This document shows positions 1 through 64,000 of a DNA stretch of 64,000 nucleotides, piece by piece (the first letter of the stretch is position 1; each line of letters begins with the position of its first letter). The position numbers were made by a program, and so were the translations under genes. The stretch covers positions 576,001 to 640,000 of the forward strand of contig CAWGAA010000003.1 of the NCBI GenBank assembly GCA_963820525.1. The letters run 5' to 3'. Under the pieces are notes generated by a model. The model saw only the letters and a program-made list of their open reading frames with translations. It did no database searches and was not told the DNA's origin. Source of the DNA: an uncultured Spirochaetota bacterium (GTDB lineage: Bacteria > Spirochaetota > Spirochaetia > SZUA-6 > Fen-1364).

Positions 1-1369
1 CGACCTTGTCGAAGGGATTGAGCAGGTCCATCGATGCGTATGCGGCGGACTTCACGACGTCGAGCTTCGTCTCTCCCGTGGGAACCTGCCCGGCCATGCT
101 GCCCGATTTGTCGGCCACGATGATCAAGGTGAGACGCGGCATCTGGATCTGCGCTTTCACGTCCATGTCCACCGGCAGCGCCCGTTCGATCGGCGTCTTG
201 TAGTAGCCTCCGGCGCCGAAGCTGCTGTCTCCGCCGATCATCAGAAGGCCGCCGCCCAGATCCCTGACGTACTGCTCCACGGTCTCCATCTTCTCGAAGG
301 ACAGGGAGTAGCCCGGGACATTGTCGAATATAATCCCGTCAAAGGGCACGAAGCCTTCGATGCTGCCGGGAAGCTGGGATGCTTCCCGTTCGACGACGGA
401 GATCCCCTGGGCCTGGAGGGCGGCAAGCAGGGCGGATGAGGCTCCCCCGCGCTTCGCCACGTAGAGCACGGAAGGGCTCCCCGTGACTTCGACGAACCTC
501 TTGGCGTGATTGTTCTCCAGGAACTGGTCGTCGGGAGAATCCACGAGGGCCTCGTAGGAATGCAGACCGGGCTCCTTCAGGAGCGCATCCACCGTGATGG
601 AGCTCTCTCCGGCGTCGAGCGTCCCCTCCCGGCTCGCGATGGGAGCGCCGTCTTGGAGAAGCATGACGCGCGCGGGACCGCGCCTCCTGCTCTTGACCAG
701 CACGCTCACCTGGTGGGGCTCTCCCGCGCGTACGCGGTCGGGAGCGAGGACCGATTCCGCGGAGACCCCGCTCTCCGAAGCCGGCTGGAAGAGGGGGACG
801 ACGAAGAGCTCCACTCCGAAGGACCGCGCCAGCGCCGCCGCCTCCAGGGCCCTGCCCCGGTTCTCGTTTCCGTCGCTGAAGAGCACGATCCTCCGGGTGC
901 CTTCGGCAGGGAGCTCCGCCAGGGCGAGCTGCGTGGCGCCCGCGATGTCCGTGGCTCCCCTGTCGATATCCTCGGCGGGCTCCGGGGGCACGGGCTTTCC
1001 CGGCGCCAGCTCCTCCACCTCGGCGCTGCCGCCGAAGCGAACGAGGATGGCCCGGTCGTCCCGCGACATCCGCGAGCGGACGGCCTCGATCATGGCCACC
1101 GCCTGTCGGCGGGCCGCGTCGCTCACGCTGTCCGATTCGTCCAGGAGGAAGGCCAGGGTGACCCCGCCGGCGGCGCGGGAGACGGCTGGTCCGGCGAGGG
1201 CAAGGACCAGGAGGGTGAGGGCGGCGACGCGGAAGACGAGGAACAGCCTGCGGCGGACGCGGGATAGACCTCCCTCGGAATCCGAGGCGCCGAGGGCGCG
1301 AAACGAAAGCCAGACGAGGGGCGGAATGGCCAGGAGGAGCAGGAGGAAGGCCGGTGACAGGAGCCTCAT
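1..1369 (-). CDS. VWA domain membrane protein, partial (runs off the window)
   Basis: ATG at 1369 overlaps the TGA of the upstream gene. Read by hand: MRLLSPAFLLLLLAIPP..., MIDAS-like LLDESDSV, ATDIAGA, IVLFSDGNEN, and a second VWA motif (LIVADKSGSM) near the edge. Absent from the ORF track because it has no stop in the window. Confidence 0.85.
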   Translation of the reverse strand, partial: MRLLSPAFLLLLLAIPPLVWLSFRALGASDSEGGLSRVRRRLFLVFRVAALTLLVLALAGPAVSRAAGGVTLAFLLDESDSVSDAARRQAVAMIEAVRSRMSRDDRAILVRFGGSAEVEELAPGKPVPPEPAEDIDRGATDIAGATQLALAELPAEGTRRIVLFSDGNENRGRALEAAALARSFGVELFVVPLFQPASESGVSAESVLAPDRVRAGEPHQVSVLVKSRRRGPARVMLLQDGAPIASREGTLDAGESSITVDALLKEPGLHSYEALVDSPDDQFLENNHAKRFVEVTGSPSVLYVAKRGGASSALLAALQAQGISVVEREASQLPGSIEGFVPFDGIIFDNVPGYSLSFEKMETVEQYVRDLGGGLLMIGGDSSFGAGGYYKTPIERALPVDMDVKAQIQMPRLTLIIVADKSGSMAGQVPTGETKLDVVKSAAYASMDLLNPFDKV

Positions 1370-3387
1370 CGCCTCTCCCTCACGACAAGGAGCCATTCCC
1401 CGAGGATGACGAGAATGGCGGCCGCGGCGAGCGCCGCCCACAGCGGCGTCAGGGACGTGCCCGACGCCTGCCGCGCGACGGCGGATGAGGCGCCGCGATG
1501 CAGGATGTAGCGGGGCGTGATGTCCGACTCGCCGGCGCTCGACAGCGAGACCGCAAAGGAGTAGCTCCCCGCGCCCGCGGCGGTCGCGGTGTAAAAACCG
1601 ACCTCCGAGGTTTCGCGGAATACCACGGGGGATTCTCCTGCGGGGATCGCCTCCCGCTCCCCGTCCGGGTGCTGGACGATTATGGGCCCCGCGCCGGCGC
1701 CGCCCGGCCCAAGCGCGTCGGCCGGCGCTTCCAGGGCTGCTCCCGCCGGGATCTGTTCGGCATCCGCCGAAAGCCAGCTGGGATAGAACCACTTCAGGGC
1801 ATTGGCGAGGAGGAGGGGAAAGGCCGGGCGAAGCCCCAGGTCCGATGTGTCCAGCGTGAAGCCGAGGAACAGGACCTTCAGGCCTTCGCGCTGATAGCTC
1901 AGCGCCAGGGGATCGTTTCCGGAGAGCAGGAGCGCGGTCCAGCCTCTGGCTTCAACGCGGAGGGCCTTCTCCACCGAGATCGATTGCGCGACGACGGAAG
2001 CGAGAAGCGGGCTTGCGCGGTTAAAGCTCGTCACGGCGGGCCGATCGAGGACTCCCGCCGCGCTCAGGGAGAGGTTCGGCGGAAGGGCTGCGATGAGGAT
2101 GTAGGCGCCCTTCTCCAGGGGAGGCGGCTCAACGCCGTCGAACACCACGACGTCGGACGCCTCGCCGATCGCGGGCGCGGCGGCGGGAAGCGAAGGCGCG
2201 GGCCCCGCGGCGGCGGATGCACCCGGATCGAGAGCCTGCGCATCCTTGGGAGCGACCGTGCTTACGGTGACATTGGGAAGCGCGGAAAGCCCGTGTTCCA
2301 GGAAGAAATCCCCCGGGCCGACCACGACCGCCTTCAGGCGGTGGGCGGGCTCCAGCACGGCGTACGACGTGTTGTCGGCGGCCAGGTCATCCGCAACGCC
2401 GATCTCGGCCACGATCCGTCCGGCCTGATCCGAGGCGGCTCCTTTGCCCGCGGGGCCTTTCCCCGTTGCGCCTTCCCCGCCGGGCGAATACGGCGCGCTG
2501 AAGCCGCGCTCTTCACCCGCGCCCAGAGTGACGTCGGCTCGGTAGATCTCCTCCCCGCCGGCCTTCACGGTAAGGGGAAAGCTCATGGACCCGGTGGAGA
2601 AGTTCCTCACGTCCACGAACATCTCGTAGTCCTCGTCGCCTCCCAGCGTCTTGCGCAGGGCCAGGGCCGTGATCCCCGCGTTCCTCCGGCTCTCCCCCAC
2701 GCGGATGAGGCTGATCCAGGGAGGCCCCTCGTCCAGATCTCCCAGGGTGTCGAAGGCGCCGTCCGTGATCACGATGACGCGGTCGTCCCTCTTGGGATCG
2801 CGAAGCGAAAGGGCGAAGAGCACGCTGTCCCGAAGGTCTCCCGCCTCGTCGGTGGGGCGCGCCGCCTGGATGACGCGCCGCAGGCGCCGGGTATCGTCGG
2901 TGAAGGGCGACAGGAGCCGGGGAGAAAGGCCGGCCCCGATCACGGACATCCGGCTCCCCCGCCTCAAGCCGGGAAGGAGATCCAGCGCCCTGGCCCTGGC
3001 CTCGTCGAATCGGGTGCGCCCTCCTTCACGGCTCTTCATGCTGGCCGTCTGGTCCAGCACCAGGATCACGTTCCCCCTCCCCGAAAGGCTGGACTGGGCC
3101 AGGAGGGGCTGGGCGAGGGCGAAGGCAAGCAGCGCGGCGGCCAGGACCTGTGCAAGGAGCATGAGGCTCCGCAGGATGCTTCGAAGCCTCAAGGTCGTCT
3201 TCTTTTCCCGTACCACCGCCTCCCAGAAGAATAGGGATGAAACCTCCACATCCCTCCAGCGGAGGTTCAGGCTGTGGAGGATGACGATGAGGGGCACGAG
3301 GCCGAGGGCAACGAGCGCCAGGGGGCTTGCGAGGATGAGCCCGAGGGGAGCGGCGAGGGCTTGAGCCGTGATCGCGGATGCGTTCAT
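1366..3387 (-). CDS. BatA/VWA domain protein
   Basis: N-terminal BatA motif (LVPLIVILHSL...VSSLFFWE), MIDAS LDQTASM, ITDGAF, C-terminal ESDI plus a TM helix. Confidence 0.85.
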   Translation of the reverse strand: MNASAITAQALAAPLGLILASPLALVALGLVPLIVILHSLNLRWRDVEVSSLFFWEAVVREKKTTLRLRSILRSLMLLAQVLAAALLAFALAQPLLAQSSLSGRGNVILVLDQTASMKSREGGRTRFDEARARALDLLPGLRRGSRMSVIGAGLSPRLLSPFTDDTRRLRRVIQAARPTDEAGDLRDSVLFALSLRDPKRDDRVIVITDGAFDTLGDLDEGPPWISLIRVGESRRNAGITALALRKTLGGDEDYEMFVDVRNFSTGSMSFPLTVKAGGEEIYRADVTLGAGEERGFSAPYSPGGEGATGKGPAGKGAASDQAGRIVAEIGVADDLAADNTSYAVLEPAHRLKAVVVGPGDFFLEHGLSALPNVTVSTVAPKDAQALDPGASAAAGPAPSLPAAAPAIGEASDVVVFDGVEPPPLEKGAYILIAALPPNLSLSAAGVLDRPAVTSFNRASPLLASVVAQSISVEKALRVEARGWTALLLSGNDPLALSYQREGLKVLFLGFTLDTSDLGLRPAFPLLLANALKWFYPSWLSADAEQIPAGAALEAPADALGPGGAGAGPIIVQHPDGEREAIPAGESPVVFRETSEVGFYTATAAGAGSYSFAVSLSSAGESDITPRYILHRGASSAVARQASGTSLTPLWAALAAAAILVILGEWLLVVRERR

Positions 3388-4271
3388 CTGGCGTGCAGGT
3401 GCGCCCCGTGGCGCAGGTACTTCAGCACCAGGTCATCGAAGGGAACGATCGTGCTGGTGCGCAGGTACTCGATCCCGGCCTTCAGGCTGAAGGCCTCCAG
3501 GCCGGAGAGAAACTTCCCCACCCTGTCCCGGTAGGCCGACAGAAGGGGCTTGTCCACCGTGAGCTTCATCATGCGGCCCGTTTCGATGTCCGTGAGCCGC
3601 AGGGTTCCCCCGGTGATGGGCGAGATCTCCTCGCGGTCGAGGACCTGCACGAGGACCACGTCGAACTTCCTGTACAAAAGGGCGAGGAGGCCCCGCTCGT
3701 ACTGGGAGGAATCGATCATGTCCGAGATGACGATGGCGAGCCCCGGCTGCCGGGTGCGAAGGGCATACCCCTCGAGGGATCCCGAAAAATCGGTGGTGCC
3801 GGACGTGGAGATCCGCGACATGTACTCCAGCAGGTGGAAGAGGTGGGGCCTTCCCCGCCGCGGCGCAAGCGCCCCGGAGAGCCCCGCGGCAAAGGTCGTC
3901 ACCCCCACCCTGTCCAGCGAGGTAAGGCCGATGTAGCCGAGGGCGGCCGCCACCCGCCGCGCGTAGTCGATCTTTCGGGGGTCTCCATACCCCATCGAGC
4001 TGCTCGTGTCCAGAAGGATGTGCACGGAAAGGTCTTCCTCCTCCACGAAGAGCTTCACGAACAGCCTGTCGAGGCGGCTGAAGATGTTCCAGTCGATGTA
4101 GCGGAAATCGTCGCCGGGCTGGTAGTCGCGGAAATCCGAGAAATCGGGGCTCGCCCCGTGGGAGGGCGAGGTATGCTCGCCGCGCGCCTGGCCCCGGTAC
4201 AGCCTCCGGGCGACCAGGGAGAGGTATTCGATCTTCGAGAGGAAGTCGTGGTCGAAAAGCTCCCGATCCAT
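3384..4271 (-). CDS. DUF58 domain protein
   Basis: DFSDFRDYQPGDDFRYIDWN and LLDTSSSM motifs; adjacent to MoxR. Confidence 0.92.
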   Translation of the reverse strand: MDRELFDHDFLSKIEYLSLVARRLYRGQARGEHTSPSHGASPDFSDFRDYQPGDDFRYIDWNIFSRLDRLFVKLFVEEEDLSVHILLDTSSSMGYGDPRKIDYARRVAAALGYIGLTSLDRVGVTTFAAGLSGALAPRRGRPHLFHLLEYMSRISTSGTTDFSGSLEGYALRTRQPGLAIVISDMIDSSQYERGLLALLYRKFDVVLVQVLDREEISPITGGTLRLTDIETGRMMKLTVDKPLLSAYRDRVGKFLSGLEAFSLKAGIEYLRTSTIVPFDDLVLKYLRHGAHLHAR

Positions 4272-5281
4272 CAGGAGGCGGCGCCCCCCGTCGTTTCGGG
4301 AATCCGCTCGAGGAGGTCGTCGATGATGCGTTCGGCGGAGATCCCCTCGGCCTCTCCCTCGAAGTTGAGAAGGATCCTGTGGCGGAGGCTCTGGCGGCAG
4401 ACGGCGCGCACGTCGGCGAGGCTCGCCGCCAGCCTCCCCTCGAAGAGCGCCTTTGCCTTGGCGGCGAGCACAAGGGCCTGGGGCCCGCGCGGGCTCGCCC
4501 CGTAGCGAACGTAGCGATTGGCGAGCTCCGTGCTCTGGGGCCCTCCGGGCCTCGTGGCCAGCGCGAGGCGGATCGCATAATCCGCCACGTGCTCCGCAAC
4601 CGGCACTTCACGGACAAGGGCCGAAAGCTGCCTGACCGTGGCGCCGTCGGCCACGGTGGCAAGCGCGGGCTGGGCCCGGGTGGTGGTCTTCTGCACGATG
4701 GAGGCCATCTCCGCGGCGGAGGGATACGACAGGGTGAGCTTGAAGAAGAAGCGGTCCAGCTGGGCCTCGGGCAGGGGGTAGGTTCCCTCCATCTCGATGG
4801 GGTTCTGGGTGGCGAGGACGATGAACGGGGCATCCAGGCGGTAGGTCGTGCCCCCCGCCGTCACCGTGCGTTCCTGCATGGCCTCAAGCAGCGCGGACTG
4901 GGTCTTGGGCGTTGCCCTGTTGATCTCGTCGGCAAGGACGATGTTGGCGAAAACGGGCCCGGCCTGGAAGCGCACGATTCTCTTGTTCTCCTCGTCCTGG
5001 ACAAGAACGTTGGTGCCCACGATATCGGCGGGCATGAGATCGGGGGTGAACTGGATCCGCGACGACTTGAGGTCCAGCACCTGGCCCAGGCACTTGATCA
5101 GAGTGGTCTTTCCCAGACCCGGCACTCCCTCCAGCAGGGCGTGACCCTCGCTGGCAAGGCAGATGAGGATCCCTTCAATGATGTCCTCCTGCCCGACGAT
5201 CACCTTGGACACCTCGGCCTTGATGCTCTCGATGACCTGGCGAGCCCACGCCGCCTTTTCCCGAACCTCCACCGTTTCCAC
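4271..5281 (-). CDS. MoxR family AAA+ ATPase
   Basis: GHALLEGVPGLGKT, RIQFTPDLMPADIVG, LADEINRATPKTQSALLEAMQE, ATQNPIEMEGTYPLPEAQLDRF. Confidence 0.95.
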   Translation of the reverse strand: METVEVREKAAWARQVIESIKAEVSKVIVGQEDIIEGILICLASEGHALLEGVPGLGKTTLIKCLGQVLDLKSSRIQFTPDLMPADIVGTNVLVQDEENKRIVRFQAGPVFANIVLADEINRATPKTQSALLEAMQERTVTAGGTTYRLDAPFIVLATQNPIEMEGTYPLPEAQLDRFFFKLTLSYPSAAEMASIVQKTTTRAQPALATVADGATVRQLSALVREVPVAEHVADYAIRLALATRPGGPQSTELANRYVRYGASPRGPQALVLAAKAKALFEGRLAASLADVRAVCRQSLRHRILLNFEGEAEGISAERIIDDLLERIPETTGGAAS

Positions 5282-5282
5282 C

Positions 5283-6692
5283 TCACCTCCCTTGCCTGTC
5301 GTTTGCCATCATCCCGATGCTCATGAAGTAGCGCTTCACGGAGTCCCTCAGGGTCGACGGGACCTCTTCCCGCGTCAGGGCCGTTTCGGCGCTGCGGCGA
5401 TACTCCTGCAGTGCCTCGTCGGCGGCGGCGGAAGATCTCCTGCCGACCTTGGGAAGCGCCCGCATCAGCATCTGCGCGGACCCTCCCTTTCCCACCTCGG
5501 CCTGCGCTTTCATCTCCTCTGCGGAGCTGGAGCGCGAGAACTCGGCAGGCGGGCCCTTGACGTCGGGAACCGCCATGGTCCCGGGCTTGGAGCCGTCGCC
5601 CTTCTGCTCGGCCCCTCCCTGAGCCCCGCGGTCGGCAGATTGGTCCGTCTCCCTTCCGCCGAAATCCGGCGGGGCAATCCGCCCGCTCGATCCCCGGGTA
5701 TCTCCGGCGGAGGGCTTGCCGGAGCGGTCCCCTGTATCTCCGGTCTGCGGGACGCCCCGCGAAGAGTTCTTATCCGCCAGCATGTTCAGAGTATCCCCGA
5801 GCTGCTTGGTCTCCTGGTCCGACTCAGCCCGCTCCTGGGTGCGCTTGCCTCCCTGCCCCGCTTTTTCCAGCTCGGACTCGGAGGAGGGCTGCTTGCCTGC
5901 CTCGCCGCCCTCCAGGCCTTCGCCCGACCCGCTTCCCTGCCGAAGCTCATAGCTCCTGATCTTTGCCTCATATTCGGCCGCCAGCCTGTTCTCCAGCTCC
6001 TGCATGCGGTCGGTCGCCTCCCCCTGATCGACCTTCTCGTGCTGGAAAGCCCTTCCCAAGCGCTGCAGCTCCTGGGACAGCTGGAGGCTCCGCGGGAGGT
6101 TTTCCTCCTGCGCCTTCGCCTGAAGCTTCCTGCCGTAGCTTTCAAGCTCTTCGCCGATCGACTGGACCGCGGGGTCCGACTGCCCCTTGGATGAGAACAG
6201 CGCGGCCAGATCCACGGGGATGACGGAGAGCAGAACGGCTCCCGCCAGAAGGAAGGGCAGGAAAAAAAGCGTCGGCATCCGCGGGCGCCCCAGAATACGC
6301 GCCGCGGGAGTCGTGGAGAGGGAACGCGCCGCATCCTCGATGATGGCCTCGGAGAACAGGCTCTCCTTGGACCTGACGGCCAGCTCGTATGCGGTGCTGG
6401 AAAGCTCCCTGTTTCCCAGGAACCGGTCCGCGTGGATCAAGAGCCCGCGGACGTCGAGCCTCGGGAAGAGCGCCGAGAGCGCGCCGGCGGCGGCGCCCGC
6501 GGCAGCGGCGAGCCCCAGGAAGCTGATGGGAGCGATCGGCGGGGGCATCAGATCCGAGACGAAGGCGTAGAGAAGGCCGGCGAGGAGCCCGCCAAAAAGG
6601 CCCCACGAAAGGCGGGACAGCAGGATATTCAGCCGCGCGCGGCGCGAAAGCGCGCGTGTTTTAAGGCGAAAGGTCTCCCGTGGTGTCGACAT
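5283..6692 (-). CDS. membrane-anchored coiled-coil protein of the MoxR/VWA cluster
   Basis: N-terminal TM helices, a coiled-coil, a G/S/Q-rich linker and C-terminal EEVPSTLRDSVKRYF. Start placed at ATG 6692. Confidence 0.7.
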   Translation of the reverse strand: MSTPRETFRLKTRALSRRARLNILLSRLSWGLFGGLLAGLLYAFVSDLMPPPIAPISFLGLAAAAGAAAGALSALFPRLDVRGLLIHADRFLGNRELSSTAYELAVRSKESLFSEAIIEDAARSLSTTPAARILGRPRMPTLFFLPFLLAGAVLLSVIPVDLAALFSSKGQSDPAVQSIGEELESYGRKLQAKAQEENLPRSLQLSQELQRLGRAFQHEKVDQGEATDRMQELENRLAAEYEAKIRSYELRQGSGSGEGLEGGEAGKQPSSESELEKAGQGGKRTQERAESDQETKQLGDTLNMLADKNSSRGVPQTGDTGDRSGKPSAGDTRGSSGRIAPPDFGGRETDQSADRGAQGGAEQKGDGSKPGTMAVPDVKGPPAEFSRSSSAEEMKAQAEVGKGGSAQMLMRALPKVGRRSSAAADEALQEYRRSAETALTREEVPSTLRDSVKRYFMSIGMMANDRQGR

Positions 6693-7539
6693 CGTGGTTT
6701 TCACGTGTTTCCTCGACTTTGCTGGTGGAGCTGTCCCGCGGAACCGAAGCCCCCGCCGAAGGGGGAAGCCGCGCGCCATATTGCCGGCGAAGCATCCCGA
6801 GCCAGACGATGGTCGCCGCAGAGAACGCCATGACCGCCAGAAAGCTGATAATAACCGAAACGGACCAGAAAGGAATAGTGGTCCCGAGCAGGGATACGGG
6901 ACCGCGCGGCGCGGCCCCGACGGAGCGAAGGCTCAGGATGGCCGAGATGGGGCTTGCGGCGGGGAAGAAAAGCATCGTGGCGAAGATCCAGAACCCTCCG
7001 AATCCGGCCAGGATCGTGTTCTTGATCCCCCGCATGTCATTGAAAACGGTAAAGAGAAAGAAGGCAAGGGATCTCAGGGCGAGGGCGGCGGATCCCGTGA
7101 TGAGCCAGACGAGGCCAAGCTCGGCGTAAGTCGCCCCGCATACCCCGCGCGATGCCAGGAAGAAGGGAACGCTCAAAGCCAGGAGCAGGAGAACGTGGAG
7201 GAAGGCCGCGGCGAGCCTGCCCAGGACGAGGGCGGAAACCGCAACGGGGGTCAGGGTCACCAAATCGCGCACGCCGGCGGACTCCGGCCCGGCGTAGTCC
7301 TCGGAGCCGAAGCGGGCGTTCATGTAGGCCAGGCAGACGATCAGGCCGATAGCCGTCGCGGTGACCGTCTGGGGGACCTCTCCGGAGCGCATGAACTCCG
7401 ATATCGGTCCGCGGGGCCACCAGAAGAACGTGAGGCAGGACAGGATGACGAGATACAACAGGTAGGTTCGAAGGATCTGCGGCCGGGAAAAGGAATCGGC
7501 GAGGCTCTCTCTAATGAAGGGATTGGCGGCAAGCTTCAT
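6661..7539 (-). CDS. ABC-2 permease-like membrane protein
   Basis: NPFIRE N-terminus, about 6 TM segments, LVTLTPVAVSALVLGRL motif typical of ABC-2 membrane domains. Confidence 0.65.
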   Translation of the reverse strand: MKLAANPFIRESLADSFSRPQILRTYLLYLVILSCLTFFWWPRGPISEFMRSGEVPQTVTATAIGLIVCLAYMNARFGSEDYAGPESAGVRDLVTLTPVAVSALVLGRLAAAFLHVLLLLALSVPFFLASRGVCGATYAELGLVWLITGSAALALRSLAFFLFTVFNDMRGIKNTILAGFGGFWIFATMLFFPAASPISAILSLRSVGAAPRGPVSLLGTTIPFWSVSVIISFLAVMAFSAATIVWLGMLRRQYGARLPPSAGASVPRDSSTSKVEETRENHDVDTTGDLSP

Positions 7540-9422
7540 CGGTACTCCACGACCAAGAGGTGCAGGGGATCGTCGACCGCGCGGAAGCTTGGCGGCCTTT
7601 CCAGGGGAAGGGGAGATCCGTCGAGCCAGGCGAAAAACAGCGGCGAGCCCTTTTCGAAGCCGGGTCCGACCTGCCCCCAGAGCGCCCGCCGGCGTTCGTC
7701 GCCAATGACCGAGTCGGCGGCCCGGCTTCTCCCCCGATCGACATTCCCGAAAGGCTTCACGACCCGCTCCACCGTGGATTTGCCCGGCACGTCGCCGAAG
7801 GGATACAGCCCTCCGAAGTAGGAGAGAAAGCCGCCCTGAAGGGCGTAGGGAGATCCGTTGGAGACTGAAACGAAAAGCGATCCGGGACCTTTCCTCACGG
7901 CCAAGCGCACATCCAGCTCCACCACGGCCTCGAGGCTGATCATCCTGTCATCGAAGCGAGAAAGCCGAATCCCGGAAAACCGTGTTCCCTCCCCCTCTTC
8001 CACCCGGAACCTTCCGCCCCGCACGATGTCCCGAGGCGGCATCGTCTCGCCGGCCGCGACGCCCCCTCGTGAAACCGCGAGATCCACGGTGCCGCTCCCG
8101 ATGGAAAAAAGCCCCACCCTTTCGCGTACGAGGGCGAGGCCGTCACCCGAGACGGTTTCCGCCGTGGATGCCTCCACCAGGAGCGAGCCGCCCCGGAAGA
8201 ATACGCGGTCGAACAGGGCCCACCCGGCCGCCGAAGCCGCCAGGGCGGCCGCGACGAGGAGCGCGGCCCGGACGGACGGTCTCATCCTGCCCTGCCCGCC
8301 GATGACGATGAGATACACCGCGAGAAGGTAGAGGATGATGAAAAAAAGGAGGGCGGAGCCGCGGGGAAAGGCGTAGGAGCCCCCTCCCAGGGAAGCTTTC
8401 AGCCAGGGATCGTCCACCGGGTTCAGCGTCTCGCCGCCCCGTATCCGCGCCGTAGCGCCGCCGGCGAGCATCCTCCACATGGCCTTATTGCCGGGCCACG
8501 CGTTCATTGGAGCCTGGGCGCAGTCGAAAGCGAGGAACCTGATCTGACCATGGCCGAAATGCCGCGTGGCGATGATGGGAATTCCATCTTCCTCGGCGAG
8601 GGCGCTCGAGCCGGCGGCGAGGCGCGAAGCGGCGAGAACCATGCTCCCGCGCGGGGCAGAGAAACCGCCGAAGAGCCTCCCCAGAGAAGCGATGCCGCTG
8701 CGCGGGACGATGCCCGTCACCTCGACGGGGAGCAGGGGTTCCAGCCCCGCAGCCTTGAGCTGGAGAGCCGAGGGCCCTCCCGAGACCACAAGGATGCCGC
8801 CGGCGAACACCCATTGCGTGAGCGCGGAGACCTGGGTCGCGCGGAGGTTCTGGAAGGCCGTGTCGTGCACGAGCACGGCATCGGCCCCGTCGTAGCCCGA
8901 CCATCTGTCGGGAAGATTCTCCACGTGGGGGTAGACCACGCGGGTGCTCTCCAGAAGGTCGGAGAGAAAATCCAGGGAAAGTTCGCTGGAGACCGCCACC
9001 ACGATCCGCTCGGTGACGATCATGTCGCTCACGTCGACGCTGCCCCGAAAAAGCTCCCTGCCGCCGGAGTCGACCCGCACGACGAGGGGCCGCGAGGGAT
9101 TCGGGATGGAAAGGGCGAAAGACAGCCGCCGGTGCGAATGGGCCGGAAGAGAAACAGCCTGGGCATAGGTCTGGACGACAATGGTATGGCGGAACTCGTT
9201 TCCCGAGACGACATCGACGCTCACCGTGCAGGCGAGCTTCTTGCCGCCGTTCTCCATGCTCACGATGACCGGGGTGTACCTGCCGGATCGTATGATCCCA
9301 TTCCAGCCCACCGCCACGTCGCAGGAGAGCCCGCTCTGCGCCCACAGGGGACCGAGCGTCAGGATGAAGGCGAAGAGGAGGAGCTTAGCAGGAGGTTTGG
9401 CTCTGACCAAGGACTTCGACAA
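7536..9422 (-). CDS. exported/membrane hypothetical protein with glutamine amidotransferase-like domain
   Basis: Signal peptide, GRYTPVIVSMEN, LPDRWSGYDGADAVLV, WVFAGGILVVSGG, two central TM helices. Confidence 0.7.
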   Translation of the reverse strand: MSKSLVRAKPPAKLLLFAFILTLGPLWAQSGLSCDVAVGWNGIIRSGRYTPVIVSMENGGKKLACTVSVDVVSGNEFRHTIVVQTYAQAVSLPAHSHRRLSFALSIPNPSRPLVVRVDSGGRELFRGSVDVSDMIVTERIVVAVSSELSLDFLSDLLESTRVVYPHVENLPDRWSGYDGADAVLVHDTAFQNLRATQVSALTQWVFAGGILVVSGGPSALQLKAAGLEPLLPVEVTGIVPRSGIASLGRLFGGFSAPRGSMVLAASRLAAGSSALAEEDGIPIIATRHFGHGQIRFLAFDCAQAPMNAWPGNKAMWRMLAGGATARIRGGETLNPVDDPWLKASLGGGSYAFPRGSALLFFIILYLLAVYLIVIGGQGRMRPSVRAALLVAAALAASAAGWALFDRVFFRGGSLLVEASTAETVSGDGLALVRERVGLFSIGSGTVDLAVSRGGVAAGETMPPRDIVRGGRFRVEEGEGTRFSGIRLSRFDDRMISLEAVVELDVRLAVRKGPGSLFVSVSNGSPYALQGGFLSYFGGLYPFGDVPGKSTVERVVKPFGNVDRGRSRAADSVIGDERRRALWGQVGPGFEKGSPLFFAWLDGSPLPLERPPSFRAVDDPLHLLVVEYR

Positions 9423-9828
9423 TTGTGGATCGCTCTTGTCCGCCTCCGGTGAGCTTCTTGTTCACCAGCCAAACCAACCCGAAGGCACCCACGAAGAACA
9501 CCGCCGCCGCGCCCATTCCGATGCCCTGGGCGGAGGAGGCGAGGTTGAGAATCGGGGCTAGAGCGGCGCCCGCCGCATAGCCCACGAAGAGCAGGACGAG
9601 CGGAAGGCCAAAGAGCAGGAGGGAGGCCCCCAGCGGCGAAGCGCTCCGGGTCTCGATGCGCACAACGTCCCCGGGGGAGACGCCGATGGCGTCAACAACC
9701 TCGGCGATCATGTATTTTCCGGTCTCAGCCATCAGGCACCCGTGACAACCCTCGCAGGCTTCGGAGCGCTCGATGCGCACGCGAGCCTTGCCGTCCTCCT
9801 TTTCAACGACGATCCCTCTCTCCTCCAT
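9385..9828 (-). CDS. RseC/MucC family protein
   Basis: MEERGIVV...RSEACEGCHGC...GDVVRI followed by two TM helices. Confidence 0.85.
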   Translation of the reverse strand: MEERGIVVEKEDGKARVRIERSEACEGCHGCLMAETGKYMIAEVVDAIGVSPGDVVRIETRSASPLGASLLLFGLPLVLLFVGYAAGAALAPILNLASSAQGIGMGAAAVFFVGAFGLVWLVNKKLTGGGQERSTIVEVLGQSQTSC

Positions 9829-9840
9829 CTCGATCCTCCC

Positions 9841-10374
9841 TCAGGGTGCCATTGGAGTATACTCGTCCTGGACCCGAGAGTCGAGCATCCGGTCCCCCTC
9901 GAAGACGAAGAAGCCGCGGAATCGCTTTCCGGCGAGCATGAGCGGCAGCCACAGCCTGTCGTCTTCCCACATTCGCCGGTAGGGGATCCTGTCCACCGGC
10001 GTCCACAGGGGCGCCGCCTCGCGCGTCTCACGCGGCTCACCGTTCACGCCCGAGGCCGTAAAGACGGCGCCGTGAAGCGAGTATCCGTCGGTGAACTGGA
10101 AATAAAGCTCTCCGCAGGCGCGCACGCCGGTGGGGGTGACGCACAGCTCTTCCTCCACCTCCCGCACGGCGGCCTGCATGGCCTCTTCCCCCGCCTCAAT
10201 GCGGCCGCCCGGTCCGTTGATCTTTCCCGCTCCCAGGCCTGTTTTCTTGTGGATGAGGAGTATCCTGCCATCGGAGATCACGAACAGGAGCGTGGCCTTT
10301 TCCACGGGCGTCCAGCGCGGCCAATCGATATCCGCAATCCTCCTCGGCACGGGGCTTTCAAGCGGTTCGCTCAT
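9841..10374 (-). CDS. NUDIX hydrolase (8-oxo-dGTP diphosphatase, MTH1-like)
   Basis: KKTGLGAGKINGPGGRIEAGE...AAVREVEEE Nudix box; IPYRRMWEDDRLWLP. ATG 10374 overlaps the upstream stop. Confidence 0.9.
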   Translation of the reverse strand: MSEPLESPVPRRIADIDWPRWTPVEKATLLFVISDGRILLIHKKTGLGAGKINGPGGRIEAGEEAMQAAVREVEEELCVTPTGVRACGELYFQFTDGYSLHGAVFTASGVNGEPRETREAAPLWTPVDRIPYRRMWEDDRLWLPLMLAGKRFRGFFVFEGDRMLDSRVQDEYTPMAP

Positions 10375-11372
10375 CCCAGAACCTCGCACAACACTCGAAG
10401 GAGATTCCCGCCGATGATCTTCCCCGCATCCTCTTCCCGGAAGCCCGCTGCAAGGAGTGCATCCGTGAGCCGGGGCAATCCCGTCACGTCCTCCAGCCCC
10501 TCGATCGCGCCGGAAAACCCGTCCCAATCCGCGCCCAGCCCCACGTGGTCCACGCCCGCGCGCTCCACCGCATGCTCGATCACGCGAACGACATCGGCAA
10601 TCCGAACAGAAGCGGCTGGATCCGCTCGAGCAAGGATATGATCGGGAACGAAATCGATACAGACCACTCCCCCGTTCCGCTTCACGGCCTCCAGCTGCTC
10701 GTCGTCGAGGTTTCGAGGATGATCCCAGAAGCGGCGCAGGCCGGTGTGGGAGTCGACCACGGGCCGCTTCGCCAGCGACAGCACGTCCCAGAAGGTGCTC
10801 TCGTTGGCATGAGCGACATCGACAATCATCCCGCGTTCCTCGAGGGCGGGCACGAGCTCCCGGCCGAAGGGCGTGAGGCCGTTTCCCGGTCCCGGCGTCA
10901 GGCATCCCCGCGCGGCTTCGTTGTCGTGGTTGTGCGTGATCGTGACGCCGGTAACGCCGAGGCGCCTGAAGATATCCAGGGTGCGCAGGCTGCCGCAGAG
11001 CGGCGTGGCGCCTTCCAGAAAAAGGAGAAACCCGCATTTTCCGGGCTCGCAGGCCGCCCGGAGATCCGCCGCCGAGAGGATGGGACGGAAGGGAGAGGGA
11101 AGCGCCGCATTGCCGGGGGAATCCAGCAGGGCATGGAAAGCCCACACGAAATTGAGCGCGTACCGCAGCGCATGGATGCCCGTGTGCTCCGGCAGCGTAT
11201 ATGCGGCCATGACCTGCACGTTCTGGCCCGCCTCACGCAGCCTCTCGGCGTCCAGGTGCCCTTCCCGGCCCCTAGTGAAAAATGAGGGGGGATCGTCGAG
11301 ATAGCGCCCGATGGTATCGGCATGACCATCAATGATCGGGAATCTTCCATGAATTGCACGTGAATCCGGCAC
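10371..11372 (-). CDS. membrane dipeptidase (peptidase M19)
   Basis: IDGHADT, LEG, GLTPFGRELV, VDVAH, DSH, HPRNLDDEQL, HVGLGADWDG. Confidence 0.93.
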   Translation of the reverse strand: MPDSRAIHGRFPIIDGHADTIGRYLDDPPSFFTRGREGHLDAERLREAGQNVQVMAAYTLPEHTGIHALRYALNFVWAFHALLDSPGNAALPSPFRPILSAADLRAACEPGKCGFLLFLEGATPLCGSLRTLDIFRRLGVTGVTITHNHDNEAARGCLTPGPGNGLTPFGRELVPALEERGMIVDVAHANESTFWDVLSLAKRPVVDSHTGLRRFWDHPRNLDDEQLEAVKRNGGVVCIDFVPDHILARADPAASVRIADVVRVIEHAVERAGVDHVGLGADWDGFSGAIEGLEDVTGLPRLTDALLAAGFREEDAGKIIGGNLLRVLCEVLG

Positions 11373-11466
11373 GTTTGGCTCCCAGGTGCGGAAACACTAA
11401 CCCATCCCGGCGCTTGTGACAATGACGGATTCGGCCTATTCTTGAAGGGAAAAACGGGAGGGTTCG

Positions 11467-12678
11467 GTGGACCTGGTCCTCAAGATCTTCCTGTCGCTGA
11501 TTTGCGGATACCTCCTGGGCTCTCTCTCCCCCGCGTACATCCTGGGAAGGCTCGTCAAGGGAATCGACATCCGCACCGTGAACTTCAGGAACGCGGGAAC
11601 CCGCAACGTGAAGGCCACCCTCGGGTTCTGGCCCGCCGCGATCACGGCTGTGATCGACACCACCAAGGGAGTCGCGGCCCTCCTCGTTTCCCAAATGCTC
11701 TTCGGACTTCCTCCCGCACTGGCCGCCATTCCCGTGGCCGCCGCCGTGGCAGGGCACATCCTTCCCTTCTACCTCGGGTTCCGGGGCGGAAAGGGGACGG
11801 CAACGGCGATCGGCGTTTTCATCTTTCTCACCTCGCTCCAGATGGCGGAGGGAAGCTTCAGCCCCATCACATTCGCGGCGCTCCTCCTGGTGGCACTCGT
11901 CTTCCAGGTGGCCGCGAGAAACGGCGACGTGACGGGAATGGTGACGTTCCTCATGATGACGGTGATCACGCCGATCGAGATGGCGGCGAACGGCTATCCG
12001 CCGTGGGGGCCGCGAGGGGACGCGGCCCTCGACACGGCGATCTCGCTTTTCATATTCGCCTCCATTACCCGGACCGCCGTGATCAGAAAGACCTTCCGCC
12101 TCGAGCGGAAGGTGGAGATCAAGCCCTGGAGGTTGATCGCGCGGCCCTTCGCCCTCCTGTTCATCCCCATAGACCTTCTCTGGGGACGGCGGGTTGTTCT
12201 GCTCGTGATCGGGGTCGTGTCGCTCGTCTTCATTCTGGCCGACATCGTCAGGTTCCTGAGCAAGCGCAGCATTGCCGTCTTCTTCAAAGCGGCCGAGGCC
12301 AGGAGATTCTCCTCGATGACGTACTTCCTGGTTTCCGTGTTCGTCTCGTTCCTCGCGTTCCCCGACGAGATCCCCTACCTCACATTGAGCTTCACCACCA
12401 TTGGAGATCTCTTGGGAAAGCTCATTGGGCTGCGGTTCGGCAGGACCGCTCTCTATAAGGAAAAAACCCTCGAGGGATCCCTGGGCTTCTTCGGCGGCAG
12501 CGTCATGACTGCCTATATTCTCTCGCGCCTGCTGCCGATCCCGCTTTTGTTCGTATTCCTGGGGGCCGCGTTTGCCGCGTTGGTGGAGCTGTACTTCGAT
12601 CTGCTCGACGACAACTTCTCCGTCTCTCTTCTGTCCGGCGGACTGCTCTACGCCCTGCGGTTCTTCCGAAACCTCTAG
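11467..12678 (+). CDS. plsY: glycerol-3-phosphate acyltransferase PlsY fused to a dolichol/phytol kinase-like domain
   Basis: GYLLGS...GIDIRTVNFRNAGTRNV, DTTKG, GHILPFYLGFRGGKGTATAIG; C-terminal IGDLLGKLIG...KTLEGSLG...DDNF. Confidence 0.85.
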   Translation: MDLVLKIFLSLICGYLLGSLSPAYILGRLVKGIDIRTVNFRNAGTRNVKATLGFWPAAITAVIDTTKGVAALLVSQMLFGLPPALAAIPVAAAVAGHILPFYLGFRGGKGTATAIGVFIFLTSLQMAEGSFSPITFAALLLVALVFQVAARNGDVTGMVTFLMMTVITPIEMAANGYPPWGPRGDAALDTAISLFIFASITRTAVIRKTFRLERKVEIKPWRLIARPFALLFIPIDLLWGRRVVLLVIGVVSLVFILADIVRFLSKRSIAVFFKAAEARRFSSMTYFLVSVFVSFLAFPDEIPYLTLSFTTIGDLLGKLIGLRFGRTALYKEKTLEGSLGFFGGSVMTAYILSRLLPIPLLFVFLGAAFAALVELYFDLLDDNFSVSLLSGGLLYALRFFRNL

Positions 12679-12761
12679 CGGCGAAAGGCGCGTTTTCAAT
12701 CGGCGCGCGGTCCACCTCTGACCTTAACGCCTGTTCAGATACCGCAGATTCGCGTTTTTTC

Positions 12762-12790
12762 TTGCATTGTGGGGTATCGTGGTTTATACT
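12762..12790 (+). promoter_or_regulatory. sigma70-type promoter
   Basis: TTGCAT(12762-67), 17 nt spacer, TATACT(12785-90). Confidence 0.75.
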
Positions 12791-12796
12791 GTGGCC

Positions 12797-12913
12797 GATG
12801 AATTTAATTCATCGCTAAAGGGGAACGTGAGAAGCAGGGTCCTCCCAATGGAGGAAGACGCGCTCTCTAAGAGAGCCCACTCTGGAAAAGCCTCTCATTT
12901 CCCCTTTCTTTTT
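12797..12913 (+). ncRNA. candidate structured small RNA, family not recognised
   Basis: Follows the promoter. Long closing stem AAAGGGGAA/TTCCCCTTT, a three-way junction with two hairpins, and a terminal T-tract; the next gene is convergent. Confidence 0.6.
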
Positions 12914-12958
12914 GCCCATGAGCTGAAGCGTCGATAAACGCGCGGTGTCGAGCAGCGC

Positions 12959-13777
12959 TCACGCCCTCCTCCCGGCAACCTCAGCAAGTTGTTCCCAATA
13001 CCGGCGCGGCATCAGCCTCGCCTGCAGCCGATGATTCCTCCGCTCCTGTATCGCGATGCTGTCGAAATATTCGCGCCACATTGCCGCAACGAGCGGCTCT
13101 CGGTCCTGCGAAAGGGCCTCGTGAAGCTCGGGCGGCATGTCCCGTAGGTCGACGATACCCCAGCGGCGGAATTTTCTTTTTCCGGCCACGGCGGGAGCGG
13201 GCCCCGCTTCCCGTTTCCGCCAGAACCCGATGCGGCGGCGGACGTCGTGGATCAGGAATGACTGGTCGGGAAAACGATCGGCGAAATGGGGGCCGATGAA
13301 CCCCACGATGTCCGCGTCGGGTTTCACGGGAGCGTAGTACAGAATGTCCGTCACTCTTCGAAAGCGCACGAAGCCCAGGAACTTGTGAATTTCATTGGTC
13401 ACGCGGTCGCGGATTAATCGGAGCATCCGCACGTCGGGGAGGGAGACGTTGTCGATCACGGGCGCGCCGGCGGCCAGCGTGAGATCGATGTAGCGGAGGA
13501 GGAGCTGCGGAGCCCGCGGGTCGTTGGACGCGTGAGATACGATCAGGGTTTCGATCTCTTCGGCGCCGGCAGCGGCGGCGAAGCGGGCGGCGAGCGCCCG
13601 GGCCCGGCGAGGGTCGGTTGCCACCGAGACATTCGCGGAGAAAAGATCGTCAACTCGATGTTCGACGCAAGAGACCGAGACATCCTCCAGCCGGGCGCCG
13701 GCGGAGACGGCGCGAAAGGCCTCCGAGGCGGCGCAGAGAAACCCGTCAAAGCAACCGTCGTAGAGGTGGCGGATCAT
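12959..13777 (-). CDS. TIGR03915 family putative DNA repair protein (DUF4130)
   Basis: YDGCFDGFLCA, EIHKFLGFVRF, HFADRF, IHDVRR, WREYFDSIAIQERRN...MPRRYW. Confidence 0.92.
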   Translation of the reverse strand: MIRHLYDGCFDGFLCAASEAFRAVSAGARLEDVSVSCVEHRVDDLFSANVSVATDPRRARALAARFAAAAGAEEIETLIVSHASNDPRAPQLLLRYIDLTLAAGAPVIDNVSLPDVRMLRLIRDRVTNEIHKFLGFVRFRRVTDILYYAPVKPDADIVGFIGPHFADRFPDQSFLIHDVRRRIGFWRKREAGPAPAVAGKRKFRRWGIVDLRDMPPELHEALSQDREPLVAAMWREYFDSIAIQERRNHRLQARLMPRRYWEQLAEVAGRRA

Positions 13778-15174
13778 GGAAGCATCCCAAGCGCAAGAGC
13801 TTTCTCATCCTCGAACAGGGAAAGCTGGCCGAAAGCCGATCGGCTTCGGGGGTCCGCCTGACGGAGGCGCATCCGCATGAGAGACCTGTCGAGGTCCTTT
13901 CCCTCCAGGGATTTTCCTCCGCAGAGCATGAAGTAGCGGGATCTCTTCATGAGGACGCCGATCCCGCGAAGCGTGTCGAAGGACAGCGGCCCGAAGCGCC
14001 TGGCCTGGACGATCTTCTGGGCCGATTTCTGGCCCACGCCGGGGATGCGAAGCAATGCTTCATAGTCAGCCCGGGTCACCTCCACGGGAAACGCCTCCGG
14101 GTGGCGCAGCGCCCATGCGCATTTCGGATCCAGGTCCAGATCGAGAAACGGGTTGGCGGCGCTCAGGAGCTCTTCCGCGCGAAAGCCGTAGAAGCGGAGG
14201 AGCCAGTCCGCCTGGTAGAGCCTGTGCTCCCGTCCCAGAGGGGGGGCCGCCAGGATGGGCAGGCGCGGGTCCGCGCTCAAGGGAACAAAGGCCGAATAGT
14301 ACACCCTTTTCAATCGGTAGCGCTCGTAGAGCAGCTCCGAGAGCCCGAGGATTTTCAGGTCGCTTTCGGGGCTTGCGCCCACGATGAGCTGTGTGCTCTG
14401 CCCCGCCGGGGCGAATGCGGCGGTGCAGAGAGTTGGCCGGCGAGGCCAGGGCACCGGGAGCCGGGCACGAGGAGCGCGGGCCGCCGGATCCGCGGCAGCG
14501 ATGGTTTTGAGCCCGCATCCCCGACTGGCGGGTATCGAGGTGAGACGGCCCAACGGAGATTCGCTTCTGTTGAAGTCGATATCCGTCTTGACGCTCGACA
14601 TGGAGGAAAGGATGAGGCGGCCGTCCTTCTCCGGGGCGAGCCGCGCAAGGCTCGCCCGGGAGGGAAGCTCGATATTCACGGATACGCGGTCCGCCCAGAA
14701 TCCCGCCTCGCGTACCAGCCATGGCGATGCGCCGGGGATGATCTTGAGGTGGATATACCCGTTGAACCCCGACTCCAGCCTGAGGGTGCGGGCGACGCGC
14801 ACGAGCCGCTCCATGGTATGGTCCGCGCCTCCGAGCACGGCGGAGCTGAGAAAGAGCCCTTCGATGAAGTTGCGCCGATAGAAGCTCTCCGTGAGCGATA
14901 CCAGCTCCGAAACGGTGAAGGAGGCCCGCGGAACGTTTCTCGACCTCCTGTTGGCGCAGTACGCGCAATCGTTCTCGCACGCATTGGTGAAGAGCACCTT
15001 GAGCAGGGAGATGCAGCGGCCGTCATCGGCAAAGCTGTGGCAGATCCCTGGAGCCACGGCATTGCCGAACCGGGACCCCGGGAGGCTTCCCGGCCGTTCC
15101 GCTCCGCTTGTGGCGCAGGAGACATCATACCTCGCGGAACCTGCCAGGATTTTCAACTTTTCAAGAATATCCAC
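13774..15174 (-). CDS. TIGR03916 putative DNA modification/repair radical SAM protein
   Basis: KLKILAGSARYDVSCA, GICHSFADDGRCISLLK, CENDCAYC, REHRLYQADWLLRFYGF, HhH LLRIPGVG. Start placed at GTG 15174. Confidence 0.93.
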   Translation of the reverse strand: MDILEKLKILAGSARYDVSCATSGAERPGSLPGSRFGNAVAPGICHSFADDGRCISLLKVLFTNACENDCAYCANRRSRNVPRASFTVSELVSLTESFYRRNFIEGLFLSSAVLGGADHTMERLVRVARTLRLESGFNGYIHLKIIPGASPWLVREAGFWADRVSVNIELPSRASLARLAPEKDGRLILSSMSSVKTDIDFNRSESPLGRLTSIPASRGCGLKTIAAADPAARAPRARLPVPWPRRPTLCTAAFAPAGQSTQLIVGASPESDLKILGLSELLYERYRLKRVYYSAFVPLSADPRLPILAAPPLGREHRLYQADWLLRFYGFRAEELLSAANPFLDLDLDPKCAWALRHPEAFPVEVTRADYEALLRIPGVGQKSAQKIVQARRFGPLSFDTLRGIGVLMKRSRYFMLCGGKSLEGKDLDRSLMRMRLRQADPRSRSAFGQLSLFEDEKALALGMLP

Positions 15175-15181
15175 GCCTCTT

Positions 15182-15210
15182 TTTATACTATACAAATGTT
15201 ATGCTGTCAA
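15182..15210 (-). promoter_or_regulatory. sigma70 promoter of the TIGR03916 operon
   Basis: TTGACA, 17 nt, TATAAA on the minus strand, ending 7 nt before the GTG. Confidence 0.7.
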
Positions 15211-15280
15211 TTGTTTCGTATAGGGAACCGCATTTGAGGTGCCCGCGAGCATGGTGTAGGCTCGTCGAGGACGAACACCG

Positions 15281-16504
15281 ATGGGAGCCAGGGAGATCGA
15301 GGCCAAGAGCGTGCTCCGCAGATTCAAGAAGATCGACTCATGGTTCGTGGCCTCAGCCGGAATGAACCTCTACCGGGGATGCGGGCATGATTGCGCGTAC
15401 TGCGACGGCAGGGCGGAGAAGTACCGGGTGGAAGGCGAGTTTGCCCGGGAGGTCTCGGCAAAGGTGAACGCCCTGGAGGTTCTGGCAGGCGAGCTGGGTC
15501 GAAAGTCCGAGGAAGCACCTTCGACCCCGGAGCTCTGGCCGGAGATTCCACTCCCTGGCGGCCCGGCGGCGCGCGACTCTGCAGGAGGCGCCCGGCGGGG
15601 CTTACCCCGGCGGCGCGGCAATCCCCCCTCCGGCTTCATCCTTGTCGGGGGCGGAGTCGGCGACAGCTACCAGCCTCTGGAGGAGGAGTATCGACTCAGC
15701 AGGGGAGCTCTCGAGCTCCTGTATGAGCGGAACCTGCCCGTTCACGTTCTCACGAAGTCGACCCTCGTGCTGCGGGACGTCGACGTCCTGGCCCGGATCA
15801 ACCGAGGGGCCCGCGCCGTGGTCAGCTTCAGCATCTCTTCAGTTGACGACGAAGCAAGCGCGGTTTTCGAGCCCGGGGTACCTCCTCCGTCGGAGCGCCT
15901 GAAAGCCCTCTCCGTCCTCAAGAGCGCGGGGCTCGTCTGCGGGATATACCTTCTTCCCGTGATCCCATTCGTTTCGGACAGCGGGGCGGCGATCGAAAGC
16001 TCCGTCCGCGCCGCAAAGGAGGCTGGGGCGGACTTCGTCGCCTTCGGCGGCATGACATTGAAGGAAGGAAGACAGAAGGAGCACTTCATGCGCGTCATCT
16101 CCCGGGCGCGGCCCGAGGCGGCCGAAGAATGCCGCCGGCTGTATGCCAACCATGACCCCTGGGGGAACGCGGCAGGAGACTACTATGAACGGATTGGATC
16201 GCTTTTCGCTTCCGCCGCTCGAAAGCATGGAACTCCTCCCCGCATGCCCCTCCCCGTCTTCAGAAACCTTCTCCAGGGAAAAGACCTGGCGATAGTTTTG
16301 CTCGAGCACATCCACGAGATGCTGCGGCTCGAGGGAAAGAGGTCCCGCTTCGGCTGGGCGGCATATCAGGTATCGAAGGCGAAGGGGCCTCTTGCCGGAA
16401 CCCGAGGCGTCGACAGCGCAGCGGCGCGGGCGATAAGGGAGATCCTCGAAACGGGGACATCCACTCTCTACGAGGAGCTCCTTGCGGGCATATCCCGGCC
16501 TTGA
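15281..16504 (+). CDS. SplB/Rv2578c-like radical SAM protein
   Basis: NLYRGCGHDCAYC, DSYQPLEEEYRLSRGALE, LTKSTLVLRDVDVL, FEPGVPPPSERL. Confidence 0.88.
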   Translation: MGAREIEAKSVLRRFKKIDSWFVASAGMNLYRGCGHDCAYCDGRAEKYRVEGEFAREVSAKVNALEVLAGELGRKSEEAPSTPELWPEIPLPGGPAARDSAGGARRGLPRRRGNPPSGFILVGGGVGDSYQPLEEEYRLSRGALELLYERNLPVHVLTKSTLVLRDVDVLARINRGARAVVSFSISSVDDEASAVFEPGVPPPSERLKALSVLKSAGLVCGIYLLPVIPFVSDSGAAIESSVRAAKEAGADFVAFGGMTLKEGRQKEHFMRVISRARPEAAEECRRLYANHDPWGNAAGDYYERIGSLFASAARKHGTPPRMPLPVFRNLLQGKDLAIVLLEHIHEMLRLEGKRSRFGWAAYQVSKAKGPLAGTRGVDSAAARAIREILETGTSTLYEELLAGISRP

Positions 16505-16648
16505 CGGACAGCACAATCCCGGGATGAGCGCACGTGAATCGCACAGTCTTCATGGATGGATGAGATAGTCAGTCAGCTTATGCTCATGTGCAGCTTTTTA
16601 TTGCATCCAAGGAAACCCATTTCCCACACACGGGGCCCTAGACTGCTC

Positions 16649-16678
16649 TTGACATCTCAAGCGGCCCTCGGCTAATAT
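16649..16678 (+). promoter_or_regulatory. sigma70 promoter of the ilv leader
   Basis: TTGACA, 18 nt, TAATAT. Confidence 0.6.
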
Positions 16679-16689
16679 GGCACTCGATC

Positions 16690-16788
16690 ATGAAGGTTGA
16701 AGACCTGCGACAGATACGGCTCGCGCTCGTACTCGGGGTGGTAGTGGTAGTAGTACGCCCATTGCGCGCTGCCGTGTGTGCACCGTAG
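16690..16788 (+). CDS. ivbL: ilvBN attenuator leader peptide (32 aa)
   Basis: MKVEDLRQIRLALVLGVVVVVVRPLRAAVCAP*: Val/Leu run directly ahead of a terminator and ilvB. Confidence 0.85.
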   Translation: MKVEDLRQIRLALVLGVVVVVVRPLRAAVCAP

Positions 16789-16809
16789 GCAAAAGAAGGC
16801 GGCTTTCAT

Positions 16810-16845
16810 AAGCCCCTCCCGGTGACACCGGGAGGGGCTTTTTTT
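16810..16845 (+). terminator. attenuator (intrinsic terminator)
   Basis: AAGCCCCTCCCGGT-GAC-ACCGGGAGGGGCTT followed by a T-run. Confidence 0.92.
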
Positions 16846-16910
16846 ATTTCGCCCCCGGGCAGGCGGCCGATGTGACCGGCGGAACCAGCGGGCGCAGAGA
16901 AGGAGCCTGT

Positions 16911-18563
<1,653 letters not shown>

Positions 18564-18573
18564 GGAGGGACGC

Positions 18574-18876
18574 ATGAACAGGCTGCCGAGCACAATAGTG
18601 GAGCTTCGGGTGAACAACCACGCCGGAGTCATGTCGCACATCACCGGGCTTTTTTCCCGGCGCGGATTCAACCTGGAGGGCATCCTGTGCGCGCCGGTGA
18701 ACGGCGGAGAAGAAAGCAGGGTATATCTCCTGGTCAACAACGACGACCGCCTGGAGCAGATCGTGAAACAGCTGGGAAAGCTCTACGACGTGCGGTCCGT
18801 CGCCGTGCGGGATGACATCGACCATATGATTTTCAACCGCATAGAGGAGCTCATCGCGGGCGCCGTTGTGGGCTGA
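18574..18876 (+). CDS. ilvN: acetolactate synthase small subunit
   Basis: ACT domain VNNHAGVMSHITGLFSRRGFNLEGI. Confidence 0.93.
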   Translation: MNRLPSTIVELRVNNHAGVMSHITGLFSRRGFNLEGILCAPVNGGEESRVYLLVNNDDRLEQIVKQLGKLYDVRSVAVRDDIDHMIFNRIEELIAGAVVG

Positions 18877-19033
18877 ACACGGGAAGATAGCGCGGCCGCG
18901 GTGTCGTTTTGCTTTGGCTGAGCCCCCGGGGCCACCGGACCCGCGGCCCGCCCGACGCTTGCGGGCCGGGCGCTCTTGCGCTACCATGGCCTCCTCCAGA
19001 ACATCGCTCATTCAATTTCGAGGAGGCCTGAGC

Positions 19034-19951
19034 TTGCGCATCGACGCCTATTGCTATGGGATGGTTGCCCCATCCACGCTCATGCTCTTAGAGAAGTCCT
19101 TCCCCGCACCCAATGAGTATGCCGAGGTGGCCAAGGCCTTTTTCAACATGGCAGGAGAAGCCGTTGCGGGTGCGTGGGTGCTCTCGCGCCTCGGCTACAG
19201 AACCCGGATCGCGGGAAGATGGCTCGCGGATTCATCCATGAGCGACGAGCTCATCGCCTTCCTCTCCAGGGGAGGCATCGACTGCTCGCGGCTGGCCAAA
19301 AAGCCGGGGTACGCCCCCATCGAGGAGACCGTCATCTCGGACGGCCATACCAGAACGATCTTCGGCGGCTATGAAAAGATCCTCTTCAACGAGCGGCAGT
19401 GGGACGAGCCCCTGGGAGAGGACATCACGGCGTCCCGCGTCGCGCTCCTGGATCCCTTTCTCCATGCCGAGTCTTTGAAGGGAGCGGAGCTCTGCGTCAA
19501 GGCGGGCGTCCCCTACGTGACAATCGACGTGGCGCCCGACAGCCCAATAGCTGCAAAGGCCGCCGCGCTCATCGTGTCCGAGGAGCACCTTCTTCGGGAA
19601 TTCCCGGATCGCTCATCATGGCCCGAGGCCTTCGAGGAGTATTGCGCGCGGTGTTCAGGCCTCGTTGCGTTCACCTTCGGCGGCGAGGCCCTCTGGTATT
19701 CTCTTCCGCAAGGCAGAAAGCGCGAACGGCTTGTCATGACGCCTTTCACAGTGGATGTCAGAGACACGACGGGAGCGGGAGACAGCTTCAGGGCCGGGGT
19801 TGCCCACGGAATCCTGGCGGGCCTTGGCTGGGAGAAATCCCTGCAAACTGCCTGCGCCTTGGCGGGGATGGTGTGCGAGCGCTTCCCCGGGGTCCTGGAA
19901 AGCCCGACGCGCGCCGAGCTGGACGCGTTTCTGGACGCCCGCGCGACATGA
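19034..19951 (+). CDS. PfkB family carbohydrate kinase
   Basis: DTTGAGDSFRAG signature; AGGAGG RBS ahead of TTG 19034. Confidence 0.85.
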   Translation: MRIDAYCYGMVAPSTLMLLEKSFPAPNEYAEVAKAFFNMAGEAVAGAWVLSRLGYRTRIAGRWLADSSMSDELIAFLSRGGIDCSRLAKKPGYAPIEETVISDGHTRTIFGGYEKILFNERQWDEPLGEDITASRVALLDPFLHAESLKGAELCVKAGVPYVTIDVAPDSPIAAKAAALIVSEEHLLREFPDRSSWPEAFEEYCARCSGLVAFTFGGEALWYSLPQGRKRERLVMTPFTVDVRDTTGAGDSFRAGVAHGILAGLGWEKSLQTACALAGMVCERFPGVLESPTRAELDAFLDARAT

Positions 19952-20023
19952 AAAGCCGTAGCACGATCGGCTCGGCTTCGTGTACATTGAAGCCGGACTG
20001 AAACTCGAGCTGGAGGGCGAACC

Positions 20024-20965
20024 ATGGATAAAAGGAAACGGGTGCTTGCGGCGCTGGAAGGAAAAATGGATTCGATCGACAGGCCGCCCGTCTCCGTGTG
20101 GTATCATTTCGGCATCGCCTTCCTGGGCGGAAAGAGGATCGGCGAGCTTCAGGCTGATTACTTCCGCGCCTTCGACCTGGACTTCCTCAAGATGATGAAC
20201 GACTTCCCCTGGCCTCTCCCCTCGGGGCTTTCATCCATAGAGACCCCCGAGGAGCTGGGGCGCTTCGGCCGCTTCACCATGGAAGAACATTCCATGCAGG
20301 AGCAGCTGGCCGCGCTTCAGAGGGCGGTCCAGCTCGTGGGCGGCGAAGCATTCGTCGTCGACACTGTCTTCAATCCCTTCGGCGTCGCGCGGCGAACATT
20401 GAAAAAGAAGGCCATGCCCTTTCTGCGCGAAGAGCCCGGGAGAATGCTGGACTGGCTGGCCCAGTGCGCTGAAAACCTGTCCGCCTACGTGCGAGCCGCC
20501 GCGAAAACGGGGATCGGCGGCATCTTCTACTCCGTCAACGGCGCGGACCGGGACACCCTGAGCGATGACGAGTTCAACCGATTCGTGAAGCCCTTCGACC
20601 TCCAGGTGCTCGAGGCGGCCAAATCGGCGGGGCCTCTTCTCATCGGTCATATCCACGGCCCCAACCTTGTCATGCAGCGGGTGCTCTCCTACCCCGTTGC
20701 CGCCCTCAACTGGTCCCACCTTCACGACAACGAGAGCCTTGCCGCGATGAGAAAGCGAGCCGGCACGTGCTTCATCGGCGGAATGGACGAAATGGGGACT
20801 TCCCATCTCACGCCCCGGGAGATCATCGCCTCCGTGCGCTGGGCCGCTGAAGAGTCGCGCGGAGGCGGCTTCATGGCAGGGCCCGGCTGCGCCATCCCGT
20901 CGGACACGGCCCCCGAGCTCGTTCGCGCCGCTCGCGAGGCCGTTGAGACGATGAAAAAGCGCTAA
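20024..20965 (+). CDS. uroporphyrinogen decarboxylase-like (UroD/MtaA) family protein
   Basis: KRKRVLAALEG...DRPPVSVWYHF, FVKPFDLQVL, GFMAGPGCAIP. Confidence 0.85.
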   Translation: MDKRKRVLAALEGKMDSIDRPPVSVWYHFGIAFLGGKRIGELQADYFRAFDLDFLKMMNDFPWPLPSGLSSIETPEELGRFGRFTMEEHSMQEQLAALQRAVQLVGGEAFVVDTVFNPFGVARRTLKKKAMPFLREEPGRMLDWLAQCAENLSAYVRAAAKTGIGGIFYSVNGADRDTLSDDEFNRFVKPFDLQVLEAAKSAGPLLIGHIHGPNLVMQRVLSYPVAALNWSHLHDNESLAAMRKRAGTCFIGGMDEMGTSHLTPREIIASVRWAAEESRGGGFMAGPGCAIPSDTAPELVRAAREAVETMKKR

Positions 20966-21029
20966 CCCCTCCCCATTCCGGCGCCCGCTGCAAGCTTGAT
21001 CTCTGGCGCCTCCACCTGTACATCCCTCG

Positions 21030-22716
21030 TACGCGCCGCCCGCCTCCATGGCGAACTCCAACAGGTCCGCGACGCGAATGCCGGTTTCTTCCATGGCCGC
21101 CGAGTCGGCGAACATGGAGAGGCAGTACGGGCACGAGGTGAGAAGCACGTCCACTCCCTTGGCCTTCACCTGGGCGATCTTCAGAAGCGAGATCCGGCTG
21201 TCCCTGTCCTCCTCGGCTGAAGCGCACCCTCCGCCGCCGCCGCAGCACAGAGTCTCGGCCCCCTCGGAGTCAAGCGTTACGGCCGTGACCTCGGGTCGAG
21301 CCAGGAGGAGGAACTCCCGCGGCTGCTCGAAGACTCCGCAGAGCCGCGCGAGATAGCAGGAGTCGTGATAGGCCACCTTTGGTTTCGGTTTGCCGTTTCC
21401 ATTCCCGTCCCCGCCGTTGAATGCGTCGCCCGCCAGCTCGGGCAGAATTTCCGTATAATGGAAGGCGTTCACTTTCACGCCGAAGTCGGGATACTCATTT
21501 CTCAATGAAGCGCGGCAATGGGGACAAAGGGGATGACCGGGACATTTCCTATTCCGGTGAAAAAGCCGGGAGTTCCTCTCGACCATTTCACGGAAGAGAT
21601 ATTCATCACCTATCCGCCTCGCCATGTCTCCGCAGCAGGATTCAGTCTCGAATGCAGCTATCTTTTTGCCGGCCCGCCTCACGAGGGCGGACAGCGCCAT
21701 CACGGCTTTGCGCATCCTCGGATCGAAGGCGCCATAGCATCCCAGCCACACCAGGTAATCGCAATCGTCTGCCGACGCCAATAGGGGAATGGAAGCTGCC
21801 TTCAGCAGATCCAGGCGGACTTTTCCATCCATCCCGAAAATGCTTCCCTTCCTCTCGCAGTTCTTCAGCACGGCTCTCCACTGCGGAAGGGCCTCCCCCT
21901 CCTCGAGGAGCCTTTTCCTGCGAAGGGCGGAGATGCGGTCCACCTTGCGGATGAACAGGGGGCAGGCGGTCTCGCAGGCGTAGCAGTTCGTGCAGTCATC
22001 CGCCATCGCGCGGATATCCTTCGAAACCTTTTCATCCCCGCCACGACTCATCGCGGCGTTCATCAGGTCCCTCTGGGCCTCAGTCAGCCGCATGGGAGAG
22101 AGCTGCTTTCCCACGAGGCTCGCGGGACAGGCTTCATCGCACAGGCCGCAGGAGACGCACGCGTCGGCTTCCAGCCTCTGCGCGCGGGAGAGATCCTCCA
22201 GCCCCCCGAGGCCTATCCGGATCCCCTCGACAGATCCCGATGCGACCGCCTCCTCTACCCCACGGTCCTTGGGAAGCGTTCCCGTCATCCGGGGGATGCC
22301 CTGACGCTTCACGGCGAAGAAAACGATCATGTGGAACAGCTTGGTTCTGGTAGGATGCTTCCCGCCATGAGGGCCGCGCCCCCCATCACAAAGCCCGCAA
22401 ACGTCAGAAGCGAGATGATGGGAGAAGCGGCGGCCATAAAAGGCGCATTCTCGAGAGCCGAGAAGAGATGGCCAAGAGCTCCGGCCAAGAATCCCATTAC
22501 GGAAAGCCGGTGGCAGACCATGGAGAGCCTGTCCTGTCCCATGCGCTTGTCGGACAGAGAATCGACTTCCGCGGATGAAAGGAGCTCGCCGCTCGGCCGC
22601 TCTCCGGCGCCTCTTGCATGAAGCGCGAAGCGTCGTACGACGAACACCATGCTGGATACGAGCGAAGCCGCGGCAATGGAAGAGCCGGCCAGACGGGCAA
22701 TTGCGAATATACTCAT
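21030..22716 (-). pseudogene. FadF/HdrD-like Fe-S oxidoreductase (4Fe-4S + CCG domains), disrupted
   Basis: CVSCGLCDEACP, CTNCYACETACP, ESCCGD, YHDSCYLAR, CCGGGGG, TSCPYC. The membrane N-terminus (22716-22327) is in another frame and there is no stop at the expected end. Left boundary approximate. Confidence 0.7.
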
Positions 22717-22823
22717 GCCGGAAAAATAGCAGGCGGCGCGGATCTCGTCGTCCGAACCTATCCCTTCGGACAAACTTCCGCCGTTCCTTGATTCCCGGCC
22801 GCCCCTTTCCGTAGAATCGGGGT

Positions 22824-24010
22824 ATGGAGGCAGTTGACAGCCTGAGGCTCATCTTCGCCATATCCGCAACGACGCTGGGCATCTTCCTGTCGCTGTTCTT
22901 CTTCTTCCGGCCGCATGCCAACAGAACAGCGGACCTTCTCCTGGGCGGGGTTTTCGCCTGCATCGCCTTGAGCCAGGCCTCGTTCCTGGCCACTCCCCAG
23001 CTCTTCCTCTCAACGCTCCCCCACCTTTCCCGCCTCGGCTATCCCGCCCTCACCCTGATGGCCGCTCTCCTCTTCTCCTATGTGAGAAGCCTCACCGAGC
23101 CGGAGTATCGATTCGGGGCGCGGGATCTGGTGCACGGCCTCGGGTTCTTCACGCTCCTCGCCGCTTTTTCGCCCTAGTTATTTCCGCTCGGCTCGCTTCA
23201 AGATCGAGCATCCCTCTATGGAGAACCTCGGCCCTATTTCGAGTCCCTGAACACGTACGTCTGGTATGCCATCCTCGCCTATGTCCTGGGCTATCTGATC
23301 GCGATCTTCGTTCTTGTTTCGCGGCATCAGAAGAGGATCAAGGAGACCTTCTCCAACATCAGGAGAATCCGGCTGTCGTGGCTTCGGTATTTCGTTGTCG
23401 TCAGCGGGGCGTGCTGGCTCGTCGTGATCCTCATCACTCTGTTCGACGTCTTCGGCCTGAGCAGGGAGCTGTACAAGGATATCGTGCCGGGCCTGATAAC
23501 GCTCTTCCTGTTTTTCATCGGGTTTCGGGCCATCACTCAGCCCGAAATCTACCAACAGCGCGGGGGCTCCGACTCCGCTCTGAAGAAGGGAGAGCCGCTG
23601 GACGAGGGGAAGATCAGGAGATACGAGGATCTCCTGTACAAATCGATGGGAGAGCTGCGGTTGTACGCCGATCCCGACTTGAGCCTCCCGGCGCTGGCTG
23701 AACGCCTCTCGATTCCCCGCAATGACCTCTCCTACATCATCAATAAAAAGACGGGGGGAACTTCTTCGATTTCATCAATTCCTACCGCGCGGAGGAAGTA
23801 AAGCGCCTGCTCTTGAGGTCGGACAAGGACAATCTCACGCTGCTCGCCATCGCGCTGGAGGCGGGTTTCAACTCGAAGGCGACGTTCAATGCCGTATTCA
23901 AGGCGCTCGCGAAATGCACGCCTTCACAGTTCAAGAAAGCGGCGCGCCGCGAAAAAGCCGGAAGCCCGCAAGCCGTGTCTACAGAGAAGGCGGACCGAAA
24001 GCGGCCATGA
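22824..24010 (+). pseudogene. membrane-anchored AraC family regulator, interrupted
   Basis: TM N-terminus, in-frame TAG at 23175-77, frameshift at the G-run near 23753, HTH LSLPALAERL and LAIALEAGFNSKATFN. Confidence 0.8.
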
Positions 24011-24671
24011 CCCAGAGCAGACCGTGAGCGAGGAACGGCGCGATGATGCTCCTGTCCCTGCCGCGAAGGATGCCCAGGACGAGTCCCGCTATGAAGGCTG
24101 AGGCGAAAGAGAGAGGATTCGACGCATACCCCAAATGCGCGAGGCTGAAGAGGCCTGCCTGGAGGGGAATGGCGATCCACAGCGACATCCGCTGGGCAAG
24201 CAGCGGCTGGAGATATCCCCTGTAGAGATTCTCTTCGACCCAGGCGGGAATGCCGAATGCGAAGAACACGGCAAGGAGCAGAGTGGGAACACCCGGCAGG
24301 CTGAAGGGGGGCCGCCCGACGTTTCCCGAGATGAAGGCCCATGCCAGGACGTTGAGGAACAGGAGAAGGAACCCCAGGATCCCCTTCCCGACCGCGGCCA
24401 TCCATCCCCTGCCCGTCCACCCGAGATCCGCCCACGGGGTGCGGGTGAAGCGCACGATCCCGAAGCCGATCATGCCGACTGAAAACACGATGAAAGAGAC
24501 GGCGAGAAAGACGGCGAATGGGAGAGTGGCGTGGAAGTCGAGGGAGCCGAACCATCGCCGCCAGAGGGTTGCCTGGAGCGCCCGCAGAACGCACAACGAA
24601 ACGACGAGGGTGATTCCCCATGCGACGCGTGCTTCCCAGCGCCATGTCCCTTCCGTGACGCCTTTGCTCAA
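23979..24671 (-). CDS. CPBP (Abi/CAAX) intramembrane metalloprotease
   Basis: VEENLYRG, FSLAH, APFLAHGL motifs. Confidence 0.88.
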   Translation of the reverse strand: MSKGVTEGTWRWEARVAWGITLVVSLCVLRALQATLWRRWFGSLDFHATLPFAVFLAVSFIVFSVGMIGFGIVRFTRTPWADLGWTGRGWMAAVGKGILGFLLLFLNVLAWAFISGNVGRPPFSLPGVPTLLLAVFFAFGIPAWVEENLYRGYLQPLLAQRMSLWIAIPLQAGLFSLAHLGYASNPLSFASAFIAGLVLGILRGRDRSIIAPFLAHGLLWVMAAFGPPSL

Positions 24672-24777
24672 GCTCGACCCCTTTTATCATTCGTTATACT
24701 ACGAACGGTGAGCAGACGCAATGCGCTTGCATTGCGTGGTCTCTTCGTGCATCATCGGCAGACTCGGAGCCTGAAGA

Positions 24778-26154
24778 ATGGACCAGATCCATAGGGAAAT
24801 AAGCCTCAAACACATGCTCGCCATCGCATTGCCCATGATCGTCTCGCAGGCATCCGAGACAGTCATGCTCTTCATGAACCGCTGGTCCGTCTCGTTCCTC
24901 GGGGCGGATCACATCCCCGCCTCCATGAGCGGTGGACTCTCCCAATATGTATTCACATGCTTTTTCATGGGGATCACTGGCTACGTCAACGCTATGGCGG
25001 CCCAATATTACGGCGCCCGGCGCGAGGAGCGCTGCGTGCAGGTGGCCTCCCAGGGCTTCTGGCTCACCCTCGCCTTCTACCCCCTTCTTCTCCTGCTCAT
25101 CCCGATAGGGCACCGGCTTTTCATCTGGGCGGGACACAGCTCGCGGCAGGTGACCCTGGAGTTCTCCTATTACAGGATCCTGATGCTCGGCTCCTTCCTC
25201 TTTCTGGTTCAGAGCGTCCTCACCGGCTACTTCGTCGGCCTGGGAAAGACCAGGGTGGTGATGATCTCAAGTCTCCTGGGGATCCTCGCCAACATTCCCC
25301 TGACCTGGTGCCTTGTCTTCGGCCTCTTCGGGCTTCCCCGGCTGGGCCTGGAAGGCGCGGCCCTGGGCACTCTTGGCGGAACGTTTTTCATCGTCGTTGT
25401 TCTCTTTGTGGCGTACTTCAGGAGCCCCATCTACCGCGCGCATGGCGGCATCCGGGAATGGGCCCCCAGGCGGGAGCTTCTGGCACGGCTTCTGCGCTTC
25501 GGCCTTCCCGCGGGCGGAGAGTCCTTCATCAACGTCTTCGCGTTCAACGCCTTTGTCCAGCTCATGCACTCGTACGGCCCCGGAGTGGCCACGGCGGTGA
25601 CCATCACGTTCAACTACGACCTGGTGGCCTTCATCCCCATGCTCGGGGTAGGAGCGGCCACCACCGCCATGGTCGGCCAGAGGATGGGAGCCGGAGACTC
25701 CACGGGCGCCCGCCGCGTGGCATTCCTCGGACTTCGTGTTGCCTGGGCGTACGGCCTGGCCATGGTGATTGCCTTCCTTGCCGGGGCGCCGCTCCTGGTC
25801 CGCTTCTTCTCCGGCGGTTTCACTGCCGAAGACCAGGCCATCCTCCCCCTTGCCCAGACCCTGCTTCGCCTCGCGGCACTCTACACATTCGCGGATGCAA
25901 CGCAGGTCGTGTTCGCAGGGGCCCTCCGGGGCGCCGGGGATACGCGCTGGGTAATGATTATCTCCGGCATGCTGCACTGGACCATGGCCGTGGGGGCCTT
26001 CCTGTTCATCAGGGTCCTCGCGCTCCCCCCCGTCGCGGTGTGGCTCTTCTTCATCCTATTCGTGATCTCCCTCGGGGTGTCCATGTTCCTGCGCCACCGT
26101 CAGGGGAAATGGATGAGCATCCACCTGATGGAGAGCCCGGTTCCCGCCATGTAA
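24778..26154 (+). CDS. MATE family efflux transporter
   Basis: IALPMIVSQ, FGLPRLGLEGAALGT, GALRGAGDTR; about 12 TM. Confidence 0.93.
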   Translation: MDQIHREISLKHMLAIALPMIVSQASETVMLFMNRWSVSFLGADHIPASMSGGLSQYVFTCFFMGITGYVNAMAAQYYGARREERCVQVASQGFWLTLAFYPLLLLLIPIGHRLFIWAGHSSRQVTLEFSYYRILMLGSFLFLVQSVLTGYFVGLGKTRVVMISSLLGILANIPLTWCLVFGLFGLPRLGLEGAALGTLGGTFFIVVVLFVAYFRSPIYRAHGGIREWAPRRELLARLLRFGLPAGGESFINVFAFNAFVQLMHSYGPGVATAVTITFNYDLVAFIPMLGVGAATTAMVGQRMGAGDSTGARRVAFLGLRVAWAYGLAMVIAFLAGAPLLVRFFSGGFTAEDQAILPLAQTLLRLAALYTFADATQVVFAGALRGAGDTRWVMIISGMLHWTMAVGAFLFIRVLALPPVAVWLFFILFVISLGVSMFLRHRQGKWMSIHLMESPVPAM

Positions 26155-26203
26155 CCGCAAGAATCGGGTTGCGGCCGGCGGGATTCCATTGGAAACTCAT
26201 TCC

Positions 26204-27079
26204 ATGGAGCCTCTCGACATCCTTCTCCTCCTGGCGCTTTCAGCAATCTGGGGGAGCTCCTTCATGTTCATGCGGTATCTCTCGCCCCTGGTGGGGCCCA
26301 TCGCCACGGCGGACCTTCGGCTGCTGATCGCCGGGGTGGCTCTCATGCTGTTCTTCCTCGTCATCGGCTTCAAGGCCGAGTGGAGGAAGAACTGGAAACA
26401 CTTCTTCGTCATCGGCCTTCTGAACTCAGGGATACCGTTTCTCCTGTATTCGTTCGCCGCCCTGTCCCTCCCCGCTTCCATCGAGGTGATCTTCAACTCC
26501 CTTTCACCCATGTTCGGCGCGGTCTTCTCGGCGCTCTGGCTCAAGGAGAGACTCTCGACCCGAAAGGTCTCGGGGCTCTTCTTGGGGATATGCGGCGTGC
26601 TCCTGATCACGAGCCTGGAAGGCCTTGCAGCCTCGCGAAGCTCCGCCATCGCGGCGCTCGCCTGCCTGCTGGCTCCCGCATGCTACGGCCTGGCCGGAGT
26701 CTATATCGCGCGGAGGGCGAAGGGCGTGAAGCCGATGGCGATCGCGGGAGGAAGCCAGCTCCTGGCCGGTGTCATTCTGGCTCCTCTGATCGCAGCGGCC
26801 CCTCCCGCCATGCCGGTGAGCCTCGGCGTCGGCGGAGTCATCGTGGCGTTCGCGCTTTTGTGCAGCGCCGTCGCCTACCTCATCTACTACGGGCTGATCG
26901 CGAGGGTCGGCCCCACAAAAGCCCTCACGGTCACGTTCCTGATGCCCGCGTTCGGGATGCTCTGGGGAGCCGTCATCCTTGGGGAGCGGATCACCTGGAT
27001 CATGGTTGCCGGCGTGCTCGTGATCCTGGCGGGGACTTTCCTGGTCGCGGTCTCGCATCGGGCGGCTCAGAAGGCGTGA
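26204..27079 (+). CDS. DMT/EamA family transporter
   Basis: LLALSAIWGSSF, GLLNSGIPF, VTFLMPAFGMLWGAVILGE. Confidence 0.92.
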   Translation: MEPLDILLLLALSAIWGSSFMFMRYLSPLVGPIATADLRLLIAGVALMLFFLVIGFKAEWRKNWKHFFVIGLLNSGIPFLLYSFAALSLPASIEVIFNSLSPMFGAVFSALWLKERLSTRKVSGLFLGICGVLLITSLEGLAASRSSAIAALACLLAPACYGLAGVYIARRAKGVKPMAIAGGSQLLAGVILAPLIAAAPPAMPVSLGVGGVIVAFALLCSAVAYLIYYGLIARVGPTKALTVTFLMPAFGMLWGAVILGERITWIMVAGVLVILAGTFLVAVSHRAAQKA

Positions 27080-27257
27080 AGACGGCCTCGAGAGGGGCAG
27101 GGTCGGGCCGCTCATACTCGATGCCGAAGCGCGATTGACAGGATCAGCCATGCGGACGATCATTTGGGCTGGTAGGAGGCAAGGGTTTCGGAGGCGCTGA
27201 AGATACTTGATGTCGACGGGTGGTAGTTGGCACAAACGTCCCCCATCCACTGGCCAA

Positions 27258-28028
27258 ATGAAAACGGTGAGAGCATTCCTCCGAGTGTTATGGGCAGCCC
27301 CGACAATCCTTATGCTGAATGCATGCGCGACGACGGCGCTTATGGACGCCGCCCGTTCCAGCACGGACCCTGATGCCATCAATAAGCTGGTGATGAAGGA
27401 GGTAGAAGAAGGCCGGCGTATGGCCGAAGGGCCCATCAACGCGGCGCTCGGAATAGCCGCCATTTCCAACCCGAACCCTGAAGTCATCGCGGCACTGCTG
27501 GAGGCCGGCGCTTCGTCAGAAGCTAGAGACAGAGCGCTCGGACTGGCCGCCACTTTCAACCCGAATCCTGAAGTCATCGCCGTACTGCTGAAGGCCGGCG
27601 CCTATGTCAACGCACAGGACGAATACGGCACGACGGCGCTCATGATGGCCGCCGCTTTTAGCCGCCCTGAGGTCGTTTCCCTGCTGTTGAAGGCCGGTGC
27701 CGATGTCAACACGCAGGACAAAGCCGGCCTGACGGCTCTCATGATGGCTGCCTGCAGCAACCGGTACCCCGATGTGGTTTCCGCGCTCCTTGAGGCCGGA
27801 GCGGACATCAACGTGCAGGGCGATGATGTTTGGCGGTCTGGCTGGACGGCACTCATGTACGCTGCCCATTTCAACCAGAACCCTGAAATCATCACCGTGC
27901 TGCTGAACGCCGGTGCTTTCACGAAGGCAAAAAGTGACGAAGGAAAAACAGCCTTTGATTACGCGCAGGGCAACGACAAGCTCAAAGGCACTGACGCATA
28001 CCGAAAACTCAAGGACGCGCTGTACTGA
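27258..28028 (+). CDS. ankyrin repeat lipoprotein
   Basis: Signal peptide ending MLNAC; repeated GxTALMxAA...LLKAGADVN. Confidence 0.9.
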   Translation: MKTVRAFLRVLWAAPTILMLNACATTALMDAARSSTDPDAINKLVMKEVEEGRRMAEGPINAALGIAAISNPNPEVIAALLEAGASSEARDRALGLAATFNPNPEVIAVLLKAGAYVNAQDEYGTTALMMAAAFSRPEVVSLLLKAGADVNTQDKAGLTALMMAACSNRYPDVVSALLEAGADINVQGDDVWRSGWTALMYAAHFNQNPEIITVLLNAGAFTKAKSDEGKTAFDYAQGNDKLKGTDAYRKLKDALY

Positions 28029-28098
28029 CGGTGCCGCACCGCGCGAGTGCGCCTGCCCTGGCCGGCATCTACCCGCGGGGCTCCTTCACGGAGGGCAT

Positions 28099-28569
28099 AT
28101 GAAAACAGTGCGAGCACTCTTCATGGCGCTGTGGGCCCCCCTGGCAATCCTTTCACTGAATACGTGCGCGAGTCTGGTGCGCGCGGTGTTTCTGCGGGAC
28201 GCCCGTTCCAACCCGAACCCTCAAGCCATCGCCGAGCTGGCGAAGGAAGGTCGAGGCGAGAGAGACGCAAGAGACGCTCTCAACAGGGCACTCGGGTTGG
28301 CCGCCTACAGCAACCCGAACCCTGAGGTCATCACCGCGCTGCTGAAGGCCGGTGCCGACATCAACGCACAGAACAGAGACGGCTGGGCGGCGCTCATGTA
28401 CGCCGCCCTTTACAACCAGAACCCCGAGGTGGTTTCCACGCTTCTTGAAGTTGGCGCCGACGCAATGGCAAAGAATAGGGAAGGAAAAACGGCTTGTGAT
28501 TATGCGAAGGACAACATGAAGCTCAAAGGAACTGACGCAGATAACGCGCTCAGCGACGCACAGAACTGA
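28099..28569 (+). CDS. ankyrin repeat lipoprotein (short paralog)
   Basis: Same MKTVRA...LNTC N-terminus and GKTAxDYA...LKGTDA C-terminus as the upstream gene. Confidence 0.85.
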   Translation: MKTVRALFMALWAPLAILSLNTCASLVRAVFLRDARSNPNPQAIAELAKEGRGERDARDALNRALGLAAYSNPNPEVITALLKAGADINAQNRDGWAALMYAALYNQNPEVVSTLLEVGADAMAKNREGKTACDYAKDNMKLKGTDADNALSDAQN

Positions 28570-28676
28570 CCGGCGAAGCAGATGCCTGCGACTTGCCAGG
28601 GCGCACACGATGTGCTGGCTCAAGGACCTGCGCGCATCCTCCTCGGAGATTCGTGTCCCGCTGTCTCTGGAGCCCC

Positions 28677-30599
28677 CTACAGTCCCAGCTTCTTGTCCAC
28701 AACGAGCTTGGTCACGGAGAGGATCTCGCCCGTCTCCACGCGCAGGAGCTTGAGGAAGACCTCGTAGTTCGCATCGCGGTCATACATGGCGGAGGTGAGG
28801 AGCATCTGCGCCCCGATCACCTTGCCCAGCCTGGCCGCGTTCGCCTCATCGGAAATCCCCGACATCTGGAGCTCCAGCTCCTTCATCACGGCCTGGAGGT
28901 CCTTTCGCTCAACGGCGCTGAAGGCGCGGCTCCTGGCGAGCGACTGGACCAGCTGCTCGCCGAAGTACTCGGCGGTCAGACGCTCGGCCTGGCCCTGGGG
29001 CACGATGGGCAGCGCCGCCGTGGGGGTGCCTTCGGGGATGCGGATGGCCGCGTAGTCGACGATCTGGGAGATCGCCATGTCGAAGAGCTTGGCCAGCGTC
29101 TCGCTCTTCTCCTCGCCCGAGGTGCGGGTGGCCTGGAAATAATCCCCCTCTTCGGTGATAGGCTGGTCCGTGAGGTAGGAGAGCTCCTCCTTGGCGAAGC
29201 GCATGATGATGGTTTCGAGCTTGTCGGTCTGGAAATTGGATCCGGTGTGGTGGCTCACGCTCCCCGGAGCCCCGCCCTCGCTCTCGCCCTTCTCTCCGTA
29301 GGTGAGGAAGATGTACTTGGCATACGTGTACTGGGAGAGCTGCCGCAGCACGAGCTCTCCGGCAAGGTCCAGCCCTCCGGTGCCCACGGAGAAGATCTTG
29401 ATCCCCTTGGTCCGCGCCTCGTGCGCCGCATCCACGTAGGTGTAGGGCTCATCGGCGTAGTCGAGGTGGGGAGGAGCGTCCGTGACAATGAACGCCATCC
29501 GGATGCCGGAGGGGTCCCAGGAGACCTCCTTCATCGCGTCCTTCAGCGCGGCCTGCAGGTCCTCGGGGTCGTCGCCCCCGCCGTCGGCATTCACGCCGGC
29601 CAGCCGCTTCTGAAACTCGGCAAGGTCCGACGTCATCGGCACCACGCTGGTCACGTATTCATCCTCGCGGTCGCGGTAGAGGACCATCCCGAAGCGCACC
29701 GTGGGCCGCGAAGAAAGCGAGCTCAAGTTGAGGTTGATGATCTCTATGGTGGCCTTCAGCCGCTCGATCTCCTCCTGCATGCTGCCCGTGGTGTCCATGA
29801 CGAACAGGATGTCCAGGGGCACGCTGGCGTACGCGGGACGGGGGGCCTGGAAACGCGCCTCGACCTGGCGCTTTCCCGCGCGCTCCAGTACGATCTCCTT
29901 TTTCGCCTTCAGCGCCGTGATCGTCCCCGTGTAACGGGTGAGCGATGCGTCATGCTCCGAAGGAAAGAACAGGAAAGTCCCGTCGGCATAGGTCACCCCT
30001 TCGGCGAGGGGCTTCCCGCCGCCGGAAATGGCGACCCGGGCATTGGCAACGGGCTTTCCCGCCTGGTCCGTCACTTTGATCACGATCCGCTCCTGGATGG
30101 GGATAGGGAAGCTTGGAACCTGGCCCGCGTACTTACCCAGGAAATTGACGAAGTAATTGAACTGCTTGTTGTCGTCGGCAAAGCCCGCCTGGAGCCCCGA
30201 GGCAGCGGGGGCCGCGCTTCGAGGCGCCCCGCGCTCTCCCCTGAGGGGGCTGCCCTCGGTCTTGCCGACCCCGCCGAACCCCTTGCCTTCCGGGCTGCCG
30301 GGCTCTTCAGCCCATCCCGGGCCTTCATCATCCTTTTTCGCCGTGGTCTCTGCGGACCTCAGTCCCGAATCGGGAGCCGGCTCCTCCGCAGTCTTCGCCC
30401 GCTTCTCCATCTCGGCTTCCTTGGCCGGCGCCGTTTCCGTTCCCCCGTCCCCACCAGGCTGGGCAGGAGAGGGGGCGGGCTTGGCCTGCGGCTCGAGAGA
30501 GGCGGCCCCGCTTCCCTTCTCCGGCGCAGAGGCGCAGGAAGCGAGGAGCAGGCAGCATACTGCAAGAAGAGAGAGCCAGCGAGAGACCACGATTTTCAT
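28677..30599 (-). CDS. VWA domain lipoprotein with C-terminal CsgG/FlgO-like domain
   Basis: Lipobox LASC, P/E/K-rich linker, DILFVMDTTGSM, GGGDDPED, VERKDLQAVMKELELQMSG...LGKVIGA. Confidence 0.85.
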   Translation of the reverse strand: MKIVVSRWLSLLAVCCLLLASCASAPEKGSGAASLEPQAKPAPSPAQPGGDGGTETAPAKEAEMEKRAKTAEEPAPDSGLRSAETTAKKDDEGPGWAEEPGSPEGKGFGGVGKTEGSPLRGERGAPRSAAPAASGLQAGFADDNKQFNYFVNFLGKYAGQVPSFPIPIQERIVIKVTDQAGKPVANARVAISGGGKPLAEGVTYADGTFLFFPSEHDASLTRYTGTITALKAKKEIVLERAGKRQVEARFQAPRPAYASVPLDILFVMDTTGSMQEEIERLKATIEIINLNLSSLSSRPTVRFGMVLYRDREDEYVTSVVPMTSDLAEFQKRLAGVNADGGGDDPEDLQAALKDAMKEVSWDPSGIRMAFIVTDAPPHLDYADEPYTYVDAAHEARTKGIKIFSVGTGGLDLAGELVLRQLSQYTYAKYIFLTYGEKGESEGGAPGSVSHHTGSNFQTDKLETIIMRFAKEELSYLTDQPITEEGDYFQATRTSGEEKSETLAKLFDMAISQIVDYAAIRIPEGTPTAALPIVPQGQAERLTAEYFGEQLVQSLARSRAFSAVERKDLQAVMKELELQMSGISDEANAARLGKVIGAQMLLTSAMYDRDANYEVFLKLLRVETGEILSVTKLVVDKKLGL

Positions 30600-30653
30600 T
30601 TCTTGGTATCCTCCACCCTTATCAAGAGAGGATACCCCCTTTGCGGGCAGGTC

Positions 30654-31169
30654 TCAAGGTTTGGGCGCGCGGGGGACGCTCTCTACGGTCTTTGCGTACA
30701 TCACCTTGGCATCCCCAGGGCCGTAGAAGTCAGGAAGCCTCGCCTCCTCGCGGTATCCCCGCTTGAGGTAGAAGGCCCGTGTGGGATCATAGAGAGAGCG
30801 TGAAGAGGTTTCCACATAGATTCGGGTCCCGCCCATCTGCCGGATCCTCTTCTCGCTTTCTGCCAGGAGCAGGGTGCCGAGCCCGGTCCCGCGCTGATCG
30901 GAATCCACCGCGATCCAGTACAGGTCGAAGCTCGACTTCGTGCAGGCGATGGGACCGAAGCAGGAATAGCCCACCGCCCGCCCGTCCTTCTCGGCGAAGA
31001 AAAACCAGTAGCCGCTCTTCGTGCCCTTGGCCAGGCGCTCCTCGACCAGCTCCACCGCCGTGTCGATCTCCTCGGCAGTGAAAAAGCCGCTGGACTGCGT
31101 GATCCGGCGCACGGCCTGGGGATCTTTCGGCATTACATCCTCGCGAAGGCTGACCGTTGGTTGGCTCAT
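30654..31169 (-). CDS. GNAT family N-acetyltransferase
   Basis: DLYWIAV...QRGTGLG, VETSS...TRAFYLKRGY. Confidence 0.9.
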   Translation of the reverse strand: MSQPTVSLREDVMPKDPQAVRRITQSSGFFTAEEIDTAVELVEERLAKGTKSGYWFFFAEKDGRAVGYSCFGPIACTKSSFDLYWIAVDSDQRGTGLGTLLLAESEKRIRQMGGTRIYVETSSRSLYDPTRAFYLKRGYREEARLPDFYGPGDAKVMYAKTVESVPRAPKP

Positions 31170-32179
31170 TGCGCATCCTTTCCGATTGCATCGCTGACTA
31201 TTCTTTCGACAATCCGGCCGATGTCCAGCCCCGCTCGCGCCGCGGCGGCGACGAACCCCGAATCCGGTGCGATGCAGGGGTTCGTGTTGATCTCAAGCAC
31301 CCAGGGGTTTCCGTGCGCGTCGACTCGGAAGTCCACCCTCGCGTAGCCGCGCAGAGCGAACAGGTCCCAGCACGCGCGGGAGATGCCGACAAGCTTCGGC
31401 AGGAGCGGACGGTCCTCTTCGGCAAAATCGAAGCGCCGCGGCGTATTGTTGAACTCGTAGGAAGCCTCGTCCCATTTCGCCTTGAATCCGACCACGCGCG
31501 GCTTTCCCTCGGGATAGCCGTGAAACTCGATCTCGGCCGGAGGGAGGCTCTCCGGGTTGGCCGGGTCCCCCGTTCCTCCCAGGAGGGCGAGGTTGAACTC
31601 CCTGCCGTCCACGTACGACTCCACGTAGACGTCCCCGATTCCGCCGTTCGCGGCCCGCCGCTCGATCTGCGCCTGGAGCGCGCCGGAGGAGGAGGCGACG
31701 GCCTCGTCGTCCAACCCTATGGAGGCGTGCTCCCAGACATCCTTGATGATGTAGGGCGGGCCGAAGGGAGGTACGTCTCCGCTTCTCAGGCGCGAGGCCT
31801 CGAGCCACGGCGGCGTGGCGATCCCCGCGCGGCTCAGGAGCTTCTTTGCCAGGAGCTTGTTGGATGTGAGGAAGATCGCCTCTGTGGTCGCGCCCGTGAA
31901 GGGGATGCGCATGCTGCCCAGCAGGCTGGGCAGCACCGCTATGAGCCTGCCCTTGCCCGCCAGCGTTTCGACGAGATTGAAAACAAATGCGGGACGGGCC
32001 CTGGCAAGCGCGTCGGCCGCGGCCGAAAGATCGAGGCTCACCCGCAGGTCCGCTGCGTCCCAGCCGAGGCCGAGCAGGGCCGAGCGAACCGTTTCAGCCT
32101 GGATCAGGGTGTCTTTCTCATCCACGGACGCCTCTGATTCGACCGTTCCGTAGAGGATCAGGGCTTTTCCTCTCTTCAT
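31166..32179 (-). CDS. D-Ala-D-Ala ligase-like ATP-grasp enzyme
   Basis: VFNLVE, IPFTG, EHASIG, YVDGREFN, GYARVDFR, LEINTNP. Start placed at ATG 32179. Confidence 0.9.
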   Translation of the reverse strand: MKRGKALILYGTVESEASVDEKDTLIQAETVRSALLGLGWDAADLRVSLDLSAAADALARARPAFVFNLVETLAGKGRLIAVLPSLLGSMRIPFTGATTEAIFLTSNKLLAKKLLSRAGIATPPWLEASRLRSGDVPPFGPPYIIKDVWEHASIGLDDEAVASSSGALQAQIERRAANGGIGDVYVESYVDGREFNLALLGGTGDPANPESLPPAEIEFHGYPEGKPRVVGFKAKWDEASYEFNNTPRRFDFAEEDRPLLPKLVGISRACWDLFALRGYARVDFRVDAHGNPWVLEINTNPCIAPDSGFVAAAARAGLDIGRIVERIVSDAIGKDAQ

Positions 32180-32276
32180 TATGCGTCTCTCGTGCCTGGT
32201 AAAGACAAGAGCGCGCCGCGGATCCGCGGCGCGCCTCAATTCCAGCAAGCGAAGGGCCTGTCTGACCAGCCCTCTA

Positions 32277-33632
32277 TCAGGCGGATTCCCCGGTTTGGCT
32301 TTCGCCGCACGGGGAGGCGGACGCCGCCGGGCACGGCGCGCCGCCTATCGAGTCCGGATAGCGGAAGTACAGGCCTTGATAGTTCCTCAGGATGAGATCG
32401 CTCCCGTCCCTTCCCACGACGTATTCGGGAAGGAGGGGGATCTTTCCGCCACCCTGGGGGGCGTCGATCACGTAGCTGGGCACCGCGTATCCCGTGGTGT
32501 GGCCACGAAGCCCCTGGATGATCTCCAGGCCCTTGGCCACCGGCGTGCGGAAGTGGGATGAGCCCGTGATGGGATCACACTGGTACAGGTAGTAGGGCTT
32601 CACCCGCGCCTTGAGCAGGCCGTGCATGAGGCTTTTCATCGTATCAACGGAGTCGTTGATGCCCGAGAGCAGAACAGTCTGGCTTCCCAGGGGAATGCCC
32701 GCGTCCGCCAGCCTGGCGCACGCCTCCTGGGTCTCCGCAGTGAGCTCATCCGGGTGGGTGAAGTGAATGCTCATCCACAGGGGATGGTAGCGCTTCAGCA
32801 TCCGGGTGAGGGAGGGGGTGACGCGCTGGGGAAGCACAACGGGGACTTTCGTCCCGATTCTGATCATCTCCACGTGCGGGATTCTGCGCACCCGGCTCAA
32901 GAGCCAGTCCAGTTTGTCGTCCGACAGCGTCAGAGGATCTCCCCCGGACAAAAGAACGTCGCGCACCTCGGGGTGAGCCTCGATGTAGGCGATGGCCTGC
33001 TCCCACTGGGCGTGGAAGAAGGGGTTCCTATCCGGGTTTTCCACCATGCGCGAGCGCGTGCAGTACCGGCAGTTCGAGGCGCACGAGTTTGCCACGAGGA
33101 ACAGCACCCTGTCGGGATAGCGGTGAACGAGGCCGGGCACGGGGCTGTCCCTGTCCTCGCCCAGCGGGTCCTCGGCCTCTCCCGGCATGGAGATGAACTC
33201 GTCGGTGACGGGGATCATGGTCCGCCGGATGGGCTGCTCCCGGTTGTCGGGGTCCACGAGGCTGAGGTAGTAGGGCGTGATGACGAAGGGAAACGAGCCC
33301 TTGCGCTTGGCGATTGCCAGCCGCTCGTCCTCGGACAGCCTTACGATCCGCTCCAGCTCGTCGAGCCCGCGAATGCGGTTTCGAAGCTGCCAGCGCCAGT
33401 CGCACCATTCCGCGCTCGTCGTGTACGGAAAATAGCGCGTGCGGAACTCTTCCGCCCCGGCCGAGATTGGAAACTTAAGGGGTTGGCTGGTGGCCCGCTT
33501 TATTGAGCGGGGATAGGAAACGAACGACGGGATTGAGGTCCGCAATCCGGCGAGCTCGCCTTCGAGTTCCCGGACTACGGGCATAGTACCTGGAGGTTCT
33601 GCCTCCTCGGTGCTGAGCACTCTGCTTTCCAT
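32277..33632 (-). CDS. kamA: KamA family radical SAM aminomutase (lysine/glutamate 2,3-aminomutase-like)
   Basis: DWRWQL, DPLGED, HRYPDRVL, CASNCRYC, LLSGGDPL, QTVLLSGIND, DAPQGGGKIP. Confidence 0.92.
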   Translation of the reverse strand: MESRVLSTEEAEPPGTMPVVRELEGELAGLRTSIPSFVSYPRSIKRATSQPLKFPISAGAEEFRTRYFPYTTSAEWCDWRWQLRNRIRGLDELERIVRLSEDERLAIAKRKGSFPFVITPYYLSLVDPDNREQPIRRTMIPVTDEFISMPGEAEDPLGEDRDSPVPGLVHRYPDRVLFLVANSCASNCRYCTRSRMVENPDRNPFFHAQWEQAIAYIEAHPEVRDVLLSGGDPLTLSDDKLDWLLSRVRRIPHVEMIRIGTKVPVVLPQRVTPSLTRMLKRYHPLWMSIHFTHPDELTAETQEACARLADAGIPLGSQTVLLSGINDSVDTMKSLMHGLLKARVKPYYLYQCDPITGSSHFRTPVAKGLEIIQGLRGHTTGYAVPSYVIDAPQGGGKIPLLPEYVVGRDGSDLILRNYQGLYFRYPDSIGGAPCPAASASPCGESQTGESA

Positions 33633-33993
33633 TTTCTCTTCAGACTCCTTGGTCTATCTCATAAGATCGAAGGGAACAACGTTCCCCACGCTCGGTTCGC
33701 GAGAGCTCTCTAGGTGCTGTCATGCTTTACGTGTTCGACATGCGCCCTTGAGTTCCCCTCCCCTGGGTCGGCCTTTCGGCCACCATGCCCGTCGGCGTCG
33801 TGCGCCCACGAACATGGATCTCGATTCAATCTATACTACACGACAAAGAAGATTGCAAGGGTTTTCTTCGTCAAAGAAAAAATATTTCTTCGCGTCGGCG
33901 GACGCCGCCGATTCCCGCGGCCGCGCTCACGCATCCCTTCAGGTATCTTATCGGAGAATTCGCGAAAAAGTTCTGCTATACTCTCAGGCGGTC

Positions 33994-35340
33994 ATGCGGC
34001 GCATCATTGTGGTGGGCGGTGGTCCCGCGGGGTTCATGGCGGCGCTCGCGGCCGCCGAACGGGCGCGGGAGGCGGCGGTCGTGGAGGTGATCGAATCGGG
34101 CACGGCGCTCGCCACGCTTCTCAGGACGGGAGGCGGCCGATGCAACCTCACAAACGCAGCTTCAAGCCCCCGGGAGCTGTGCGCCTCCTACCCCCGCGGA
34201 GATAAATTCCTCCTTTCCGTGTTCTCGCGTTTCTCGGCCCTGCAAACAATGGAGTGGTTCCGCTCCCAAGGCTTTCCCCTCGTCGTGGAGAATGAAGGGA
34301 GGGTTTTTCCTGCATCGGGCCGCGCTGCCGACGTTCGGGACCTCCTGCGCTCGCTTGCCGCGCGACATGGCGTGCGGGTGAGGGAAAACACGCCGGTCTT
34401 CCGCGTCGGGAGAGGGGTTTCCGGCTTTGTTGTGGAAACTCCCGCCGGCGCCGAGGCGGCGGACGCCCTCATCATCGCCACCGGCGGAGACAGGCGCCGG
34501 GGTTCCGGGGACGCTCGGCGCCGCAATTCCGCTTTAGGCCGGCGCAAAGGTCCAGGAGATGGCCGGAGCCTGGAGACTGGACGCGGCCGCCCGGGCCGCG
34601 TCCCCGCTTCCGGCTACAGCCTGGCGCGCGGCATGGGGCACGAGGTCACGCCTCTTGCTCCATCGCTTTCCGCGCTGGTGACCGCGGAAAGATGGCCGGC
34701 AAGGCTCGCGGGATTAACCGTAAGCGGCGCCCGCGCCAAAGTGACCTTCCAAGGCGACCTCATAGCCGACGAGCGGGGAGACCTCCTCTTCACCCATCGG
34801 GGGATTTCAGGCCCCCTCGCCTTTCGCGTCTCCTCCCGCGCGGCCTTTCTGCCCTTCTGCCCGGCATCCCCCTTGAGCCTGTCGATCTCTGCGGCCCCGG
34901 ATGAAAATGCTGAGACGGTTGAGGAGGATCTTTTTCGATCTTTCATATCGCACCCCAGGCAGTCGGTGCTTACGGCGCTCCGTGCCCGGCTGCCGCGCTC
35001 GCTGGCCAATGCCGTGCTTTCGCTTGCGGGGATCGACCCCGAGCGCCTCGGCTCCCAGGTGAAGCGGGAGGACCGAAAGAGGCTCTCGCGGCTCGTCTGC
35101 TGTATTCCCCTTTCCATCGTATCGCGGGAGTCCGGAGAAGAGATGGTCACCGCCGGAGGCGTCGATCTGGATCAGGTGGATCCCAAAACCATGGGATCCC
35201 GCCTGGCTCCGGGGCTTTTTTTCTGCGGCGAGGTTCTCAACATCGACGGGTTCACGGGAGGCTTCAACCTCCAGGCCTGCTGGTCTACGGGCTATCTGGC
35301 CGGCAGGGGCGCCGCCGCCTTCGTCACGAGGCACTCGTGA
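33994..35340 (+). CDS. HI0933/BaiN family flavoprotein
   Basis: GGGPAG, TGGGRCNLTN, GRVFP, LFTHRGISGP, VTAGGV, TGGFNLQ. Confidence 0.92.
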   Translation: MRRIIVVGGGPAGFMAALAAAERAREAAVVEVIESGTALATLLRTGGGRCNLTNAASSPRELCASYPRGDKFLLSVFSRFSALQTMEWFRSQGFPLVVENEGRVFPASGRAADVRDLLRSLAARHGVRVRENTPVFRVGRGVSGFVVETPAGAEAADALIIATGGDRRRGSGDARRRNSALGRRKGPGDGRSLETGRGRPGRVPASGYSLARGMGHEVTPLAPSLSALVTAERWPARLAGLTVSGARAKVTFQGDLIADERGDLLFTHRGISGPLAFRVSSRAAFLPFCPASPLSLSISAAPDENAETVEEDLFRSFISHPRQSVLTALRARLPRSLANAVLSLAGIDPERLGSQVKREDRKRLSRLVCCIPLSIVSRESGEEMVTAGGVDLDQVDPKTMGSRLAPGLFFCGEVLNIDGFTGGFNLQACWSTGYLAGRGAAAFVTRHS

Positions 35341-35348
35341 CGAAGGCG
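35316..35348. repeat. 15-bp perfect inverted repeat over the HI0933 stop codon
   Basis: CGCCTTCGTCACGAG-GCA-CTCGTGACGAAGGCG. Confidence 0.85.
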
Positions 35349-35374
35349 CCCACTTGAAGTATGTTAGGGGTGGA

Positions 35375-36721
35375 ATGAACTCAAACGGCGTGCAAGGCGG
35401 CCGCGCCATCCTCGTCGGCGTGGAGAAGAAAGGGGCCCACTCTCCGTGGACCGTCCACGATTCGCTCGAGGAGCTGGGCCAGCTTGCCTCCACGGCCGGG
35501 CTCACCGTGGCCGGCGTCTCGTACCAGAAGCTCCTCCACCCCGACCCTTCGACCTATGTCGGCTCAGGCAAGGTCGAAGAGCTCAGGCAGATCGCGGCGG
35601 CTGAAAACGCGGGGTACCTCGTCTTCGACGAGGAGCTCTCCCCCGGACAGCAAAGGAAGCTGGAGAAGAGCCTTGGCGACGGGGTTCGGATCATCGACAG
35701 GACGCGCCTCATCCTCGACATCTTCAGCCGGCACGCACACTCCAAGGAGGGCAAGCTCCAGGTCGAGCTTGCCGAGTACCAGTACCTCCTGCCCCGTCTG
35801 ACGGGCTTGAGAATGGACCTGGAACAGCAGGTGGGAGGCTCCGGAGCCGGCCCCGTAGGCCTTCGTGGACCGGGAGAGACTCAGCTCGAGCTCGACCGCA
35901 GGCAGGTGCGCAGGCGCATCCAGAAGCTCAAGGGAGACCTGGAGGAGGTGCGCACCCACCGGGAAATGCATCGGGCGCAGCGAGCGAGGTCGGGGATCCC
36001 CGTGGTCTCCATCGTGGGCTACACCAATGCGGGCAAAAGCTCGCTGCTCAATGCCCTCACCGGCGCCGGAGTGCTCGTTGAGGACAAGCTGTTCGCCACC
36101 CTGGATCCCACCACCCGCAGGCTCCGCCTTCCCAGCGGCCGGGAAGTTCTGCTCACGGATACGGTCGGCTTCATCCGGAAGCTTCCCCACGACCTGGTGG
36201 CGGCCTTCCGCGCCACCCTGGAGGGGATCGAGGAGGCCGCCTTGATCCTGCACGTTGTGGACGCAAGCCACCCCCGGGCGCTGGACCAGATTTCGGCGGT
36301 GGAATCCACGCTCACGAGCCTCGAGGTGATCAATACAAAGCAGCTGCTCGTGTGGAACAAGATCGACCTGCCGCCGGCGTCCGGCATCGCCCCCGGCTTT
36401 CCGTCGTCGCATCACGAGTGGGTCAAGGTGAGCGCCCTCACGGGAAAGAATCTCGACCTGCTTCTGGAGAAGATCGAGGAGATGCTCCAGGACTCCCTCG
36501 TTTCCCTGGAAGCCGTGATTCCCTATCGCCGCTACGATCTTGTGACGAGCGCCTACGAGCAGGGGACCGTGGAGGAGAGGGAGGAGACGCCCCACGGCGT
36601 GCGCCTTCGCGCCTCGGTGCCGAAGTCACTCGCGGAGCGGATATGGGCGGCCGCGGGCATGGAGGGCAAGGGCCCTCCGGAGGTCAATCCCCGGAAACCG
36701 CGCGGAAGTGGAGTTTCTTGA
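35375..36721 (+). CDS. hflX: GTPase HflX
   Basis: LILDIF...EGKLQVELA, RGPGETQLELDRR, GYTNAGKS, LFATLDPT, DTVGF, NKID. Confidence 0.96.
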   Translation: MNSNGVQGGRAILVGVEKKGAHSPWTVHDSLEELGQLASTAGLTVAGVSYQKLLHPDPSTYVGSGKVEELRQIAAAENAGYLVFDEELSPGQQRKLEKSLGDGVRIIDRTRLILDIFSRHAHSKEGKLQVELAEYQYLLPRLTGLRMDLEQQVGGSGAGPVGLRGPGETQLELDRRQVRRRIQKLKGDLEEVRTHREMHRAQRARSGIPVVSIVGYTNAGKSSLLNALTGAGVLVEDKLFATLDPTTRRLRLPSGREVLLTDTVGFIRKLPHDLVAAFRATLEGIEEAALILHVVDASHPRALDQISAVESTLTSLEVINTKQLLVWNKIDLPPASGIAPGFPSSHHEWVKVSALTGKNLDLLLEKIEEMLQDSLVSLEAVIPYRRYDLVTSAYEQGTVEEREETPHGVRLRASVPKSLAERIWAAAGMEGKGPPEVNPRKPRGSGVS

Positions 36722-38069
36722 GGTGATGCCGCGACCAGAGCCAGGAAGCGGGCAGGATCGCGATGTTGCCCAGGCCCACGGCCGCAAACACCCCGTACAT
36801 CCCCCAGCCGAAGCCTGAGGCAAACAGATAGGCGAGCGGCACGGCAAGCAGCCCGATGCGCATCACGGTGATGACCAGCGCCGGGATGGGAGTACCCGTT
36901 CCCTGGAAGGTTCCGCCGGCGATTATCGCGCTTGCCACGCCGATATACGTGAAGGAGAGAAAGCGCACCTGGGCGGCGCTCCCCCCGATGACGGTTTCAA
37001 CCCCGGAGAAGGCCCGAAAGATGGTGGGCGCGAACAGCGAGTAGAGCGCCGCGATGCCCACGATGACGAGGATGCTGGTGAAGATGTTCGCGTCGTTCAC
37101 CTGCCGGAGCCTCTGAAGGTTCTTCCTGCCGTAGTTCTGGCCGACCATGGTGATGTTCGCGGCGGAGATGGCGAAGAGGGGCACGAGCACGAGCTGGTCC
37201 ACCCTCCCCACCAGAGACCAGGAGTTCATCTCCGCCTCTCCTATCCCGCTCACCAGCTTGTTCAGCAGCATGAAGGAGACGGCCATGGAGAGCATTCCGA
37301 TGGATTGGGGGAATCCGATGCGGACGATCTCGCCCACCAGCCGCCGGCGGGCCTTGAAGATGTTGAGGCTGAACGGGATGGACGAGCGGCCCGTGGGAAA
37401 CACGTACGCCGTGTACAGCGAGGCGATGCCGAGGGAGATGGAGGTGGCCAGGGCGGCACCGGCCACGCCCATGTGGAACGTGAATATGAAAAGAGGATCC
37501 AGGCCGATGTTGGCCACGGTGGAGATGGTCATTCCTATGGCGATGTATTTGGTTCGGCCCTCCCCCTGGAGGATCCCGATGATGACCTCGATGAAAAGCA
37601 TCAGGGCGAGCCCGGGAAGGACGTAGCGGAAGTACTCGATTCCATAGCCGATGGCTTCCGCGCTCATCCCCTTGCCGGCAAGAAGCCCGACGATGTCGTC
37701 TATGTAGATGTATCCCGCCGCCAGGGAGACCACGGAGATGGCGGCGGCGAGCAGGAAGCCGGAGCTCGCGATCCTGCGCAGCGCGGCGTGGTTTCCCTCA
37801 CCGATGCTTCGGGCAACGAGGGTGCTCACGCCCACGGCTAGCCCGGACGCCAGCGCCGTGAAGAGGAAGAACACGGGGAACACGATCCCGGTGCCGCTGA
37901 TCAGGGCGGTGGAGCTCCTGTCGATCAGGGATATGAAGACCGTATCGACGATATTGTAGAGGAAATTGAAGAAGTTCGCCAGCAGGATCGGAAGCCCCAG
38001 CTTTATAGTGACGGGCAGGACCGGCCCCTCGAACATGCCATGAATCTCGTGGATTTTAGCATCCGCCAT
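36684..38069 (-). CDS. MATE family efflux transporter
   Basis: LYNIVDTVF, NIGLDPLFIF...GVAGAALAT, VGQNYG. Confidence 0.92.
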   Translation of the reverse strand: MADAKIHEIHGMFEGPVLPVTIKLGLPILLANFFNFLYNIVDTVFISLIDRSSTALISGTGIVFPVFFLFTALASGLAVGVSTLVARSIGEGNHAALRRIASSGFLLAAAISVVSLAAGYIYIDDIVGLLAGKGMSAEAIGYGIEYFRYVLPGLALMLFIEVIIGILQGEGRTKYIAIGMTISTVANIGLDPLFIFTFHMGVAGAALATSISLGIASLYTAYVFPTGRSSIPFSLNIFKARRRLVGEIVRIGFPQSIGMLSMAVSFMLLNKLVSGIGEAEMNSWSLVGRVDQLVLVPLFAISAANITMVGQNYGRKNLQRLRQVNDANIFTSILVIVGIAALYSLFAPTIFRAFSGVETVIGGSAAQVRFLSFTYIGVASAIIAGGTFQGTGTPIPALVITVMRIGLLAVPLAYLFASGFGWGMYGVFAAVGLGNIAILPASWLWSRHHLKKLHFRAVSGD

Positions 38070-38126
38070 GGAACGGTGAAGATACGGGTTTCGGCCCGAC
38101 GCTGTCAATCCGTCGGGACCCGCGGA

Positions 38127-39146
38127 TCAACTCCCGGCTGCGTCCTGCTCATGGTTCGCGGTCTGGCGGGCGGCGTTGCGCCTCCCGAATCTGTGGTTTC
38201 TCGCGGCGCAGCTGAACGCCAGGACGTTCTCCCAGGGAGTCTCGGGAAGGATGGTTTCGGAAGGGCAGACGATGCACCGCAGGTCTCCGCCCATCTCATC
38301 CATAAGCCGGGAGGTCTCGCCTCGGACGTTCTCGGCGGGGCTCCGGGAAAGGGTCTCCCGCGCGTCCAGTGTCGCGCACGCCACGATCCTTTCTCCCCAG
38401 CGCTCCTTGACCGAGGACGACTCCCGGCGGCCGGTCCCGAGAGGATGGAAGATCTGAAACCCCAGTTCCACCAGATCCGGCGCGACGACCGCGAGATCTC
38501 CGCAGGTGTGGATGAAGAAAACGGCGCGGGGGTATGCGGCCCGCACCCCGGAGAGAACGGACTTCCATGCCGGCTTGATCAGGGAGCGCCAGAGGGCAGG
38601 CGTGATGGAGGCGCCCTGCGGACCGCCCGCGTCGTCCCAGAAAACCAGGACGTCGATTCCCGCGGCCGCGGATTCCTTTGCGAGCCGGAGCGTGAAGCTC
38701 GCGGCCTTCTCAACAACGGCGGCCGCCATCTCCGGTTTCTCCTCCGCATCGGAGACGAAACGATCGAGCCCCCGCAGGCGCCAGGACCGCTCGAAGATGC
38801 TCCCCGCGGAGCCGACGACGGGGTATCCCCGGTCGTGGTACTCGCGCACGGCCTCATCCACCCCGGCGCGGGAGAGCGCGGCGTCGGGATACTCCTCTAT
38901 CTCCGCCACACTGCGCGCTCCCGCGAGCGGAGCCGTAGGCTCCCCGCCGCCGAAGCTCTCCTTCACCGAGGCGATCCTGAAATCGTAGTCGAAATACTCC
39001 GCGGCGTCTCCACGGCTCGTCTCTTCCTTCAGACGGCTCTGGAGGGCGCCGCAGAGCCCGCTTGACGCTCCGACATCGAGAGTGAACGGGATCCAATGGG
39101 GAGTCTTTCCGGAGATGAGAAGATCGAAGTTCTCGCGGGCCGTCAT
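38127..39146 (-). CDS. UroD/MtaA-like family protein (possibly shortened internally)
   Basis: MTARENF, SIFERSWRLRG, WDDAG, FIHTCG, PETPWENV. Confidence 0.75.
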   Translation of the reverse strand: MTARENFDLLISGKTPHWIPFTLDVGASSGLCGALQSRLKEETSRGDAAEYFDYDFRIASVKESFGGGEPTAPLAGARSVAEIEEYPDAALSRAGVDEAVREYHDRGYPVVGSAGSIFERSWRLRGLDRFVSDAEEKPEMAAAVVEKAASFTLRLAKESAAAGIDVLVFWDDAGGPQGASITPALWRSLIKPAWKSVLSGVRAAYPRAVFFIHTCGDLAVVAPDLVELGFQIFHPLGTGRRESSSVKERWGERIVACATLDARETLSRSPAENVRGETSRLMDEMGGDLRCIVCPSETILPETPWENVLAFSCAARNHRFGRRNAARQTANHEQDAAGS

Positions 39147-39275
39147 TGAGGCCTCCCGACCTGAAATGCTAGAACCACTTTCGCGTGCTGTCAAGGAGGG
39201 CACCGGCTCATTGCGCCGCCGGGGCCTCCCTTCTTGACTTTCAGGAGCCGATGTGAAAGAAATTGAAAACCTGTC

Positions 39276-40091
39276 ATGGTTTCCCCTTGCCTGTCCGAAA
39301 AAGCCGCCCGATTGAGAGAGATCCTCCTTTCCCTGAAGAACGTCGCGGTCGCCTGCTCCGGCGGAGTGGACAGCTCGCTCCTTTTGGCCTTTGCGGCCGA
39401 CGCGCTTGGCACGGAAAAGGTCGTTGCCTTCACGGCGCTCTCCGTGCTCATCCCGCGCAGCGAGAAAGGCCAGGCGGCGGAGATCGCGCGCCTTCTCGGC
39501 GTCTCCCACATCGCCGTCGAGTTCTGCCCGCTCAGGGACGAGGCCATCACCGCCAATCGCGCTGAAAGGTGCTACCACTGCAAGCGCGCCGTGTTCACCG
39601 AGCTTTCGCGTAGGGCGGGAGATCACAGCCTGCGCGCTCTGCTCCATGGCGCAAACGTGGACGACCGCGCCGACTTCAGGCCCGGCCAGAAGGCCGCCGA
39701 TGAGCTGGGGGTCCGCGCTCCGCTCCTGGAAGCGGGCCTGTGCAAGGAGGAGATCCGCGCTCTGGCACGGGAGAGGGGGCTTCCCAACTGGGACCAGCCC
39801 GCGATGGCGTGCCTCGCTTCCCGCATCCCCTACGGCACACCCTTGAGCCGCGAGGCCCTGGAGCGGATCGATGACGCCGAGCAGATGCTCCGCGAGCGCT
39901 TCTCCTTCCGGCAGGTGCGGGTTCGGGACCACATGCCCGTGGCGCGCATCGAGGTCGAGCAGGGCGACCTCGCGCGCCTGATCGAGGCCCGCCGCCAGAT
40001 CGTGAGCGGCCTCACCTCCATGGGGTGGCGCTACGTGACCGTCGACCTCACGGGTTTTCGAAGCGGAAGCATGAACGAGGCGCTCCCATGA
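39276..40091 (+). CDS. larE: ATP-dependent sacrificial sulfur transferase LarE
   Basis: SGGVDSS, RCYHCK, DFRPG, PLLEAG, ACLASRIPYG, VRVRDH, GFRSGSMN. Confidence 0.93.
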   Translation: MVSPCLSEKAARLREILLSLKNVAVACSGGVDSSLLLAFAADALGTEKVVAFTALSVLIPRSEKGQAAEIARLLGVSHIAVEFCPLRDEAITANRAERCYHCKRAVFTELSRRAGDHSLRALLHGANVDDRADFRPGQKAADELGVRAPLLEAGLCKEEIRALARERGLPNWDQPAMACLASRIPYGTPLSREALERIDDAEQMLRERFSFRQVRVRDHMPVARIEVEQGDLARLIEARRQIVSGLTSMGWRYVTVDLTGFRSGSMNEALP

Positions 40092-40537
40092 CGGGCTTCG
40101 CGGTTCCCGACCTCCCCCGCCATGACAGGAAGGGGGTCCGCGAGGTCATTCTTGCGGACGGCAAGAGCGTCGAGCAGAGCCTGGCCATCGCCCGCGAGTT
40201 CGTCACGGAGAGCGGCCGGGCGATCCTCAGCAGGATCGGCAAGGAGCTGGAGGGACGCCTTAAAGGGGAGTTCGCGGGGGGTGCGGAGGTGGACTGGGCG
40301 CCCGCATGCAGGGCGGCCGAGGCAGGGCTCCATAGGCTCGTCGAGCCTCTCACAGCCATGATCGAAGAGCACGACGTCGACGTGCTCATCGTCGCGGCCG
40401 GCATGGACGGGGCGCTTCCCTCCGTGGTGGCGGGCCTGGCTCCCGTTTCCGTCGTGGGGCTCCCCACCTCCGTCGGCTACGTGGCCGACATGATCGCCAA
40501 CCGCGCGGCCGCATTCCGCGAAGCACGGCAGGCATGA
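40088..40537 (+). pseudogene. larB: LarB (NPN cofactor carboxylase), internally deleted
   Basis: Keeps EVILADGK, AGLHRL, AAGMDGALPSVVAGL and PTSVGY, but is only 149 aa and lacks the GTSD and LNSC/NIDNGFGA segments. Confidence 0.75.
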
Positions 40538-41622
40538 GCACTGTCCTCTACCTCGACCTGGTGAACGGCGCAAGCGGGGACATGCTCCTCGCCTCGCTTT
40601 TGGACCTCGGAGTCCCGGTGGAGAAGCTCACGGCGGGGCTCGGGCTCTTGAACCTCTCCGGCTGGTCGCTTTCCGCGAGAAAGAAGGTCTCCCGCGGGAT
40701 ATCCGGCACCAACGTCGAGGTGCGCGACGACTCCGCATCCCATCCGGCGCGACACCTTGCGCAGGTGCGGGACATCATCCTTTCAAGCGCGCTTTCGGAG
40801 GGAGTGAAGGAAAGGGCCTTCTCCGTTTTCGGAAGGCTTGCCCGCGTGGAGGCTTCCATCCACGGCATCCCCGTGGAAAAGGTCCATTTCCACGAGATCG
40901 GCGCCGTGGACAGCCTCATCGATATCGTGGGGTTCATCCTGGGCCTCGAGCTTCTCGGCGTGAAGCGTGTCTGCTCCTCCGCGGTCCCCCTGGGAAGCGG
41001 AACAATCGAAACCGAGCATGGGACGCTTCCCGTGCCCGCCCCGGCCGCCCTTGCGCTCCTGGCCGAAGCCGGGGCGCCCACGAGGCCTCACCCGGCCCAG
41101 ACCGAGATCCTCACTCCCACGGCTGCGGCGCTTCTTGCCGAGCTTGCCTCATTCTCTTTTCCGCAGATGAGCCTGCGGGGGGTGGGTTACGGCGTGGGCG
41201 CCCGGGAGTTCCCCTGGGCGAACATTGTCCGCGCATGGCTGGGAGAGGACGGCGTGAGTGCCGCTCTTGAGGCGCTCGAGGCCGTCATCACCATAGAGTG
41301 CAATATAGACGACTCGGGCGGCGAGGCGCTCGGTTTCGCGCTGGAGCGGCTTCTGCGGGCGGGCGCCCTGGACGCCTGGTTCACCCCCATCCAGATGAAA
41401 AAGAACAGGCCGGCGGTCATGCTTTCGGTTCTGGCGCGTCCCGAGGACTCACAGCGCCTGGCCGAGCTGGTTCTGCGCGAGACCTCGACCCTGGGGGTGC
41501 GAATTTCTCCCCCCTGTCCCGTTTCTCCCGAATATGAAGACTGCGCGCGAATCGCGCGCGAGAAGGGTCTCCCCCTCAGTCAGGTCATGGAAGAGGCCTC
41601 CCGCGCCGCACGCGGGACGTGA
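40534..41622 (+). CDS. larC: nickel pincer cofactor nickel insertase LarC (short C-terminal domain)
   Basis: GASGDMLL, VHFHEIGAVDS, HGTLPVPAPA, TPT, ECNIDD, MKKNRP, ETSTLGVR, PEYED. Confidence 0.88.
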   Translation: MSTVLYLDLVNGASGDMLLASLLDLGVPVEKLTAGLGLLNLSGWSLSARKKVSRGISGTNVEVRDDSASHPARHLAQVRDIILSSALSEGVKERAFSVFGRLARVEASIHGIPVEKVHFHEIGAVDSLIDIVGFILGLELLGVKRVCSSAVPLGSGTIETEHGTLPVPAPAALALLAEAGAPTRPHPAQTEILTPTAAALLAELASFSFPQMSLRGVGYGVGAREFPWANIVRAWLGEDGVSAALEALEAVITIECNIDDSGGEALGFALERLLRAGALDAWFTPIQMKKNRPAVMLSVLARPEDSQRLAELVLRETSTLGVRISPPCPVSPEYEDCARIAREKGLPLSQVMEEASRAARGT

Positions 41623-41710
41623 ACGGTCCGCGGTAGGGCGGCTGCTCATCCCGCTTTCCCGGCATAATCAAACCCCGTATATTCTGGTGAGAGAGGAATG
41701 TCGTGGGCCC

Positions 41711-41998
41711 ATGTATCATGTCGGCGAACGTTGGCTCATCCGTTGCATGAAAGGCGATAGCGCGCAAACACGGGACGGGGTGCTCTTCAAGAATCACCAG
41801 GCCGGGGAGGAGCGCGCGGGAGCCCTCCGGGGTATTGCCGAGCTCTCCGACGGCAACCCCAATCCAATCCTGCGCATCTTGAGGGACGGCACGATCCTGG
41901 GCCTCCAACGCGTCCAGGGCAATTACTACGGCCGCCCGGCCCTCGCGGAGGTGATCGCCCCCCTGCTCGCGAAGGGAAGGTGGGACGAGACGGGGTAG
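41711..41998 (+). pseudogene. collapsed PAS...EAL signalling gene remnant
   Basis: PAS-start-like NPNPILRILRDGTI joined directly to the EAL C-terminal motif LGLQRVQGNYYGRP. Confidence 0.5.
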
Positions 41999-42064
41999 TC
42001 TCTCGCCGCTTCGCCCTGTGCGGGCGCGAGTGAAGAGCAGTATATTCGACAGGGAGGAGAAAAA

Positions 42065-42556
42065 GTGCCCGGGATTCAAAAAGGCGACGATGTCCGCTGG
42101 AAAAACGGGATACAACAAGATGGAGCGGCGGCGTGGGGTGGGAGTATCGCGTCCGTCGGCACGGAGCTCGATTTCATTGGGGTCGAAACCATCGAGCCCC
42201 ATGTCAAGGACCAGCTCCAAATGGATCTCGCGAAGGGCGACTCTGCGCTCACCGTTCGATTCCTGGGCAAGAGCCTCCTGCGCAACCCTGGGGAGTTCAT
42301 GACGCCGCTCCTCCTGCGGGCCCTGGCCGATGCCGCCGTAGAGAAGAAGAGGCTCGTCATGGACTTTCGCGGCCTGTCCTACATGAACTCATCCACGCTC
42401 ACGCCGGTGATCAAGATTCTGGAGAGAGCGAGACAGAGCGGCGGGAAGATCTCCGTGCAGTATCGCAAGTCCGTGAAGTGGCAGGAAATCTCCTTCTCCG
42501 CGCTCATCATATTCGAAACGCAGGATCAGAGGATCACGATCGAAGGGTGGGGTTGA
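42065..42556 (+). CDS. SiaC/STAS-like small phospho-acceptor protein (start uncertain, possibly ATG 42221)
   Basis: VRFLGKSLLRNPGEF...LVMDFRGLSYMNSSTL...WQ. Confidence 0.6.
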   Translation: MPGIQKGDDVRWKNGIQQDGAAAWGGSIASVGTELDFIGVETIEPHVKDQLQMDLAKGDSALTVRFLGKSLLRNPGEFMTPLLLRALADAAVEKKRLVMDFRGLSYMNSSTLTPVIKILERARQSGGKISVQYRKSVKWQEISFSALIIFETQDQRITIEGWG

Positions 42557-42557
42557 G

Positions 42558-43970
42558 GTGCAGCAATCGCTTCCGATTTTCGATGGATGGCTCACGGCGG
42601 GAAACACGAGAAAGCGGATCAAGGCGCGGTTCGCTTCCGCGCACTCCCTGTGGGTAGAGCTGGAGCCCGGAGCAATCGGCGAGCACATCGAGAACCTCGA
42701 GCTGGCGGTGGAGGACAAGATCGTCGCCATCGGGTCGTGCCGGGAGATACCGGAGCCGGATGCCCCGAACGGCATGCACCGGCTTGTTCCCGTCGCGGAC
42801 ATCTTCGATCTGAAGAAGCTCTTCTTCAAATCCCAGATCGAGACCCTGGAGTCCGCAACCCTGAATCTCTCCCTGGCCCTCGGCTACAAGAAGAAGATCG
42901 ACCACGCGTTCCGCCAGTTCGTGTCCGATCTCACCTACGATCTGAACGTGTACATGAGCATGCTGGACCGCATGGATTCGGAGGGTGAAGGAGAGCCTCC
43001 CGCCGTCGCCGGGCTCGTGCAGGAGCGCATCATCGAGGGAGTGGGCCCGCGGCTGTCGGCGTACATGGATGAGAGCCTCGAAGAGCTCCAGCGCATCGTC
43101 TCGGGCTTCAGCGAAGAGGAGCACCTGCACCATGGGCTCTACTTCCGCAGGCAGCTGTGGAACATCATCCTTCGCGCCCCCATCATGGCCAGGACCAATC
43201 TCAAGCCGCGGGGATACGCGGGGGATTCGGAGATGATGCGCATGATCTATCTCGACGGCTACCAGGGGGATTCCACCTTCGGAAGGATCCTCCACAGGCA
43301 CGCCGTCGGACTTCCCGCCGCCGAGGCCATCCGAAAAAGGCGGACGGACGTGGCCTCGATGATCCACCGCTACATGGAGGAGTGTCACGTGCCCCCTTCC
43401 CAGAAGGTGAGAGTGCTCTCCGTGGGATGCGGACCCGCCTTGGAGGTCAGGGACATCATCAGGAACAGGCGCGACAGCGCCGCCGTGCATTTCTCCCTGC
43501 TGGATCAGGACCAGCAGGCGCTTCTGGAGGCGGCGGGGCTCGTTGACGAGATGGAAAGCTCGCTCGATATCGAGATCTCGGTCGATTTCATCCGCGAATC
43601 GGTGCGCACCATGCTGGGAACCGATGAGCTTCAGGAGAGATGGGGCAAGTTTCATTTTATCTATGCAATGAGCCTCTTCGATTACCTCACCTTGCCCACC
43701 GCAGTCGCCGTCATCAAGAAGCTGTATTCCCTGCTCAGGCCCGAAGGAGAGATGGTGATCGGCATCTTCTCCCAGGAAAACCCCACCCGCTTCTACATGG
43801 AGTACTGGCTGGATTGGAAGATCTTCCACCGCACGAGGGCGGATATGGATCAGCTGGCCTCCGGGCTTGCCGGCGCGCGTACCGAGCTCCAGCTCGACGA
43901 TACGGGGATCCAGATGCTCATGCGCGTAAGAGGGGAGGAAGCACAAGGCCATGGAAGTCAGGCGAAATGA
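42558..43970 (+). CDS. class I SAM-dependent methyltransferase, PhcB-like
   Basis: KPRGYAGDSEMM, RVLSVGCGPALE, LLDQD, FIYAMSLFDYL, MEYWLDW. Confidence 0.8.
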   Translation: MQQSLPIFDGWLTAGNTRKRIKARFASAHSLWVELEPGAIGEHIENLELAVEDKIVAIGSCREIPEPDAPNGMHRLVPVADIFDLKKLFFKSQIETLESATLNLSLALGYKKKIDHAFRQFVSDLTYDLNVYMSMLDRMDSEGEGEPPAVAGLVQERIIEGVGPRLSAYMDESLEELQRIVSGFSEEEHLHHGLYFRRQLWNIILRAPIMARTNLKPRGYAGDSEMMRMIYLDGYQGDSTFGRILHRHAVGLPAAEAIRKRRTDVASMIHRYMEECHVPPSQKVRVLSVGCGPALEVRDIIRNRRDSAAVHFSLLDQDQQALLEAAGLVDEMESSLDIEISVDFIRESVRTMLGTDELQERWGKFHFIYAMSLFDYLTLPTAVAVIKKLYSLLRPEGEMVIGIFSQENPTRFYMEYWLDWKIFHRTRADMDQLASGLAGARTELQLDDTGIQMLMRVRGEEAQGHGSQAK

Positions 43971-44331
43971 GCGAAAGAGGCTGATCTACCACCTGCGGGT
44001 ATTCGACGCCGACAGCGGCAAGCTGTTGGGACACCTGGTCAACATAACCACCAGCGGCATGATGCTGATCGGAGAGAGCCCCATTCCCGTGGATACGGCC
44101 TTCTCCCTGAGGATGGACCTTCCCAGGAACGTCATGGCGGACGCCAGCCTGAAGTTCTCCGCTGAGAGCAAGTGGTGCCGCAGGGAGGCAGGAGGAGAGT
44201 TCTTCAGCGTGGGGTTCCGCGTCTCCAGGATCTCTCCCGAAGGGCTGGCGGTTGTCCAGCAGCTGGCGAAGGATTTCTACCAGGAAGAATACGAGGAAGA
44301 GCCGACGGCGGACATGAATCCGTCGCTGTGA
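43951..44331 (+). CDS. single-domain PilZ protein
   Basis: RRNER (RxxxR) and NITTSG ([D/N]xSxxG-like) motifs; C-terminal GFR. Confidence 0.9.
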   Translation: MEVRRNERKRLIYHLRVFDADSGKLLGHLVNITTSGMMLIGESPIPVDTAFSLRMDLPRNVMADASLKFSAESKWCRREAGGEFFSVGFRVSRISPEGLAVVQQLAKDFYQEEYEEEPTADMNPSL

Positions 44332-44339
44332 GGTGGGCC

Positions 44340-45815
44340 TCAGCTCACGATGGTGAAGACGGCGAGGCCGATGAACAGAACGACGACACCGAGCTTCACC
44401 TTGCCCATGTGGATCTGGAACAGGCGCGTTATCCCCGCGGAGCTCACCCCGGCGTAGCTCGCGCCAAAGACGGCGAGCAGGGGGAGGATGAAGCAGAAGT
44501 TGTACAGCGCCAGAAGCCCAACGGTAGAAGCGCTCGTCCTCACGCGGGCCAGGTAGGTCAGGATGGGCAGGTACACCTGTCCCGTGCAGGCAAACTCGAA
44601 AATGGAAACAAGGAAGCCGAGCGCGAGGGAGCTGCCTGCGAGCGTTGCGGTCCGGACGCGCGCGCGGATCGATCCATGGATCCGCCTTTTCAGGGCGGAG
44701 GGAAGCTGGAGCAGGATCTCGGTGGGGCGGCCGCGGCGGATGAGCACGTAGTCATAGAGGCTCAGGCCCGCCACCGCGAGGAGCGCCGCCGCCAGCGCCC
44801 AGCGCAGGATTGCCGAGACAATGGAGAACGCCGCGGCCGCCCTGAGCGCGGCGAAAAAGCCGAGCCCGATCGCGAAGTACGTGAGAAAGACCGCGAGGGA
44901 AAACAGCAGGCCGAGGATGAACACCTCCCGCCTGCCCCGTCCCGCGAGCGCCAGGGAGGCGAGGAGGAAGATGAGAGTCGTGAAGGCGCAGGGGTTGACC
45001 CCGTCGACGAGGCCCCCGGCAACGGCGACCGGCACGGCGAGCCTTCCCGCCGCCTGCCCACCGGAGAGCGGCGCCCCCGCCGGCGAGGAAAAGCCGCCGG
45101 CGGCGATCAAGCGGAGCTTCCCGGCCAGCTGCTCGCGAATCTCCTTCTCGCCCTGAAGGATATCGCCGGCCACCGCAAGCACGGGTACGGTGCGCAGGCT
45201 CTGACCCCGCGCCCGAAGAAGCGCGCCCAGCTCCTCGTATGCCGTGGGCTGGAGGATGTCTTTCCTTTCCACGGTTATCTGGCGGCCGATCTCTCGCGAA
45301 AGCCGGGGAACCTCCACGGAAAGAAACTCTTCGCAGCTCTTGCAGCCCGGCGTGTAGTAGTAGGAGATCGCTATCCCAGCGGTGGGCCCGCCGCCCGTGC
45401 CGGAAAGCGACAGACGCCCGGAGGAGCTCTCCCCGCGGACAGTGGCGAAGAGGGAGTAGGGCTGCAGCTGGGGGGACGGGCGGGCCGTACGGACGATGAA
45501 ATCCTTTCTCACTAGCCCCACGTCATCCGATGAATCGTAGCCGAGGCGGAAGCTCCCCGAGGAGCGAGGGGCAAGGCTGAGCGTTTCAGGTTCCGCGCTC
45601 AAGCAGGAGCAGGTGGGGACGAGCGAGACGGAGACTGCCGTTGGAGCGGGATTGGAGACGGTGAGGACGATCTGGATCTTCTCTCCCCGCGCGATCATTC
45701 CCGCCTTCCATTGCGGCGGAGAGAAGGTGAGAGCGGCCTGGGCGGAGAGCCCGCCGGCGATGAGCGCCAGACACGCGAAAACGCATCCGGCGAGCCGTAC
45801 CGTTCGCGATTCCAT
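44340..45815 (-). CDS. Ig-like (DUF1573-like) + thioredoxin-like + DsbD/CcdA-type membrane protein
   Basis: PTCSCL, YYTPGCKSC, GLVDGVNPCAF, EFACTGQVYLP. Confidence 0.8.
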   Translation of the reverse strand: MESRTVRLAGCVFACLALIAGGLSAQAALTFSPPQWKAGMIARGEKIQIVLTVSNPAPTAVSVSLVPTCSCLSAEPETLSLAPRSSGSFRLGYDSSDDVGLVRKDFIVRTARPSPQLQPYSLFATVRGESSSGRLSLSGTGGGPTAGIAISYYYTPGCKSCEEFLSVEVPRLSREIGRQITVERKDILQPTAYEELGALLRARGQSLRTVPVLAVAGDILQGEKEIREQLAGKLRLIAAGGFSSPAGAPLSGGQAAGRLAVPVAVAGGLVDGVNPCAFTTLIFLLASLALAGRGRREVFILGLLFSLAVFLTYFAIGLGFFAALRAAAAFSIVSAILRWALAAALLAVAGLSLYDYVLIRRGRPTEILLQLPSALKRRIHGSIRARVRTATLAGSSLALGFLVSIFEFACTGQVYLPILTYLARVRTSASTVGLLALYNFCFILPLLAVFGASYAGVSSAGITRLFQIHMGKVKLGVVVLFIGLAVFTIVS

Positions 45816-45827
45816 GCCGGTTTGAGA

Positions 45828-46349
45828 TTATGCGGGACGGCTTCCCGGCCGGCGATCCCCGCGCTTCGCCTTCGAGAGCTCCGCGATGAGCAGGAGCGCG
45901 CAGCCGACCAGGATCGAGAGATCGGCGAGGTTGAAGATCCCCGTCCTGATCCCGCCGATCCCGATATTGATGAAATCCCCCACCCGGCCGTCGGAGCGGA
46001 TCCGATCTATCAGGTTGCTCCCGCCTCCCCCGGCGATGAACGCCAGACCGATCAAGACGATGGGGAGCACTTCTTTTTTCCGTAATAGGAAGACGGCGAT
46101 GATGGAGAGAACGACGATGGGAAGACCGATGAGGGCGATCCTGCGGACGATTTCTGGCAGGCGCGATCCGAGGCTCAGGAACGCCCCCGTGTTCTCGACG
46201 TACTGCAGAACCAGAACGTCCGCGACGAGGAAGACGGTTCCTGCGTCCTTCAGGCGCGACCTGGCTATGGATTTCGTCCCCTGATCGCAGCCGATATTCA
46301 TGAAGACGATGAGGAGAACGAGGATCAGCCGCGCGAGCCTTTTCGTCAT
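45828..46349 (-). CDS. lspA: lipoprotein signal peptidase II
   Basis: DQGTK, NTGAFLS, GGGSNLIDR, DF, FNLAD. Confidence 0.93.
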   Translation of the reverse strand: MTKRLARLILVLLIVFMNIGCDQGTKSIARSRLKDAGTVFLVADVLVLQYVENTGAFLSLGSRLPEIVRRIALIGLPIVVLSIIAVFLLRKKEVLPIVLIGLAFIAGGGGSNLIDRIRSDGRVGDFINIGIGGIRTGIFNLADLSILVGCALLLIAELSKAKRGDRRPGSRPA

Positions 46350-46481
46350 TTGCCGTGTTCCTTTCTCAAGCGAGAGTAATCGCACGGGCGGTTCGTTTCA
46401 AGTCGGCGGCGGCCGGCAAGCATCATCCGTTTTGTCGTCCGTCGATATCGATTCGGCGCCCGGCTTCGCGCGCCGTCGGAT

Positions 46482-49235
46482 CTAGTGCGTTCCGTTTTGC
46501 GAGCTTCCCAGGTACTCCTCATAGGAGGTATAGCCTTCGTCGGGCTGCTTCTTCTCATCCAGGAATACGACCTTGTTCCTGGTGAGCTTGGCCGCATAGA
46601 GAGCCCCATCGGCCCTCTGGACCCCTTCGTTCATATCGGCGATTCCGCCGGCGTCCGCCACTCCGATGGAGAGGGTGCCGCAGGGTTCCTTCCTCTCATC
46701 CGAAATCAGCTTGACCCCGATGAAGGCCCCCTTGAGCTGGAGGTTCTGCTCCTGCGTGAAGCGCAGCCGCTCCGCCATGACAATTCCCGTGTGAAGGTCC
46801 GAGGGGATGGCGAGGAGGATCTCCTCCCCTCCGTAGCGCACCGCGAGATCTCCCTCCCGGATGTTGTCCAGGATCATGGCCGCGGTCTCCTTGAGCACCT
46901 CGTCGCCGTCGGGGTGGCCGAGCTCGTCGTTCACCCACTTGAAGTGATCGATGTCGATCATGAGAAGCGTGAGCGGCTTTCCCTCGGCGCGCAGCTTGTC
47001 CATCCGCCGGGGAAGCTCGGAGAGGAAGTAGTTCTTGTTCTTCAGGCCCGTGAGGGTATCCACGAACTGACCGGGGAAGTCCTCCGTGAGGCGGTTCTGC
47101 AGCATGAGCAGGGAATCGCGGCCGCGCTCCTCCTTCTCCCGTATCCACACGCGCTTCTCCTCTTCCGCGGCCACCGCCATCGCATGGCTGCTCTGCGCCA
47201 CGAAGCTCTTCCTGTCGTTGAGCAGGTAGCAGTAGAGGTCCGCGATGCCGCGGAAAACATCGAAGAAGACCACCTGCGCGATGGCGGGGATCTGGGAGGA
47301 GGCCCGGCGGTAGCGCGCCTCCACGTAGCGGCGCACCTGCCGCGTGACGGGCCTGTAATCGGGGGAGCCCACCTGGGAGCGCGCGGCGAAGTCCACCACG
47401 GGAGCGGATCCCAGGTCTTCGGCCAGCTTCATGCGAAGCGGGTCCTCGGCGTCGATGAGATCGGGGTTGATGGTGTCCCCGATCTCGGAGAGGAGCTGGT
47501 TCAGCCGCTCGGCCAGCTCGAAGAGCTCGGGGGCGTCCGAAATGTCGCGCTCCGCGAGCAGGTGCCCGAAGTTCTTGATGGCGTGGTTTCTCAGGCGGTT
47601 TGCCCGCTCCTCGATGCTTCGCGCCCGGAGGCTTTCGCGGAAGATCTTCACGTAGCGCGGATCCCCCGATGTCTCCATGGAAAGCTCGTGGATCTCGTCG
47701 AGGTACGGCTCGAAGAGGGTGCCGTATGCGTCCTTCCAATCGTCGCGCAGGCTCGCAACGACCGTGCCCAGGCCGTCCCTGGCGAGGATCGTTTCCATTC
47801 GGTAGCCGTCCACGGAGTCGAGCAGGTCGTCGACGATCATGTGCACGATGATGATGAGGCTCATCACGTCCCCGGAGGCGAGAATCTCCAGGTCCGCCGT
47901 CCGTCTCTGGAGGATCGGATGGCGTGAAAAGACGCGGTTCATGAAGTAGGGCAGGACGAACTCGCCCTGCTCCACCCGCTCGATCCCCGAATCGGGGAAG
48001 AGCGCGGAAAGCGTCGCGAGGGTTCCCTCGAAGCGGTAGGAGAACTTCTCCAGCTTCTCCTGCTCCAGCCGCTCCAGCTCTTTCTCCTTCTGCTCACGCA
48101 GCGCCTTCTCGCGCATCTCCGCCAGGCGCTGCTGGAAGCCCTCGTAGGTGAGGATGTTCTCGTCGCGCAGATCGAGAAAGGCGAAGATCTTCGATTTCTT
48201 CAGCGGCGTATCCTCATCCTCCTCGTAGAATGAGGCGATCATCTTCAAGAGCGCGGGGTAGAGCTCGTGTTTGAAGACGGCCAGGTCCTGGAACGCCGCG
48301 CGGAAGAGGGTTTCGGCGTCGGAGAGCTCCGCCAGGGCGTTCGCCCGCTTGTCGTGGACGAGGTTTACCTCCTTCACCACGTCGAACAGGGCGTCGAGCG
48401 TCTCCGCCTCGATCCCCTCGGTGATGAGGATCATGCGGTAGGCTTCCTTCACCGCCCGCGCAAGCGCTGAAACCTCGACGCGCAGGTCCGCCTTGAGGCT
48501 CGCCCAAACGTACTCGAGACTTCGCCGCAGCATCTCGCTGGGCTCGCAGAACGGCCCGAAGAGCTCCAGCGCGAACGGCTCGCGCACCCCGAGGCTTCGC
48601 CGCACCTCCTGCTCGACGTTCCTGGCCCTCTCCCTATCCATGATCCTGCGGGCCGGGAGGCCGCCGCCGAGAAGCCTGCGGGAGGAGTAGCGCAGGGCGT
48701 CGACCGTATCGATGAGAGAGTAGTCGAAGGGGTTGGCAACCAGGAATCCCCTGCGCTCGCCCAGCAGCTTGAGGAACTCCCTGCTCGCATAGTCCTTGCG
48801 GCTCTTGTCGAAGATGCCCAGGAGGTCATTGACGATCTCGGAAAGGCGCGCCATCTTGAAGCCCCGCGCGAATGCCCACCTGTTGATCTTGCGCCGGAGG
48901 CGGGGAGCGAGGGGCGGCAGCCAGTCCATCGCCCTTCTCTTGAGGTCCCCCTCGGGGCCGATGTCCGCCACGCCGAGCTTGCCCGCGCCTTCGAGGCCCC
49001 AGGAGGCGAGGGCGGATTTCGCTCTCTCCGAGCGCGAAGCGGTGCGGCGCTCAGACAGATCCCGCCGGCTCTTCAGGCGGGAGAGCATGGCGGAGGATCG
49101 CCGCCTGGCCTCCTCCTCCCCATAGCCCCGGTCGCGAAGGTTCTTGTAGACCTTTTCGATCTCCTGCCGCGACACGCCCTTGCTGAGCAGGTGCTTGTAG
49201 AGATCCTGGCTGTCTCGATCCGAAGTCGGCATCAC
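46482..49235 (-). CDS. diguanylate cyclase with a large unrecognised soluble N-terminal region
   Basis: DTLTGLKN, MIDIDHFKWVNDELGHPDGD, REGD I-site, RYGGEEI, ADGALYAAK. Confidence 0.88.
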   Translation of the reverse strand: MMPTSDRDSQDLYKHLLSKGVSRQEIEKVYKNLRDRGYGEEEARRRSSAMLSRLKSRRDLSERRTASRSERAKSALASWGLEGAGKLGVADIGPEGDLKRRAMDWLPPLAPRLRRKINRWAFARGFKMARLSEIVNDLLGIFDKSRKDYASREFLKLLGERRGFLVANPFDYSLIDTVDALRYSSRRLLGGGLPARRIMDRERARNVEQEVRRSLGVREPFALELFGPFCEPSEMLRRSLEYVWASLKADLRVEVSALARAVKEAYRMILITEGIEAETLDALFDVVKEVNLVHDKRANALAELSDAETLFRAAFQDLAVFKHELYPALLKMIASFYEEDEDTPLKKSKIFAFLDLRDENILTYEGFQQRLAEMREKALREQKEKELERLEQEKLEKFSYRFEGTLATLSALFPDSGIERVEQGEFVLPYFMNRVFSRHPILQRRTADLEILASGDVMSLIIIVHMIVDDLLDSVDGYRMETILARDGLGTVVASLRDDWKDAYGTLFEPYLDEIHELSMETSGDPRYVKIFRESLRARSIEERANRLRNHAIKNFGHLLAERDISDAPELFELAERLNQLLSEIGDTINPDLIDAEDPLRMKLAEDLGSAPVVDFAARSQVGSPDYRPVTRQVRRYVEARYRRASSQIPAIAQVVFFDVFRGIADLYCYLLNDRKSFVAQSSHAMAVAAEEEKRVWIREKEERGRDSLLMLQNRLTEDFPGQFVDTLTGLKNKNYFLSELPRRMDKLRAEGKPLTLLMIDIDHFKWVNDELGHPDGDEVLKETAAMILDNIREGDLAVRYGGEEILLAIPSDLHTGIVMAERLRFTQEQNLQLKGAFIGVKLISDERKEPCGTLSIGVADAGGIADMNEGVQRADGALYAAKLTRNKVVFLDEKKQPDEGYTSYEEYLGSSQNGTH

Positions 49236-49290
49236 CTACCAGTATACCATCCCGGGCGGCGTGCGTCGAAGGACGGCCGCAGGGGCCCGC

Positions 49291-50313
49291 TCAGGCGGTG
49301 AGGCGCCGGAGGAAGGAAAGAACCTCGTCGGTCCTGCCGGAGAAGGCCCACAGGGAGCTTTTCCACGAAAGCTTCTTCTTCCCCGTCGGGCCTCCGGCGG
49401 CGGGAGAGCGGAACCCAAGCTCGCAGGAGGGGGCGTGAAACCCGGCGCAGGCAAACCCCAGCACCCCGCCCAATACGCCGCGCTGAACGGGCTCGCGGGT
49501 GTACTGCCCCGGCGGGGCCTTCTCGAACTCCTTGAGCACGAAGGTGGCCCGCCCCGTTTCCCTGTTTTCCAGGAAATAGGCGCCGCGGCTCTTGGTTTCC
49601 ACGGCGTCCAGCCACGCCCGGATGAGCTTGTCCCCCCGGCATGGGATCACGGCGCACCCGTCGGCCAGCTCCACCATTCCCGCGGGCAGCCCCGTGAGCC
49701 CCGTGTCGGCCCAGTACCTTTGAAGAGGCAGACGGGCCTGGCCGCCCACCTTCAGGCACGTGGCGTTCCACAGCCCCACCGCCACGGGGGAATCCTTGAC
49801 CTCCAGCACCGTCTCCTCGTCGTAGCCGGCCTGCCGAAGGTAGGTGGTGCCCCAAAGGGCGGCGAGCTCCTTCTCCCCGTAGACCCTGATCCGCCGAAGG
49901 ATGCGAAAAGAGATCCGCGCTCCCGCGCGATAGGCCCACAGATCCCCCTGGTTCTCCATGCTGGAGAAGCCCTTTTCATCCACCGCCGTGTACGCGCCGG
50001 GGTCGAGGGAGTGGGGCACCGTGAAGGTTTCCGATGGGCGTTCCGCGTCCGGGATGAAGAACTCGCTCTCGGGGCACAGCCACATGCGGTCTCCCCCCGG
50101 ATTGACCCATTCGGTCTGCTTGGCGCCGATCTGCAGAGAGCGGAAGAAATCGGGGTTGATCCAGAGGGCATTGTCCCCGCGCCAGTATGGCCACAGCCCG
50201 AGGACCCTGCCGTATTCCGGCAGGAGGAGGGCCGCGCCGTCCGTGCCGGTCTCCAGGACCTTGTACTGGATGCCCAGGGCATTGAGGTTCCTGACGGTAT
50301 CCTCGAGGCTCAC
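49291..50313 (-). CDS. hypothetical protein (beta-sandwich/mutarotase-like; DUF6786-like is tentative)
   Basis: GTG overlaps the upstream stop; YGRVLGL, LWINP, NPGGDRMWLCPE, ELGFRSPA. Confidence 0.6.
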   Translation of the reverse strand: MSLEDTVRNLNALGIQYKVLETGTDGAALLLPEYGRVLGLWPYWRGDNALWINPDFFRSLQIGAKQTEWVNPGGDRMWLCPESEFFIPDAERPSETFTVPHSLDPGAYTAVDEKGFSSMENQGDLWAYRAGARISFRILRRIRVYGEKELAALWGTTYLRQAGYDEETVLEVKDSPVAVGLWNATCLKVGGQARLPLQRYWADTGLTGLPAGMVELADGCAVIPCRGDKLIRAWLDAVETKSRGAYFLENRETGRATFVLKEFEKAPPGQYTREPVQRGVLGGVLGFACAGFHAPSCELGFRSPAAGGPTGKKKLSWKSSLWAFSGRTDEVLSFLRRLTA

Positions 50314-50735
50314 TGCGGCACGTCCTTGGACATGACCACAAGGTCGAAACGCTCCTGCCACCCCGTAGCGCGCCAGAAGCGCTTGCCCTCTTCGTTGTCC
50401 GCCATGACGAAGATGTGGCATTTCCGCGCGCCCCGGGCCGCCAGCCCCGTGAGGCAGCGCTCCACCAGCATTCTGCCCACCCCCGCCCGCCTCTGGTCCC
50501 GGGAGACTGCAAGGTGGTAGAGGAACCCCCGCCTCCCGTCATGGCTGCAGAGGACCGCGCCGACCAGCAGCTCTCCGTCCATCGCGACGAAGCTCAGATC
50601 CGGGTTGCGGGCGAGGAATGCCTCGATGTTGGGCCGCGAATCCGCCTGGCTCAGGCCGATCCCCTCGCTCGCTCTCCACAGCGCCGTTGCCGCCTCGTAG
50701 TCCGCGATGTTCATTGCCCGGATGTCGATGCCCAC
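50310..50735 (-). CDS. GNAT family N-acetyltransferase (YpeA-like)
   Basis: FLARNPDLSFVA, HDGRRGFLYHLAV...RRAGVG. Confidence 0.9.
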   Translation of the reverse strand: MGIDIRAMNIADYEAATALWRASEGIGLSQADSRPNIEAFLARNPDLSFVAMDGELLVGAVLCSHDGRRGFLYHLAVSRDQRRAGVGRMLVERCLTGLAARGARKCHIFVMADNEEGKRFWRATGWQERFDLVVMSKDVPQ

Positions 50736-50746
50736 TTTCTTCCCCC

Positions 50747-51569
50747 TCACGCAAGTCCCGCGAGCCGCTCGCTCACCCGCCACAGCTCTTCGCCCAATCG
50801 CGCGTCATGGCTCGCGGCCGAGGATGCCGCCGGCCTCCGGTCCACGAAGTACTTCCCCGTCACCCCTTCAACCTCGGGAGACTCCGCCAGGTAGACCGAC
50901 GTGGCGGCGCCCTTCTCCACGCCGATCCCCCGCATGCCCATAGCTTCGTGGAGGAGCTTGGTGTCCACGCCGCCGGGGTGGAGGCAGTTGACCGTGACTT
51001 CGGATGCATCGAGCATCCCGGCCAGCCGGTAGGTGAAAAGCACATTGGCCAGCTTCGACGAGCAGTACGCCGCCATCCCGTCGTAATGGTTTTCAGCCTG
51101 GAGGTCTTGAAAATCGACTTTCCCGCTCGAGTGCAGCATGGAGCTCACTGTCACGATCCGCGCCGCCCTTTGGGGAGCTGCGCCCGCGCGCAGGCAATCG
51201 AGAAGGAGGAGGGTGAGGAGGAAGGGGGCAATGTGGTTCACGCTGAAGGTCGTCTCAAGCCCGTCCCCGGTCAGAACCCGTTTCTTCATGAAGGTGCCCC
51301 GCGTTGTTGACCAGCCCGCTCAGGCGCGGGTGCTCGCCCTTCATCCTCTCCGCCATGCGCCGCACCTGGGCAAGGGAAGAGAAGTCCGCCACGACGCTCT
51401 CCAGGGCGGAGCTTCCCGTTTTTTGCCGGATTTCAAGAAGCGCCGCCCGGCACCTTCCGGAGTCCCTGCCATGGATGATGACGCGGGCGCCCCCGCGGGC
51501 GATCTCGAGTGCCGTCTGCTTGCCGATCCCGTCGGTGGCTCCGGTGACGAGTACCACCCTCTCCGTCAT
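50747..51569 (-). pseudogene. SDR oxidoreductase (retinol dehydrogenase-like), frameshifted
   Basis: TGATDGIG and LVNNAG in one frame, YCSSK and LHPG in another; one extra base at the run near 51297-51301. Confidence 0.85.
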
Positions 51570-51574
51570 CGCCC

Positions 51575-51973
51575 TCACTGCGCCGCAGTGCCCTTCACCA
51601 GGCCGTCTTTCCACTTCGAGACGCTTCCGAAGTCCACGACGCGATCGTAGCCCAGCCCCACAAGGGTCGAAGCGGCCCGCGCCGAGCGCATGCCGGAAGC
51701 GCAGTACACGATGACGATGGCTTTTTTGTCAGGAGTTGGAGCCTGGGCCGCAATCCGATCCACCGGGATGTTGACCGCCGTGGGGATATGGCCCGAGGCA
51801 TACTCTTCTGTAGTGCGCACGTCCACCAGGAAGTACTGCCGGCTCTTTTCCGCTATCAGCTTCGCCAGCGAATCCGGATCCGAGTATGCCGTGTAGGGGG
51901 GGACGGTTGCACAGCCCGCCAGGAGAAAAGCGATCAATGCGCAGAGGGTGATCGCAATAGCAGCCTTTTTCAT
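51575..51973 (-). CDS. rhodanese-like lipoprotein
   Basis: Lipobox LAGC; VDVRTTEEYASGHIP, YCASGMRS. Confidence 0.9.
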   Translation of the reverse strand: MKKAAIAITLCALIAFLLAGCATVPPYTAYSDPDSLAKLIAEKSRQYFLVDVRTTEEYASGHIPTAVNIPVDRIAAQAPTPDKKAIVIVYCASGMRSARAASTLVGLGYDRVVDFGSVSKWKDGLVKGTAAQ

Positions 51974-52068
51974 CGATAGCCTCCTCTTGGTCATGCCCGC
52001 CGAGATGCCGATCCCCGCGACGCCGTCGCTGAATATGGCGACGGCATCCCCGGAGCGTACGCCGCCGC

Positions 52069-52371
52069 TCAGGGGAAGATCTCCTTCAATCCCTGGGAGG
52101 CGACATACACGGCGCCGACTCCGCTTAAGTGATATGCCACGCGGACGGCCTCGGCGATCTCCTCCTTCGTGGCGCCTTCCTTGAGAGCGGACAGCGCCAG
52201 GGCCTTCACTCCGCTCGCGGCGCCGTGCGCGGCGTCGAAGGCGAGCGCGATCAGGAGCTTGATCTTTCGCGGCAGCGCGCCGTCGGCGTATACGATCTCG
52301 TCTTCTGCCGTGAGGTGGCTCATGAACTTGGGGTCGATCCTCATCATGGTTGACAGGGGATGCTCCGCCAT
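52069..52371 (-). CDS. carboxymuconolactone decarboxylase (AhpD-like) family protein
   Basis: DGALPRKIKLLIALA...GATKEEIAEA. Confidence 0.88.
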   Translation of the reverse strand: MAEHPLSTMMRIDPKFMSHLTAEDEIVYADGALPRKIKLLIALAFDAAHGAASGVKALALSALKEGATKEEIAEAVRVAYHLSGVGAVYVASQGLKEIFP

Positions 52372-52383
52372 ATCGTTCCTCCT

Positions 52384-52713
52384 TCAATTCCTTCCGAGAA
52401 GTCCGTTCAGGGAGACCACGACCTTGTTGTCGCGCACGATGACGAGGCACACTCCCCCATCCGTCGTGTAGTATTCGAAGGCCTGCCGGACCGCGCCAAA
52501 GGGAAACTTCTCCTCAACCGCCTTCTGGGGGCTGACGTAGGCTTCAACGAGTGTTCCGTTCTCCACGAGGGCGACGATGGCGTGCTTTTGCCCGCCGGAT
52601 TGGCTGTCTTGAAGCGTTCTCATCAGAACGGGATCTCCCATGACGGTCCTGGTGATCCGCCAGTCGAGCTCCCGCTCATCAGGCCCCATCTCCCTATAAA
52701 TATACTCAGGCAT
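52384..52713 (-). CDS. hypothetical protein
   Basis: AGGAG RBS, upstream TTGACA, protein-like composition, first gene of the minus-strand run. Confidence 0.7.
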   Translation of the reverse strand: MPEYIYREMGPDERELDWRITRTVMGDPVLMRTLQDSQSGGQKHAIVALVENGTLVEAYVSPQKAVEEKFPFGAVRQAFEYYTTDGGVCLVIVRDNKVVVSLNGLLGRN

Positions 52714-52792
52714 GGAAGCTCCTACCGATGTACTACGATTGTTCGCCGGCTGTCAAGGAAGCGTGAATCATGCTACAGTTGCGGCAACGGGG

Positions 52793-54148
52793 ATGAGCGA
52801 ATCAGGACGGGTCCCGGACCGGGTGAACGCCATTCGCGAGGTGCTGGGGTACCTCGGGCGGTACAGGAACGAGCTTTTCGTGCTCAAGATCGACGATGCC
52901 CTCGTGGAGGAGCCGCTGTTCCCGCTTCTCATCCGGGACGTCGTGCTGCTGTATCGCATGGGCATCCATGTCGTCATCGTGCCGGGGGCGCGGCACGCCA
53001 TCGACTCCGCCCTGGAGTCCGCGGGGATCCGCTCCCGCTACCACCAGGGGGTGCGCATCACCACCGAGGAGGGGCTTGCGCACGTCATGACGGCCGCATC
53101 CCGCGTATCAAACCGCATCCTCTCCCTGCTCTCGGAAAACGGCGCCCAGGCGGTTTCGGGAAACTGGGTGCGGGCGCGCACTCTCGGGGTCATCGAAGGC
53201 ATCGATTTCCAGCGAACGGGAAGAATCGAGAAGGTGAACGTGACGCTTCTCTCGAAGCTGCTCGGCGAAGGGGTGATTCCCCTTGCAACCAATATCGGCT
53301 GGAACGCCGTGGGCAAGGCCCACAACCTTTCCAGCACCGAGCTCGCCGTGGCGGTGGCCTCCGCAATGGGAGCGGCAAAGCTGTTCTTCGTCGGCATGGA
53401 GCCGGGCATCCCCGCCGTGGGAGAAGCTCTGCCGGAGCTCCGCGTGCGCGACTCCGGGGTGTACTCGAACATGGACCTTTCCCAGGTGGAGAGGCTCCTC
53501 GCAGCCGCGGGAGACTCGCTGGACCGCGAGCACCGCGTCCTCCTGGAGAGCGCCGTGGCGGCCTGCACCGGCGGGGTGAAGCGCGTTCACATCGTGGACG
53601 GGAGAGAAAACGGGATCCTCCTCGAGGAGATCTTCTCGATCTCCGGCCGCGGCACCATGCTCTTCGCCAACCTCTACACCAACATCTGCCCGGCATCCGT
53701 GGAGGACGTGCCGGAAATCATCAGGCTCATTCAACCCTTCGTTCAGCAGTCCCTCGTGCTCCAGCGCACCCCCGAGACCATTGCCGAGAACGTCGAGCGA
53801 TGGGTCGTGTACAAGGTTGACGACGCCATCCGCGGGTGCGCGGCCCTCACCCCCTACGACGCCGAAAGCGGAGAGATCGAAGCCCTGGTTGTGGACGAGG
53901 ATCATCGGGGCGGGGGGACCGGCGGGCGGCTCGTCACGTTTCTCATCGATCGCGCCCGACGGCTGGGAATGAAGCGGGTATTCGCGCTCACCACACAGGC
54001 AAGCGATTTCTTCATGGCCCTCGGTTTCGCCGAGGTGCCGCCCGAGGAGCTGCCCGCGGCGAAGAGGCAGCGCTACAACCGCCGGCGAAACTCCCGGGTC
54101 CTCGCCCTGGACCTCGCCGCGGGGGCGCACCACCCCGCTCACGTGTAG
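52793..54148 (+). CDS. argA: amino-acid N-acetyltransferase (N-acetylglutamate synthase)
   Basis: Amino-acid-kinase-like domain plus GNAT; GVKRVHIVDG...LLEEIFS, FALTTQ, YNRRRNSRVL. Confidence 0.92.
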   Translation: MSESGRVPDRVNAIREVLGYLGRYRNELFVLKIDDALVEEPLFPLLIRDVVLLYRMGIHVVIVPGARHAIDSALESAGIRSRYHQGVRITTEEGLAHVMTAASRVSNRILSLLSENGAQAVSGNWVRARTLGVIEGIDFQRTGRIEKVNVTLLSKLLGEGVIPLATNIGWNAVGKAHNLSSTELAVAVASAMGAAKLFFVGMEPGIPAVGEALPELRVRDSGVYSNMDLSQVERLLAAAGDSLDREHRVLLESAVAACTGGVKRVHIVDGRENGILLEEIFSISGRGTMLFANLYTNICPASVEDVPEIIRLIQPFVQQSLVLQRTPETIAENVERWVVYKVDDAIRGCAALTPYDAESGEIEALVVDEDHRGGGTGGRLVTFLIDRARRLGMKRVFALTTQASDFFMALGFAEVPPEELPAAKRQRYNRRRNSRVLALDLAAGAHHPAHV

Positions 54149-54199
54149 GCGGTCAGGCCCTCCCGTCCCCGATCTCGAAGGACCATGCAGGCTCCCTCC

Positions 54200-54448
54200 T
54201 CACCCCCTCCGCCCCTTGCCTTGCGGCGGCTGCCGCCGGATTCCCTCCAGGAGCTTCCTCACTTGTTCGCGGAACTCTTGGGGCGCGTCCACGTGCCCCC
54301 AGCTGTCCTTATACGTCAGAAGCCCGTCATAGGCGGGATCCGTGTAGCGTTTGAAGACGTGGGGAATGCCCTCCTCCTTCAGCAATGCCTCCAGAAGGTT
54401 CGCCTCGGTCTCGTTCGATAGAAGAATGATATCTTTGTCAGCTGCCAT
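54200..54448 (-). CDS. DUF2007-like small protein
   Basis: NETEANLLEALLKEEGIPH...DPAYDG. Confidence 0.75.
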   Translation of the reverse strand: MAADKDIILLSNETEANLLEALLKEEGIPHVFKRYTDPAYDGLLTYKDSWGHVDAPQEFREQVRKLLEGIRRQPPQGKGRRG

Positions 54449-54582
54449 TGCGCCCCCCCGAGCGCGGAATGATCGCCGCGGCACCGGCCAAACTCGCCGG
54501 CACCAGCTAGACTCGGCGGCGAGGCCGGGTCCGGCAGCGCCGGCAAGGCGCGTGGTGACGGCGACGCGCGGCCCCCTGGCTG

Positions 54583-55026
54583 TTACAGCGCCGGGTCTAT
54601 CTGCCGCAGATGGTGCTCCATGTGCTCGATGTATTTCACAATCACCGTCTCGAGCGTCATGGGCTCTCCCTCCCCGATTCGGCACGGCACGGAAAGCTTT
54701 TCCCGGGGCATGGCTTGAACCACATGCGCAATGTGCCTGTTCAGGGCCACCCAAAGCTCAGCAAGCTGGCGCCAACCCTCCCGAGCGTAGGCCTGTACGC
54801 GCACCCAGTCCGGCTGGGCATAGCCGGGGAAGCGAAGCTCATCGGAGAGCTGGGCGCGAATAAAGCGCTGGTGGTTGTTCGACGCCGAGTCTATCAGGTG
54901 CCCCAGGATCTCCTTCTTGCACCATTTGCCAGGGGCCGCGGGTCCGGATACCTCGGCCTCGGAAAGCCCGAGAAGCTTTCCGCCGGCGCGGTTTACGATG
55001 TCGTTTATGGTCTCACTGGATGTCAT
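54583..55026 (-). CDS. DinB family protein
   Basis: PGKWCKKEILGHLIDS, YIEHMEHHLRQI. Confidence 0.9.
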   Translation of the reverse strand: MTSSETINDIVNRAGGKLLGLSEAEVSGPAAPGKWCKKEILGHLIDSASNNHQRFIRAQLSDELRFPGYAQPDWVRVQAYAREGWRQLAELWVALNRHIAHVVQAMPREKLSVPCRIGEGEPMTLETVIVKYIEHMEHHLRQIDPAL

Positions 55027-55146
55027 GACGACCACGATATTTCCGCGGCCCGCCCGCGTCAAGGGTTGGCGGCCGGGATTTCATCTCGCCCCGCGTTTCA
55101 TCTCCATTGCCGCCCCGCCCCCATTCTGATATCCTGACCGACCTGA

Positions 55147-55868
55147 ATGAGCCTTGATCTTGAATCCATTGCCAGGGACTACGGCCGGGTGGTCTCATCG
55201 GTGTGCGGGCGAATGATCCGAGACCCGGAAGCGGCGGAGGATGCTGCCCAGGAGATCTGGCTCGAGATAACAAAAAGCCTTCCTTCGTTCCGGGGAGACT
55301 CGAAGCTGTCCACCTGGATCTGCACGATAGCCCGGCGCCACGTGCTTGCCTTCGCCCGAGGGGAGCGCACCTACTCCATGAGATTTATCCGGGGCTACTT
55401 CCATGGCGAGGGCGGCGAGCCGCCTGTCCCGCCGCCAAACGATGCTGAAAAACCGGCCTGGGTGAAGCGGATGTGCGACAAATGCCTCACCGGCATCCTC
55501 CACTGCCTCGACGTAGACACGCGCCTGGCCTACGTGCTTCGCGAGGTGGCCCGGGTTCCCTAGAGGAGCTTGCGCGCATCCTGGGCAGGGAAGCTCCCTC
55601 CCTCCGCAAGACCCTGTCGCGGGCAAAGCATAAACTGGCTCGATTCCTGAAGGATGAATGCGGGCTCTACAACAGAAACGCTCCCTGCCGCTGCCGTATG
55701 CGCGCCTGGGTGGAGGAAGTGGATCTTCCCTCGGAATACGAGAAGCTTCGGACAATCGCCGCACGAGCGAGGCTGTACAGGGAGTCGGAGCGGATCCTGC
55801 CGTCCAGAAACTACTGGGAGAAAATCCTCTCAAAGCGGTCACAAATCACAGGCGCCTCCCACACATAA
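55147..55868 (+). pseudogene. ECF sigma factor with Cys-rich C-terminus, frameshifted
   Basis: AEDAAQE...FRGDSKLSTW. At CCC-TA-GAG-GAG (55558-68) one base is missing; region 4 EELARIL...LSRAK and CGLYN...CRC continue in another frame. Confidence 0.82.
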
Positions 55869-55909
55869 AGGAGGTACACGGTACCGAAACCTTTACGAGG
55901 AGGAATAGC

Positions 55910-56335
55910 ATGACCAGCCAGGATGACGTGAGGATTCTCCAGGCCCTGTACGCCGGGGCGCTCGCCGATGCCGTGGTCCAGATGGGCCGCGAGGGGATCT
56001 TGGAGAAAGTGACGGAAATGAAAAAGCCGGAGCAGCTTCGGGAGGGCGCGGACAGGGCGCGACGCATGGGCATGAGATCGGCCAGCGAGGTCCCCACCCG
56101 GGGTTCCGAGATTTTCGGATGCACGGCCTGGAAGGCGGAAGAGGACGACATGGGCTTCTCCGCAGAGACCCGCTCGTGTACACTCTGCGCCATGACCAAG
56201 AGGATGGGCGGCCCGAAGCCATGCGCCATCTACTGCCTCAACCCGTCGCTCGATTTCATCGCCACGGAAACGCTCTGGGAAGGGGCGAAGTGCCGAATCG
56301 AAGCGAAACGGCGCGGGCAAGAGCGCTCAAGGTGA
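55910..56335 (+). CDS. L-2-amino-thiazoline-4-carboxylate hydrolase-like (V4R-like) protein
   Basis: GAGGAGG RBS; IFGC, CTLCA, PCAIYCLNP, TLWEGAKC. Confidence 0.65.
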   Translation: MTSQDDVRILQALYAGALADAVVQMGREGILEKVTEMKKPEQLREGADRARRMGMRSASEVPTRGSEIFGCTAWKAEEDDMGFSAETRSCTLCAMTKRMGGPKPCAIYCLNPSLDFIATETLWEGAKCRIEAKRRGQERSR

Positions 56336-56358
56336 AGAGCGGTGTGAAAGGATAGAAG

Positions 56359-56955
56359 ATGGAGACGCGGCAGGTATTCATGTCCTACGACGCGGAGGCG
56401 ACCCCCGCGCCCAGCGATTTTCACTACTGCCCCCGATGCGGGGAGAAATTCGAGGGGCAGGAGCAAAGCCCGGAGCCGCGGCGCTGCATTATCTGCGGCT
56501 TCACCGTCTACAGAAATCCGCTGCCCGGCGTCGTCGTTCTCATCGAGAAAGACGGAACGGTCCTGCTGTGCAAGAGGTCGTCTGGAAGCTTTCAACCCGG
56601 CGAGTGGTGTCTTCCCGGGGGTTTCATAGAATACCATGAGGATTTCCTCAGCGCGGGCATCCGCGAGGTGAAAGAGGAAACGGGGCTGGACGTCGAGATC
56701 GTTTCGATCCTGAGCGTCGTCTCGAATTCCCTTGCGCCGAAGCTCCACACGCTTGTGGTGGTTCTCCTGGGGCACGTGAAGGGCGGGCAAGCGAAAGCCG
56801 GCGACGATGCCGTGTCCGTCACGTGGGTTCCCCTCTCCGGGCCCCTGCCGGAGATGGCCTTTGAGGCGGATGGGCACATCATCCAGCGCTACGCTGCCAC
56901 GCGCCTTGCCGGCGCTCCCGTGGACCCGCGGTTCTCCCGCGGGGCGAAACACTAA
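56359..56955 (+). CDS. NUDIX hydrolase with zinc ribbon
   Basis: YCPRCG...CIICG, YRNPLP, PGGFIE...REVKEETG. Confidence 0.92.
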   Translation: METRQVFMSYDAEATPAPSDFHYCPRCGEKFEGQEQSPEPRRCIICGFTVYRNPLPGVVVLIEKDGTVLLCKRSSGSFQPGEWCLPGGFIEYHEDFLSAGIREVKEETGLDVEIVSILSVVSNSLAPKLHTLVVVLLGHVKGGQAKAGDDAVSVTWVPLSGPLPEMAFEADGHIIQRYAATRLAGAPVDPRFSRGAKH

Positions 56956-56989
56956 AGGCCCGCGTGAGCGCTCACGGAGGCTCGTGAAC

Positions 56990-57844
56990 ATGTCGAAGAT
57001 GCGGACACTGGGACGGATATTCCTGCGCTGTCTCATAGTCGGCGCGGTCTACTCTGCGGCGAACTCACTCGCCGCCGTCCTTCTGGGACCGCTCAGCCGC
57101 CTCGCTCCCACGGGGGAGACCATTGCCGTGTGGACGCTCACGGGGACTCTCATCTGCCTGTCCTTCAGCTATCTCATCCTCCGCTCTTCATGGCCGAGGT
57201 GGAGGACGGTGCTGGCAGTCTGGGCATCGCTCGCCTTGATCCGATCCATCGGCCTGGGAATAGAGGGGGCTCTCTTTAAACCCGCCGGCGCGGCCGCTTC
57301 CCTCAGCGGGGCGGCAGCGGGAATCGTCGTGGCTTTTCTGACCGCCTGGCTGGCCGTGTGGCTTTTCGCGCGGCCCGCGGGGCTCGAGGGGGGCGCGCCG
57401 AAGGCCGAACGGGCCTGGTGGAGCTGGCTCTGGCGCGTAGTCGTTGTCGGTCTTGCCTACTTCTTTTTTTACTTCGTCTTCGGCGCGGCGAACGCGTTCC
57501 TCTACACCATGAGCTTCTATCGGGACAACCCGCAGTACGGCCTGTCGATGCCGCCGGCGTCGGCGGTATTCGCCGCCCAGCTCATCCGCGGCCCGCTGTT
57601 CGCCCTGGGCTCGCTTTTTATCGCTCGCGCGGCGCAAGCCCCGCGTGCAAGGCTCGCCCTCTGGCTGGGAATTCTCCTTTTCGTCATTGGGGGGTTCGCG
57701 CCATACGTCGAAGCGACTTTCCGCACCATGCCGCTGGGATTCAACCTGGCGACGTTGGCGGAGATCCTTCTGCAGAACTTCCTCACGGGCGTCGTGGCCG
57801 CATATCTTTTTGGAGCGAAAGTCTCGAAAGAGCAGGCCTCGTGA
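56990..57844 (+). CDS. hypothetical multi-pass membrane protein
   Basis: About 8 hydrophobic segments arranged in two halves; GGAGG RBS. Confidence 0.75.
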   Translation: MSKMRTLGRIFLRCLIVGAVYSAANSLAAVLLGPLSRLAPTGETIAVWTLTGTLICLSFSYLILRSSWPRWRTVLAVWASLALIRSIGLGIEGALFKPAGAAASLSGAAAGIVVAFLTAWLAVWLFARPAGLEGGAPKAERAWWSWLWRVVVVGLAYFFFYFVFGAANAFLYTMSFYRDNPQYGLSMPPASAVFAAQLIRGPLFALGSLFIARAAQAPRARLALWLGILLFVIGGFAPYVEATFRTMPLGFNLATLAEILLQNFLTGVVAAYLFGAKVSKEQAS

Positions 57845-57941
57845 GGGGCGATCCGCGTCGGTCTCGGTGTCCCGGCGCTTGACAGCACGCGGGCGGAGGG
57901 ACTATAGCACGGTAGGCGTGTCACCGGAAAAGGAGGCACCT

Positions 57942-58739
57942 ATGAAGCTTTCGCGCCGCACGCGTCTCATGCGGTTCGCCGCGATCGCCATTCTCGTCCT
58001 CGCTTCACTTCCCCTCGCAAGCTGCGAGACGTTCACGGGATTCGGACAGGATTCCTCGGATTCGAACGGGGAGGCCCAACAGGCGCCTACGGACGGCGCA
58101 GGCAAGGCGGCGGAGCCGGCCGTCGAGCGCCGCGAGGCGCAGGACGCCGGCTGGGACCTGGAGGCCCTGGACACGGCGCGCTCGGCGGGCTACATGAGCG
58201 ATGTCGAGAAGGACGTCGTGCTCGAGATCAACAAGGCCCGCTCGGATCCCGCCCGCTACGCCGAGCAGTACATCAGGCCCATGCTGAAATACTTCTCGGG
58301 AAACGAATACAGGTATCCCGGGGAAATAACTCTCATCACGAGCGAAGGGGCGGCGGCGGTCCAGGCATGCATAAAGGCGATGAAGGCTCAATCGGTCCGC
58401 CCCCCGCTCCTTCCCCTGGAGCCGCTTGCCCTGGCCGCCCGCGACCACGTGAAGGACACAGGCCCGAAAGGGATCGTGGGCCACACGGGAAGCGACGGCA
58501 GCGACCCCTCCAAGCGGGTTCGACGCTACGCCAAAGGCCTCTATTGCGGCGAGAATATCTCCTACGGGCAGGGCAATGCGCAGAGCATCGTGACCCAATT
58601 CCTCATCGACGATGGTGTGCCCAGCCGCGGACACCGTGTCAACATCATGAAAGCGGACTACGGATTCATCGGAGATTCGATCGGAACGCACAAGACCTAC
58701 CGCTCGATGTGCGTCGTGGACTTCGCCTTGAAATCATGA
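57942..58739 (+). CDS. CAP (SCP) domain lipoprotein
   Basis: Lipobox LASC; EINKARSDP, GHTGSDGS, GENISYG, IDDGVPSRGHR. Confidence 0.92.
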   Translation: MKLSRRTRLMRFAAIAILVLASLPLASCETFTGFGQDSSDSNGEAQQAPTDGAGKAAEPAVERREAQDAGWDLEALDTARSAGYMSDVEKDVVLEINKARSDPARYAEQYIRPMLKYFSGNEYRYPGEITLITSEGAAAVQACIKAMKAQSVRPPLLPLEPLALAARDHVKDTGPKGIVGHTGSDGSDPSKRVRRYAKGLYCGENISYGQGNAQSIVTQFLIDDGVPSRGHRVNIMKADYGFIGDSIGTHKTYRSMCVVDFALKS

Positions 58740-59770
58740 AAGCCGCAGGGGACCTCGCCGCGATTCCCAAGGTGGAGCTTCACCGCCACCTCGACGGCAG
58801 CGTGCGCCTGGAAACCATCCTGGAGCTTGCCCGGAAGCACGGCATCGACGTCGGGGCTCGAACCGCCGCGGAGCTCCGTCGAAGGGCAGTGATCGACCGG
58901 CCAATGAAGGACCTCACGGCCGTGCTGGAGAGCTTCTCCACCGTCCAGAAAGTCCTCCGCTCCTTCGACGACGTGAGCCGCGTCACCTTCGAGAACATCG
59001 AGGATGCATGGCGCGACGGGGTGAAGCTGGTGGAGCTTCGTTTCGCCCCGGCCTTCATTTCCAGCGGAAAGAAACTCTCCAATGATGAGATCATCGGCGG
59101 TGCGCTGGACGGCGTTGCCCGCGGCATGGAGGCGTACCCCATCGAGGTGGGGCTGATCGGGATTCTGCCGCGAAGCCATACCCATGACGAGAATGCCCGC
59201 GCCACCCGGGACCTGATCCGTTGGAGAGAGAGCGGCTCGCCGCATGCGCGGCGCATCTGCGGCTTCGATCTTGCCGATTCGGAGGACATCGAAGCGGCGG
59301 TGAGCTTCGTAGCGCTGGTGGAGGAAGCGCGCGAGGCCGGCATGGGCATCACGATCCACAGCGGAGAGAACACCAGCGCGCTTCACGTCAAAAAGACGCT
59401 CGAGCTTTTCAGGCCGGACCGCATCGGACATGGCATCAGGGCATGGGGAGACCAGGATCTTGTACGGCGACTGCGTGACGAGGACGTCCCGCTGGAAGTC
59501 TGCCCCACCTCGAACTGGCTCACGCGCTCCGTGACATCGCTCGAATCGCATCCCCTTCCCCTGCTCTACCGCGCCGGGGTGGGGGTCTCCATCAACTCGG
59601 ACGACCCTCACCTCTTCGGCATCGACCTGGTGAACGAGTACGAGGCATGCCGGAGGCTCTACGGATTTGGAGATTCCGACTTCAATGCGATCAACAGGGG
59701 CGCCCTTGCTCATTCGTTCCTCCCCGAGGAGACCAAGGGGAGAGTGCGGCAGGAGTGGTTCGGCTCGTGA
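58736..59770 (+). CDS. add: adenosine deaminase
   Basis: PKVELHRHLDGS, TIHSGE, RIGHG, LEVCPTSN, INSDDP. Confidence 0.93.
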   Translation: MKAAGDLAAIPKVELHRHLDGSVRLETILELARKHGIDVGARTAAELRRRAVIDRPMKDLTAVLESFSTVQKVLRSFDDVSRVTFENIEDAWRDGVKLVELRFAPAFISSGKKLSNDEIIGGALDGVARGMEAYPIEVGLIGILPRSHTHDENARATRDLIRWRESGSPHARRICGFDLADSEDIEAAVSFVALVEEAREAGMGITIHSGENTSALHVKKTLELFRPDRIGHGIRAWGDQDLVRRLRDEDVPLEVCPTSNWLTRSVTSLESHPLPLLYRAGVGVSINSDDPHLFGIDLVNEYEACRRLYGFGDSDFNAINRGALAHSFLPEETKGRVRQEWFGS

Positions 59771-59806
59771 GCCCGGGAGGCGTCCCAGCGGGGGACGCGC
59801 TCGCCC

Positions 59807-60265
59807 CTACTGAATATCGATTGCAGGATTGTTTCCGCTCGCGGGCAGATGGAGCTGCTGGATAAGATAATCCGGCCCTTCCTTGACCATCACGAAGGCG
59901 GCGGCTCTCCCGATGGCGCTCTCGTCGAAAGCTGGAGGCCCGTAGATTATACCCGTGACGTTGGCCGGATCCGAGTATTCCAGGAGCGTCATGCCGTACT
60001 GCTGCTCTCCCGCGCCGGGCACGGGGAAGTTGGCGTCCCACCAGGTTGCGTCCAGAGTGCCCGCGGATTTGTACTGGCTGCTGTCGGAGATGTGGCTTGC
60101 GGCATTCGCCCTGCTGGAGTTCAGGTCGTTGAAGAAGAGGATGAGCCTGGCCTGGATGGAGATCCCGAAATGCTCGCAGCTGGTCGCGGCGGAGAGGACC
60201 GCGGCCGCAATGACGGCGAGGCGGAGGATCTGAGCGATTCCTCTCGGTCTCCTCGACTTTTTCAT
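59807..60265 (-). CDS. hypothetical lipoprotein (paralog B)
   Basis: Lipobox ATSC; GGAGG RBS; homologous to 60337-60765. Confidence 0.8.
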   Translation of the reverse strand: MKKSRRPRGIAQILRLAVIAAAVLSAATSCEHFGISIQARLILFFNDLNSSRANAASHISDSSQYKSAGTLDATWWDANFPVPGAGEQQYGMTLLEYSDPANVTGIIYGPPAFDESAIGRAAAFVMVKEGPDYLIQQLHLPASGNNPAIDIQ

Positions 60266-60336
60266 TCCACCTCCACCCTGAAATATACCACATTCCAGGC
60301 AAAGGGGCGGGTGAAGGCGCGGAGAGAAGGTCTCTG

Positions 60337-60765
60337 CTACTTGAGCCTCTTCAAGGTGGCGGTGCCACTGCCGGCCAGATAGATCTGTTGTATGAAGTGG
60401 TCTGCGCCGTCCTTGACCATGACGAACTTGATGGCTGCGGCTGGTGAGTAATTCGCAGGACCTAATATCGTCCCCGTTACGTTGGATGGGTCGGAATAGT
60501 CAAACAGGGTGATGCTGTACTGCGTATCCGACGGCCCCGGCGCTGGGAAGGTAGTCTCCCACCAAAGTGTATCAAGAACTCCCGCTGATTTGTCCAGGCT
60601 GCTGTTGGAGATATCGTTGTTGAGGTTCGCCCGAGATGAGTTCAAGTCTGTTACAAACTGGGAGATCCGGTTCTGAATTGAGATCCCAAAGAGATCGCAG
60701 CTTGAAAGCGCTGCCAGAACAACGAGAGAAAGGGCCGCAAACGCAATGAGATGCCTGGGTTTCAT
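60337..60765 (-). CDS. hypothetical lipoprotein (paralog A)
   Basis: Lipobox LSSC; GAGGAGGAG RBS. Confidence 0.8.
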   Translation of the reverse strand: MKPRHLIAFAALSLVVLAALSSCDLFGISIQNRISQFVTDLNSSRANLNNDISNSSLDKSAGVLDTLWWETTFPAPGPSDTQYSITLFDYSDPSNVTGTILGPANYSPAAAIKFVMVKDGADHFIQQIYLAGSGTATLKRLK

Positions 60766-60776
60766 GAAGCTCCTCC

Positions 60777-61796
60777 TCAGATGTCAGCCTCCCCGAGATG
60801 GGGGATGATGAACTGCTCGAACATGGCCAGAAAGTCGGAATATCGCGACAGGAACTCGACGTAGGTCGGGTCCCCGGGCTGGGCGATGTAGCGGGTCTTC
60901 ATGAGGAGGTAGATCCGACTTGCGACGTAGCGCCTCATGGAGAGGGCCGCAAGGGAGTTGTAGCGGAGGTTGAGGTAGAGATTGCTCGTTTGGAGCTGAA
61001 GCGGGAAGACCACCTATTCCTCGTACTTCCTCGTCTCCTTCTGGCCCTTCTCCTTCACCATGGCGATCGCCTTTTGCCGCTCCTCGGCGAGGCGCTTGGA
61101 GTATTCCTGGAAATAGGTGTCGAAGTCGTTCACGCTCTTGATGTATGCCGTGAGCTGATCTATCAAGGCATTGATGGAGGCCACCGGGTCGGCCATCAGG
61201 GCGTCGAGCTTCTCCCCGTTCCACTTGCGGTAGTCGATCTGGTCCCGCTGGACCTTGAACTTGTCGCCGGGGGGCTGGCCGGGCTTCACCTCCACCCCTT
61301 CCCCTGCGGCAAGCTCAACGATCTTTCCCTCGGCCTCCACTTCCACGGCCCCCGAATCTACGGCAATGAGAGAGGAGCCGTCAGCACCGGCCAGGACCGT
61401 GAGCTCGGTGCCGCGCACGCCGGCGGCGCAGCTGGCGGTCTGGATCATGGGTTCCTGGCCCGTGAGCTTGTCATAGCGCATCTTGATGGAGCCAAGGGCA
61501 ACGGAGAGCACGCCCGTCTTGGCCCCGCCCCGCTCCCGCTCCATGAGGATGAAGACGGTGCCGGGGTTGATCTTCAGCGTAGCCCCTTTCTGGTCCAGCT
61601 CCACCTGGCCGTCGGCCCCGGTTTTCAGCGAATCTCCCGTGTTCAGGACATCGCCGATGGCAGCGTCCTGGGTGCGGCCGTTTTTGGCAAAGCGCACGCT
61701 CGCATCTCCTTCGGTGTACGTCACATCGGCGGGCACCGCGGAGAGGACCGTCGCGGCCGCGAAGAAAAAGGCGATGAGCGGGAGCGTCGTTCTCAT
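60777..61796 (-). CDS. FecR domain exported protein with in-frame TAG at 61014-61016
   Basis: Signal peptide, GDSLKTGADG, AGVRGT, VDSGAVEV; the same frame continues for 78 codons after the TAG. Confidence 0.78.
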
Positions 61797-61797
61797 A

Positions 61798-62256
61798 TCA
61801 GAAGGGCCCCTTGAACCCGTATATCTTCTTCGTCATCCACTCGTCTCCCGCGACCAGGAGGATCCGCTGCCCCGTGGAAGTCCTCATCTCCAGAAGGCGG
61901 GCGTTCTTTGAAACGTACTTGGAGAAGAAAGTCTTCACCTCCATCGAATTCGAGAACAGGCGGTAGCTGTCGGCAGACAAGGGAGATGCGCTTTCCATCT
62001 CCGTCTCGCCCACGCGGAATCCAGCCTTCACAAGACCCTGCCAGAATGTCGCCACATCCGCGGGCAGCGCCACGATTTCCCTGTCTACAAGGAAGGGACG
62101 AGCGCTCATCTGGGCAAGCTTCTCGGGATTGCCCGAGTTGATGAGGTCTGCGAAAAGCCGGATGCTGCCCTGGTCCTGGGAGCGCTGCAGGGAGGCGCAG
62201 GAGGCCAGGAGCGCCACGGCCAGAATCGGCACGATCCTTTTCACGAGTGGATTCAT
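61798..62256 (-). CDS. hypothetical lipoprotein
   Basis: Lipobox LASC. Confidence 0.8.
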   Translation of the reverse strand: MNPLVKRIVPILAVALLASCASLQRSQDQGSIRLFADLINSGNPEKLAQMSARPFLVDREIVALPADVATFWQGLVKAGFRVGETEMESASPLSADSYRLFSNSMEVKTFFSKYVSKNARLLEMRTSTGQRILLVAGDEWMTKKIYGFKGPF

Positions 62257-62341
62257 TACGCCTAATGTAACCCCGGGCTGAAAGAATTCAATCCGCGGGA
62301 GGCAGCCCCCTCATACGCGCCGGCGCTGCCCTGCCCCACCT

Positions 62342-63325
62342 TTACCAGCGGTGATGAACGTCGCTCATGGCATGCTTTTCATAAATCGAGCGAACCTGGC
62401 GCATCACCGCGCCGGGGATCCGGGGGAAGCCGGAGGCGCGGCAGTTGTCCTCGACCTGGGCCGGTTTCTTGGCGCCGGGGATGGTGCAGGACACGGCATC
62501 ATGCATGAGGATCCAGCGCAGGGCGAACTGCGACATCGTCATCCCGTGGGGGATGATCCGCTTCAGCTCCTCGACGGCCCTCAGGCCCTTTTCGAAATCG
62601 ACCCCGGCGAAGGTCTCTCCCCGGTCGAAGGCCTGCCCCTTCCTGTTGAAAAGGCGGTGGTCGTCGCGGGCGAACTTGGTCTGGCGGTTCATCTTCCCCG
62701 TGAGCAGGCCGCTTGCCAACGGCACCCGCACGATGATGCCCACCTTCCGTGCCTTGGCTTCGCGGAAGAAGAGCTCGGCAGGTCTCTGGCGGAAGATGTT
62801 GAAGATGATCTGCACGGTCTCCACGCCGGGATACTCTATGGCCTTCAGCGCCTCCTCGACCTTCTCCACGCTCACCCCGTAATGCTTTACCTTCCCCGCT
62901 TTCACCAGCTGGTCCAGGCCTTCGAAGACCTCAGGGGTGTAGAAGACCTGGGCGGGGGGGCAGTGGAGCTGCAGGAGGTCGAGGGCCTCCATTTTGAGGT
63001 TCCTGAGGCTGTCCTCTACGAACCGCTTGATGGCGAGCGGCGTGTATTTCTCCGCAACATGGGGGGTCAGCTTCCGCCCTGCCTTTGTGGCGACATGGAT
63101 CTCCTCCGGCCTCTCCTTTCGAAGCCGGGCGATCAGCCTCTCGCTCTTGCCGTCTCCATACACGTCGGCAGTGTCGATGAAGTTCACGCCAAGGTCCACC
63201 GCCCTGTTGAGGGCGGCAAGAGATTCAGCATCGTCCACGGGACCCCAGGCTGATCCTATCGCCCAGGCGCCGAAGCTCACCTCGGACACCTTCATTCCCG
63301 TTCTTCCCAACATTCGATATTTCAT
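62342..63325 (-). CDS. aldo/keto reductase
   Basis: LGRTGMKVSEVSFG, FIDTADVYG, ATK, DLLQLH, PLASGLLTGK, IPGAK. Confidence 0.95.
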   Translation of the reverse strand: MKYRMLGRTGMKVSEVSFGAWAIGSAWGPVDDAESLAALNRAVDLGVNFIDTADVYGDGKSERLIARLRKERPEEIHVATKAGRKLTPHVAEKYTPLAIKRFVEDSLRNLKMEALDLLQLHCPPAQVFYTPEVFEGLDQLVKAGKVKHYGVSVEKVEEALKAIEYPGVETVQIIFNIFRQRPAELFFREAKARKVGIIVRVPLASGLLTGKMNRQTKFARDDHRLFNRKGQAFDRGETFAGVDFEKGLRAVEELKRIIPHGMTMSQFALRWILMHDAVSCTIPGAKKPAQVEDNCRASGFPRIPGAVMRQVRSIYEKHAMSDVHHRW

Positions 63326-63372
63326 GGTTTCCTCCCACGCATCGACTATCTCTCGTTCGATGGTAGTGAATT

Positions 63373-64000
63373 TCAGCCCGGGGGGCAATCGGGCGCGTAT
63401 GTTCCGAACTGGATGGATGCGAGCGCCGCGGCGTCAAAGGGCGGGCAGCGCACGCTCAGGCTGCCCCGGCCTATGCGGACCTCCTCCAGAATCCCCACGG
63501 CGAGAGAAAACCCGGCCGCGTCGCACAGCGAGATGAGGGTGCCGCGGTATGTCTCGGGCCGGGAGAAGTCCGGGATGAAGCCGTGAAGCCCGATCCCTAT
63601 GAGGTGGACCTCCCTCGTGGAAGCCTGGGCGAGATAGGACGAAAAGCGTTCCCGGCGGTAGTCCTTGCGCTCCTCGAGGCTCCGCACCCGCCGCTCGGGC
63701 AGGGGCAGGACGAACGAGACGCGGACCTGCGCCGACCTCGCGAAGTTTCGCGTCATCCGCTCGATGTCCCTGCTTCCCCGGAAGGCCACAAGGTGAGATG
63801 GCTGAAGCATCGCCACGGCCTGGTACTGGAACTCCCGCGCCGCCTTGCCGATCGAATACCCGCTTGAGTCGCAGACGATCCAGCGAGCCCCCAATCGCCC
63901 TGCCTCCAGCACCAGGGCGCTCATCCCCACGAGGAGCTGCAGGAAATGGCCCACCGGCGATACTCCGCCGACGAACCGAAGCCTGACCGTCTGCGGCTGC
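63373..64000 (-). CDS. Clp1/Nol9 (Grc3)-like polynucleotide 5'-kinase, C-terminal part
   Basis: RFVGGVSPVGH, IVCDSSG, RSLEERKDYRRERF. The Walker A motif lies outside the window. Confidence 0.75.
   Translation of the reverse strand, partial: QPQTVRLRFVGGVSPVGHFLQLLVGMSALVLEAGRLGARWIVCDSSGYSIGKAAREFQYQAVAMLQPSHLVAFRGSRDIERMTRNFARSAQVRVSFVLPLPERRVRSLEERKDYRRERFSSYLAQASTREVHLIGIGLHGFIPDFSRPETYRGTLISLCDAAGFSLAVGILEEVRIGRGSLSVRCPPFDAAALASIQFGTYAPDCPPG

Follow-up and report, generated by a model that had tools for sequence, protein, structure and literature searches.

A candidate gene, with a promoter of its own, for a structured small RNA found in a single family of uncultivated spirochaetes

Positions 12797-12913 on the plus strand of the window (the whole 64,000-nucleotide stretch of DNA that was analysed) hold a structured small RNA gene of about 117 nt with its own promoter and a three-armed fold. 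It is rather probable that this is a free-standing gene whose stable, family-specific product is transcribed from a sigma-70-type promoter and acts in trans, probably as a scaffold or decoy. Comparison of the homologous sequences points to a new structured RNA, restricted to the family, which doubles as a leader in some lineages. The features of the locus are given below; conservation counts, here and throughout, refer to 71 distinct homologue sequences.

11467..12678, plus: 403-aa protein, a fusion of a PlsY-like acyltransferase domain (PF02660, E 1.7e-31) with a C-terminal half that has no assignment
12755..12760, plus: T-rich, UP-element-like tract just 5′ of the -35 hexamer (homologue upstream consensus)
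12762..12767, plus: -35 hexamer TTGCAT (TTGCAT in 59/71 homologues, TTGNNN in 71/71)
12785..12790, plus: -10 hexamer TATACT (TATACT in 44/71 homologues, TATAAT in 27/71)
12797..12913, plus: small RNA, start predicted 7 nt past the -10 hexamer, end predicted in the T tract
12797..12813, plus: P0, 5′-terminal hairpin GAUGAAU-UUA-AUUCAUC, 7 bp
12817..12825 / 12899..12907, plus: P1, outer stem AAAGGGGAA / TTCCCCTTT (P1+P2 pairing across homologues)
12827..12835 / 12890..12898, plus: P2, stem GTGAGAAGC / GCCTCTCAT (consensus fold and pair statistics)
12836..12840, plus: junction strand AGGGU, which may pair with 12879-12883 (A-G-G invariant)
12841..12854, plus: P3, hairpin CCUCC-CAAU-GGAGG, an anti-SD-like arm against an SD-like arm (stem invariant)
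12862..12876, plus: P4, hairpin GCUCUC-UAA-GAGAGC (94.9% of cells paired, loop varies)
12877..12889, plus: junction strand J4/2, CC-ACUCU-GGAAAA (the most variable part, mean column identity 0.66)
12890..12907, plus: 3′ arms of P2 and P1 (consensus fold and pair statistics)
12908..12913, plus: CUUUUU tract, a terminator-like end together with P1/P2 (read from the sequence)
12959..13777, minus: TIGR03915 family putative DNA repair protein (DUF4130), convergent (TIGR03915 183 bits, above cut-off; PF13566)
13774..15195, minus: TIGR03916 putative DNA modification/repair radical SAM protein (564 bits, above cut-off)
15281..16504, plus: Rv2578c/PA0069-type radical SAM gene, 2.4 kb from the RNA (56-67% identity to the gene that follows the RNA in genome G004)

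As judged from its sequence, the promoter, made up of the T tract, TTGCAT, 17 nt of spacer and TATACT, is of near-consensus sigma-70 type. The first-pass annotation of this DNA had proposed TTGCAT-17-TATACT as the RNA's own promoter, and this was borne out by the homologues. The pattern TTGNNN-17-TANNNT is present in 71/71 and ends 5 nt before column 1 of the alignment in 70/71; the spacer length is thus constant over 67 distinct spacer sequences. TTTT in the tract at 12755-12760 is at 80% identity or more in the consensus of the 60 nt upstream, regardless of the upstream gene, and the flanks beyond promoter and RNA were unalignable. An automated promoter scan of this single sequence did not call TTGCAT-17-TATACT, because TTGCAT agrees with TTGACA at only 3/6 positions; it is conservation across the homologues that argues for a real promoter.

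The terminal T-tract reported earlier is present at 12908-12913, and all 71 copies have 4-10 T in the 20 nt beginning 12 nt before the aligned 3′ end. A terminator scan of this single sequence did not call the 3′ end, because the stem is branched. Both the 5′ and the 3′ ends given above are predictions. The RNA model built for the family (R1) scores 12797-12913 at 118.7 bits. A small peptide read from ATG 12798 was rejected: the frame has 6 codons, its stop is unconserved (G018, G014 and G003 read on) and the variation is aperiodic.

Every stem, hairpin, bulge and T-tract listed in the first-pass annotation was found in its place. All pairs in that model are canonical or G·U, and its energy is -44.7 kcal/mol, compared with -46.2 kcal/mol for the minimum free energy fold. 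The latter value was not reached by any of 200 shuffles (-31.2 ± 3.7 kcal/mol; z -4.09). The minus strand folds equally well (z -4.31), so that the strand must be established from other evidence. RNAalifold gave a consensus of 36 pairs, forming a three-way junction of about 117 nt.

P0, which was absent from the earlier description, has a six-pair stem GAUGAA/UUCAUC that is identical in 70/71 copies and a loop that is variable. In the divergent copy L090 its place is held by another self-complementary sequence, CAGUGA...UCACUG. P1 and P2 together contribute 17 pairs; 97.9% of their cells are paired, and in 7 of the pairs both sides have changed. In P2 the compensatory changes fall at alignment pairs 33/104, 35/102 and 37/100. 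In this sequence P2 has one A·C mismatch (A12833 and C12892 are unpaired) and one G·U pair. All 10 stem positions of P3 are identical in 71/71 copies, its loop reads YRAY and the pair probability of this 5-bp, G+C-rich hairpin is 0.87-0.92. GGAGG and CCTCC, earlier assigned to a loop region, are in fact the two arms of this one invariant hairpin. From a reading of the alignment, the hairpin at the position of P4 is built from a different sequence in the divergent copies L144, L099 and L090.

The helix AGGGT (12836-12840)/ACTCT (12879-12883), proposed earlier within the junction, fared less well. The sequences are there, but the pair probability is 0.06-0.13 in this sequence, and 75.7% pairing across the homologues gives the helix, at alignment columns 41-44/86-89, no more support than a rival extension of the P4 hairpin at columns 64-67/85-88, which is also about 75% paired. 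Two invariant AGG strands compete in this way for one ACCY strand. A41, G42 and G43 (the A-G-G of the first junction strand) and G65 are invariant in the 71 sequences. Among the homologues AGGRN, NUGAWGG and an ACCY... sequence that varies make up the junction strands, and the loops are YRAY, a variable 3-mer and a variable 5-mer. Conservation is highest in the stems (mean column identity 0.95-1.00) and lowest in the loops and the long junction strand (0.66-0.70). One subgroup of homologues has a second, unpaired ACCUCCCC in the junction strand. A loop-helix pseudoknot between the YRAY of P3 and AUYG at the P1/P2 joint was discarded, as no consistent covariation was seen by eye.

Pairing was then counted in a MAFFT alignment of the 71 sequences. 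In this, 93.9% of cells pair, compared with 42-52% when the 3′ partners are slid. Changes on both sides are seen in 14 of 39 pairs, compared with 6.2 ± 1.1 in shuffles, and 0 of 500 shuffles gave as many. The closing stem covaries. Since the family is shallow (median pairwise identity 83%, effective sequence number of the model 1.13), the covariation is modest. There is no variation at all in P3 or in most of P0 and P4, which are therefore uninformative on pairing. On the plus strand the alignment has 37 G·U cells against 15 A·C cells, and this excess, the promoter and the U tract all favour the plus strand.

The RNA model found a single copy in this genome (G000), and likewise a single copy in each of 22 of 24 further members of the family; the two without a match are 70% and 77% complete. 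No match came from the order's seven other families (67 genomes) or from a phylum-wide sample of 150 genomes, although distant relatives may have escaped these searches under the strict filters and narrow model used. A further 68 copies lie on metagenome contigs. A scan of GTDB species genomes for the exact pattern GGGGA-N9-GCAGG-NN-CCTCC-N4-GGAGG gave 22 records from spirochaetes and three others, labelled Acidobacteria, Opitutaceae and Desulfobacterales. The latter three reached at most 14 bits with the RNA model, with 6 of the 25 loci scored, and were put down to chance. The RNA is restricted to one family of uncultivated spirochaetes, and the labels of related records describe MAGs from peat, fen, soil and lake sediment.

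The RNA was also compared with known families. The covariance-model search against Rfam (release 15) suggested as a check on novelty gave no match at gathering level in the whole 64-kb window, leaving the novelty intact. With E values up to 10, two chance-level matches were obtained in 12600-13050, and ten diverse homologue loci gave one spurious sub-threshold lncRNA match, on two loci. That match, common to the window and the two loci, is to a mammalian model and shows no base pairs. The earlier statement that SRP and hammerhead cores are lacking agrees with the absence of any SRP or ribozyme family match in the window and the homologue loci. SRP RNA (RF00169) is not matched at this locus even at E 10, and the genuine SRP RNA of the genome is elsewhere (G000:C1:2603938-2604036, 65.6 bits, above cut-off). 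A hammerhead, whose core is CUGANGA...GAAA, and other small self-cleaving ribozymes were rejected in the light of the junction strands (AGGRN, NUGAWGG, ACCY...) and the lack of a family match. A Y RNA of the YrlA type was likewise rejected: PF05731 (Ro60/Rsr, TROVE) was not found in this genome, which is 96.7% complete, and no Y RNA match was obtained. The 6S model (RF00013) found nothing in genome or window, which says little since the same model found 6S RNA in only 5 of 14 control genomes; the 6S niche in this genome looks open. The part of the full-text literature consulted held no account of this RNA and none of what the Rv2578c/PA0069 family does. The proposal of an unannotated, independently promoted, structured non-coding RNA gene on the plus strand is thus supported by the promoter in 71/71 homologues, by the lack of an Rfam match and by the varied neighbours described next.

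In the upstream 403-aa protein PF02660 covers residues 14-187 only, and the NCBIfam PlsY models score below their cut-offs. The tail-to-tail arrangement with the TIGR03915/03916 operon that had been read from the sequence holds, both models scoring above cut-off. The radical SAM gene at 15281-16504 scores 153 bits with NCBIfam NF038135, below cut-off, and has no match among PDB sequences; SplB-like or DNA repair photolyase, COG1533, is presumably the label it carries. These neighbours are not constant. The upstream gene is either a divergent NUDIX gene or the PlsY fusion, and the downstream gene differs by genome: convergent TIGR03915, a convergent unnamed gene of about 170 aa, radical SAM, UvdE or URO-D-like. 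In most metagenome copies a convergent gene follows the RNA.

The first-pass annotation also held that the RNA cannot be a cis-acting leader. This is correct for the present genome, in which the next plus-strand gene is 2.4 kb away beyond the minus-strand operon, but it fails for 5 of the 22 relatives and for 14 of the 68 metagenome copies, in which an Rv2578c/PA0069-type radical SAM gene lies on the same strand directly behind the RNA. The gap between them is mostly 8-40 nt, and up to about 170 nt in two lineages. Where it is short (G004, G007, G010 and several metagenome copies) there is no space for a separate promoter and no Shine-Dalgarno sequence is visible before the radical SAM gene. 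The RNA is therefore part of an mRNA leader in some lineages, which keeps a cis-regulatory origin open.

It is possible, if unlikely, that the RNA is or descends from such a leader, a riboswitch-like or protein-controlled attenuator of the Rv2578c-type gene that has been orphaned here by the minus-strand TIGR03915/6 operon. An aptamer-like three-way junction would then decide whether the P1/P2 stem and U tract terminates transcription. The short gaps just described are in keeping with this, and the orthologue, found in only 6 of 25 family genomes, adjoins the RNA in all of them: directly downstream in five and 2.4 kb downstream in the present one. N-terminal fragments of the gene, left behind the RNA in G006 and G021 and in three of the copies from metagenomes, suggest an ancestral RNA-gene unit followed by repeated loss of the gene. 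The competition of two AGG strands for one ACCY strand, each about 75% paired, is as expected of a switch, and the four invariant junction residues also fit. However, an orphan leader should decay, and the RNA is kept nearly unchanged in most metagenome copies and in 17 of the 23 RNA-bearing family genomes, where no radical SAM orthologue was found. In G023 and G005 the RNA is separated from the gene by a canonical terminator or by tandem repeats (150-180 nt). Furthermore, a reading of the 300 nt upstream of 16 radical SAM orthologues from four other families of the order showed the promoter and hairpins to be absent. The upstream regions there are unrelated, and a role as leader of the radical SAM family generally was rejected.

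That the RNA represents a new regulatory class, a conformational switch that is free-standing and a leader at once, seems quite unlikely. The invariant SD:anti-SD hairpin and the AGG/ACCY competition would here form a switch that sets read-through into the SD-less radical SAM gene, while the released RNA would act in trans on the ribosome or another partner. The neighbours (TIGR03915/6, UvdE, Rv2578c-type radical SAM and NUDIX) suggest that the signal for such a switch could be linked to DNA damage.

Regulation of translation by base pairing is distinctly improbable. In this case CCUCC, or the pyrimidine-rich ACCY and CCCC stretches towards the 3′ end, would pair with the SD sequences of mRNAs, or GGAGG would titrate the anti-SD of 16S rRNA. 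The organism does use canonical SD sequences (for example AGGAGG before acpP), CCUCC and GGAGG are identical in 71/71 copies although a plain helix could covary, and the unpaired ACCUCCCC of one subgroup could be read in the same way. But both motifs are locked in the P3 hairpin with its high pair probability, and the single-stranded parts are the least conserved (0.66 for the junction strand), the opposite of what is expected of a seed. An Hfq-dependent base-pairing sRNA was rejected on the same pattern of conservation and because Hfq (PF17209) was not found in this genome.

A CsrA-titrating RNA of the CsrB/RsmZ kind is very improbable. The genome has a csrA gene (87 bits), and by a reading of the alignment the RNA carries 3-4 GGA triplets (GGGGAA, GGAGGA and, in most relatives, CAGGGA/CAGGAA). 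These are mostly inside stems rather than hairpin loops, and the junction GGA is absent in this genome (CAGGGU) and in one subgroup (CAGGGG). Rsm RNAs carry far more GGA sites, many of them in hairpin loops or single strands.

That the element is no RNA gene at all, and only terminates or insulates the convergent genes or works as a palindrome or operator at the level of DNA, is scarcely credible: it does lie between convergent genes here, its minus strand folds as well and the invariant half-sites and variable 5-nt spacer of P0 are operator-like, but the fixed-spacing promoter is kept in all copies whatever the orientation of the upstream gene, G·U exceeds A·C on the plus strand, the element is far more complex than a terminator and the only other exact copy of the P0 palindrome in the genome is the rpmF terminator. 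With just these two exact copies, P0 was rejected as the operator of a regulon; eight more sites have one mismatch, giving 10 matches in total against 3 for the reversed control.

The reading preferred here is that of a free-standing gene for a trans-acting structured RNA. The gene is free-standing in this genome; we infer action in trans, as claimed earlier, from retention of the RNA where the radical SAM gene is absent, and the leader-like placement in some relatives tempers the claim. Transcription would start from the T tract/TTGCAT/17-nt spacer/TATACT promoter and the 5′ end would be protected by the P0 hairpin. The 17-bp closing stem (P1+P2) would enclose the junction bearing hairpins P3 and P4, and this stem and the short U tract behind it would end most transcripts. 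The folded RNA may then act as a structural scaffold or decoy that is recognised by a protein or the ribosome. A single-stranded seed mode is not favoured, because the stems are most conserved, loops and junction least, and Hfq was not found. In about a quarter of lineages, this genome not among them, the weak terminator may be read through into the Rv2578c-type radical SAM gene.

Structured RNAs whose conservation extends over the whole length, and not just over a short seed, tend to have a specific protein, ligand or machine as their binding partner. The repeated coupling to the radical SAM gene and to DNA-repair-type neighbours offers a handle on a widespread, uncharacterised enzyme family, and if it is true that the invariant GGAGG/CCUCC hairpin is recognised as mimicking the SD:anti-SD helix, the ribosome would be addressed in a novel manner. 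Should none of these readings hold, the RNA is one more lineage-specific small RNA and worth an Rfam entry.

Among known systems, SRP RNA is of similar size and has paired 5′ and 3′ ends, but it is one long hairpin, whereas the RNA described here has a three-way junction; the heptamer GAAGCAG is one we take to be common to this RNA and domain IV of E. coli 4.5S RNA. With 6S RNA, whose long irregular hairpin of some 180 nt has a central bubble, it would share being a promoter-driven, probably abundant, protein-binding RNA; it differs in its 117 nt, its three-way junction and the lack of a model match. RsaE/RoxS, which are C-rich SD-targeting sRNAs, also have their own promoter, a terminator and pyrimidine-rich anti-SD-like motifs. 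Here, by contrast, an internal GGAGG pairs with CCUCC, and conservation is lowest in the unpaired segments. The HMP-PP 'thiS' class consists of leaders in which the aptamer stem doubles as terminator stem. The present RNA resembles these in the closing helix of its junction, which is followed by a U tract, and in the promoterless gene right behind it in some lineages; unlike them, most copies, including this one, have no same-strand downstream gene, and the orthologues in sister families are without the element. Orphan, lineage-restricted structured sRNAs with their own promoter and terminator form a further class, known as lineage-named Rfam motifs. These are likewise single-copy and intergenic, with a conserved promoter and multi-stem fold and variable neighbours. 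None of the Rfam members was matched, and the RNA described here is set apart by its 5′ hairpin and by a three-way junction that carries an invariant SD/anti-SD hairpin.

The small RNA was predicted to occupy positions 12797-12913 of the plus strand (about 117 nt). Its parts and its plus-strand neighbours are listed here; the promoter hexamers, P1, P3, P4 and the CUUUUU tract come from a reading of the sequence.

11467-12678, plus strand: gene joining a PlsY-like domain to an unassigned half, upstream of the small RNA
12762-12767, plus strand: -35 hexamer TTGCAT
12785-12790, plus strand: -10 hexamer TATACT, 17 nt after the -35 hexamer
12797-12813, plus strand: hairpin P0 (GAUGAAU-UUA-AUUCAUC, 7 bp), at the predicted start
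12817-12825 / 12899-12907, plus strand: outer stem (P1)
12827-12835 / 12890-12898, plus strand: second stem (P2), with one A.C mismatch and one G.U pair
12841-12854, plus strand: hairpin P3 (CCUCC-CAAU-GGAGG)
12862-12876, plus strand: hairpin P4 (GCUCUC-UAA-GAGAGC)
12908-12913, plus strand: CUUUUU tract
15281-16504, plus strand: radical SAM orthologue, 2.4 kb downstream, beyond a minus-strand operon

The stems, inner hairpins and T tract described in the first-pass annotation were all found where it had placed them, and its promoter, TTGCAT-17-TATACT, is present exactly; hairpin P0 was absent from its description. The stretch (119 nt) folds at -46.2 kcal/mol, against -31.2 +/- 3.7 for shuffled sequences (z -4.09; none of 200 shuffles equalled it), and the reverse strand of the locus folds equally well (z -4.31). 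The full fold originally drawn lies 1.5 kcal/mol above the minimum free energy, and its AGGGU/ACUCU junction helix has a probability of just 0.06-0.13 here.

The RNA is single-copy in the window's own genome (G000). Of the 24 other genomes in its family, 22 gave strong BLAST matches (E no worse than 2.5e-12, 71-83% identity); 16 genomes from the order's other families gave chance-level matches only. A covariance model (R1), built from 23 sequences, detected a single copy in G000 and in each of 22 of those 24 genomes, the two without a match being 70% and 77% complete; it found zero copies in 67 genomes from the seven other families of the order and in 150 drawn across the phylum. An exact 20-base pattern run over GTDB species genomes located 25 loci, 22 of which carry spirochaete MAG labels with peat, fen, soil or lake sediment as the source. 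The three non-spirochaete loci were rejected as homologues, each scoring at most 14 bits with R1 (six of the 25 loci were scored). In metagenome contigs the pattern gave 76 loci, 68 being true homologues by R1. Among the genomes searched, the small RNA is restricted to one spirochaete family, with one copy per genome.

Homologues were aligned with MAFFT (alignment A3: 71 distinct sequences, median pairwise identity 83%), after identical copies and four rows truncated at an end (L081, L103, L123, L151) had been dropped; homologue L090 was entered with bounds set by hand. The structure scored was written from the RNAalifold consensus. Paired cells amount to 93.9%, compared with 42-52% once partners were slid by 1-3 columns, and both-sided changes occur at 14 of 39 pairs, compared with 6.2 +/- 1.1 in shuffles uncorrected for relatedness, none of 500 reaching 14. 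The closing stem of the proposed fold, P1 plus P2 (17 pairs), does covary in these homologues, being 97.9% paired with 7 covarying pairs. The covariation is modest overall, because the family is shallow. All ten stem positions of P3 are identical in 71/71 homologues, so P3 neither supports nor opposes pairing. P4 is nearly invariant, and by reading of the alignment the divergent copies L144, L099 and L090 build the hairpin from different sequence; the P0 stem is identical in 70/71, L090 having another self-complementary sequence at that position. The ACCY strand 3' of P4 has two alternative partners, each about 75% paired: the invariant AGG 5' of P3, which is the junction helix drawn originally, and the AGG 5' of P4. 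The preference differs between subgroups.

Upstream, TTGNNN-17-TANNNT is found in 71/71 distinct homologues, and its end lies 5 nt before alignment column 1 in 70 of them. The -35 hexamer, which follows a TTTT run in the upstream alignment, is TTGCAT in 59/71, and the -10 hexamer is TATACT (44) or TATAAT (27). The spacer is 17 nt in every homologue, in 67 different sequences. Such conservation is the classic phylogenetic footprint of a promoter of sigma-70 type, and it would put the transcript start at about 12797. Simple consensus scans of the window called neither promoter nor terminator for the RNA, the former because TTGCAT has 3/6 matches to TTGACA, the latter because the stem is branched. 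The core helices of the alignment contain 37 G.U cells against 15 A.C cells; this excess, with the promoter and U tract, points to reading from the plus strand.

The surrounding genes vary. In the window, the upstream ORF is 403 aa long and its PlsY-like acyltransferase domain is confined to residues 14-187; for the C-terminal half Pfam and NCBIfam give no match, yet relatives conserve it, the orthologue in genome G001 aligning over residues 20-403 at 58% identity. Downstream lie TIGR03915 and TIGR03916 genes, convergent to the small RNA and both above cut-offs, as the claimed tail-to-tail arrangement had it. In the largest genus a divergent NUDIX gene flanks the RNA in 19/19 genomes, and on the other side is a convergent block made up, in order, of an unnamed gene (about 170 aa), GNAT and Ddl, with an M19 dipeptidase gene intercalated in three genomes. 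The unnamed gene (L012 966-1475, L015 957-1463 and relatives) ends about 30 nt from the RNA 3' end in most of these genomes; it has no match in Pfam or NCBIfam and is well conserved only in its last 47 or so residues. Elsewhere the downstream neighbour is UvdE (in G003) or a URO-D-like gene (in G001). The neighbours therefore change while the small RNA and its promoter stay.

One neighbour recurs. A same-strand radical SAM gene lies 3' of the RNA in five relatives, G004, G007, G010, G005 and G023 (loci L010, L014, L019, L030 and L017), and behind 14/68 metagenome copies, three of these being short N-terminal fragments only; fragments also persist behind the RNA in G006 and G021. The gene, presumably SplB-like (COG1533), is related to the Rv2578c/PA0069 families, with NCBIfam scores under cut-offs. 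The first-pass annotation held that the RNA cannot be a cis-acting leader; this stands in the window, where the next plus-strand gene is 2.4 kb off, but not for the five relatives. The AUG of the gene is 8-40 nt past the U tract, or 150-180 nt (some 170 nt) past it in G005 and G023, where the gap holds tandem repeats or a further canonical terminator. L030, L017 and L110 have three to four tandem units of about 24 nt, GGCCACTGCTGGTGGCATTCGTCC-like, between RNA and gene, and G023 and L110 have a canonical GC-hairpin and T7 terminator directly after the RNA. The G005 copy of the gene contains one in-frame TGA. No Shine-Dalgarno sequence is visible before the gene where it trails the RNA.

In two subgroups (L014, L109, L132, L019, L104) the junction strand has an AUG, at alignment columns 93-95, that shares its frame with the radical SAM gene downstream, and the G007 type has no canonical in-frame AUG at the usual N-terminus. 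If P4 forms, the invariant GGAGG would be some 7-9 nt from this AUG, which is missing from G000, G004 and others. In the window, an 86-bp divergent promoter region (15196-15280) separates the TIGR03916 operon from the radical SAM gene. It holds ACTATACAAA and, some 20 nt further along, TTTCGTATAG, an imperfect inverted repeat. The repeat may resemble the Leptospira SOS box (TTTGCTATACAAA) and, if that likeness is true, would be a possible LexA site.

In the small RNA gene both the promoter and the branched fold are conserved; the gene has plus-strand polarity and is tied to no single neighbour. Its product would be a stable transcript about 117 nt long, whose 5' hairpin P0 may shield its end and whose closing stem and short U tract would terminate transcription, probably incompletely. 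The folded RNA may be recognised by a protein or the ribosome, as a scaffold or decoy in trans; this is favoured over seed pairing because stems outrank loops in conservation (means of 0.95-1.00 vs 0.66-0.70 for loops and junction strands) and the P3 helix is frozen in sequence. The main rival, a cis leader acting by regulated read-through into the radical SAM gene, draws on the lineages in which that gene sits directly behind the RNA and must be transcribed from its promoter. Within the family an orthologue (at least 53% identity) was found in only 6/25 genomes, each time beside the RNA. The rival seems unlikely: of the 23 family genomes that carry the RNA, 17 keep it although no orthologue was found in them, which argues for a function of its own. 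In four further families of the order, the sequence upstream of the orthologous radical SAM genes, judged by reading, is unrelated. The trans-acting reading stays the more probable one for an unannotated RNA gene with its own promoter, with the amendment that where the radical SAM gene trails it, transcription must reach that gene by read-through, and the RNA is a leader there too.

No Rfam family matches the RNA. SRP RNA was rejected, as the genome's own sits elsewhere (L032 1500-1660, G000:C1, minus strand); that gene starts about 25 nt after an apparent tRNA 3' end (GGTTCGAATCC T-arm), which suggests a co-transcript with the putative tRNA. A 6S model matched nowhere in the genome and in only 5/14 control genomes, so its miss here carries little weight. 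Neither Ro/TROVE protein nor Hfq was found in G000; csrA is present. The P0 palindrome was rejected as a regulon operator, its sole other exact genome copy being the rpmF-acpP intergenic terminator (G000:C1:68387-68403; L157 1088-1104), GGATGAATTTCATTCATC then TTTTTT, whose use of the same hairpin arms is probably coincidence. Relatives do not conserve the 6-codon frame that begins in P0. No description of the RNA was found in the parts of the full-text literature available, which weakly suggests that it is undescribed.

The comparison also took in the hammerhead core and the Rsm and 6S architectures. The locus is a bacterial structured small RNA gene that falls into none of the families tested, and its behaviour is that of the lineage-specific orphan sRNAs, structured and known from comparative genomics. 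It is unusual in its invariant SD/anti-SD hairpin, in its two competing AGG strands and in being repeatedly coupled, amid neighbours of DNA-repair type, to a radical SAM gene that lacks an SD.
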